Translations under genes and position numbers: made by a program
The notes under the pieces: generated by a model
Databases searched by the model: none
Told to the model about the DNA's origin: nothing
What the model saw: the letters and a program-made list of their open reading frames with translations, nothing else
Source of the DNA: Octopus vulgaris
Taxonomy: Eukaryota
NCBI GenBank assembly: GCA_951406725.2
Contig: OX597814.1
Location: 101,060,001-101,124,000, forward strand
Length of the DNA stretch: 64,000 nt
Reading direction: 5' to 3'
Part shown: piece by piece, positions 1-64,000 of the stretch
Numbering within the stretch: position 1 is the stretch's first letter
Layout of the letters: each line of letters begins with the position of its first letter

Positions 1-57
1 GCAGACGAAATACGGCTACGCATTTCGCCCAGCGTGCTAACGTTTCTGCCATGCCTT
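1..57 (-). mobile_element. SINE family A, 5' head (cut by window edge)
   Basis: Matches the head of the copies at 43817-43878 and, in reverse complement, 36041-36100. Confidence 0.75.
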
Positions 58-2243
58 AAACGAAATCAAACGAAAGAATGTGCTACCCATCCTTAACATC
101 AGCTGAATGAATAGCAAAAAAAGTCCAACACCTCCACACATACCACCTTACCCATATGACTACCATTCTTTCCTCTCTTTCTATCACCTTCCTCTCCTTC
201 CCACCAAATACACACGAAAATACTCTGATCACTCGCTTAACCTTCATACTGGTAAACAGGGGTATACATCCTTCTGTTGTACAACCATTTGCAGCTACAT
301 ACTTTTTAGGGTCTTGTTTCTTTTATTTCAACAGGATCTCAGATTTAAGATTTCTGTAATTGTCATGCATGATTCTGAACTAGATTTAGATCTTTCTCTG
401 AAAGTTGATCATGATTCATTAAGAAGTTCAACGTAAATATCACACTCACACAAACACTTATATACGTGTATAACCTTCCTTAAGTATTGAGTATTATTTC
501 CTTGTGTATATATCTTATTTCATATATTGATAATCGTATATAGAGTTGGGATTAAGTGACAGTGTTTTATGTGTTTACATTTGAGATCAGTTCATAAGCT
601 TTTTGCATGTATATATACACTATAAGTAAATATTATGATTTAGAGTATCTTTGATGCTGTATTAATATATTGTTCGTATAATAATTGGGGCCTAACTCCT
701 CATATCTATAGTTTCGGTCTAATGGAATCCAAACATCAATGATCTCCATTTGACTAAGTCTTCAATAACAACTCCAATTTGACATGTTTTTGCGCCTTAT
801 CACCTGAAAATAAGTTTCTCTCCTCATCACAAAATTTCCATTTTCATTTACACTAATACTCCAGAACCAACAATGAATAATATATATTTGAAAATCCAAT
901 TTTACATCCATAGATAGTTTACCAGACATAAACGCCTCGTCTGTAATCCACTCCCGAAAAAGAATTGCTGCATTTACTGTTTGACGCCATTGACAATCGT
1001 TGAAACATCAAAGTCACCACAAGCTATCATTTTGTTGGAAATATATATATCATACCAACCATTATATTGAATGTATGCAGTTTCATTAAATACGTTTTAA
1101 TGATTAAATATATTGTTGCAAGCGCTACGTTTTTTCTGTCAGACCACCGTCACATTCTATCCTCAGATCAAGATGCTTTTTAAATATTTTATATGGAGGA
1201 ATATTTGGAGTGCACTAAATAAATTTAATCATTGAATTCACATTTACAACAGAAAGGAAAATAAGCATTGGGTTTTATTTTTGGTTAAAGTTTAGTGTTT
1301 ACCTCGTATTCTACGAAAAGGAAAAAAAAAACAGGCATTTATATTTCAATCTCCAATATAACAATGGACTGCGTGATGAAAGGGAAAAAAATAAAGACGA
1401 GGAGATTCCAAGAAGAGAAAAGTAATAATACAATCGACAGTTTTATTGAAACTTAAAGGGAATAGACTAGTAAATTCTACTGTGAGCCTGTTCTGATTTA
1501 TTGAATGGAGTTTTTCTTAGCAATTGAAAATAAACAATACAAAAACAAAAATGTCAAACACAAACTACTTATTTTCCCTGTGGTTAAACTACTTTATTAA
1601 AATCTTTCGTCGAAAAAAATAGCGAATCTGCTGCATGTAATGTAAGCATTCATTTCCCACTGGAATATTTTTTGTTGCACAAAAATAGTAAATATTTTTA
1701 CAAAGTTAGGAAAACATTCTTTAACGTAGTAAAAGGAATTCATTGAAGGTTATCATTTACCGCTTTGTTTATGCATGAAGTAATTTCGTTAAGAAATTGC
1801 ACTGGACTCTTAAATCAATATATTTAATAACGATTTTACAATTAGAAAAATAATTTCGGTAATAATACTAAAATACACACATATTCAAATATATGAGTGC
1901 TTTTAAGTGGTTACTCGACTTGCTAGAAGTAGCTGAAAATTCTCCTTCTAATCGGACAGAAAGACGCATCATATTTCTAGAAAATGAGCTCGACTAGGAA
2001 CGTTAATTGACAATTCTTTGAAATAAATGACAGCACTTTAGATTGGAAATACTGAATTTTCAGAACATGAAATAAAAATACTTTTAAAATAAAAGTTTTT
2101 CATCTAACCAATATAAAGCGATCATTTATTAAATGTTCAGTAAGAAAGACAACCTACATTTCAATAATTTACCCAACTATAAAGAAACTTTATCTACAGA
2201 TAAATTTAATCAACTTATCTTTCAAAGACTCTTTATATTTAAC

Positions 2244-2298
<55 letters not shown>

Positions 2299-2300
<2 letters not shown>

Positions 2301-2969
2301 GGAGGGTGTAGATATGTATGTATGTGTATATAAATTCGGGGTGAGTACTTGATAACTAAATTTTATCAATCTCCTGACCACCATGCTTAGTCCTTAACCT
2401 CTATACATCCCTTATCTTTATATTTTTTTATATTTTGTTACATTTTTATCATGTTTTTTTACTTTTATTTTTATTTCTATTTCTATTTTTACTTTATAAC
2501 CTTATGCCTTTACATTTATTTATATTTCTTTATATTTCTTTATATTCTTTATACCCCCTTTACATCTCCTTATATCTCTTTATATCTTTATGCTCTACAT
2601 TTTTATATTTTTCTATACTTACACTTTTTATACATTTTTTATCCCTCGTCCTGAATTCTCGCCCCTCCATCTTCACGTATATACATGTATTTATTTATTT
2701 ACATTACTTCAACATCCATTTTTCCTCATCCTACATTGAGAGAAGAAAGAGATGGACGCTTCAATTCTATGCTGCTGCCGCATTATGTCGTACGCGAATG
2801 GGAGGATTTGCATCCCCAACCAAGAATTTTTGATGTAACACATGTCCTTGTGGAAGCTGTTGTGCGCGGCTGAAGAAGGCTACAGACATACATTATGCAT
2901 TGTTATAAATCTGTCTAATAAAGGCCCGAAACATATGTACCGCTGAATCCTTCGCATCATGTTTTTATT

Positions 2970-2975
<6 letters not shown>
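2299..2975 (+). mobile_element. Non-coding hammerhead-bearing insert between two (TA)n tracts; probable Penelope-like terminal repeat
   Basis: Bounded by (TA)n at about 2247-2298 and 2977-3000, and carries the hammerhead at 2866-2943. Confidence 0.5.
2866..2943 (+). ncRNA. Type I hammerhead ribozyme
   Basis: GCGG-CTGAAGA-AGGCT...GGCCC-GAAAC-ATAT-GTA-CCGC. Stem I is GCGG/CCGC, stem III is the palindrome ACATATGT, and the cleavage triplet is GUA. The first stem II pair is an A-C mismatch. Confidence 0.7.
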
Positions 2976-3008
<33 letters not shown>

Positions 3009-3045
3009 ATGTGTGTGTGTGTATGTATATATGTGTATGTATATA

Positions 3046-3087
<42 letters not shown>

Positions 3088-3306
3088 TAACAAACTTTAT
3101 ACATATAAATATATGTGTAAATATATATGCATAAACACCCACACATACACACCACACACACACACATATGGAGAGAGAAATTTTACTCAACTTTTTAAAA
3201 TTCAACCATATTGTCGTCAGCAAAACCGACAGGTAGAAGGTAGCATATGCAAACCTGTGTGTCCGTGTATATATGTGCGTATGCATATGTGTATATGTAC
3301 GTATTT

Positions 3307-3397
<91 letters not shown>

Positions 3398-3524
3398 TAC
3401 ATATATATGTATATACATACCGATATAGTGTATATGAAAGCATAGAGTATAACTCTGTATCATATGGGGGGGGGTAGACAGAGTGAGCAAGAAAGAAATA
3501 TTTTGAAAGTGAATGAGAGAGATT

Positions 3525-3574
<50 letters not shown>

Positions 3575-4464
3575 TTGATAGATAAAATGTTTGTTGATCA
3601 AAATAAAATAAAAACCTCGAGATAATAATATTGATACAGCCACCCGTACACAATTTTTTTCGTTGATTTTTAGAAATGCTGTTTATAAAAAAAATTCAAA
3701 TGTCGGTCAATCGTTTTTGCCTGGGTGAGAACACTCTAGTGATTATATACATGTCTGTCTTTTTATGACAAAAATCAGTAACAGTTGAGATTTTATATTT
3801 TCATTACAGCAAACATCATAGGTTTATTGCTTTTACTCTCTTTGTGTGTGCTTTTCTGCGTGTGTTTTGTGTGTGCATGTCTGTGTGAGAGTGCGTATAT
3901 GAGTGTTTATATGAACGGATATGTGGTTATATGCATGCATGAGTTTATATATGCGTAAGTTCGTGTTTGAGCAGTGTTAATTAAAGTGACAAGGTGTGCA
4001 CAAGTTTATACATAAACATATATGATTACCGTTACCATGTGTGTGTGTGTATGTATGAATATATAAAATGTACACACACACTGTCATAGACAGATATATA
4101 TATATATCTACATACATATACACACGCATATAATACATATACTATATATATGCATATGTGTCTGTATGCGTGTGCGTGTCTGTATACTTAATATAAAACA
4201 ATAAAGATTGAAAATCCGCTTAATTTTTGTACACGTACATTCATAAATACACACACGGTCACACACACACATAGATATAGACGCGTTTGAATGAAATAAG
4301 TTTTGTTTTTTAACGTAGGAGTTAAATAATTTTATCAAATTTATATATATGAAAGTAAAAGTACAAAAATATTTCTACATAAGTTTTCATATAACAGATT
4401 TAATGTAAAATACTAGTGGTATGCTTGCGCAAGATGAGTTTTCAACGAACAGCACAGCACACGC

Positions 4465-4524
<60 letters not shown>

Positions 4525-4848
4525 GGGTGAGAGAGGGAGACAGACAGATAGACAGACGACAGTCGGGCAGACAAACAGACAGAGAGAGACAGATAAAGGA
4601 AGAGGAATCACATACTGAAAATTTCACAAATTAAAAATTAGTGGACTAAATTAAAATTAGTGGTCTAAATATTAATGAAACTGGTGGCCTAAAGGTCTGA
4701 TGCAGTAGAACAAGAGTTATATTTTACTAATGAAAATCATATTGTAATGACCGGGACCGATTCTGGCTGTCATTCTTCTTATCAAAATATTCGCAGCGTA
4801 TGTGTACGATGCATATGAATACCATACACACAAACACACCTACACATT

Positions 4849-4886
<38 letters not shown>

Positions 4887-4906
4887 CACACACACATATA
4901 TTTGTA

Positions 4907-6039
4907 CGAGAGAAAGTCAAAGGGTATCCCCACTGTCGCCATAACATATCTTTATTATTGCCTTCTGTGCATGCGTGCGTATAGTTGGTACTATTGTGGG
5001 GTCACGTGATCAACGTTTGAGCCTGATCTCGGCATATTTTCTAGCCTTACAGTGTAAGCATGGCCACTCCAATAGCAATGTGCACCAAAGAACAAACAGA
5101 AGTGATCCGATTCCTCTGGTCGGAAGGTGTGTCGGGTGCTGAAATTCATCGGAAGCTTTTAGTACAATACGGAGACGCCCGTCAACTTCCATCATTGGCG
5201 AGAAGATTCAGTAGGTTCGAAAGATGGTTATGGCGAACCGGCGAGTTATCATCGATGTGGCAGCTTGTTCTCTGCAGATTAGTCATGGTACTGCTCATCA
5301 AATCCTCCACGATGAACTCAGCTTACATAAAGTTTGTGCAAGATGGCTGCCTAGAGACCTTACTGCAGAGCACAAGAGCAAATGTTTGAGATATGCCAAA
5401 GTTTACTCGATTGTTACAAAAATGAGGGAAAGGAACTTTTGAGCAGAATAGTCACAGGAGATGAAACGCGGGTCCATCATTATGAGTCAGAATCCAAAAG
5501 TCAGAGTATGGAGAGGAAACTTCTTGACTCGACAGCGACGAAGACATTCAAGACACAGTCTTGTGCGGGAAAGGTGCTGATAACCCTCTTTTTGGGACTC
5601 AAAAGGCCTATGCTGGAAGACTGCCTGAAAAAGGGGTGTACAGCCCAACATTGTAAGATACAGTGCTTTGCTGGCCAACAAACTGAAGCCAGAAATTCGC
5701 GCCAAACCCCGAAGCCTATTGTCGAAGAAAGTTTTGTTGATGCATGACAATGCACGCCCACACACGGCCACTCAGACCGTCGAAACCATTAACCAATTGG
5801 GATTTGATGGGCTGGAATCCCTTACCTACAGTTCAGATCTCACCCCTTCCGACTATCATATGTCTAAACTGTTCAAAGATGGTTTACGAAGTTGACGATT
5901 TGCTACGGATGAAGATGGGAAGGAAGCGGTGTATAAATGGTTGCATGACCAACCGAAAACATTCTTAGGGGGAATACGCAAGCTTGTGGACCGCTGGATC
6001 AAGTACATCGAAAAGAAAAGAGATTATATAGAAAATTAT
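4907..6039 (+). mobile_element. Decayed mariner (DD34D) transposon
   Basis: Frameshifted ORFs read VIRFLWSEGVSGAEIHRKL, KVCARWLPRDL, IVTGDETRVHHYESESKSQS, HDNARPHT and YSSDLTPSDYH. There is an internal deletion near 5175. The left end resembles TA|CGAG; no right TIR is visible. Confidence 0.92.
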
Positions 6040-6225
6040 TAGGTTCGTCGGTAGGCCTCTCAAGATCTCTACCCTGTTCCATTGACTCTATAGCAGTGCC
6101 GAGAGTTGCGTGCGAGCGAACTGGGTTAGACAGGGCTGCGTGGCTACCACCGACCGTTTCAACCATATTAATGATACAAACAGTCATACTAATTCTTCTT
6201 CTTCTTATTATTATTATTTTTTTTT

Positions 6226-6261
<36 letters not shown>

Positions 6262-7583
6262 CAACAGCAGCAGCAGCAACAGCAATTGGTTTCATCGAAA
6301 ACGCTAAATTAAAAACATTTTTATTGTATGTTTTTGTGCCCTCCTAAAATTAAAGTGACATCAATTGTAAGCATAAGTTCTCCATTTTTCGGGCAAAGTG
6401 TACCACACATAACATAATGCAATGTGTTCTTCCATTTTTAAGACTTTCAATTTCATTTAAATGATATTTAGTTGTTAGAATTTTGGGCAACCATATACGG
6501 TCTCTTAATTGGCTTCGGTTCTCTAATGTCTCTTTTAAAAGTAAACGGCAAACCTTGCCTTTGTATTTTGTTTCTTGAAAATAGAACACGAACACAGCAG
6601 CATCAACAGAACTCCTTTTCTCTCTCTGTCTCTCTCTCTCCTTCTCCTCCCCCTCTCTTTCTTTGAGACAGTAACAACATTAATAGCAACAACTACAGCA
6701 AAACCAGCAGCAACCACGACTACAGTACAACATTGATTTGTTTTGTTTTGTAAATTGTGCTTTGGAAATTAGCCATTTTCTGGCACACTCGCCTTCACTG
6801 AATTGATACAAATTTCCTGGACCAACAGCACGTGTCTTTCGAACCATTTAAAGCTTTAAATACTTCATTCATTTACTTTGTTTTCAATACATTTCTTTTT
6901 CTATTCTTTCTTCCTTTCTTTTATTTTTTCTACCTTCTTATTCACCGCCCCACAAATCCTTCCACTCTCACAAGCATTCACTGTCTTTTTATATTCTGTC
7001 TCAGCCATCAGCCATATATACTGCCTCCCTCTGTCTACGTCTCCATCTATTTACCTGTCCCTCTTCCTTCCTTTCTTCCTTTTTTCCTTCCTTTCTACCC
7101 GTATAATGACCGATCGTCTATCAATGTTGATATCGGGAAATTTTCAGGACAGGCAACCTTCTGATAAATTGAGACCATAAAATCTAACCAGAATTGTTGT
7201 GTGCATGTGAATACAGGAAGTGTACTTATACATAACGCGCATAAGTCTCAGTATGTGGACGACAGTGGGTCGATCAGAACAAAGACAAAATAAGTTTTAA
7301 AAGAAAACAGTTGCTTTCCATACATCGACTAGTGTCTAACGATGTTCTCTTCGTCGTTGCTCATGCAATATCTGTTTCTGCTGATGATGAAGGGATTAGA
7401 TGGAAAGACAAGGAGTTTAATGGGAAGGGAATTGAAGTCTTCTATGTTATTTTGTTTCTTCAGTAGTGATTAGTTATAATTTCTACTTCACCAAGGGTGA
7501 CGATTTCGTTACACGCGTAATCCGACATGGAGCTTGATTTATTTTTTGTAATTTTTACATACATTAATAACTACATAGATTCA

Positions 7584-7639
<56 letters not shown>

Positions 7640-7884
7640 GTATATATATAGATATATACATATATTATTACATATACATGAATATATATGTGTGTATGTA
7701 TGTGCATATTCGTATACATATACATACTTCTGTACACATAGAAAATATATACATCTATGTCTGTACACATACAGACAAACTCACAGCTATCTATTTATCT
7801 CTCTCCCTCTCTACACACAAACACACACACACATACACATACATATATATGCATGTGTATATATCTATATCTATATGTACGCAA

Positions 7885-7942
<58 letters not shown>

Positions 7943-8695
7943 ATATATATATACACATATGTATATTTATATAAATTTGTATTTATATATATATACGCTC
8001 AGACTCATATGTATACAGAAGTGTGTTTACGTAAGTATGCATGTTCTAAAAGGAAAAGAGTTTTAAAAAAAAGTGTATTTTGCATTAAACAGGTGCAGTG
8101 GATTGAATAACTAACGGCAGTCACAGGTAAATGTGGCAAGAACTGGGAGAGGCGCGCAAAGTCACAGGAACAAAGAGACGGGTTATAAGAATACCAGTTA
8201 GCAGACTGACTAGAATCTGTCGCAGCACCAGCCTGTCATTTTCTACACAGGGGAGTACCAGCACACGGCTTGCCAGCTATAAATCCCGGCTGAACAATGC
8301 AGACACATTTTGCAATCGATAAATATAAGGGTCAAACTGCATAAACACATGTAAAATGAAATAATAAATGATAGAGATGTGGGGAGGAAATATGATGGGC
8401 GTTTAGCATGGGTCATGTATATGGTTTTATATTATGTTTGGGTAGACACAAGACAAAAACAAACTCACATTGACACATATATATATGCATACATACAGAT
8501 AGATAGATAGATACATACATACATACATACATACATACATACATAGATTGATAGATAGATAGATACATGACGTATATATGTTTCTACGTGCTTGTATATC
8601 TGCACACACTGATATCTGTGTGTATATGTTGTATATCTGTATAGATATTATCAAACACACACACACACATACATATATAGAGATAGATATGTATG

Positions 8696-8739
<44 letters not shown>

Positions 8740-8996
8740 TAATATATATGTGCATCTATGTATATATACATACATAGACCGAGACACATTTACGCTTAAC
8801 TCTAATGTATATGTAAATAAATGCAAACATACATATATAACTGCGCACGCGCGTCTGTATGTGAAATATTATATACATATCTAACTAGCATGTACTTTTT
8901 ACAAACAATTAGAAACCACTTTAAATAGTCAAACAACACTGATTTTCCCACGTGACCATACAAGCATATAATATAAATATATATATATATATATAT

Positions 8997-9037
8997 AGGA
9001 GTAGCTGTGTGGTAAGTAGCTTGCTGGCCAACCACAT
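8997..9037 (+). mobile_element. SINE family B, head fragment
   Basis: GGAGTAGCTGTGTGGTAAGTAGCTTGCTGGCCAACCACAT matches the head at 44813. Confidence 0.6.
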
Positions 9038-9239
9038 AATATTTACTTTCCTGAAATTTTAGGAAAATATAAATAAGAAGTAAGTGGAAATTTTTCCGGT
9101 GAGTGTGTTAAACTATAAGGCACAAAAAGAAAATTACACTCACCAGACACAACAGAATATGCTTCAACACACGAACTCATATAAAGAATCTTGCAAACCA
9201 AATCCAAAAAGGAAATATATATATGCATATATAATAATG

Positions 9240-9294
<55 letters not shown>

Positions 9295-9428
9295 TAATAA
9301 TAATAATAATAATAATGACAATAATAATAATAATAATAATAATGATAATAAAATAGGGTAAAATTATGAATAATTTCACCAAGTAGTAAGTACGTGAAAA
9401 AAACTTTTTAGGTAAATTATACAAAATA

Positions 9429-9665
9429 TAATTATATACATAATTATGATAAGGGGTCACTAAGTGCCTCGCCACGTACTGAATTAGAAATAGACGCCAA
9501 TGTATTTTCAACCACCATAAAATCTCCGCGACAGTAACGCGCTAACTAAAGTGTTTTATTGTCTCGGAGATTTGATGGTAGTTGAAAAGACAATGGCTTC
9601 TATTTCTAATTCAGTACGTGGTAAGTCACTTAGCTGAGCCCTTATTATGATTATGTATATAATTA
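9429..9665. repeat. Diverged inverted repeat, arms about 115 bp with a very short spacer
   Basis: CCACGTACTGAATTAGAAATAGA pairs with TCTATTTCTAATTCAGTACGTGG; complementarity runs through both arms. Confidence 0.85.
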
Positions 9666-9676
9666 CAGAATATTTT

Positions 9677-10057
9677 AATTGTTTCACTCATTTGACTTTG
9701 GCCATATTAGAGCACCGCATTTAGTCGAACAAATCGACCCCAGAACTTATTCTTTCTAAGCCTAGTACTTATTTTATCGATTACTTTTGCCGAACCGTTA
9801 AGTTACGGCGACATAAACACACCAACATCGGACATCGGTTGTCAAACGATGGTGGGGAGACCATCACAGACACGTGTGTATATATATATACATATATACG
9901 ACGGGTTTCTTTCAGTTTCCGGCTACCAAATCCACTCACAAGGCTTTTGTAGGCACGAGGCTATAGTAGAAGATACTTATCCAAAGTGCAACGCAGTAGA
10001 ACTGAACCTGTAATCATATGATTGGGAAACAAGATTTTACCACACAGCCATGCCTGC
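9677..10057 (-). mobile_element. SINE family B, near full length
   Basis: Reverse-complement homolog of 44813-45240. Confidence 0.85.
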
Positions 10058-10153
10058 ACCTATATATGTATCTATGTGCTTGTATATATGTCTGTAAACA
10101 TTGATCTCTGTATGTGTTGTATGTTTATTTATATGTGTGTGTTTGTGTGTATC

Positions 10154-10230
<77 letters not shown>

Positions 10231-11040
10231 ATCTATCTGTGAATATGTATGTATATTTGTATTTCTGTTTTAATTTTCTCTGCTCATGTATGTGTATATA
10301 TGTGTGTCAGTTTCTGCATAAATATATTCTGTGTGTGCGTGTGTTTATGAGAAAGAGAGCACTCTGGCGTGTGTCAGTCCGTTCCTTTATCTGTTTGTGC
10401 CTGTCTATCTATTTATCTATCTATCGAGCTGTCTATCTAAATATATATCAGTGTGTGTGTGTGTTTGTATGTTTGTTTGTTAGTTTGTTTGTCTGTATGT
10501 ATGTAACTGTAAATATTAGTTTGAGCGTATGTGTGTAATGTGCGTGTATGTGCATGTGTATGAAGCAGATTCTGGCATAAAGAAAGCTAATTGTCTGCAA
10601 AACAATAAAAAAGAGTAAAATAAATAACTTAAACAAAACGTACGCCACAATCTATCACGTGATCCGTGGCTTTACAGACATGGGTGGTAGAATCCCTGAT
10701 GTTGCTGGTGACAAGGTGTGCACCGTTGCACTACGTTCAGAAATAGCGTCTAAGACGATAGTTCTTTGTCGCAACATTGGCCACTAAATGCCGGTGACAC
10801 ACGGCGGCACGTGCTGACGAGATATCGGCGGAAGTACCGCTGTCAGACCTCTGTCTTTTCCACTGACTTTATATCGCATTAGCATTCACTTCCTTTGACC
10901 GCCGCTGTCCGACTAAGCAATTACTGAGTTAAGTAGGAGGCTAGATTGTCAATAGGGGCTACAACAATTATATAAAGGTTTCACACGGATATACACACAC
11001 ATAATCATATCAAGTGTTTTAAGAGCAATATCTATATATA

Positions 11041-11845
11041 CAGGGTGCGGTGAATAAATTGTCGTCAAAATTACGCAAAAGTGAAAATAACACTGAGATC
11101 TTATTTTAACAGATATATTTACCAAAATTACATGAAAATATCTTGAAATATTAAACAGTGGTTGAAGCCAATGATGATTTAATTGCATAAATAAAAACGC
11201 CATTGGCTTCAACCACGGCCTCCAGATGATTTCGGAATCTTCCTACAATTCTTCTGGACGGTCTCTTTGTTTAAGCTGGTGAATGCTGCCATAATTTTTG
11301 CCTTCACCTCATCTTTGGTGTCACAAGGAGTTTTGTAGATCTCTCGCTCAACTGCACCCCAGGCTTAATAATCAAGGAGTTTGCTGCCTGGGGAGTTAGA
11401 TAGCCAGATGTTAGAACTGATGTGGTCGCAGAAATTGTCTGACAGCCAAGACTAGGTTCTCCTGCTCGTGTGGCATGATTCAGAGTTCAGTTGCCAGACA
11501 TAGTGTCTTCCAGATCCCGCCGTCTCCTCCCAGGGCAGCACTACCTCCACCAAGTACTTGAATGTAGCCCCCTCCCCCTGATGAATGGAGGCATAACATC
11601 GTCATCACTAGTGATCACTCCAAACACCATGATGTTTACTGGATGTCTGATTTTTATTACACTCTCTACATATTTTGGGGACACGGGTAGCTAACAGTTA
11701 TTCTGTGTGTTCACTATTTAATCCAGGCAGAAATTTTTCTCGTCTGAGAAAAACCAAAGCATATTCAGTTGTAGGGGATGCTTGAGTTTGTTCAAACGCT
11801 TCGTAGCGCGATCTTTCCTCTCGTCCTTGGATAAAAATTAGACCT
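11041..11845 (-). mobile_element. Decayed Tc1/mariner-superfamily transposase, maT/DD37D-like; 3' part plus one TIR
   Basis: Minus strand reads FFSDEKNF, an ..SCHTSRRT motif and WLSNSPGSKLLDY*AWGAVERE (compare WPPNSPDxNPLDY). The terminus is TA|CAGGGTG at 11041. Confidence 0.8.
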
Positions 11846-11847
11846 TT

Positions 11848-12006
11848 CTCAACTGCAACTTAAATACGGGATTACGCCAACCTTACATGAAACCCAACTT
11901 TAACTTAAGATATATAAATTATCAAAGTAATCATCCACAATCTATAAAAGAAGCTCTTATAAAAAGCGTTAGTAAAAGAATTTCTTATCTCTCTTCTAAT
12001 GAGGAC
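11848..12006 (+). pseudogene. Penelope-like element reverse transcriptase fragment (thumb region)
   Basis: Hand translation LNCNLNTGLRQPYMKPNFNLRYINYQSNHPQSIKEALIKSVSKRISYLSSNED matches the PLE pattern YxKP...Y...SNHP..I...I.KRIS.LSSNE. It is absent from the ORF track. Confidence 0.8.
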
Positions 12007-12850
12007 CCTGTATTTGTAACCATACTAGTAATTAGCAAATGATTTAATTACAATCATTTAATTAGTTTGGAGTTTTGTACTTATGCCTTCTCATAGGTCC
12101 ACTAGGCTGAATGTTTTTAGGGGATGTTTAGACAATTACAGTTTGTCTAGTAAAACCACCGTTTGGGACTTTGGTCGCTATTTCAGAGGATAGATTTAGT
12201 ATTATGATTATATAAGTGAAGGTCAATGCCCTAGCCATTACCTCCCCTTTACGGCAGTCGCACCTTAACCGTAGTACCTTCTTTCTTACGGTGCTTGTTT
12301 ACATGTTTGGCTGATTTGTTTATAATGTCTTAAGCAGCCTTGGGCCACTTATAGCATATGCTACTTCTCCATACATTTACTTGTTATTTACTTCTTTATT
12401 TACATTTACCCCTATAATGGTCTTAATAGCTTGCCCTTTGGTTTTTAAATTTAACTGACCAATTATATTGATGGCTGGACTCTGGTCAATCCTATTATGG
12501 ACAATATGTGGTTGGTCTTTACAATATATCAGTAAGTATATAAAATGATTAATTTATGGGCATGTTATTTAGATTAATATTAATTATTATTATTTAGGAA
12601 TCTTATGTACTCTTCCTTTTCTAGACCTATTGGCGTATCCCGCTATACCAAAGTACTGATCTTACTTTTTTATTATTTATACACCCTGCTACTCCTAAAG
12701 AAATATTAACCCACGAATTAATTTTCTAGTTCAGTCATTTACTCAACCACCGGAACTGTTACACTGCAAAATGTTATGATTCAAAGATACTAAGCCTCCA
12801 TTCATCCTCTCGAGGCTCTTTTATCTTATTTTCTTCTATGTATTTTTCTT

Positions 12851-12970
12851 CACCCTGATGCAGCTCCATGTTCCCGATCGGATGTGCTATAGAATTTGAC
12901 GAATATTATTCTCAGAATTTTCTTTGGCGGCGCTGTCGGACATTGGAAGCAGAAACGGCTGTTAGTTGGG
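12851..12970 (+). ncRNA. Degenerate hammerhead with long stem II, downstream of the Penelope RT fragment
   Basis: CTGATG(C)...GCTCCATGTTCCCGA...TCGGACATTGGAAGCA-GAAAC-GGCT-GTT. The core has a substitution and stem I pairs poorly. Confidence 0.45.
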
Positions 12971-13385
12971 ATAAAGTTTTGTATTAAAAAATAATAATTG
13001 ATGGTAGTCATTTTGTTGTTAATCAAGAATTTCTCCATTTTCTGCTTAATTTAAATTTGATTCCTTATAAACTCTTGTTTATCAGACGGGCTTTTCGAGG
13101 TGCGCGCAGAGTGACGAAACTGTTCTGCACGCACGCGACCAATATCCGGGCGTTGGTGACGTGTGGAGTTATGTCGAACAGCTGCTGTCACGCGTGGGAT
13201 GGATCCGTCTATCGGCCGAGACTGTAGTGATAATTTCCCCACCGCCATCCTCCAATCATGCAGGCAAGGCAGTTTTCTTTTGCTTGATAGTTGTGGCGAA
13301 AATGTTGTTTGGTGGACAAGGTTGGAAAGCATGAGTACGAATATATTCCTCTTTGGGAGAGCTCTCACATCTTCTTCTTCTTCTT

Positions 13386-13477
<92 letters not shown>

Positions 13478-13750
13478 TTTTTTTTTCTTCTTTCAAATTT
13501 TCTCCCATTTCTTGCCGAGTGTCTTCCCGACTCCTAGGGCAAAGAAACTCATAGTGTATATTGGTAGGCCATTAAACCAAACTCAGTAGTTCGTTCATTT
13601 TTTTTTTTTTTTTTTTTTTTTAAAGTTAAATTAAAATACATGAGCAGCAACAGTTCTCACATCGACAATGCTCTTCTCAATACGTGTGATGTACCAGTTA
13701 AGACAATCTTTTGCACTTCTTGCAGGGATGGTAAGCCAGGGATCATTCTC
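13478..13750 (-). mobile_element. Dong/R4-like non-LTR retrotransposon, severely 5'-truncated (copy 1)
   Basis: Minus strand reads MIPGLPSLQEVQKIVLTGTSHVLRRALSM* (stop at 13657-13659), homologous to the C-termini of copies 3 and 4. (AAT)n lies on both sides. Confidence 0.88.
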
Positions 13751-13768
13751 ATTATTATTATAATAATA

Positions 13769-13837
<69 letters not shown>

Positions 13838-13862
13838 TTTATTTTTATTATTTTTATTATTA

Positions 13863-15222
13863 GTATTCCTTCGTAACACAGTGTAGGTTAAAATGCACCG
13901 GAGTCTTTAGTCATCTGTCAAATCACAACAACGACCTCAGGTAGATGATATTTTCCTTAAGGTGTGCGCTATACCCAATAAGGCTGTTTTTCGCAAGACA
14001 TCAACCTTGCATAAGATTTCCAGTTGCCTTAAGAAGTCTTGAAGTTTCAATGGTATTGAGCCCAACGCTCCGATCACCACTGCTGTATTATACTTAACGT
14101 CCTGTGTATTCCTTTCACACTATCCATGCATTCTCATTTCAAGATCTTTTCTCTTTTCCTTAGCTCTTTGGTAAGACTCTTCCTTGCCCATCATTTCATC
14201 TGCATTTACATCCATATCTTTCGCGGAATATTGCAGCAGGTCTTCATCATTATTTATCAAATAAGCGGCAAGCGTTATCTTTACACTCCTTATACAATGG
14301 TCTATACTAATTAATCCTCTGTCACCACTCTTTCTTTTCATATACAGTCTGTTTACGTTTCTTTAGGGTGTAGCGCTCTATGCGGCATCATCAACTTTCT
14401 CGTCCTTCTATCCAGTGTTGATATTTCCTCTTTAGTTCATTTGAGGATGGATGCACTATATCTGACCACCGTAACTGCCCAGAAATTCATTGCGGTAATC
14501 AGATTTTTGGCATTCAGTTTAGATTTCAATACCATCTTCACTCTTCTTTGATACGCCTCGCTGACTTTGACTTTCATTTCTCTGAATGGAATGTCATCCA
14601 GCTCCAAAATCCGTAAATATCCATAACCACTACCGTCGGGTTCAACCCACGGTCTCGCCTGACGGTAACCGCAGTCCTCTGAAGGATGCGTTCTCCCTCT
14701 TTTCATATTAAGTACCGATCATTTGGTAATTCCAAATTCCATACCACACTTCTTGACTGTTTTGGTTAAGGAATCTATCAGTTTTCAGATTTCCCAGAGA
14801 ATTTCAAGTCATCCACAAACGAAAGATGGTTCAATGATGAGCCTTTCTTCCCACATCGGTAATCCATCTTAACTTTCCTAAGTGTCATTGTTATGGGTAC
14901 AAGTGCAATTACAAATAGTAACAGAGAAAATGAGCCACCTTGTAAGATACCCCTTTTAATATTAACTTCTCCAAGGAATACACTACTTCAGTTCAATTTG
15001 GTTTTCAACTCTTTCATGCTATGCATCAGAAAATTTGTGATGTTGTCAGGAAAGCAAAACATCTGCAGGAATTCAACGATCCAAGAATGAGGCATCATAC
15101 CATATGCCTTCTTAAAGTCAATCCAAACTATAGACATGTTTGTATGTTTTCCACATTGCCTCAAACCTGTTTTATCGATACCGGGTGATCATTGGTACCC
15201 TGAGAACTCTTCCTAGAACCAT
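13863..15222 (-). mobile_element. Dong/R4-like non-LTR retrotransposon, old and internally deleted (copy 2)
   Basis: Fragments WIDFKKAYGMMPHSW, RGILQGGS, HLSFVDDLK, RRVKMVLKSKLNAKN and VVIGALGSIP...TALLGIAHTLRK. The zinc knuckle and most of the endonuclease are missing near 14110. Confidence 0.88.
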
Positions 15223-15242
15223 TTCTTCTTCTTCTTCTTCTT

Positions 15243-15337
<95 letters not shown>

Positions 15338-15339
<2 letters not shown>

Positions 15340-16857
15340 GTTTGACTTTTGCTTTATATTTGCACAAGTTGGCTCCAAGTCTCACCCAGAGACCTCAAGA
15401 GACAACAGGTTGGAAGTTCATGTTGTTGTTATGCCTAGTGTGCCATATATTTGGGGGGAGTTTTTGGTGTTGTACTAATGAATGTCTAAAAAAAAAAATT
15501 TTTTTTTTCTTTTTCTTTAAAAACCGAAAATTATGTTTGTTTTAAACCTTGAGATTACATAGAAAGTATTTTGCGTAGGATATGAGCAGTTCTCATAAGC
15601 ACTATCTTTTGAATTTCTGCCATTTTTGGGTTTCCTGGTATCTGAGTTAGGTAGCTATCAGCCCCTTTTGCTATCATTCCCAGGGCACCTATGACAACAG
15701 GTATTGTTTTAGTCTTCAGCTTCCACATTTTGCTGATTTCTATTTCAAGATCTTTATATTTGCTCAGTTTTTGGTAGGTCTTGACAGATACGTTTATATC
15801 GATTGGGACAGTCATATCAATGAGGAGGCATGTTCTTTGTTTGAAGTCTTTCAATAAGATGTCTGGCCTATTTGCATCTATCTTTCTGTCAGTTTGAATG
15901 GTGAAGTTCCAGATGAGTGAGATGTGGTCATTTTCAAGCACTGGGGGTGGTTTGTGTTCCCACCAGTTTTTTTCATGGGGCAAATCCAGGTTTTTCCAGA
16001 TTACCCAGTGAATATATTGTGCAGCTCTATCGTGTCTGTTGAGATACTCTGTAGGCGCTAGAAGACTGCACTTGGAGACCACATGGTCAATGGTTTCATT
16101 TTGTTGCTGGCATACACGACACTTTGGACTGCTTCTGATCTTTAATATGTTGGCCTGGTAGTTTCTTGTTGGTAGGCATTGATCTTGAGCTGCTATGATA
16201 AACCCCTCTGTTTCAGATTTTAAGCCAGAGGCCATTAGCCATTGATGGGTCAGGGCTTTGTCAACATCTGCATTATTTGCTCTCTTTGGGTATTTGCCAT
16301 AGAGAGGTTTTTCTTGCCATTTATCATTCAGAATATCTAAGGCCGCAAATTTAGCACGGGTTTTCATGCGCTTAGCTTTTTCTGTGCCTGTTTCTTGTAT
16401 GTCTACCTCTAATTCCGAAATTTGTTGTATTCGGAATTCACTTAGATATTCCTTTGCCTGTTTCGTTACTGAGCATGATGCTTTCTTGTTTTCATGTTTT
16501 GAGACAAGTTTTAACATCCAGTCCTCAGAGTTTTTCAGGTAGGTGTCTAGGCCAATTGTAGCAATCTTCATTGTTATTGCCAGTTGTAAAAGTCCACGGC
16601 CTCCCTCTTTTCTTGGCAGGTAAAGTCGTTCTGTATCTGCCTTAGGGTGGTGCATTCTATGCATTGTCAACAGTTTTCGTATTTTTCTGTCAAGATTACA
16701 TATTTCAGTAATTGACCAGTTAACGATATTGAAACTGTAAGTCACAACTGGTATGGCTAATGCATTGATCGCTTCGATCCTGTTTCTCGCATTCAGCTCT
16801 GTCTTGAGTATTGCTCTTACTCTGCGATAACATTCTCTCCTGATCCTTTCCTTCATC
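15338..16857 (-). mobile_element. Dong/R4-like non-LTR retrotransposon, 5'-truncated (copy 3)
   Basis: Open ORF plus about 215 bp of 3' UTR, with (AAT)n at both ends (about 15271-15337 and 16858-16945). Confidence 0.95.
15555..16856 (-). CDS. Truncated retrotransposon ORF: RT thumb, CCHC knuckle and PD-(D/E)xK restriction-like endonuclease
   Basis: CRVCQQQNETIDHVVSKC, RHD, RPDILL...LIDMTVP...KLSKY. The poly-Asn N-terminus in the ORF track is microsatellite read-through. Confidence 0.88.
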   Translation of the reverse strand: MKERIRRECYRRVRAILKTELNARNRIEAINALAIPVVTYSFNIVNWSITEICNLDRKIRKLLTMHRMHHPKADTERLYLPRKEGGRGLLQLAITMKIATIGLDTYLKNSEDWMLKLVSKHENKKASCSVTKQAKEYLSEFRIQQISELEVDIQETGTEKAKRMKTRAKFAALDILNDKWQEKPLYGKYPKRANNADVDKALTHQWLMASGLKSETEGFIIAAQDQCLPTRNYQANILKIRSSPKCRVCQQQNETIDHVVSKCSLLAPTEYLNRHDRAAQYIHWVIWKNLDLPHEKNWWEHKPPPVLENDHISLIWNFTIQTDRKIDANRPDILLKDFKQRTCLLIDMTVPIDINVSVKTYQKLSKYKDLEIEISKMWKLKTKTIPVVIGALGMIAKGADSYLTQIPGNPKMAEIQKIVLMRTAHILRKILSM

Positions 16858-16927
<70 letters not shown>

Positions 16928-19393
16928 CATTATTATTATTATTATGCTCGGGGATGTGTTCTTTAAAATTGCGTAAGACCAATGTATTCTGTAAAGGGAT
17001 TAATATTCTTATAAAGTCTAATATTTATTAAAATTTCGGATATGTACTTATGTGCGTGCGTCATTATGCTACATATATACATACGGATATATATATATAT
17101 ATATACTATTCTGGTAACCATTTGTTTACAAAAGCTTGTTGGCATGGAATTTGTCTATATAGATAGGAAGGCAAAGAAACTACTCATATTACTGAGTACA
17201 AAGTCAGAGCAGACGAAAATAAAATCAATTTCGATGAAACAGAAACGAACGAGTTCAGAATGATAGTGTGAGAGAGAGTAAAAAGGAGAGAGAAAAGACC
17301 ACTTTCTTCAGTTATGTTTACATTATTTCTATGATAAATAAAACTCACGGCTGGAAATTATTTGAAAATACATTAATATACCAGTTTCATATGAAATGAT
17401 TTCTTGAAAATGAATTAAAATATGTATAAGCAGTTATAAATGTAGGTAACATATGATATTCGAATGAACATAATATAATGGCCTTTTGAATCGGTGAAGT
17501 GAAAAAGTACAGAACACTAGAGCGGTGATCGGCTTTAAATGTGCTCTGATATGGTTTAAGGACAGGTTGTGTATTGATACTAGTGGTATGAAGATCCTTG
17601 ATTTTGTTGTATTTTAAGTTAAGTTCAGTCATTTATGCATATAATTATTAGTTGGATAGTTCACTCTAATGAGGTGGGTCAGCAACCATATTTTCAGATT
17701 TAACAACTGGTCTGCAAACTCGAAACGGCGTAGGGACCGTTAGACGCATCCAAAGGTCATATAGTGAGTTTAAGTGAGTGTAGCAATAAGTTTATTTTCT
17801 CGTCATATACTCTGCGTACAGGCAACAACCATCACAGGCTTCACTACCGGAGTCTCAATACTTAAGATTTTTTATCGAGAAAAAACAAGAATGATTCCTC
17901 GTTGCCTTCTTCCGAGTTATTTACATATCACACTTATAGTTTCCTAATTTCCCCATCTTCCTCATGAGACATGGCTCATATTTTACCGTTGAGCAAAGAC
18001 CGGGGACTGATTCATGCGTTTTGGTTACAAAGCAATGGGCTTGTGTGACGTGTGTGTAAGAGCTAATCCACTTCCGTGTTCTGTATGCATTTACTCTATG
18101 AGCATTTCCTGGTATGAGACTCGTAACTAGAGGCAATCTCAGAATAGATATGACCAGCACAGACCAGAGCGGACGTAGGAATAGTGGTTACTTGACTTTA
18201 AAATGACACCATCCTCTGTAGAACTCATGTACTCCCAAGCTGGCGTCTTACTGCAGGATGGCGTTTACATCTTGCCAAGAGCATGGATTAGGTCTTTCAC
18301 TGATGAACAGGAATGATCGTTCTGACAACGATAATTTCAGTTTCTTACGATCAAATGCTTCTTTAACCTCCATGCTGTCGTAGAAAGCACTTTTGACGAA
18401 AGCGAACCTGATTTCACTTAGTTACGAAGAGGATTTCTCCGGTAAACAAACGTATCCACAAGTATAGGTGTTATTTATTAGCATCTATTATTTATTTATT
18501 TTTCTTCAGTAATACATATTTTAGTATACACATAAAATCAAAGAGTTGGAGTCAAATCAAAGAGAGATGCATTGACTTTTAGCTCAACATGTTAGATAAA
18601 GGAGCAAATATCACTTAAATAACATTATTGACCTGCAAAAATTTAGGCGAATATAAGATAAAGTAGTCTTTACACAAAGTCTGAAAAGAAAATGCAGATT
18701 GGAACAAACATAACATACATATATATTTCATCAGAACTGATTGATTTTCGCTTGCTTGGAACAGCAAAATTTAAGAAAGCTTTCATTGGAAATTTATGGA
18801 TTAAAGTGAGATCGAATATCACCCTGTCGATTAAAAATTATTGAGTATATATTTGATAATGGAGTCCTCGTAATAATAAGGTTGAACAGCAGTGGATACA
18901 GTACCGGTTGCCCGATGAAGATTTGCCATAGAAAATCGTAGCAGCTGAGTCGAGGATGTAGCATATCTCCCAAACGAGTAGCCAAATATTTATGTACTCT
19001 TGGTCGTTTGCACGATAAGGAGTGAAGTACAACTACGTAATAGGCACAAGTACATGAACCCAGCGCATTCGTACACATTTGGTCGAGTGCAAATATACAT
19101 AGAAATAAAGTCAGGTTTTGTGTTTAAACAGACATCGAACAAGGGAGACAGAAACAGAGAGAGAGAGAGAGAGAGAAATAACGAAACAAATTACGAGAGA
19201 GAGAGAGAGAAATAAGGAAAAAATAACGTGAGAGAGAGAGAGAGACCTGCTCATAATACTGGATAAATTTTGTTCTAATTTACAAAGCCGTGGACATTCG
19301 CCCAGACTTGTTTCACTTTTCGTTATAAATGTGTCCCATAATTATGAGACACATTGCACACAAATACACACCTAGAAAGACAGATAGACAGAC

Positions 19394-19488
<95 letters not shown>

Positions 19489-19664
19489 CATTCATAACTC
19501 CCTCGAAAATAGATTCAAGACTCCCCTGTCATAAATAATATTCAAGACCACATGCCACGATTCGATGATTATAACCCACATATTTTAGATTCTGCAGGTA
19601 AAGTTTCTCCTGATATTCTGTTTTCTTTCTTTTTCGCTCTTTTTATCACACACACACACACACA

Positions 19665-19712
<48 letters not shown>

Positions 19713-20182
19713 GTTTGTCACTTTGACTTTCTCTCTTTCTCTCTCTCTTTCTCTCTCTCCTTCTCTCTTACTCTCTATTTATCTCTGTTTCTTCCTCTTT
19801 AATTCCCACCTTTCTACTCACGCAATACTCCATTGTTCTCTTGGCTTACAAACTAAGAGAACTATGAATAAACTCACCAAACCACATTACTTTCCCAATT
19901 ATTTAATATATAAACTTTCTGTGTAAGAGACAGCTTATCTTATTGTTATCTGCCACCTTTGTTTTTCTGTAAAGATATTAGCCATAGAAATAGAAAGTTA
20001 TTCTTTCGTTATTCTGCCCTCTTTTTAATTTCTTTCTATAAATGTTTGCATATATATTTTTCTTCATATTTAGCTTTGGAAAGATAGATAACTCTTAAAT
20101 ATACAACACCCAGCGTCCTTTTCTTTTTCATGTGCAAACCCTTTCATATTTCCTTTTTAATCATTTGATTCTTCCTTCTCTT

Positions 20183-20312
20183 TCTGAGACTTGCATTACT
20201 TCTTTAAACTATTCATTTTATTATGCCTTTGTTTTATTCTTTGTCTGTCTGTCTGTCTGAGACTTGCATTACTTCTTTAAACTATTCATTTTATTATGCC
20301 TTTGTTTTATTC

Positions 20313-20328
<16 letters not shown>
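20183..20328. repeat. 73-bp direct tandem duplication
   Basis: TCTGAGACTTGCATTACTTC starts at 20183 and again at 20256, with TCTG microhomology at the junction. Confidence 0.85.
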
Positions 20329-20343
<15 letters not shown>

Positions 20344-20363
20344 TTCTATGACACTCTCTCTTC

Positions 20364-20400
<37 letters not shown>

Positions 20401-21395
20401 ACGCGCACACTCTCAAACTCACCTGCATCTACATATCTGTGTTTTTTTTGTTCTTTTCTTCCCTTTTACGATCCCTCTTGATCGAAAACCTACGCCACCC
20501 GTTTTTTTTTCTTTTGTTTTTTGTTATTTTTCATCCCCCAAAAGAAAAGCTCTACCTTGTAACTTGTCCCATCTGTATGCAGCCCTGTGTGGCCAATAAA
20601 GAAACTTATATACGCAATATTTATACGCATAGATAGATACAGACATACATATATTAAAACTTACATATGTACACAAATACACACACACACACACACACAC
20701 ACATATTCATGCGCGTATGTGTGTGTATAATTGTACGATATGTCTTCCATGATTCCTTCTTTCTGTTTACCATCATCCCGAATTATTTCTTATTATTTCT
20801 TTCTGCAATTATTTTCTTCTCTTCCGTCCATTCTTCATTTCACTTGTCTCACTTATTTTCATTTATCCTCCTTCCTCTAACCCAGGCGCATGCTTGTATT
20901 TGTCTATCATCTTCCTGTCTTAATTCATCGCTTTTGTTTTACATTTACCTCCTGTTTTCTTTTTTTGTTGTGCCTTCTTAATTTCCTTTTCTTTTATTAG
21001 CCTTTTTCTTATCTATTTAATATATTATTATCTTCTTTTAATTCTTTGTTCCCGTTCTTTAATTCTTTTATTCTTCCCCTGTCTCTTCGTTTACCTAACA
21101 AAATGAAACAAATACGATATCCACCTTCAGGATTTGTAAGAGTTAATTAACATCTTGAAATTACTTTGTTGATCGTTTAAGAATTCCAAACTGCTATTTT
21201 TACCTCAATGCCGATCTTGTAAGACTCATACTTTTAAACATTGTTTTGGTAACCCGAAGCTGTTCTTTTATCGTTCCTTATTACTTTACCATATCATGGT
21301 ATTCAAACATCACATATTCCTTTCTGTTACTTTTTTTTTACCTGACGATAATCAATCAGTATTGTATATACATTTTATCTTTTTATCTTTTATCA

Positions 21396-21482
<87 letters not shown>

Positions 21483-22186
21483 TTTTGTTTTGTTTTTTAC
21501 CCCCACTTCTTTCAGTCTCGTTATGACACAATGTTATTTTCTCTGCCTTTCTATTAGCATTTGCTTTTACTTTCTTTCTTTTCTGTATATATATATATAT
21601 ATACCATCTGTGAAAAAAAAAGTTGAAAATGTAAGTTTACAAGAAAATATATTTCTCGCGAGACCACCGCTAATAGACACTCACATCTGTTTATTGGGGA
21701 GGAGAAGGGAAAAAATGTTTTGAAGACACATTTTGAATAAGAACTATAACAAACACAACAACAACATTTTTAAAAAACGACAAAACATGGGAAGGATATT
21801 ATTTACAAACAAGCAAATAAATAAATACACATATACGTATATACACAGCAAAAATGTAATAACGAATACAACGAATTATAGCTGTGCCACGAAAAATTTC
21901 GCCTATAAGCTGTAGATTATAGAACTAAAGCAATCAACATAAGATTGTCAAGTTTTCCCGTGTTGATCTGTTCTAGAAAAACATTGTAATATACATATAA
22001 ATGTAACAAAACCGCCACACAGATAGATGCACAGTAAATTATTGTGAGCAATGGAAATCTCCTGTGTTATCTCAAAGCTATAATTGGAGATATTTCAAAA
22101 GAATTTCATTTATTTTCGATACAAAAGCGCATTGAAGTATATATTATATAGATAGATGTATATATATTACATGTGCGTATGGGTGA

Positions 22187-22251
<65 letters not shown>

Positions 22252-22407
22252 AAAACGTAAGGTAAACAAACTTGTACATAGCACAGTACAATGTACGTTC
22301 AATTATACCATTATTCTGGAATACACACGCGCGAGCGCATATATATGCGTACATGCATATATTTACACGTAAACATTCACATGCACACACACGCAGAGAC
22401 ACACACA

Positions 22408-22485
<78 letters not shown>

Positions 22486-23546
22486 TAGCATTCGCAGTGA
22501 GAAGAACAAGCATACAAGCGAGATAAAATGTAGTGAATCTTTGGAGAAGAGTATCTGCATTCATTGGACGTTGATGAATCATTCCTAGTTTATTGTTGCT
22601 AAGATTTTGCTCACATATATTTATATATGCTATTTTAATAGATCTTGCGCATCCACATACGATTTAATGATATCAGAAATAAAACTTACACCCTCATACG
22701 TTACAAATATCTCACCAACTTCACATGAAAAGTACCAATTTAAGAGGTTGACATAACATTTTAATAACACAGGATAGGATGACGCACTCAACAGGAAGAA
22801 AAAGGTAACAACTGACTTAGACAAGGGATTATAGCAAAGAAAAATACCAACTGTAGTACCAGAGAATAAGGAAATCATTTACATTTGAATACATAACTAC
22901 AGAGGCGACCGATGAAAAATGATAAGCAAATTAAAAAAAAAAAAACACTAGCGAACATGATACAGGAAAATAAAATAATGCAACTCAGTCTTCAAGTGAG
23001 TAAGGACAAGTGAAATTGTCAATCAATAAGATTGATCCAACATCTAGAGAATAAAGAAACAAAATCCAAATCAGATAGTGAGGTCGAAAAATTAGTGAAG
23101 TTGCAAATCAGATAACGAAACGATAGCCAAACAAAATAATGAACTCCGTACCGTGAGTATAAGACCGTACCGAAATTCCGAAATATGAATAAATAAAGAA
23201 AGAAATAAAATAACAGTGCGCGTTATGATTTCAGTAAAGGAAATTCGAGTATATCACTAGCATAACAGATGCATACACAAAATGACGTATATACACAGGG
23301 AATAACAAAAACACAAAGCCACATATAGACATCTATCAACTAATGCGAAGTAACTCGTAAGAACGACCGTTATGATTCATTTAGTTAGAATACTGTGGTA
23401 CTTCACTCACCACGTAGATCGTGAGGATGCGACATAATTTGGTGCGTGTGATACATTCTATAAAGGAGGTATATAAGTCGCTGTTAAGACAAATATCTTG
23501 TGTATGTATGTATCAATATTCGTACACCCCACCCACCCCACACACT

Positions 23547-23597
<51 letters not shown>

Positions 23598-24352
23598 GTG
23601 CGTATGTATATGTATGCATACAGATAGATAGAAAAGATAGATAGATACATATATACATACGTATATACATATACACATATATAGACACACACACAAACAC
23701 ATACACGCATACATATATATACATATACATATATACATGATATGTGTTATATATATATATATATATATATGTTTGAATGGATGGATGTACGTATGTATGA
23801 ATGCATGCATGTATGTATGTATATATGTATGTATGTATGTATTTATGTATGTATGTGTGTTTGTAAATATTAAGTATACATCATTTAATCTAACCAAAGA
23901 TCACACTTTCGTTTCCTAAAGCATATAAATTAACTTTGAGAAATTAATTCTAATTTTCTTGAAGTGATCACCCTTTTACTTGAGAGTAGCTAAGAATTGC
24001 CAGCAGGTATTTATTTTCTTTCTCAATCTAAAAGTGAATTTTAATTAGTTAAATATTTTTGCACTCAGTATTCAATGTCACTCATTAATAATAGGGATTG
24101 TGGAATGGATGATTTAGGGAATATCTGCGAATGTCAATACACAACAATGACTGCAAGACATGGTTTTCGATTCAGCTTCACTTATGAAATATTTAATACA
24201 TTTCTTCATGTTGCAATGGTAAGAAAGAAAAAGGCTCAAGTATACTTCATGGAGACAAGTATATCAAGGTTTCTTAGATACATAACCATGTCAATGTTGG
24301 CATAAAGAAATTCTACGATTGTCAGACTCACTGTTTAACACACACATATTTG

Positions 24353-24389
<37 letters not shown>

Positions 24390-24908
24390 GTATATATATG
24401 TATAAGCACACAAACACGCACGCATACACACACACACACACACACACACATAACGTAGAGAATTGGATTCAAAATATCAAACAGTACTCGCACTACGCAC
24501 CATTTCAAATTACGGAAATCCAGGATATGATTGTCACATTAAGTGACAATCATATATATCAGCAGTTGTGAATACAAGCTTATAATTTCCATGTGATTAC
24601 AACCGTTTCGTAATCTTCTCAATGTGATACTACTAATTCCAAATTAATATGTATGCATGCATGCCTGCATGTATGTATGTATGTATGTATGTATGTATGG
24701 ATGGATGGATGGATGAATGGATTGATGGATGGATTGATGGATGGATGGATGCATGCATGCATGCATGCATACATGTATGTATGTATGTATGTATGTATGT
24801 ATCGATAATACTGAAAAGCCCCCCTGGAATGTACTAACGTCAACATATCTAGTGTTTATTCTAGCACTATGTACTTTAACCTCAACTATGTGAGCAACGA
24901 TGGCTACT

Positions 24909-24943
<35 letters not shown>

Positions 24944-26400
24944 TTGCGTGGACACGATATCTCTCAGCCCTAAACAGCTGTTTATATTTGCTTGATGCAT
25001 GCGTTAATTAGTAAAAGTTCGACTTTTACAGATAAAATTGAATGGTACGTTAAACATTGAAACTTACTATTATTTAATATTAATCAAAAGAGACAAAAGA
25101 AAGAAATATGAGGAAAGGAAACTATTATATATGCACATCTGAATTGTGTCCTTATTTAGGACGTTGAAAATATTCTAAATTGCTCGACTGGTTAAGATAT
25201 AAATATAAAAATTAATAGTGATATATATCAATAAATTCTATACACGTGCCTCGAATTACGCATCTGTATTCATATAAAATTCAGTGCTTTTATTTCATCA
25301 TTATGGTTTTGCGTTCATTCATTCTTGTTCCAAACTAATTGAATATATAAAGTACAGTTATATACATACTTCCCATTCATTTTCAGATTGGATATTACTA
25401 GTCTTAAGTCTTACACACACACACACATATATATATATGTGTGTTCAATATATATTCCTGTCATCTATCTTCCACTGGTTTAAGATTAAAACGAATGCCT
25501 AATTGGTTCCAAAATAATTCTATTTTACCTAAAACAATAAACAAAAAGGATGATACAATATATATCAAAATGTACAACATTCCAGGCGAATGTATACAGA
25601 TAAATGTACACATATACAATCGAAATAGAAAAAAATCATTGATAGTTTTCATAATTGGAGTATTTCTTTTTTATTGAAAGTAAAATGAAAGAAATGAAGC
25701 TTTGTCACAGCTGAAAATACATCAAGAATCGTATTAAAAAATACGAAGAACATTAAAAAACATTGTAAAAAATATCTAAATAAAATATATCATTGGTTAT
25801 TTTCTCCGAGATTGATGGGGATGAAGAAAAGAAAAAGATATCTTAAAACCAAAAAACGAAGTTTGCAGCAGGAATGTAAAAATGATGAGAAAAATAAAAA
25901 AATAATTACTTATATTTTGATATTTCGAAAAATAGCAGTCATCAATTGACATTTATGATTTGCAAGCTCAAACCAGATAAGCTAACGATTTAGTTTAAAA
26001 CAAATGTTTCCATTCTTTTTTATCTGTTTATGTTCATACTTATCTGTGAGGTAATATTTTCTTTAAAAAATGTGTATGTATAAATATATATGTGTGTGTG
26101 TGTATGTGTTTGTGCGTATATATATATCATGCCAAATATTGGATGTTTTGTAAAGAAATACGTTATTTAAATATATATTTCTTAATAGCAATCTGTTTAC
26201 TGAACGAGTTTAAGTGTTACAGATTGTATGTACACACCAAACTATGTATGCGTAGACTCACGTTCACAGACTCATACATCACCCATACATATACATATAT
26301 ATTTTTTATTTTTGTATATATATGTGTGTATGTATGTATGTGTGTGTGCATATGTGTGGTTGTGGCTGTGGGTGTGCGTATATATATATATATATATATA

Positions 26401-26643
26401 TAACAGGAAGGTTTACGGAAATAAACAAAAGACGAAGGCAGGTGGAGTACAAACAAACAAATGTATTAGTATGGCGCTCTTTTACGTTTCGAGCCCACGC
26501 TCTTCGACAGAAAGATACACAGAACAAAAAACAAGGAGAGAAACGAGGAGAGAAAAAAAAGGAGAGAAGAAAAGGAGAGAAACAAGGAGAGAAAAAAGGA
26601 GAGAAAAAGGGAGAGAAAAAAGGAGAGAAAAAAGGAGGGAAAA

Positions 26644-26645
<2 letters not shown>
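26401..26645 (-). mobile_element. Short insert in (TA)n with a minimal variant hammerhead (26479-26514) and an AGGAGAGAAA minisatellite
   Basis: Minus strand CTTT-CTGTCGA-A-GAGC-GTGG-GCTC-GAAAC-GTA-AAAG, with (TA)n on both sides. Confidence 0.55.
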
Positions 26646-26716
<71 letters not shown>

Positions 26717-27085
26717 CATATTACATATACAGAGGCTCTTCTAGATGTCTGACATGTTAGGTTCCTTCTACGAGCTTACGAAACTAAGTTGCATGGAGCT
26801 GAGTTAAACTATCATGAAATAGTACATGTAGGTACAGTGTTGAGTGCCACTGTCTTACATTTCCTCTCTCTCTCTCTCTCCCTCCTTCTCTCTCCCCTTT
26901 CTCTCTCTTTCTGTATATATAAGGATAGATAGATAGGTAAATAGATAATGTTTGTGTATCTGTGTAAGCGTACAAAGAAATACGTATATATTGAGGCAAA
27001 ATTCGAACGAGAGCGCCAGCTGGCCTCCATTTCAGATATATTCATTATAGCTCAACATTATAAATGAATCAATTGCTTAAAAATG

Positions 27086-27148
<63 letters not shown>

Positions 27149-28560
27149 ATACACACACACGCACACTTACACACGCACTTATGTGTCGTCTGCTTTTTTT
27201 TATTTGAATAGATAGTTACAAAAAGTTTACTTGTCCACGCACTTATACGTTCTGATATGATATATTTCTAAACTCATCCAATTATAACATAAAAATTATT
27301 TAAAAAATTATGAATATCTTGTATTTCTTTTTTTTTTTTTCAGTTTGTCGCCAATATTATTTATTTTATCCAATTGCCTCTTCCCAACTCACCCTTTCGT
27401 TTTCTGCATTAAATCTAGCACCTGCATTCATGTACACACACACACACACACTTATATGGTGACAGACGCTTTCTGAAGTATATATACTTTTGCGATTCAT
27501 TTTCCTTTCTTCTTAAAGAAGTAATTCCTCCCTGCTTTAGGGTCTAAGGTACTAGTAAGATTTATATTGCTGACCTGTAAGTCTCCTAGATACATGGCAG
27601 CACTTTGCGTCTTTCTGTTACGGCCTGATTTGCTAATGTGCCATATTACAATGACTGACTAGCAGGCACGGTTACATGGTAGGCACCAGAGAATGTTTGT
27701 GCCTTCAAGTAATTAACCAGTCCAGTACGAGAGCGCAGAATACTACAACGTTCAGAGTCTTAGATTGTGCACGTCGCAGACTGCACGAAATAACTTTGTG
27801 CGGAAAATAGTTTCAGCTTTTATTTTTCTTCACCGTCATAAATTTGGTGCTTATTTGTTGCCAGTTCTTCCTTTTGTTCCAAATTCCGATTCCCGTAAGT
27901 TTTACGTAAGATTTCACAAAATCTTTAACTTGATTTATATGCTTGGTTTTGGGAATATTTTTAGTCTTCTTAATTTCTGACAAAAAAACATACTTAAGGA
28001 ACAATAGTTTTGTTTGATAGTTATGAGTTATCCAAATATCAATAATGCAAACCAGTTCTCTCTCTATCTTCCAGGGATAATTCTAATAGATAAGAAGACT
28101 GAATGCATTACGCATATTTTCATATGTAAACATACAAAAATATACACTTAGATGCATAAAAACATGCATGCACACACATTTTGCATACATCAGAGGATTT
28201 GTTTTTAAAATGAGACTGGCGGTGGATTTAGGGCAACTGACTATCAATATTCTCATTGAAGTGTCTATACTATCAAATACTATCGTCCTACTTTCAATTT
28301 CAAAGGTGGTCGTCGTTGACCGAGTTTTAATGAGCCTTTCCATGGCAGAAAAATGTCAATATGTACTCTTGCCCATTGTAGTTATTTCAGTTGCTACGAG
28401 TGGACAATGGAATCAATTACCTTTCTGCAATCACATAAGGTTCTTGCGCTGTTCTTTTACTTCGGAAAACACACACGTAAGCACCCACACCCACCTACAT
28501 ACAAACAGAAACACACACATACACACACACAAATACATATACAAATAAATACATACATAC

Positions 28561-29336
28561 ATCATAAGCAGTTGTCCGAAAATGTCATCACGGTATTATC
28601 TACCAACGAGACATAATCTTGTAGCTAGGACATTTTATAATGAAATCCGACGGAAGGATAAAGAAATAAGAACCAACACCCATAATAAAAAGCAGTTCCA
28701 GTTGAATGTCCCAGTGAAGACCTCAATAAAATGTAAGCACAACAGACCTGGTATAATGATTTGGGATAGAGAAAAGAAACTGTGCACACTTGTGGAAATC
28801 ATCTGCCCAGCGGATGTTAACATAAAGCTGAAGATCAGTGAAAAAGAGAATATCTACACTGAACTATTGAAAAATCTGTAGTTACTCTATCCAGATTACA
28901 AGTTCAGGTTTATACATGTAATCATTGGGGCCCTGGGATATGTAACACTCTGCTTAAATACTACTCTTGAGAAATTAGGCTTCTCAAAACCAGAAAGGAG
29001 AAAGCTAATTCGAAGATTACAGATTCAATCCATCACTGAAACTGCAAAACTTTGTAAAACTTTCCAGAAGGTTATTTAAATATATATGAGCATGTCTAAC
29101 TATATGCATGAGAATGCGTACATTAAGCAAAACATACAAATCTGCACATATACATACATACATACATACATACATACATACATACATACATACATACATA
29201 CATACATACATACATACATACATACAAAAATACCCTGTTGTTGTTGAAATTCCAAGGAAGGAGCCTTGGATCTCGGTTAGAAAACGCCTCTATCTTTCTC
29301 TATTGGCAAGAAATCTTGAAATAAAACTGAACAAGG
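28561..29336 (+). mobile_element. RLE-type non-LTR retrotransposon 3' fragment bounded by (ACAT)n
   Basis: IISSCPKMSSRYYLPTRHN...HNRPGIMIWDREKKLCTLVEIICP...KENIY...VIIGALGYV, with one in-frame stop at 28879-28881. ACAT repeats lie at about 28551-28562 and from 29337. Confidence 0.85.
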
Positions 29337-29582
29337 ACATACATACATATATACATACAGTCATACATACTTATATGCATGGAACAGAAAATTAAGGTAT
29401 ATAATAGCTGTCAGCTGCCTGTGTTGGGAACGCTTTTGCTCACATCAACGTGAGAAAATAATGGAGTAGTACCTAAATTTATACAGTTTCGCTATCCCGA
29501 TTTTAGATTTATCGGTGCACTCATAACCATGACACAATGTTTTCTGTTAAGTAACTAAATGGTAATATTCTTTTTACTATTA

Positions 29583-29783
29583 GCACAAGGCCTAAACTTC
29601 TGGGGGAGAGAGCTAGTCGATTACAACGACTCCAGTGCTCAATTGATATTTACTTCATCGATCCACAAATGTTGAAAGACGAAGTCGACTTTCAATGAAT
29701 TTGAACTCAGAACGTAAAAACGAACGAAATGTGGTGAAGCATATTTTCTGGAGTGCTGGTAATTCTGGCAGCTCACTGCCTTA
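29583..29783 (-). mobile_element. Old SINE family A-related copy
   Basis: GAAGTCGAC...AATTTGAACTCAGAACG...CAGCTCACTGCCTT. Confidence 0.7.
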
Positions 29784-29953
29784 GTCTAATCAGTAATATT
29801 GCAAAGCTTGATTTAAAAGCAACGAAAGTGACCAGGTAACATGCACATGACGAATAAAATCTTCAAAATTACATGCGAAACCTCAGTGAAAATTTTGAAG
29901 ACTTTAAGAAGATAGCGTAAGTAAAAACATATACTAAATACTTACAAATACGC

Positions 29954-30019
<66 letters not shown>

Positions 30020-30377
30020 CGTGTATTAAACATTGACGACTATTTTGTAGCAATGTTTCTTTTTATTCCTTCTTGCTTTCCTTCTTTCTTATACTGTCTA
30101 TAAATTTATCTCTGTTTCGTAGCTTAATTATGGTAAAAAATTCAAGAAAATCTCGAGCGATTCAGATACAAGTAAGAAAGGAAAAGAAAAAAACCAATGG
30201 TGAGACTAAAAGAAATTACAGTTAACTAACAATTTAGTATGTATAATTCATGTTTTCTTGTTGGCATGTATGCATGTGTACATAGAAGCATGGTATATTT
30301 TAATGCGAACATTTACACATTCGTATTCACGTACCTTTTTGCGCATAAATATTCACACTCACTCGCACTCTGCCTGC

Positions 30378-30437
<60 letters not shown>

Positions 30438-31167
30438 CAAACACACACACAAACACACCAGACACTCACACATATACACATATCCATATATATATATATA
30501 TAAGGTGGTGCATTTGTGTAAGAGAAGGATGAAAGGGGAATAGAACAGTGTAAGTGATTGTGTGTGTTTGTGTGTGCGTGTGCGCATGTAATTGTATATC
30601 TTTGTACGGACATGCGCATGTATGTGTGCAAGTGGTTATTTTTTTTAATTGATCACTGTGGTTGGGATTTTGTGAAAGTAGGTCTTAACGTACAAATACT
30701 ATGAACTCAATTCCTAAGAGTCCTCGTAGGTGTGATACGAACATAGGAATTTCCTTCGCATACGCAAGCTCCACACGGGTAATGAATGAAGCATTTGCTT
30801 TCGTATGATTGATGACTGCGGTTCACAAATCGCGCCATCCGTCGCCTAAGTATTTTTGCCGCTATAGATTTTGGTTAAGCGTTAATTGCATAAGGCATTG
30901 TTTAAATATTGCTTCATGCAAATAATTTTGCTTTCTTTAGAAACGATTTTTGTAGTCCTTATTCAGCAGACCTTGGAATCAAACATTACAAATCTTTGTC
31001 TGTAGGGTTGATTCTATTGTACGGATTCGACCATTTTGAGAAGCACTTCAACTTCTTAAAATAAAATCTTTATCTTTCAGGATATAAGTACCTCGTGATT
31101 GCTTTTCTTATTTATTTTTTGTATCGTTTTTGTGACAGATGTCGATTTTCCTTCAAATAAATATATG

Positions 31168-31310
31168 CATTATTTACATTTGACGGATAATTGCCCTCAT
31201 CTTGTTTCTTGTTAATACAACGTTTCGGCTGACATACCCTCCAGCTTTCATCAGGTGTCCTGGGGGAAATTTCGAACCTCGGTTCTCATTCCTAAGGTAT
31301 TTTTCAATGT

Positions 31311-31375
<65 letters not shown>

Positions 31376-31555
31376 CAACAACAACAACATCGAAAAATAC
31401 CTTAGGAATGAGAACCCAGGTTCGAAACTTCCCCAAGACACCTGTTGAAGGTTGGAGGGCATATCAGCCGAAGCATTCACTTAACAAAAAATAAGAAGAG
31501 GATAAATATCCGTCAAATGTAAATAATGTAAATAATGTACATAATTCTTCATCTC
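31168..31555. mobile_element. Palindromic element: two inverted hammerhead-bearing arms around (AAT)n(AAC)n
   Basis: Arms at about 31168-31311 and 31385-31528 are reverse complements. The hammerhead at 31214-31259 (-) has an intact core; the one at about 31437-31480 (+) is decayed. Confidence 0.85.
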
Positions 31556-31736
31556 CAATGAGATATTAACCAATCCCTTAACTGCTGTGATATTTGCAAA
31601 AGTCTTTTTACCACCGATAACTCCGTTTTTGTAAGATTTTTCGTGGTTGTTTCTTTCACTGTAGTGAGGAAGACTTTACTCCTTTCTCTCGCCTTCTTTC
31701 TGCTTTTCATCTTCTTTCTGCTTTTCTTGACTCTTC

Positions 31737-31767
<31 letters not shown>

Positions 31768-32146
31768 CTTCTTCTTCTTCTTCTTCTTCTTCTTCTTCTT
31801 CTTCTTCTTCTTCTTCTTCTTCCTGTTGTCTACTACCAATCATGGTGGGGAGGACAGAGAAGTCTTCATGCAATTTGCCGTACCACCTTCCTTCCTCACA
31901 CCCACTTTTCGTCACCATCGATGTTTACTTTCTTCGAAACAAATTTTCGAAGAAACTTGAAAACAAAAAGGTTTGTGTCACAACCCCCCACCCAAGTGGT
32001 GGGTTGGTTAACAGACGTCAGCCCCCACCTCTTTAAGGGTAGTTGGCTTGCAAAACGATTTAAACAAAATACAGTATAGATCTTTTTATACAAGTAAATT
32101 ACTCATAAACTTACAGCGCTCCAAAAACACACCTCCAGTTATGGCG

Positions 32147-32240
<94 letters not shown>
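32147..32240. repeat. (AAT)n at the 5' junction of copy 4
   Basis: Direct reading. Confidence 0.95.
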
Positions 32241-36035
<3,795 letters not shown>

Positions 36036-36040
36036 AAGAA

Positions 36041-36408
36041 GGCGGCGAGCTGGCTGAAGCGTTAGCACGCCGGGCGAAATGCTTAGTGGTATTGCGTCAG
36101 CCGTTACCTTCTGAGTTCAAATTCCGCTGGGGTCGACTTTGCCTTTCATTCTTTCGGAGTCGATTAAATAAGTACCAGTTAACGCACTGGGTTCGATATA
36201 ATCGACTTAATCCGTCTGTCTGTCCTTGTTTGTCTCCACTGTGTTTAACCCCTTGTGAATAGTAAAGAAATAGGTATTTCGTCTGTCTTTACGTTCTGAT
36301 TTCAAATTTTGGATTCGATAAATTAAGTACCAGTTGCGTACTGAGGTAGATCTAATCGACTGGTCCCCTCCCCAAGCATTTTAGGCCTTGTGCCTAGAGT
36401 AGGAAAAG
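36041..36408 (+). mobile_element. SINE family A with partial second internal unit and 14-bp TSD
   Basis: tRNA-like head with B-box-like GAGTTCAAATTCC. TSD AATAATGAGAAGAA at 36027-36040 and 36409-36422. Confidence 0.88.
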
Positions 36409-36965
36409 AATAATGAGAAGAATCGGTGACGCATGAAACGCTGTGATTGTCATTACCAATATTTTTATTAGCTGCAAACGCAGCAGCAGGGGCCGAAGTA
36501 CAGTTGACAGCAGCAGCACCGCCACCACCACCAGTAGTAATACTCGCAGTGGTAGTAGTAGTAGTAGTAGTAGTCTCTACTTCTTTTGTTGTTACTTTCG
36601 CAACAAATTTCCTGCCTCAGTATTTTGTACTACTTTAACCCTCGTCACTATTTCATGGCGTTCAAGCTGTTACGATTCTTTATTCTTTATCGTTTCATTT
36701 ATAATAAACTACTAAATTAAGCGCGTCATCTTCCTACTTGTGACGGTTGGGTGTGAGTGAAGGAAAGTTGGTTTCTATTTCTAAGAACATGTTACTGCTG
36801 TTGTTGATGGCATGATATTGGCGTTTCTGATTTTCTGTTGCGGTCAACTTTTTGAGTAAGATTTCATGAATCATGTAACAATTTAGATTGATTATATTAT
36901 TATTAACATAGGAAAATCTCAATTGCTAACCTAAAAATCACCTTTCTTCCGACTAATCTCCACAC

Positions 36966-37053
<88 letters not shown>

Positions 37054-38404
37054 TTGGCCGAGGTTACCGTGGTCTTTTCCGTAGGTTTTTCTTTCCACGG
37101 ATAAACCTTATCTGTTTCCCCCTTTACACTTTACACCATGACATTTCTGTGATCGTCTTTTTTTTCTATGATCCCTTTCGATCGGAAACCTACCCCCCTT
37201 GTCTGTCTGTCTACTTACCTATCAGTCGATCTCTTATTATCATTGATCTACACCCCTTTCTGTTCTTATTTCTGACTAACTACTTTTATATCCACCTATC
37301 CCAGTGTCACTCTACCTATCTACACTACATGCACATGTACATAACGATGTATCTTTCTCTCTTTCTCTCTCTCTCTCTTTCTGTCTGTCTGTCTGTCTCG
37401 CTCTCTCTTTCTGTCTGTCTGCCTCTGTCTCTGTCTCTGTCTGTCTGTCTGTCTCTCTCTCCCTCCCCCTACCTCTGTCGACATGTTTAAAGATACTGCG
37501 GTGTAGATATAGATATATGTAGATAGACAGCTATTTACCGCTATCTTTTGTTTGTGTCTGTCTATACTTTCTTTCTATATACGTATGTGTGTGTGTGTCT
37601 TTAAACAAATCAGTCCTTGTTGTGTGCGTTGTTTTGTGCACGTGTATGCCCATGTGCATACGTGTGCGTGAATACCAAATTAGTCTATAAATCTTCTGTC
37701 CCATCACCTCTAATTTATATAACTCTCTCTTTTTCGTTTACTTTCTCTTTTCTTTTGTCGTCCGACATCTTTTTTTTTTGTTTTCGTTTTTATTTCTACA
37801 TCACATTTTGAAAAATACACGAAATTGCATGGTTATCGTAAACAGAAGATTTAGATTCCCAATAATTAGCCAGACTCACGTTTCAGATCAAGCAACAATT
37901 AAACTAAAACATGTTTTCTTCTTAACAGGACACATCATTACAGAATCCTTGGAAACATTTTAAGGCATTCGCAACTATTTTTACATTTCTTACACCAAAC
38001 ATGCTTTGTCTTGTGATTGCTTAATGTCTTCGGTGGAAATGCCGTTCTTTTACGCATCGGTGACTGCTAAATTGTAATGCTTTGTACGTGATCAGAGGGA
38101 AACAATGGAAACATATCCCCATACTAACTCGCTAAAAATAAATGGAATTTATTATATGATATTGAAACAATTACAAGCACGGACAGAAAATAATATGTGA
38201 TGTTGTGAAGACTAGATCAGAATTCTAGACACGGAAACATTAGGGAAAACTTTCGAATTTTCTATTTACTAATTTTATTTATTTATTTAATACATAATTC
38301 TATTTCTTTTCTTTCTATTTGTAAATATTGACGTAAATATGGCTTTATAGATAGAAAACCGATGAGACAATTTTATGTATAACACTTGTGTGTATTTATG
38401 TGTT

Positions 38405-38922
38405 TTGACCCCAGTGCGTAACTGGTACTTATTTAATCGACCCCGAAAGGATGAAAGGCAAAGTTGACCTCGGCGGAATTTGAACTCAGAACGTAGCGGT
38501 AGACGAAATACCTATTTCTTTACTACCCACAAGGAGCTAAATACAGAAAGGACAATCAAGGACTGGCAGACGGATTAAGTCGATTACATCGACCCCAGTG
38601 CGTAACTGGTACTTAATTTATCGACCTCGAAAGGATGAAAGGCAAAGTCGACCTCTGCGGAATTTGAACTCAGAACGTAACGGCAGATGAAATACTGCTA
38701 AGCATAACAATAATAGTAATACTAATTCTTTCTGGTAAAGACCTGAAATTTTAGGAAAGGAAATTAGTTACTTACATTCAACTTAGTGCTCAACTTTGTT
38801 TTATCGAACCCTAAACAAAGGAAGGCGAAGTTGGCCCCGGCGAAATTTGAACTCAGTACCAGAAGAAATACTGCTAATCATTTCGTCCGGTGCGATGACG
38901 ACTCTGTCAGCTCGCAACCTTA
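38405..38922 (-). mobile_element. SINE family A dimeric fragment (38405-38705) plus an older related copy (about 38730-38922)
   Basis: Repeated GAAAGGATGAAAGGCAAAGTCGACCTC...GAATTTGAACTCAG. Confidence 0.8.
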
Positions 38923-39328
38923 ATGATATCTAGGACAAAAATCCTTGGTAATTTTCCCAAATGGAGAAAAAATAGAAATTTGCATAATTGACTAAAAGAC
39001 CTGCCTTACTACAAGTAGCTATGTCTTACAATTGCGCATTAAAATATTTTGTGTTTTTCCTTCTTACATTTTTCTCTTTACATCCTTATGTACGACCATT
39101 TGTTTCTTAAATGCAATTTATTCTTCAGTTCATTGTTCGTCTTTTAAATTATTTTTTTAAACGATTTCAGTTCGCTTATGTTTTCATTGTTAAAGCATTT
39201 TCTATAAAGCTTCGACCTCGTAAAAGACAAATTTATTGCATTCCTAATAGACATGTCGGAAAATCAAATGAAAAATCAATGTAGAATGCTTCATCTCTTG
39301 GAGATTGTTTCTCAGATCGCAGAACTTT

Positions 39329-39382
<54 letters not shown>

Positions 39383-39408
39383 GGCGCACTTAAATAGATA
39401 GGTAGAAT

Positions 39409-39593
<185 letters not shown>

Positions 39594-39855
39594 TCAGAAC
39601 TGAGTGTTGGCCGAAAGCCTGATTGTGCTGAAGCTACATTTATTCGAAGAGAAACAAGAAACTATACGTCAGGGGGGTTACTTCATGAACCGCTCCACCG
39701 ATTTATCGAAAGGCGATTGTTTCCGTTTCGATTCCTGGCTGTAATTCAAATTGTTGAAACGTCTTCCCCAACCCGTTTATGTTTCAATTACAAATTCCCA
39801 CTTAACTGTTAGTATTTTTGCCGCAAAGTATGTAATACACTTATGCATATCTCAT

Positions 39856-39912
<57 letters not shown>

Positions 39913-39915
<3 letters not shown>

Positions 39916-40172
39916 CGAGGTATAGACAGTAACTGCACGACAATGTGAGGTATATTTACCATCTCAATATGGCTAACCACTAAGGATGGATATTACTGTA
40001 GCTTGTAGCCCCAGGAGAACATCTCTCCCAGCTGGCTATAGGCACACTTTCTGTGACCTATCGGTATTTGCAAAGGGAGGTCATCCTTCCCTCGTCAACC
40101 CAAGTGATACGCACGGACTGCAGTTTCTGGGTATTGACCCGTCATCAGCGCACGACAATCACCGGTTTTCGA
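39913..40172 (-). mobile_element. About 260-bp hammerhead-bearing repeat in (TA)n, copy 1
   Basis: Reverse-complement homolog of 49600-49865, with (TA)n on both sides. Confidence 0.8.
40110..40154 (-). ncRNA. Minimal type I hammerhead ribozyme
   Basis: CGTGCG-CTGATGA-C-GGGT-CAAT-ACCC-A-GAAAC-TGCA-GTC-CGTGCG. Stem I has 6 bp (2 G.U), stem III is the palindrome ACTGCAGT, and the triplet is GUC. Confidence 0.8.
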
Positions 40173-41096
40173 GATATATATATATATATATATACAGATG
40201 TATACACACACACATATATGCGCACGAACACACACGTACATACACGCGCATGTATGTCTATGTAATGTAGGTAACATGTCTGTGTGTGTGTGTTTGTATA
40301 TGCGTGCATATATGTGTATGTATCTTTATATATACATATGTGTATATATTGAAGGCAATGACCAAAGGCAAAAGATACGACAACACATGCGGAAAAGGTT
40401 TAACAAATATTGTATGAGTTCAAATCTTACAAAAGGAAGGGAAATGACTTAAATTTTCGGATGCTAGTCCTTCGTCATAATTATTCTCAGGAATTATAAA
40501 TGGTAACTAAGGGAGGAGTGTGAAAGAGAAAAAGTGATTAAGAAAGAAAAAAGCAAAAGGAAAAATGTTAGGATTAGAGGGGAGTATGGTTCTATTGGGG
40601 TGGGGTGCAGAAAGGGATAAAAGGGTTGGGTGTATGTGCGAATGTGTAGGAGTATATCCTCATTTTGATATTCTCATAGGGTGTTACTGTATGTCTCATT
40701 CCGTAACTTATTTGCATATGTGTTTTGTAGAGGTATGCAAGTACGCTATTGGTGTGGGTTAGTGAAGGTTTGGAATTTGTAAGTAATCGTTAGGTGTGTG
40801 AGGAATGGTCGGGGACAGTGCAAATGCGAAATAAAGAAGAAAGAATGTATGTGATAGAAATGTATTAAAGCGTATGCGGAATACTGTGCTGTAATTTGGA
40901 AGAAAGTTACGAATAAGAGAAGATGTAGAAAGTAAAATACAACATTTTTACCAAAAAGTATTAGTTCTGTGAAGGAAGAAAATTTGTGAGACTCACGAAA
41001 GGGCAAGAAAAATGCGATGAAGGTGAACGCAGAGCGTATAAACTGTGGGAAGTAAGAACAAAGAAAGAAAGAAAGAAAGAAAGAATGAAAGAATGA

Positions 41097-41128
<32 letters not shown>

Positions 41129-41140
41129 ATGAAAGAATGA

Positions 41141-41192
<52 letters not shown>

Positions 41193-41755
41193 GAAAAGTG
41201 AGCAAATGAGATCAAGAAGTGAACAAGTGAGTTCAAAAAGTGAAGAGAAATGAAAGAAAAACAGTTGGAAAATTGGGAAAATAGGAGAGAAATTAGTAAA
41301 ATATTAGAGAAAAATAATTAGAATGACATATTGATAAAAAATAAAGGAAAGTCCAGTGAGGTACGACGCAACTAGTGCAACGTCCGTGGAGACTGAAATG
41401 TCCATGTTAAAGGAAGGACCTGTTAAACGAAAATTAGTGGTACACTTAGAAAGGCAAACAATAGATGTGTAAGCACATGTCGGAGTTTCGGAGTTTAAGG
41501 CGTTTATAACGAAGAAAGCATAAAGAGAAAATCATGAGAATATAAAAATGTTAAAATACTAAAACTCACAATGGAGAAAATTGTGAAAATCAGCTGAAGA
41601 GAATTTTGTCAAAAGGCGTGGTTGGAAGAGTTGATGCAATTATATGGTAGAAAAAACTTAGCGAAAAGAAAGAGAATATCTGAGATAGAAGAGTGACGAG
41701 GAAGGGAGGTAAGAGATGGAAACTAAGCTAAAGAGGTGGGCGTGCATGTACATGC

Positions 41756-41794
<39 letters not shown>

Positions 41795-41830
41795 TCTATG
41801 TGTGTGTGTATGTGTGTGTATGTGTGTGTA

Positions 41831-41862
<32 letters not shown>

Positions 41863-41885
41863 TGTGTATGTGTGTGTATGTGTGT

Positions 41886-41924
<39 letters not shown>

Positions 41925-43093
41925 TGTGTGTGAATGTGTATGTGTGTGTAAGCGAGTTAAAGAGTCCTTGTCATGGACGATGTGAAGCAGAATTGTCAAG
42001 TAAAATGGATTTCAAGGGAGAAAGAAAATCTTTGAGTGAGGAAACGTGCAATTGCGAGTGTGCGTATGTGTGCAGGTAGACAAAATGGTATTTGAAAGCG
42101 CTGCTGGGTATATGCGTAAGTGTTAGAATACAAGACAGTTGGTGACTGGTGTTATGTGCATGTATGTGCGTGTGTGCCTGCATGCACGTATGTGTAGGTA
42201 TACGAAGATATGCGTCGGTATGCGCGTGTTAAAGTAACGATGTATGTGAGTGTGTGTGAATATGCCGCTGGTTATAGGATTATGAAGGGTTTGAGATGAC
42301 AGAAGAGATGTGATATATGTATATGTGTGCAAGTGAAATGTGCAGGGGTTGGTAGGAAAGAGCCTGTTTATGTGGAAACAATGTTAGTGTAGTGGGTATG
42401 TGGATCGATGTGAAAGAAGAAACTCCTTTCCAGGAGACTAAATGATCGGTGAGTGATGATGTGTTTGTGTGAATATGTGTGAAGTGTGTGTATGCGTTTG
42501 TGCTTGTGTGTAGGTTGGTAGGTATATGAGTGCGGAGAGTGGATATGTGAGTGTATGTCTCTATTATCATAACAGTGTGTCTATGTGCATGTGTGTATGT
42601 GCATTCATGAACGTGCTTGTGAATACGGGTATGTGAAAGAGATGAGAAAAAAGATAAGTGTATCTGTATATGGAAAAGAGAGTCGTGTGAGGGTGTTAGG
42701 AAGAAGTGTAGCTTAAGATTTTTGTATGGAAACACGTCCTCAACTGATGAAGACAGATCCTATGCAATCCAAACATTTGGAAAGGATTCCAGAGTAGATA
42801 AACACCCCAAACACCACTCGACTGCTGTTCATAGCTGAGCATAGGAAACCAAGATGCTACAAATGTGGAAGTACCATTAAAGTTAAGTTGCATATTTGCT
42901 AATAACAGAAGTTAAGATATGGAACGCCTGTACTGACACCAATCACGTTATCAGAATCAATAACGACATCAGGAAAAGCAACAGCATAAACAGCAATGAG
43001 AACAGCGTTAACAGCAACATCAGCAGAAAGAACAGCAGCAGCAACAATAACTGAATCTATCTAAAAATCACAAAAACAATACCGACTAACACC

Positions 43094-43878
43094 TATTTCT
43101 TTACTATCCACAAAGGGCTAAACACAGAGAGGACAAACAAGGACAGACAAACGGATTAAGTCGATTATATCGATCCCAGTGCGTAACTGGTACTTATTTA
43201 ATCGACCCCGAAAGGATGAAAGGCAAAGTCGACCTCGGCGGAATTTGAACTCAGAAGGTAACGGCAGACGAAATACCTATTTCTTTATTACCTACAAGGG
43301 GCTAAACACAGAGGGGACAAACAAGGACAGACAAACGGATTAAGTCGATTATATCGATCCCAGTGCGTAACTGGTACTTATTTAATCGACTCCGAAAGGA
43401 TGAAAGGCAAAGTCGACCTGGGCGGAATTTGAACTTAGAAGGTAACGGCAGACGAAATACCTATTTCTTTATTACCCACAAGGGGCTAAATACAGAGGGG
43501 ACAAACAAGGACAGAAAAACGGATTAAGTCGATTATATCGATCCCAGTGCGTAACTGGTACTTATTTAATCGACTCCGAAAGGATGAAAGGCAAAGTCGA
43601 CCTCGGCGGAATTTGAACTCAGAAGGTAACGGCAGACGAAATACCTATTTCTTTATTACCCACAAGGGGCTAAACACAGAGGGGACAAACAAGGACAGAA
43701 AAACGGATTAAGTCGATTATATCGATCCCAGTGCGTAACTGGTACTTATTTAATCGACTCCGAAAGGATGAAAGGCAAAGTCGACCTCGGCGGAATTTGA
43801 ACTCAGAAGGTAACGGCAGACGAAATACCGCTAAGCATTTCGCCCGACGTGCAAACGTTTCTGCCAGCTCACCGCCTT
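43094..43878 (-). mobile_element. SINE family A with one head and four tandem 184-bp body units; 16-bp TSD
   Basis: Units start at 43091, 43275, 43459 and 43643. TSD AATACCGACTAACACC at 43078-43093 and 43879-43894. Confidence 0.92.
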
Positions 43879-44269
43879 AATACCGACTAACACCACGGAC
43901 CAGAAGAATAATTTCACCAGCAAAAAGAGAAACGCCCTCACGCATATATCCACGAAAGTTAGGTCAAAGACATTCCTGAACTTACATCTGCATACGTATC
44001 TCGTCATATTTTTGTAAGATTCTCCGAATCAGTGACTTAGTCATGTGACATAGTTGAGACTAACCTGATCAAAGACGTCATAATTTTTGAGAAGATGGAA
44101 TTAGAAACAAATATATCCGCCAGACTGTTTTGCTTTCCTGGGACAGTTTCCTCACCTGTACCCATCAGGACGATAGTACACAACTGCGGCCATTGACAGA
44201 AAAAAAAACAAAACCGAAATGATGTGGAAAGATGATAAAATTAGCTGCGACAGTTGATGGTAAATTCGT

Positions 44270-44449
44270 GCATGAGGAGTAATTTCGGGGAAAGGCAAAT
44301 CGATTACAACGACCCGGGGATTCAACCGGTACTTTATTGTATCGACTAAGCAAAGGCAAAATTCGACCCGGGCGGCATTTGAATTCTAAACGTAACGGCG
44401 AAAGAAATACCGCTAAGCAGTTTTGACCGGCACGGTAACAATTCCACCA
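44270..44449 (-). mobile_element. Old SINE family A-related copy
   Basis: AAAGGCAAAATTCGACCCGGGCGGCATTTGAA...AAATACCGCTAAGCA. Confidence 0.65.
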
Positions 44450-44899
44450 GCAAGACTCCTTAATTGGAGACTTAATGATACAGCCATAAAGCAACGGGGT
44501 TTTTTAAGTACAAAAATATAGACCTAATAAAATTGAAAAAAAAAATAGAAAGATAGAAAGATAGAAAAATAGAAAAATAGAAAGATAGAGTGGCTGTGTG
44601 GTAAGTAGCTTGCTCACCAGCCACATGGTTCCGGGTTCAGTCCCACTGCGTGGCATCTTGGGCAAGTGTCTTCTGCAAGACTCCTTAATTGGAGACTTAA
44701 TGATACAGCCATAAAGCAACGGGGTTTTTTAAGTACAAAAATATAGACCTAATAAAATTGAAAAAAAAAATAGAAAGATAGAAAGATAGAAAAATAGAAA
44801 AATAGAAAGATAGAGTGGCTGTGTGGTAAGTAGCTTGCTCACCAGCCACATGGTTCCGGGTTCAGTCCCACTGCGTGGCATCTTGGGCAAGTGTCTTCT
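44450..44899. repeat. 225-bp direct tandem duplication including a SINE B head
   Basis: GCAAGACTCCTTAATTGGAG at 44450 and 44675; the copies look identical. Confidence 0.9.
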
Positions 44900-44972
44900 G
44901 CTATAGCCCCGGGCCGACCAATGCCTTGTGAGTGGATTTGGTAGACGGAAACTGAAAGAAGCCTGTCGTATG

Positions 44973-45038
<66 letters not shown>

Positions 45039-45240
45039 TTTGTATGTTTGTGATTGTCCCCCTAGCATTGCTTGACAACCGATGCTGGTGTGTTTACGTC
45101 CCCGTCACTTAGCGGTTCGGCAAAAAAGACCGATAGAATAAGTACTGGGCTTACAAAGAATAAGTCCCGGGGTCGATTTGCTCGACCAAAGGCGGTGCTC
45201 TAGCATGGCCGCAGTCAAATGACTGAAACAAGTAAAAGAA
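44813..45240 (+). mobile_element. SINE family B, full length with internal (TA)n(TG)n
   Basis: A-box-like TGGCTGTGTGG, B-box-like GGTTCAGTCCC, and tail ...GACTGAAACAAGTAAAAGA. Confidence 0.88.
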
Positions 45241-45403
45241 AAAAAGAAAGAATTTTAAAAAAGTATATAAAACAGAGCTGAACTCAATATTGTGGTCCAG
45301 TTTTATTCCTTTGTAGTGAATTTATATTAACTAGTCGAGTGAAATATCAGTTTAGTACGAGGAAACATCCTTTCAGATTGAAACCTATTATAAACGTTTA
45401 AGG

Positions 45404-45622
45404 CAGTGCTTTTCAAACTTTTTGCTGGAGCGGAACCCCAAGGAAACATTCCACTGGCTCGGGGAACCCCTGTGCAATAATTTCATAGTCTTATGCACAC
45501 ATATCTGCACAGCAAAATTAAAAATTACTGCCGATTTTAGCAGTTTTTTAATTTCTTACAGAACCCCTGGACTGTACTGGCGGAACCCTAAGGTTCCGTG
45601 GAACCCTGGCTGAAAACCACTG
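45404..45622. mobile_element. hAT-type MITE
   Basis: TIRs CAGTGCTTTTCA / TGAAAACCACTG, 8-bp TSD GTTTAAGG / GTTTAAAG, and internal GGAACCC subterminal repeats. Confidence 0.85.
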
Positions 45623-46037
45623 GTTTAAAGCAAGTCTGAAGTAACTACACACTTGAATACGGACAATCCACATTTTTACAACTTCGGTGTACCTCTTGCG
45701 CTCGTTGCACTTGTGTGGTCTCTTTGTTCTATGCTGATCAGAAAAGGAAACAAAATAAAAGCTGGTAATGTGCATTACATCTGTAGAAACTTTCTTTGAG
45801 TAATGTCACTTAAATATCTTTTGTTTCAGATGTTTATTTTAAATCATTATACATATTTGTTGGAGGTAAACCAGCAGCCTTGAATTATTAAATTTCGAGA
45901 AACGAATAATTAATCGGTTCTGATATAAACATTATAGGAGTGGGCAAAGTGTTTTAAAATTGTATGCATTAAGTATGTGTCTATAAGCGTGCGCGCAAGT
46001 GTGTGTTTGCGTGCGGACGTGTGTATGTATGTATCTA

Positions 46038-46115
<78 letters not shown>

Positions 46116-46399
46116 AGAGAGGAAGAGAGTGAGAGTGTGAGTATATATATTCAGTAGAGGATTGCATTATTCAAGTAATATTAATATTAGCATCGTAAGG
46201 TCACTGAAGTTCTTTATTGTTCTTCTGCTACATTCATGTTAATAAATTTTTATAAATTCCCTCAAGTGCCTTAGTTATCGCCAATATCTTTTGATACAAT
46301 GAAACCATGTTGAGTAAATCTTTTCCCTCTCAGTATATGAAGACGTAGTGCATGAATGGTGTGTCAACCAAGGGTTTACTTTAGTAATAAAGAGCTCTC

Positions 46400-47960
46400 A
46401 AGAGAGTTGACCAGCAGAAAGTCGTCAAGTAAGGAACCACCTCATATAAGTGTTTAGGCCCTTGACTTCTTACATTCTAAAGGACCCAGGCCACAGCCAA
46501 TTCGTGACTCCTGGGTACTCTTCTGCTGACACTTTTTAGGTACTTGGATATCGGATACTTATGCATTACAGCCACTTGGAGATTTCGCCTTCTTTGGACT
46601 TTTCACCGTTGACAAATCTTTCAAACATTCTTAAATAGGAAATAATATTGGTTGTTATGGTGTCGCTGAAACATCAACGCTACCACAATAAGTTACTCGG
46701 AGTTACTTCCTTAGAGATAAACTACAGAAATATTGCCATAAAACGTTATGGAGATCATTATCGGTCTTCTTCTACCAGAGGAACACCTCTCTAATGTCTG
46801 ATATTGCATTTAGGGCTTTGGTTCTGTTCTTTCTAGAGTTGTTTCATAAGATCCTGAGCCGATTTGCCCATAAAATCTCTGGCTCCAAACTCTATGGTAT
46901 AAAACTTCACCCGGAAATTGGCTTCCCCCAGGCTGTTGGCCAGACTGGCATATTCATTTTTTTCGGTCTTAGACACGTGTGTTTCTTCTATTCTACTTTT
47001 AAATGGCACGGGGATTTCAATCAAAATCAGTTGTTTTGATGAACTAGAATAGAGTACGACATCCGGCCTCAATTCACTCTTCCATGTGATTTCTGGTTGT
47101 TTTGTTACTCCGGGGAGGTCTGATGAGCACTCTCAGACATCATTTCCATCCAGAAGACTCCATTCCCGTAACCCCAAATGACATAGCGGTTCTTGACCAA
47201 GATTTAGTTCTTCCTGTCTTGAAGAATTTTGTCGGAGATTCTGGTTATACTCTTTCCGTACTTACCACTTGAACGATCTTCTTATACCCTTTATTGTGCA
47301 TCCATGTGCATGACCTTGGATGTTCTTCCTACTCAGCGGGAGCTCAAAATATGTGCCATTATTTGTCTACCCCGGCAACTGAGGACACTCAGTATTATTT
47401 TATTTATCCCACTTCATTTGGTTTAAATCAAAGACAATTCCGAAGATAGGGCTTATTCTAAGAGGCACCATAGGTCACAAGTCGTTCGAGCTGTGACACT
47501 TCTGGAGCGTTCCATTCCGAGTCGTCCACTAGCTCTGCTGTCTCTGATGTACTGCCTTCCGGACTTTTAGGGCATACTCTTCTTTTTTCACATCCTATGA
47601 AATCAGATCTCCACTCATCATTTCCCTGGCTTCTGACCATTTTTGTCATGCCCAATCTCTGTTTATTGGCCCAAGCGTTTCTCTGATTGTAAAATCTTTC
47701 TTTTACTGCATCCACCGCCTCCTGGCCTTTGCATTTCCTACCTATCTTCAGCTTGAGCAGGGTCGACTACGTGACCTTGTCTTCCGAGTCTTCAAGCATG
47801 TCTAGGATCCTTCTTTTCCGTCTTTGTATTCCCTAACGATGAACTTGAGACATAGCTTCAGCTGGGCTTGTCGACAGATGGAACACCAAGCCAGTTCCTT
47901 GGGAACTTGTTGATTTTGGCCTCCGAGTATTCCACTTTCGTAAATCAGCAGACGCCAGAC
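46400..47960 (-). mobile_element. Decayed HERO-like RLE non-LTR retrotransposon, 3' half
   Basis: RPDVVLYSSSSKQLILIEIPVPFKSRIEETH...FYTIEFGARDF, upstream GRKCKGQEAVDAV, and a decayed HILS knuckle motif. Many stops and frameshifts. Confidence 0.75.
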
Positions 47961-48563
47961 TGCCTTTAGTCTTAGCATCAACTGCTATCACCCAACCTGT
48001 ACAAACATTTTTTTCTGAGAAAATGAGATTTGGTACCAGCACAAACAAGGGTTAACGTTCAATATCGTCCCTAGCGCTGTAAAATTTTGAGCTAGTTTAT
48101 GTTAATCGAGGTTTTATAAGTTCCCTGTGTAGAAACTTATAAAATATGTGTGGAATTCTTAACAATAATTTGCTTTCAAAGATATCTCATTTCTTGCTTT
48201 TATTAATTTTTCTCCTTCTTTCTAATTTCGTTTGTATGTTTATTTTTCACTAACCGTAACACTATACCCGTCTTCAACAAGTTATCTCGACTCTCAATCA
48301 TATAGCGATATATATTAACTAAGTATTACATACGTCAAAACATAATTTTTTATTACAATATTCTTGAATCTTCTTCCGCGCATAATAAGCAATATTTCTT
48401 GTTAACAAGCACATATTCTTGACTAAAAGCTTGGATTCGGTGAGATTGTGTTTGTGTGCATATACACTCATAGTAAGTCATTGGTATTAGAATACTCTCT
48501 CGATATGCAGATAACATGGCTTACAAATACCATCGCATATGCCACATATTCTTGCATACATAC

Positions 48564-48597
<34 letters not shown>

Positions 48598-48685
48598 GCA
48601 TGAAAGAATATGAAGAATATATATGTATGTTTATACATAAATATATACTTACATATACGCATACATATATTTATACACTCACACT

Positions 48686-48721
<36 letters not shown>

Positions 48722-49099
48722 CACACACACAGAGTCACATATTTGCACCCGCTTGCATGTTAGTGTAGGTTCATGGTTGTGCGTTAATGTATTACTTGTG
48801 GCTATATCCTGTATCTTGTTTCAACACGAATAAAATATATCCGAATCTGTCGATACAAAATGGTATCACTGAAGACGGTGGGGAATTACAAGAACGGGGG
48901 AAATATTTACCTAATTGCATATGGCAAAAATTAGTAAATTCTCTTTCTGACATACCCCATAGCTTCCATTTCCCCCATTCACTCTCTCGTCCATACATAC
49001 ATACATGCATACTTACATTTATCATTTCTCACGTATACATTTCCATAGATAATGTTAGATAAAATTGCATGGTATCAAAGAAAAAAAGTGTGTATCTAT

Positions 49100-49139
<40 letters not shown>

Positions 49140-49290
49140 TGTTGAAATAGAAAGATGAATTTTCTTGTTACAGATTATTCAAAAGTTTAACCGATACCTG
49201 GGTAGCAAAAATCACAGCAGAAAAAAGCACGGTTGGAGATAGGACCATTTGGTGTTGCAACCGTGCGTTGGTGCGGATAATTGAAGTTTA

Positions 49291-49416
49291 ATATTATTAG
49301 TGCATGGAAGAAATGGGGTTGAACGGAGATTGTACAGAATTCCTTTTATTACATTCTAGAATGTAATAAAAGGAATTCTGTACAATCTTCGTTCAACTCC
49401 ATTTCTTCCATTCACT

Positions 49417-49424
<8 letters not shown>
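49291..49424. repeat. Spacer-less palindrome with 67-bp arms
   Basis: Centre ...ACATTCT|AGAATGT...; 3 mismatches counted by eye. Confidence 0.92.
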
Positions 49425-49456
<32 letters not shown>

Positions 49457-49516
49457 CAGACAAGGTTGGAATTCCTTTTATTAATATATTCTTCTATACA
49501 CAATCACACACACCCG

Positions 49517-49579
<63 letters not shown>

Positions 49580-49599
49580 TCGCATTGGGACCCCCTTTG

Positions 49600-49865
49600 C
49601 ATCGAAAACCGGTAATTGTCGTGCGCTGACGACGGGTAAATACCCAGAAACCCGGCTCCGCACGTATCACGTCAGGTCGACGATGGGAAGGATGACTTCC
49701 CTTTGCAAATACTAATAGGGCACAGAAAGTGTGTCAATAGCCAGCTGGAGAAGATGTTCTCCTGGGGTTACAAGCTACAGTAACATCCACTGTTAGTGGT
49801 TAGCCACATTTAAGTGACAAATATACTTCACATTGCCGTGGAGCTACTGTTTATACATCGTTCAG
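49600..49865 (+). mobile_element. About 260-bp hammerhead-bearing repeat, copy 2 (hammerhead 49620-49664)
   Basis: CGTGCG-CTGACGA-C-GGGTA-AA-TACCC-A-GAAAC-CCGG-CTC-CGCACG. Confidence 0.78.
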
Positions 49866-49878
49866 AGATTTATCATTG

Positions 49879-49947
<69 letters not shown>

Positions 49948-49984
49948 AGAGGGAGAAAGAGAGGGAGAGAAAAGCTCTCAAGTG

Positions 49985-52090
49985 TTCTCATACCAAGTTG
50001 TACTCAAGGTGGAATAACTATTATGTCAATGACATTTATTGCGGCAGGAGCAAGCATCTCTAGAATGAAAAATGAACAGACCTTCAATGAATATCGTGTC
50101 AATTCGAAATAACATTTTTTCTTGAGATTATTATACCTCTCATTCGGAGCCGGTCGTATTTGCTAATAAGCATACGTCTACGTTATCTCGAAGGAAATAC
50201 ACTGTATGCAGTTAACTTGTAAGCTATACATATTATGCATTGATTCTTCTAACAGAAACATATACACGCACATATACACAGACACGCATACACAAAGACA
50301 TTTGTTACGTGTGTGTATGTGTGTGTGCGTGTGTGCATGCGTACGTGAGTACGTGTGTAACCAGTAGCTAAACTTTTTACATGCTTACTGAAACATTTTC
50401 TCTAAACCACAAATACCACATGCTGATGAATCATAAATTATTAAACTATTTGCAATGTTTTGTAAAATAGCATACTATGATCATTTGCACTTTGGTAAGT
50501 GGAATGAATTTCTAGGTCTTTATAATAAGTTTTTATGTATAGGATAGTATAGTGGCTGAGTCTATTTAACATTAAATGAATTTCTCGTTAATATGAAGTA
50601 TGTAGGAAAACAAGATATACACGTAAAACATTTAGAAGTCCAATCGGTGTGTGAAAATAAGAGGTGAAATTTAAAAGGAAGTCTATTGAATATGTAAAAC
50701 TTAGAAAAAATCCTTCTTTTGTATCAGAGAATAAATATTTGGATTCAAATTAAAAAGAAAACGTTTAAAATTCAATTTCTTTTAAAAAGGATACCTACAA
50801 AATCTGTTTTTAATTAATGATTCAATTTTTAATAATTAACTGTAACTCACTTTTGAAATGATATTTTCTTCTGTAGGCTTGTAATAAGTCAATAATATAC
50901 TGTTATGAATTTATAATGAAACAAATGTATAAGTTGAAACGAAGTATGAATATAATGGAATATATGCTAAAATATAAATAACTAAGAAAATAACTTCAAT
51001 GTGGATTAATATGAAAGTTAAATGTTATATTCAAAATGTTACACCTCTGAAAAAGATGTAACAGACACAATTTTTCATGCTAGGGTGTACAAAGAAATGA
51101 ATATAGAACATTTTCTTTTAAAGAGTTATGTCATATGGAAATTGTTAGGTATGTGCAGTACATGTTATTTATTACTCAGAGAAAATTGGTCAAATATGCT
51201 AATATATTTTATGACTTAACAGTATTTTTGCAAGATTGTTTCATGTGAGTATTCGCATGTATTCGCATAGACTATATCTTGTTATTTAGAACATATGTTG
51301 AAACAATGATATAGATTACTCCAATACCAAAAAAAAAAGAAAAAAAAACTAGTGCGTAAAAGTGAAAATATTCAAATATAAGATTAAAAATGCATTATTA
51401 TAAGTGTATTAAAATAGGAAAAAAAACTCATGGAAAATAAAATCTAAGTAAAACTGGGTTACAAATTAAAATAAAAAAATTATGTGCAAGTTAGAATATG
51501 TAGACGTACATGATATCTAGAGAGATTATTTAGACTAAGTGTAATGTAAATTATTGGACATGAACACACGGTCATTCTTTTTCCCATGTGGTTACTAAAT
51601 CACTTGTTATAAGTTTGACTGTGTACACAAGCATAGACTTTATTTAACTTCATAAATTGTAATTGATTAGAGTATGTTTTCTTCTACAGCATTGTGGATA
51701 ATTGAATAATTTGTAATTAGTGAGATTGTGGTATTTGTGGTTTAGCTACCGGTTACACACACACATGCGCACACATATGTTCATTCACATATATCTGATA
51801 TACATGTATGTGTATATTTGTGTATATGTACGTGTATCTCTGTAAGACGAATCAAGCACACAAGTTAACTAGATTCGGCGTGTTTGTTACGAGATAAGGT
51901 AGTCGTTTGCTTGTTCACAATCGTGACCACCTACGACTGCAAAGGAGAAATAACCTCAAGAATAAATCCTATTTCAAATTGATATTAATTGAGGCACTGT
52001 TTATTTTTCTGTCTAGAAACGCTTGCTTCTACTGTAATAGATTCCATCGACATATTAGTTATCCCACCTTGACTCCGACTAGGCATAATA
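49985..52090. repeat. Old long inverted repeat; arms about 49985-50530 and 51600-52090
   Basis: Colinear reverse-complement blocks (TCAAGGTGG.ATAACTA.TATGTC.ATG, TTATCTCG, AGTTAACTTGT, TAAACCACAAATACCACA). The ORF track shows TQGGITIMSM on + and SQGGITNMSM on -. Confidence 0.8.
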
Positions 52091-52261
52091 GTTGAATAAT
52101 ACAAAACAAAGTCGAGAACATTTAAATTGAACAAATAATTTATCTTATATAGTATATAGTGTTGATTTATTTGTCCTTGTTGATAAAATACATTCCACAT
52201 TTTACTTGGCTCATACGAAGCTTTATTGTCATTCATTGTTATATAGCAAATACTAATAATA

Positions 52262-52605
52262 AAAGGGTAAAGACATCCTTCGGTCATGAATGACCATGGG
52301 ATTGCACCTAGAAAGATCTCTTCTGAGGAACAAGTCCGGGCAAAGTTGTTTATGGAAGACCAGCAGTCGCCCATGCATACCAGTCTCCCCTCTTCACACT
52401 AATGATGCTATCCAAGGGAAAGAAAAAGGCTAATACACCTTGGCACCTGTGACGTTACAGGTCATTTCTACAGCTGAGTGAACTGGAGCAACATGAAATA
52501 AAGTGTCTTGCTCAAGAACACAACACACAACCCCGTCCGGGAATCGAATTCATAGCCTCATGATTGCGAGCCCGACGCTCTACCCATTGAGCCATTCGCC
52601 TTCAC
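52262..52605 (-). mobile_element. tRNA-derived SINE family C
   Basis: Head GGCGAATGGCTCAATGGGTAGAGCGTCGGGCTCGCAATCATGAGG...TTCGATTCCC, followed by GTTCTTGAGCAAGACACTT. Confidence 0.8.
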
Positions 52606-53052
52606 ATAGCAAATATTAGTAATACTATATAAAATAACATACGATGTAGAATATCATATCAAAAATATGTAAAATAGTTATCAAAAATATTTCCGTTTCA
52701 GGAGAGTGTCGAGTATTCGCGTGGTGGTAGCCGTAATCAATTCCAAATAAGTAACGGGGAATAATCTAATCAGGAATTCTCAAATTTGACGTGCACTTAT
52801 AGAGACGGCGGTCTGATTTCCTGAAGGCAAGAAACTAACTTCGGAGACATTTATCTATCTTATCTTCTGTGGCCGAGACACATAGATATAATCAAATATG
52901 AGTGGGACGAATTTAAGGCATAGGTAATTTGCATACATGATGGAAAAATAATGAGCTAAGAAAAATAACTCTGTATGGACAGTAGTATGTATTTGAACCA
53001 CAAATACGAAAAAGGATATATTACATAGCAAAATAACAGTTCTATATTTAAA

Positions 53053-53308
53053 AGACGAGGAATTATGTACATTATTTACATTATTTATATTTGACGGATA
53101 TTTGTCCCCATCTTGTTTGTTGTTAGCTCAACGTTTCGGCTGATATACCCTCCAGTTTTCATCAGGTGTCTTGGGGAAATTTCAAACCTGGGTTCTCATT
53201 CCTAAGACACCAGATGAAGGCTGGAGAGTATATCAGCAGAAAAGTTGTGTTAACTACAAAGAAGATAAGAACAAATATCCGTCAAATATAAATAATGTAA
53301 ATAATGTA
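53053..53308. mobile_element. Second copy of the palindromic hammerhead element, centre deleted
   Basis: Same arms as 31168-31555, joined at ...CCTAAG|ACACC.... Hammerheads at 53125-53170 (-) and 53206-53251 (+, decayed). Confidence 0.85.
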
Positions 53309-53640
53309 GCAAAATATCGTACATTAAAATCTCTCTCCGTTTCTAGATGGCTTCACCTATCGCTTGGAAGCAACTGATTCCGTCTCTAAACAACACAAAG
53401 ATAAAAATTAAGAATCAATAATTCTCGATAATTCATGTCATTACGGAAATAACAGTCTGATTGTCTGAAAACAAAAGGATAACTGTAGACACTTGGAGCA
53501 ATCTGTATTAAAATTCAAGTGGTCCCCAAGTTCAGCGAGTTAGGGCCCGTAGAATATTTAAAAAGGGAATAGTTAAGGTAAAGAACTGAAACCAGAAACA
53601 AATTGAAGACAGAATAGAGGGATAGATAGATGGATGGATG

Positions 53641-53717
<77 letters not shown>

Positions 53718-53944
53718 ATGGATAGGCAGACAGACAGACAGACAGACGGACAGACAGACAGACAGACGGACAAACAGATAGATAGATATTATGAACTGAA
53801 AGAAGCAAGCAGAGCAAGCAAACGAAGCAAGCAAAGTAAGCAAGCCGCGTAGAAAAAAAAAGAAAAGGACAGAAAGGAAGAGGAAAATAAAAGCACACAG
53901 TCAGATAGAAAGAAAGAAAGAAAGAAAGAAAGAAGGAAGGAAGC

Positions 53945-54020
<76 letters not shown>

Positions 54021-54486
54021 GAGAGGAAGAAAGGAAAAAGAAAGAAAGAACACGGTTAAATATAAGGAAAGACAGAATTGATATGAAATGAAAAGAAAGT
54101 GGGAAAAGATGAGGGTAGATGGATTCGAGAAATGATGGCTGATTTGTATAACATGTGATACCATTTGTGGATAATAACAGCATTTATGGCCGGCACGTTT
54201 CTATGGCTTGAAACGACTGTAAGTGTTGGTCGCCTCTAATCCCACTTGAAGTTTAATTCAAGTAGTTTAATCCTGCACCTGGAAGAATTACACACATTCT
54301 TAATGTACATCTGAACCTTTTCAGTTTTTTGTAGACAGCTGATTATTTTGCAAGGCGCCATGATTTCAATCACCCTCTCGCACACATACACACACATCTA
54401 CAATTACGCATATATTATATATGTTTTATTATATTTCTTCTTCGTGTATAAGGGTGTGCATGTATATATATGTATATATATGTATA

Positions 54487-54568
<82 letters not shown>

Positions 54569-54789
54569 TATATATATATAAAATGTATGTGTATACATAT
54601 GGATACACACACACATATATGTATATACATATATATATATGTGTGTCTGTGTGTATATTTGTATGCATATATTATACATATGTATCTATACACAAATATA
54701 CTTACACCAACACATACACGCGAATATATTTAGACACATACATAAAGATAAGAATGCACGGACATCACCCATGTCTATCTATCTATCCA

Positions 54790-54820
<31 letters not shown>

Positions 54821-54900
54821 TTATATGTATATATATACATATATATATATACATTTATATATATATACATATATATATATACATCTATATATATATATAC

Positions 54901-54951
<51 letters not shown>

Positions 54952-54967
54952 TATATATATACATCTA

Positions 54968-55012
<45 letters not shown>

Positions 55013-55215
55013 GCACTCATAGATACAGAGATAGATTCTTATATATATGTGTGTGTATGCGTAAGCGTGTGGTTGGATTTATGGGCATACGCGTCTTTTA
55101 ATTTAAGTAAATTAATTTCATTTACGTATGTTACTTTTTTTAATTGCGTTCGTGAGCGCACCCTCCTCCACGTCATCCTTCTCTTGCTACTCTTTCTTTT
55201 CCTCCTCCCCATCCC

Positions 55216-55263
<48 letters not shown>

Positions 55264-55609
55264 ATCTTTTCTCTTCTACACGTGAATCTCACCAAACAGG
55301 ATTAATGTACACTTTCAAGTGCACAGGTCCCCAACGACAAAATTTTATTTCCTATGTTAACTTTTATTTGACTTTTACATAAAAAAAAACAGAAACAGGG
55401 CTGTTGTTGCGGCATCTATCACTTGTAATAGGCTTATTATTGCTGCCGTTGTTCTTTAACCCTTGGCCATTCCTGATAGAGTACAGCTATTGTCAAAGAT
55501 GCTCCATTCGTCAATATCACGCATGTTTCCTTGAGAGAACGCACTTATATAATTGATCTTGCAAGAGATATTTTGTTGTTTAGTTTCAAACTGTATTTTA
55601 TCTTCAAGC

Positions 55610-55920
55610 TTTTACTTGTTTCAGTCATTAGACTGCGGTCATGCAGGGGCACTGCCTTAAATTTGTTTTTTAGTCAAATGAATCGATCGCATTACTAATT
55701 CTGTTTTTTTTTTTAAGGCAGGTACTTATTCTAGCGATTCTTTTAGCCGAACCGCTAGCACACGGGGACATAGATATACCTACAGCGGTTGTCGAGCGAT
55801 GATGGAAGACAAACACACACACACAAAACGGGCTTCTCTCAGCTTCTGTCCACCAAGTCCAATTGCAAGGAATTAGCCGGCCCGAGGCTATAGTAGGAGA
55901 TACTTGCCCGAAAGTGCCAT
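55610..55920 (-). mobile_element. SINE family B, diverged and lacking the head
   Basis: CTTTTACTTGTTTCAGTCATTAGACTGCGG...CCGAACCGCTA...CCCGAGGCTATAGTAG. Confidence 0.78.
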
Positions 55921-56695
55921 GGATAAAATTTGTCAGACCGTATGATTGCCGATGATAATGTTTTAGATCATTCTTATTGCTATTCTTCTTGTTGTTGTAG
56001 TTGTTTTTAGCTCCTGCTATTGTAGTAAAAAATATATTTATATATCTATTTGTCGCAACCATACCGTTACCTCGTTCTTCATTTTCGTGCAGATAGATTT
56101 AAATTTAAGACGATGATGATACCGTAATATACCAACATAACATCAATACGGCGTACAGTCTGAACATTTGAGAAGCTTATGTCTTCATTCAGATATATAT
56201 TCATTCTAGATATATATTTTTCTCGAAGAACTCGTGAAAATTTTGTTGATTCTTTTTTCTTTCTGCATTTGCTTAGTGACGAAAACCTCATTAATAATTC
56301 ATGTTTTGAGAGGGATCACTGCTACATGGAGCTTAACGTTCCATCGAAAATATGGAGGAATGTGGCAATAAGATACAAGCCTAAAGTCAAAAAGAAATAA
56401 CGTTGATAATCTATGTGAGTTTTTGATATAATCACATGTCCCCATGAGAGTAGTACAAGGGGTAAGATATATAGAGATTCGAGGTAAAAGTCATAGTTTT
56501 TCTTCTGATTGTGTACGGAAATCTTAGCAAGCCTCAAAAGCCTCTGATAGTAAAGGCGTCTTTTCATTTCCTTTTTTAATTTTTTTTTACCTTGCCATCC
56601 TACCATTCACACGTGCTTTTTAGCCCAGCCATCCTACCAGCCGCACGTGCTTTATCTTAATCTCACACTTAAAGGAAAATGAATATAATAAATAA

Positions 56696-56747
<52 letters not shown>

Positions 56748-56804
56748 GAATAGCAATAACAACAATAATAATTAACGACTAAAAAAATCGTCTCTGCATA
56801 TATA

Positions 56805-56889
<85 letters not shown>

Positions 56890-57919
56890 AGCAGAAGGAT
56901 GGGAAAACAGTTTAACTACTGCTACTATTACTGCTAATACTTCGACCGGCAGCACTACAACTCCTACTAATACATTTTACTAATAACGAAATAACGATAA
57001 TAATTAATCCTGATTTCTAATTTAAGTACATAGTTAGTAACTTGGAATAGAGGAATAATAGTGGAAGTGGATACCATCTACACCAATAAATAATTGGTAC
57101 TTTATTTCATTGAACCACAAAGTATGAAAGCCAAAGTTCAGTACGACAGTATTCGAACTCAGAATGGAAAGAGCTAGTACAAAGTAAATAGCAGCATAAA
57201 ACATAGCAGGGAGTTCAGTATATTTCTTTCCTTTACGGGCAAACTGAGGCAGTGAAGTGAGCGACCTGTAAAGAAAGAATAATAAAAACAAGTTTGGTTC
57301 AATCATAGAAACTAAATACAAATAGGATTACCTCGCCAGTAAGGACACAGGTTCTCTCATATTTGTCATGTTCATAGCAAGCCCGTTTACATGTACAATT
57401 ATTCGTTTCTCCTCCCCAGCTTTCAGTGAATTTACTGGAATAGAGAGGATTTCCTCTCAACTTTCATCTCATTCCTATGTGAAACTTGAGAAAGATGTGT
57501 TGGTCGATAAAGAAATAGCCTGTCTTCAGTTTCGTGCAACAAAAGTTCATTCCCCACAGTCACTAGACAGAGGAAAATTTTTCTCTTCCTGGCCAAATTG
57601 AAGCAGCGAAGTGAGCAACATTATTGTTCAGCTGATAGGCCCATCGTACTCAGCTCGCAGACGGTGTTTTGGCAGATGCTCACTTCTGGTGCGTTACCAG
57701 CACTGTGTTTCTATACAGTATTGTACTACAGAATATATATTTAGAATTCAGCCGAAACTGAGTATAATATCCAGTTAAAGTGTTTCAACACAAATTCGAG
57801 ACTGGTCTGCATAATCCTCAATTGTACTATCATCGAAATTATTCTATATAAAGACAAGATATTTATATCTGTATATTATACTGGTGACTAAAAATGTATA
57901 GGAATATCGGTTTCAACTT

Positions 57920-58122
57920 TTGGCAAAAGGTCAGCAATTTCGGAGTTGGAGTCAATCGATTACATCGACCCCCGTGCTCAACTACTGTATCGACTCTGAG
58001 AGTATGGAAGTCAAATTTGATCTGTTGAGCTCAGCGGAATTTGAACGCAGAACATACAGACGAACGAAAGTCCACTTAGCATTTTGCTCGGCATGCTAAC
58101 GACTGTGCCAGCTTACCACCTT
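57920..58122 (-). mobile_element. Old SINE family A-related copy
   Basis: ATCGATTACATCGACCCC...GCGGAATTTGAAC...GCCAGCTTACCACCTTAA. Confidence 0.65.
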
Positions 58123-59954
58123 AAAAGAAAGCAAAATCCATAGAAATATTTGGTTTCGAATTTTGGCACATGGCCAGCAATTTGTGGAGAGGAGTGAGTC
58201 GCTTCGACTACAACTTGATTTGTAGGGCTTCCCATAACTCAAGAAGCCTATTTGACAGACGCCTTACAGTCAATTGATTTCCATGTGCAACAACGGGTTA
58301 TGTTATAGATTTGCGGAAAGACAGACAGGACAGAGGCGAAGATAGAGAGATAAAGACAGAACTAAAGAGAGAGAGAGAGAGAAACAATGAGAGAGAAAGA
58401 GAGAGGTGGGGAGAGAGACTGGCAGAAAATTTTGAAAAATGCTTTTGATTTGTGAAATTTCTAGAAACATAAATTATATGAAATTAATTAAATGATATTA
58501 AATTATATAAAATGTATTTGCATATGTATATTTATATATGAATTGTGTGAGTCTTTATGAATCAATATATGTACGAAAATGTGTGTATGCACGCGCGTGA
58601 CTGTGTGTGCACGCATGCGTGCATTTTGAGTTCGTTTTACGGTATTCACTACCACGAAAGACGGCTAGTAAATAGACAAAAAAAACATTCAGTTTGACGT
58701 CCACCGCGCCCTTTTATTTGTCCTAACCACGTGACCAACTGCTACGAGTTCATGAATTCTGGAGAACTTTATCTTTTCGATATTGTCTGAATTAGAGACT
58801 GGCGTGGACAGAAGCAAAAGTTTATCGTGAAAAATTACTGAGTTTAATGCAGAACATATAGCTTGTATTGTATGGTGTTTCAGACATTTTTGTTTTCGTT
58901 TCGTTCATTCGGTGTATATTTATGTCGCAACCCCGTGTAATTTATAACTAAATATCATTATTCGTTGAGCACTCTCATGGAGTTATTATTTACATAGACA
59001 AGTTGAGATGTACTCTATTGAGTTCTTGCGGTTCATATTTCCCATACAAATGAAGATAAACGCACGAACTCACACAAGCATACATACGAATATAAATATA
59101 TATATATATGAATGTGAGTGATTTTTGTGTTTTTTAATACTTATACATTTAGTGAGTAGATACAGTTAGGAGGTTGCCAATGTTTATAAAATTGTCTCGA
59201 GGAGATTTTGAAAGCATCACATCTGTTTATAGATATGTGGCTAATATTTTATCTTTCTAAATATATTTAATGTTACAACTTCGTTTTACACACGTTGTGA
59301 GTGATTTATTTAATTTCTAAGATGTTATACATGTGTTTTCGTTCTGTCAGAGTCTCAGTAACTTCACTAAATGTTTATTTCCTACACCCTTAACAAGCTT
59401 CCACATTTGTTATGACCTCAGTGAAAATGCGTGATTCATCATGGAATACCTCCTCAAAATTTCGACACACGAGCGCCAAAAATAATGTTCTAAAATTCGA
59501 ACTACTTACATATATTTATACATACCATTTGATATTCCGAAGAGGGTAAGCAATCTTCTATGCTATCAAAGGTTTTGTAGAGAATGGGGATAGAGATATT
59601 TTTGTGATATTGATGAGGTTGATATGTTATTCATTTATTTATTTAATTATTTTATGTGACGTTTGTGAAGATTAGCATCGTCGATTGCACATTTCGAAAG
59701 GGCTGATATAGATTCATTGTAATTTCTTATGGCTAGAATGTCAATGTTGTGTCGAACCCGAAGTAAGTACCTTCGTTTGTAAATCATGGTTTCGGTTTTA
59801 CGTTTCATCAAGATTTATATTTCCTTTCGATGTACAACAAATATCAATTGCTAGTGAAGTGTTCTTTATTAGCACAAAACTGTAGATGGCTATTTGGTAC
59901 TGTAAGTGCTTAGTTTCTGACTTTAAAGGTTTGATTAAAGTAGTAGTGGTAGTA

Positions 59955-60104
59955 CAGGGTGGCCCAAAAGTAGGTTTACAGTTATCACGTAGGGACTTTC
60001 AATTTCTTTTAAAACATATTACATTTAAATTTCTATCGTACAATTAAGTAAATCGGCATAGAATAATGGTTGAATAACTGCAAACCTACTTTTGGGCCAC
60101 CCTG
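59955..60104. mobile_element. 150-bp Tc1/mariner-type MITE
   Basis: 31-bp TIRs CAGGGTGGCCCAAAAGTAGGTTT(A/G)CAGTTAT with 1 mismatch, and a TA TSD. Confidence 0.93.
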
Positions 60105-60249
60105 TATATATATATATATATATATATCAACAATCAAGGAACGGCCATAATAGGCCATTCATCCACTAGAAATAACAGCCAAAGCTTCAACCGCAAATAA
60201 AAGTTAATTCTGTAAACCAGGAGAAAATTTAAAAAACATTTACCCTGTA

Positions 60250-60356
60250 ATTTCTTATACGATATACCGTTTCATCTGCTGATTAATGGTAAACTAACCT
60301 GATTAAATTAAATCAAGCCAATCTTCCACAGGCCCTCAGATTCGTCAGTAAGAAAT
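60250..60356 (-). ncRNA. Type I hammerhead ribozyme with extended stem II (unit 1)
   Basis: ATTTCTTA-CTGACGA-ATCTG...CAGAT-GAAAC-GGTATATC-GTA-TAAGAAAT. The core is complete, stem I has 8 bp, and the triplet is GUA. Confidence 0.9.
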
Positions 60357-60742
60357 AGCCCAAGTCGGAACAGATATTTTCACGAGGCATTTCCGACCTT
60401 GCCAAGTTTATATCTGACCTAAAATTTTCAAATCGTCGCACTCGCGCCAAATTTATCGGCAGCAAATAAATATAAGCCGTCGATTCCATTACGGAATTAA
60501 CCAGAAAATTCATAATTAATCAATATAGGGTGGCAAAAAAAATTTTGTAGAATTCTTTTGTCACCAGCGGCCTAGTAGGAAAAAATTAAATAGTCATAGA
60601 CCATTTTTAAGTTTAACATCAACAATCAAGGAACGGCCATAATAGGCCATTCACCCACTAGAAATAACAGCCAAAGCTTCAACCGCAAATAAAAGTTAAT
60701 TCTGTAAACCAGGAGAAAATTTAAAAAAACATTTACCCTGTA

Positions 60743-60849
60743 ATTTCTTATACGATATACCGTTTCATCTGCTGATTAATGGTAAACTAACCTGATTAAA
60801 TTAAATCAAGCCAATCTTCCACAGGCCCTCAGATTCGTCAGTAAGAAAT
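60743..60849 (-). ncRNA. Type I hammerhead ribozyme with extended stem II (unit 2)
   Basis: Identical to 60250-60356 and 493 bp away. Confidence 0.9.
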
Positions 60850-61275
60850 AGCCCAAGTCGGAACAGATATTTTCACGAGGCATTTCCGACCTTGCCAAGT
60901 TTATATCTGACCTAAAATTTTCAAATCGTCGCACTCGCGCCAAATTTATCGGCAGCAAATAAATATAAGCCGTCGATTCCATTACGGAATTAACCAGAAA
61001 ATTCATAATTAATCAATATAGGGTGGCAAAAAAAATTTTGTAGAATTCTTTTGCCACCAGCGGCCTAGTAGGAAAAAATTAAATAGTCATAGACCATTTT
61101 TAAGTTTAACATCAACAATCAAGGAACGGCCATAATAGGCCATTCACCCACTAGAAATAACAGCCTTGATTGTTGATGTTAAACTTAAAAATGGTCTATG
61201 ACTATTTAATTTTTTCCTACTAGGCCGCTGGTGGCAAAAGAATTCTACAAAATTTTTTTTGCCACCCTATATTGA

Positions 61276-61330
<55 letters not shown>

Positions 61331-61363
61331 TACACATACATATACATATACATAACTTGCATT

Positions 61364-61399
<36 letters not shown>

Positions 61400-62224
61400 T
61401 ATATTATGATATGATCGAACACCACGCATCCTTTTCCAAGTAAGTCTTATCTTAATAATTACGATGTGCACTTTTATTCTCTTTCCTTCGTCTTTTGTTT
61501 TTTTTTAAATTCCAACTATATATATGTATGTATATATGTATGTATGTCTGTATGTATGTATGTATGTATGTATGTATGTATGTATGTATGTATGTATGTA
61601 TGTTGGTAAATTATCACAAGAAAAACATTGTTAGGGGCTTTTGAATTGCTCGTCTTCATTAATTAGTAACTGATGAAGGTAAGCAAACGGAAGCTTCGAA
61701 GTCACTGTTAAACATTTCCTTGTTTAAATTGATATGTACTCTACTAAAATGATACTAAAATGATATCACTTGAATGTGAAATTGTCTTCTATGACATCGC
61801 ACAATTCGTACAATATTTGAAACATCATGAAACATGCAAGAACCCACATTTTAGTGCATCGTAGATTATTATTTATGTTTTTATGTCACCAAACTTAAAA
61901 GGAAACTTTCTCATTTAAGTGTACGTATTTGAAAAAGTTAGTAGGTATTAAGAAGAGATAAGACAGTTAATGGAAATCTATTATATAGATCCTGATAAAT
62001 TATGAAAAAAAAAAATTCATTTTAACGATATTCACATCATCAGTCATCGCTGACGCCTACGATATAGAACGTCCACTTGAAGCATTCGCATGAGTCGCTG
62101 GAAACTGAGTAAAGAATTAACGAGGTTTCAAGTACCATTTCGGTCGACCTCCTGAAGACAGCAGTCTTCAATTCGCATATGTAACAATATCAAAAAATAA
62201 AGGAACAGCATACTGGCCCTGAAA

Positions 62225-62530
62225 TGGCTGTCCAATAAGAAGCTCGCTTAGCAGCCACGTGGATTCAGATTCAATCACACTGCGCGGCACCTTGGGCATG
62301 TGTCTTCTACGATAGCACCCGGCCGACCGATTGCTTGTGATTGAATTTATTTGTTTGTTGACGGGAACTGTGTGGAGCCCCTCGTGTATGCGTGTGTGTG
62401 TGTGTATGTGTGCGTGACTGTGTGTGTATGTGCGTGAATTTGTGTTTGTGAATGTGCGTTTGTGTTTGTCCCACAAAAATCGCGTGAGAACCTTCTTGCT
62501 TACATTCTCGTAACTTAGCAATTCATAAAA
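62225..62530 (+). mobile_element. SINE family B, diverged
   Basis: CACTGCGCGGCACCTTGGGCATGTGTCTTCTACGATAGC...CGTAACTTAGC. Confidence 0.7.
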
Positions 62531-64000
62531 AAATTCCGACGGAATAATTATCAGAATTAAAGTTAAAGTCATAGCTAACTATGGCAGGATTTTAACTCAA
62601 AATGAAAAGACTAGAAAGACTGCAAAACATCTTTTCAGGCGTTATAATTCATCTGTCACTTCGCCAATGTATTTAAATGAATATTAAAAAGATTTAAATA
62701 AGTTAGTCGAAAGAATTAAACATATGCTTTGCTTGCCCTTCCAATCAAGCAAGATCAGTACTGTTGATATTCGGGTTTAACATATGCGTTCTGATATGTA
62801 ATGGAAGAGAACAGCTGAAGAGAATTTTATGTCGCTGGATAATCTGGGTTGTTGTTGCTGTCAAGCAACTAGACGGCTAAGGGTGATTAGGTGATGGTCT
62901 AGGGCTTAGAGGCGGGGGACCCCAGACCTTGGAAAAAAATAACTTTGGTCGTCTTGTTGTAGTCGAGGGCTCTTCGTTGACGCCCGAAACCACTGGGAGG
63001 TAGCCCGCGAAGTCGCTGGAAATGGAGATCTCCAGGTCCAAATTCTTGAACGGCGAGAATCTGGGTTGAAAGCCCTTGCAGTACTAAATTAAGTAGACAT
63101 TGTAGTATCAATACAAATGAGAAATTAAGGGAACAGATTGTAAGTGTTTTATTGATTAAAAGAGTTTAGTTATTTCTAAGGAGTTGAGGTAGCGGCAGAA
63201 ACAGCAGGCGAATTTTGAGGTAATGAAAGGAGAGAGAACTTTAAGCCAGGCTAAGTTAATAGTGCTTGTTGACAACATCCAAGCGAGATGGAAAAGGCAA
63301 ACAAAATCGTATTAATTACAGCGAATCTTTGCAGTATATAGTTTAACCTTCTCAGTAGGGATGGGATTGGCAGAAAGGGTGAGATTAAGAGATTTCTTTA
63401 AATCTTTAATGCCAGCGTTCCTTCACTGAGAAATGGTTTCTATCCGTAATGATGGTAATTTATAGAATAAACAACTTTCTAAATCTTTATTCACAGACAC
63501 TATGAGGGTGTATGGGTGTGTGTGTGTGTATATATATGTGTGCGTGCATGTGTGTGTGTGTAAGTCTGAGTGTGTGTATCTGTGAGTTAAAAAAAGCAAA
63601 AAATTGAGACAATAATGAATGTTTAACCTGCTCCACTTTTCATAAAGCCAGAGGAAACGGATATACAGACTTTTTGGTAATGCTTGTTGAAATTGCATGT
63701 ATTCTATATATTTTCTGAAACTTAGCTACGTTTTACTTAAGACTGACATTATAAATAAATAGTTCGAACATCAAATTTCAATGTACACGACGTTTCAATT
63801 ATGTCATCATTATTGTAATTAAAATATTGACAATTATTTTCACTTAATTGTTCTTTATATCAAGTGACAAAACTTATTTTGGTAACATAACTTGTATGGG
63901 AATAATTGAAATATGAATAAGAATTCTTTTATGATTAGTGACAATTTTTAATGTTTAGTGACGATAGCGAAACACACACAGCATACACAGGTGTGTGCAT

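Follow-up and report, generated by a model that had tools for sequence, protein, structure and literature searches.

Animal non-LTR retrozymes, as far as the accessible parts of two reports describe them (PMC7229834; bioRxiv 10.64898/2026.07.22.740005), are non-coding, low-GC tandem repeats with one type I hammerhead ribozyme per unit, arranged as dimers to multimers and co-occurring with Penelope-like elements (PLEs). Circular RNA intermediates and mobilisation by PLEs are proposed there; the circles have been demonstrated experimentally, and their closure by RtcB and copying by PLE reverse transcriptases (RTs) is put forward as a hypothesis. The typical unit is ~300 nt, in a range of 51-972 (Li et al. 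2026, as far as available). A palindromic helix III that lets the ribozyme act as a dimer has been described for metazoan type I hammerheads in the part of PMC4209133 available, and only one of nine Xenopus retrozyme dimers is reported as cleaved in vitro in the bioRxiv text available (10.64898/2026.07.22.740005).

PLE insertions, in the available portions of PMC8557442 and PMC3846280, consist of a partial tandem joined to an inverted, 5'-truncated copy, with a one-sided tail; according to these sources and PMC11167929, such insertions enter AT-rich targets, start from two fixed sites that lie downstream of the hammerhead, are cut short at the 5' side to varying extents and have tails of 30-40 nt. 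Fold-back self-priming has been proposed as a model for such insertions (PMC3846280). In vitro, a PLE protein from Anolis nicks and extends both target strands, and its two RT start sites on the RNA bracket the tail (PMC11167929, in part). Hydra-clade PLEs always carry hammerheads and insert into (TA)n, and Chlamys PLEs such as MRC1 include non-autonomous, multicopy head-to-tail insertions (PMC8557442, main text in part). In the accessible text of this literature, hammerhead cutting in PLEs in vivo and PLE copying of retrozyme circles are treated as open or hypothetical (PMC8557442, PMC11167929, PMC7229834, PMC4209133).

The Octopus vulgaris locus described here has features of both systems. 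Like a retrozyme it is non-coding, dispersed in many copies and has tandem hammerheads in at least two consecutive units, and like a PLE-mobilised element it has a tandem plus an inverted, 5'-truncated copy and a one-sided tail, in a genome that holds an intact PLE. The mobile element at this locus is 493 nt long, encodes no protein and has hundreds of recent copies. The kind of element is known and the family itself appears to be new, and the mechanistic evidence it offers is useful.

Within the window, by which we mean the whole 64,000-nucleotide stretch that was analysed, the insertion is made up of a tandem pair of units (60126-61110), a 55-nt stump of a third (61111-61165) and an inverted repeat (Table 1). 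The two units are nearly identical, as an earlier note on this DNA had stated, and differ by two substitutions and one indel. The inverted repeat (120 bp), which that note does not mention, is a 100% inverted copy, and the two arms meet with a 2-nt overlap. Arm A, whose RNA sense is the minus strand, is 1041 nt long, in keeping with the note's proposal of more than two passes through the unit. (TA)n, likewise unmentioned there, adjoins both outer ends, and a target-site duplication, if there is one, is hidden because the target is itself a (TA)n repeat. That the insertion has no recognisable protein holds in substance: a 66-codon frame does exist in each unit, but we rejected it as coding because its pN/pS is 1.19, its start codon is absent in eight of nine sister-family copies, and it has no match in Pfam; it likewise has no match to a Hydra ORF. 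No contig from public sequencing runs bridges the insertion site, and an empty allele was accordingly not found among them.

Table 1. Window coordinates of the parts of the insertion and its flanks
Feature	Position	Strand	Remarks
(TA)n target, left	60105..60125	.	same flank at nearly all family loci
Arm A	60126..61165	-	begins at fixed end A (60126), comprises 2.1 tandem units and breaks off at unit position 55
Unit 1, 492 nt	60126..60617	-	
Unit 2, 493 nt	60618..61110	-	
Type I hammerhead 1	60250..60356	-	predicted cut 60258/60257; self-complementary stem III; 69-nt stem II arm
Type I hammerhead 2	60743..60849	-	predicted cut 60751/60750
Predicted 493-nt cut-to-cut monomer, putative linear or circular template	60258..60750	-	inferred from both cut sites
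106-nt "tail" between start sites A and B	61005..61110, also 60512-60617	-	hairpin 61022-61058 kept in sister families
Arm B	61164..61283	+	inverted copy of 61005-61124; from fixed end B (61283)
(TA)n target, right	61284..61306	.	

The insertion occupies (TA)n directly at the right end of a 150-bp MITE-like element (59955-60104) that has ~25-bp terminal inverted repeats and TA on either side and is highly repeated in public sequencing runs. End B shortly resembles the end of this neighbor; an origin as a DNA transposon was rejected, since the outer ends of the insertion differ and its inner ends vary. Elsewhere in the window there are four tandem copies of a 184-bp unit (43091-43829, 97% alike, no hammerhead in the scan), which we take to be akin to the 3' portion of a common SINE/RTE repeat of octopus. 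There are also a perfect 225-bp tandem duplication (44450-44901) and an unusually long (ATA)590 run (34263-36032), both of which may be assembly effects.

The minus strand of each full unit carries, as the earlier note had described, a complete type I hammerhead with an 8-bp stem I and a GUA triplet; its stem III is self-complementary. The CUGACGA core lies at 60348 and 60841 and GAAA at 60273 and 60766, and the two predicted cuts are 493 nt apart. The ribozyme region folds with z = -3.3 (none of 200 shuffles was equally good) and the 493-nt monomer, folded as a circle, with z = -4.6 (against 40 shuffles). Comparison with Rfam, proposed as a check in the note, gave no hammerhead match for this region, either at the gathering score or at E<=10, likely because stem II is long (69 nt); in this the element differs from the animal retrozymes and shows that long-stem-II hammerheads can escape Rfam. 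The miRNA matches that Rfam did return arise from the inverted repeat and were discarded.

In an alignment of 14 ribozymes, which are chosen copies related by descent from families 65-100% related, the core is invariant, its free position varies among all four bases, and 8 of 17 base pairs change on both sides. Pairing is 90% in the true register compared with 35-52% in slid controls, and stem III is paired in 100% of cells in the self-complementary (dimer) register. Judged from these sequences, in which the core is constant and pairs covary across sister families, the ribozyme is under selection. The plus strand at 60001-61400 has no CUGANGA core, and the suggestion of a viroid-sized replicon passing from RNA to RNA is unsupported.

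The genome searched comprises 2.8 Gb. A 24-mer from stem II has 854 exact matches (0 for the reversed control), and the best matches to the unit, at 98-100% identity, lie on many chromosomes. Junctions with the target number 435 for (TA)n|A and 1030 for (TA)n|B, the second figure also taking in older subfamilies at 88-97% identity. Sister families at ~75-80% and at 65-70% identity share the two ends, and each has a unit homologous to this one and a hammerhead of its own; the ribozyme pattern of those at ~75-80% has 217 matches, and the tail hairpin is kept in sister families with paired changes. The element is young, non-autonomous and multi-locus, as had been proposed; the genome-wide copy-number search turned up many loci and not the single one by which a local duplication would have been recognized. 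Contigs from all four sequencing runs guessed to be RNA, for which run type and strand are unrecorded, cover all 29 bins of the monomer; joints in sequencing-run contigs at which the sequence goes back 493 fit tandem DNA as well as they fit a circle.

Other non-coding families with hammerheads, most with a palindromic stem III, were encountered in the same genome (L117:2200-2870, L105:3760-4310, L169, L231:1218-1309, L240:765-861, L137 and L344:7602), those of L117 and L169 sitting in (TA)n. The genome appears to be rich in retrozyme-like elements.

Two sets of insertions were examined for their ends. Set 1 comprised the first 70 listed loci with an A junction, all of them examined (30 on C1, 38 on C2 and 2 on C3). 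An inverted arm beginning at unit position ~388 (site B) is present in 61, one of these rearranged; the second arm is absent in nine, and none has A at both outer ends. Set 2 comprised 40 further loci (41 insertions) picked by their B junction; eight lack an A arm, and four, rearranged or from another family, were not fully scored. There are two fixed start sites, one per inverted arm, 133 and 239 nt downstream of the cut, B being 106 nt further downstream than A, and the inner ends of the arms vary between insertions. The genomic register of the insertions is offset from the ribozyme cut. The circularly permuted ends read by the earlier note are not found, start points being confined to the same two sites at all loci, and because these ends are fixed they are in themselves uninformative about a circle. 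In its anatomy the element matches the PLE pattern of a partial tandem, an inverted copy and a one-sided tail. Fold-back self-priming was rejected as the only mechanism; it cannot make 44 of the 86 two-arm insertions, and two separate priming events are therefore favored.

The ribozyme cut lies 133 nt into an arm begun at A and 239 nt into one begun at B. Scoring of set 1 took in 126 arms, with five rearranged arms excluded and lengths curated by hand from alignments, and 36 of the 102 arms that meet unit positions 105-137 for the first time stop there. This interval was chosen after inspection of set 1; applied unchanged to set 2, it takes in the ends of 19 of 52 arms, giving 55 of 154 (36%) overall. 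The background is 4.4% per 33 nt, with 0-10% in ten control intervals. At second or later encounters 7 of 82 arms stop (8.5%, CI 3.5-17%), which may be slightly above background (p = 0.07). The pooled difference between first and later encounters has p = 2e-6, and set 2 alone is not significant (p = 0.12). Loci found as best DNA matches or by the 24-mer, which are biased to long copies, were used for comparing units and entered the stop counts only where they were also among the first 70 A junctions.

There are 25 insertions in which each arm extends to the first cut and one or both end at it; in 21 of these both end. Elsewhere, inner ends are <=32 nt apart in 15 of 55 insertions, against 7.9 expected. 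Few arms end just past the cut (2 of 66, at positions 140-172), and three stops overshoot it by 2-4 nt. Many stops lie at 105-112, an A/T palindrome 20-28 nt before the cut, with stuttered A/T filler. The same double stub was seen in one sister-family copy. The simplest account of these ends would have two classes of template, one a linear RNA that has the cut as its 5' end and the other an RNA without an end at that point, and about one third of the arms look as if copied from linear cut RNA. We therefore think it highly likely, from the pattern of ends, that the ribozyme cleaves RNA in vivo. The available part of the Anolis study differs on this point, with the ribozyme dispensable in vitro and no RNA reads ending at the cut (PMC11167929).

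We compared 152 full units drawn from 55 loci, a sample biased toward long, young copies. The median difference is 1 substitution for units of the same arm, 1 for units of opposite arms and 9 for units of different loci. Rare alleles fixed in all units of a locus number 38, and 25 of them extend across both arms; at one locus (L031), seven identical units are spread over both. The junction is exact in 224 of 225 copies that span the cut, the remaining one being unreadable. Arrays reach up to 9 units, the longest arm having 9.4. Given this homogeneity and these junctions, most arrays look as though a single monomer had been read over and over. Such reading is explained most simply by a circle, and uncut transcripts of very young arrays could also give it. 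Minor alleles are common to both arms in 5 of 54 cases, four of them at L110 (G000:C4:46280000-46289999), where the arms also share an internal (TA)n|A junction and a rearrangement and have start sites one unit plus a tail apart; the mirrored rearrangement and shared alleles indicate that the template there was multi-unit, one RNA primed twice. As separate observations, L047 repeats a 234-nt deleted sub-unit twice and L035 has a partial period-3 pattern of variants, which could stem from smaller or larger circles. Taken together, the stop pattern, the homogeneity of arrays and the exact junctions make a circular template probable for most arrays. The earlier note's idea of reverse transcription round a circle is accordingly likely as far as the arrays go and does not extend to those arms that look linear-templated.

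We consider it likely that the element is a non-LTR retrozyme inserted by a borrowed PLE RT-endonuclease, from cut linear monomers in the case of stubs and from circles in the case of arrays. A tandem copy would be transcribed on the minus strand, and its ribozymes, probably acting as a dimer through the self-complementary stem III, are predicted to cut the transcript and free the 493-nt monomer, a step for which the positions of the copy ends speak. Some of the freed monomers would then be ligated into circles. Copying on both (TA)n strands, from A and from B 106 nt downstream, would give the inverted arms, whose footprint is seen. If the monomer is linear, both copies would terminate by run-off where it was cut, producing a short palindromic stub, and if it is a circle they would pass the junction and lay down near-identical tandem arrays of up to 9 units; this locus, with 2.1 units in arm A, would be an array outcome. 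More tentatively, and as a possibility that falls a little short of probable, the whole family may be a record of one RNA in two topologies, a cut molecule copied twice from two start sites onto both target strands, in which the linear form leads to a dead stub and the ligated form to a fertile array.

It seems unlikely to us that the long arms were copied from multi-unit RNA of young arrays that had stayed linear and uncut, with circles playing no part and the ribozyme yielding stubs only. The mirrored multi-unit template of L110 is what such transcripts would give, exact junctions fit uncut RNA too, later stops may slightly exceed background, and uncleaved RNA was the dominant substrate of the Anolis PLE in vitro (PMC11167929, in part). 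Against this, minor alleles in both arms are confined to five cases, four of them at L110, and lineage-specific alleles are fixed through whole arrays. Copying linear arrays cannot lengthen them, yet there are arms of 9.4 units, and the equal stop rates predicted by independent partial cleavage are rejected by the observed 36% vs 8.5%. The 5' end of one linear monomer might also be joined to the 3' end of another by a jumping RT; linear monomers apparently do serve as templates, and filler at stub ends shows repeated re-priming. However, the 224 of 225 internal cut junctions without gain or loss of a base, and units that are near-identical within a locus although the family is diverse, make arrays built in this manner very improbable.

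The pile-up at 105-137 could have a cause other than cleavage, namely RT stalling at RNA structure or joining at the A/T palindrome. There is a predicted hairpin immediately 3' to the cut, many ends at 105-112 carry stuttered filler, and inner ends are weakly coupled elsewhere, all of which would suit this reading. A structure would be met at every pass, though, whereas the excess is at the first; arms A and B stop at one template position despite different synthesis lengths, and few ends lie just past the cut, so that we regard stalling or joining as an improbable cause. Tandem and inverted repeats in microsatellite-rich DNA are prone to mis-assembly, and a plain local duplication, a satellite, a DNA transposon or an assembly artefact has to be weighed here as well. 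With at least 435 dispersed insertions that agree in their two fixed ends and vary in their inner ends, a ribozyme that covaries, and the unit present in independent public runs of several organisms, the likelihood of any of these is negligible.

Returning to the preferred reading, insertion by a borrowed PLE enzyme, we find mobilisation by a Penelope-like RT, which had been proposed before, very probable, since the two fixed ends, inverted arms and one-sided tail match the PLE pattern. The partner is probably of the Hydra clade. Intact PLE ORFs with RT and endonuclease, of 842-1072 aa, are present in the same genome, and two families are assigned to this clade by their motifs. Family 1, with ORFs of 949-1072 aa, has RWK or RWR, DKT, a CxCX5C linker, CxxC, CxH, a hammerhead and a (TA)n target; family 2, of 842 aa, has RWA in place of RWK and the other Hydra motifs. 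Both resemble the element in their long-stem-II hammerheads with palindromic stem III, (TA)n flanks, inverted arms and long tails, their A and B ends being ~115 nt (family 1) and 80-90 nt (family 2) apart; unlike them, the element encodes nothing, and it has no detectable sequence similarity to the Hydra families sampled. Family 2 is young, since at least 34 copies among the best 150 scored have identical endonuclease domains. The named relatives of the PLE proteins of this genome are from Argonauta, and the supplement of PMC8557442 has Octopus under Naiad in the two of four places shown.

The loci examined (L251-L270, L274-L303 and L344-L348) contain at least two young PLE families of the Hydra clade, which combine intact ORFs with asparagine-rich inserts, hammerheads and tails of ~80-120 nt, far above the published 30-40 nt. 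A young PLE family encoding a 781-aa RT/GIY-YIG protein (L104 and L119, on G000 C16 and C5) has an upstream 479-codon frame and (TA)n ends, and a canonical hammerhead was absent from its scan. Within the window, a decayed fragment at 11848-12006 resembles the thumb region of Hydra-clade RTs, with 43% identity across 53 aa.

Each partner search scored the best 150 of 6,000-19,000 candidates. Among 168 loci sampled around matches to the PLE endonuclease, we found no autonomous element that has sequence in common with the unit, and alignments of the unit with three autonomous 5' regions were no better than shuffles. Hydra families 1 and 2, a decayed third and the matches to the endonuclease domain of a public relative all proved dissimilar to the unit. 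A likeness of the unit to the start of the Hydra ORF was rejected when it failed the shuffle test, as was the 781-aa family, which accounted for most of the GIY-YIG matches and is without similarity to the unit. The earlier note had looked to linkage with RT/GIY-YIG ORFs; copies of the unit near ORFs (L073, L130/L271, L261, L265, L321 and L327) are insertions in their own right, (TA)n or other DNA lying between them and the ORFs. The guide to the partner is thus anatomy only, and the partner may be a family beyond those sampled.

Set against the described systems, the element has a GC content of 35%, low as in the animal retrozymes, and its 493-nt unit is long compared with their typical size and inside their range. 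Inverted arms with two starts, targeting of (TA)n and a run-off footprint at the cut are undescribed in the accessible text of the retrozyme papers, and the circles demonstrated there are for the octopus element inferred. Compared with the published PLEs, as far as their descriptions were available, it has no ORF and a tail of 106 nt, both of its arms can be multi-unit arrays, and its copies often end at the ribozyme cut. The Chlamys elements of the MRC1 type, in the part of PMC8557442 available, differ from it in resembling their autonomous partner at the 3' end and in mostly being without canonical hammerheads. Our search of the open full-text literature found no paper on the family or on a PLE-ribozyme run-off footprint.

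The family offers a countable genomic test, in that the first cut is the endpoint of a third of arms, later cuts are the endpoint of few, and the two arms of an insertion behave alike. The young, intact Hydra-clade ORFs in the same genome place a small defined RNA and candidate enzymes at hand for reconstitution. If the reading of one RNA in two topologies is true, and Hydra-clade PLEs behave alike, circles made by the ribozyme would be the normal source of PLE tandems, and the long inverted arms of Hydra-clade PLEs would come from twin priming on one RNA.
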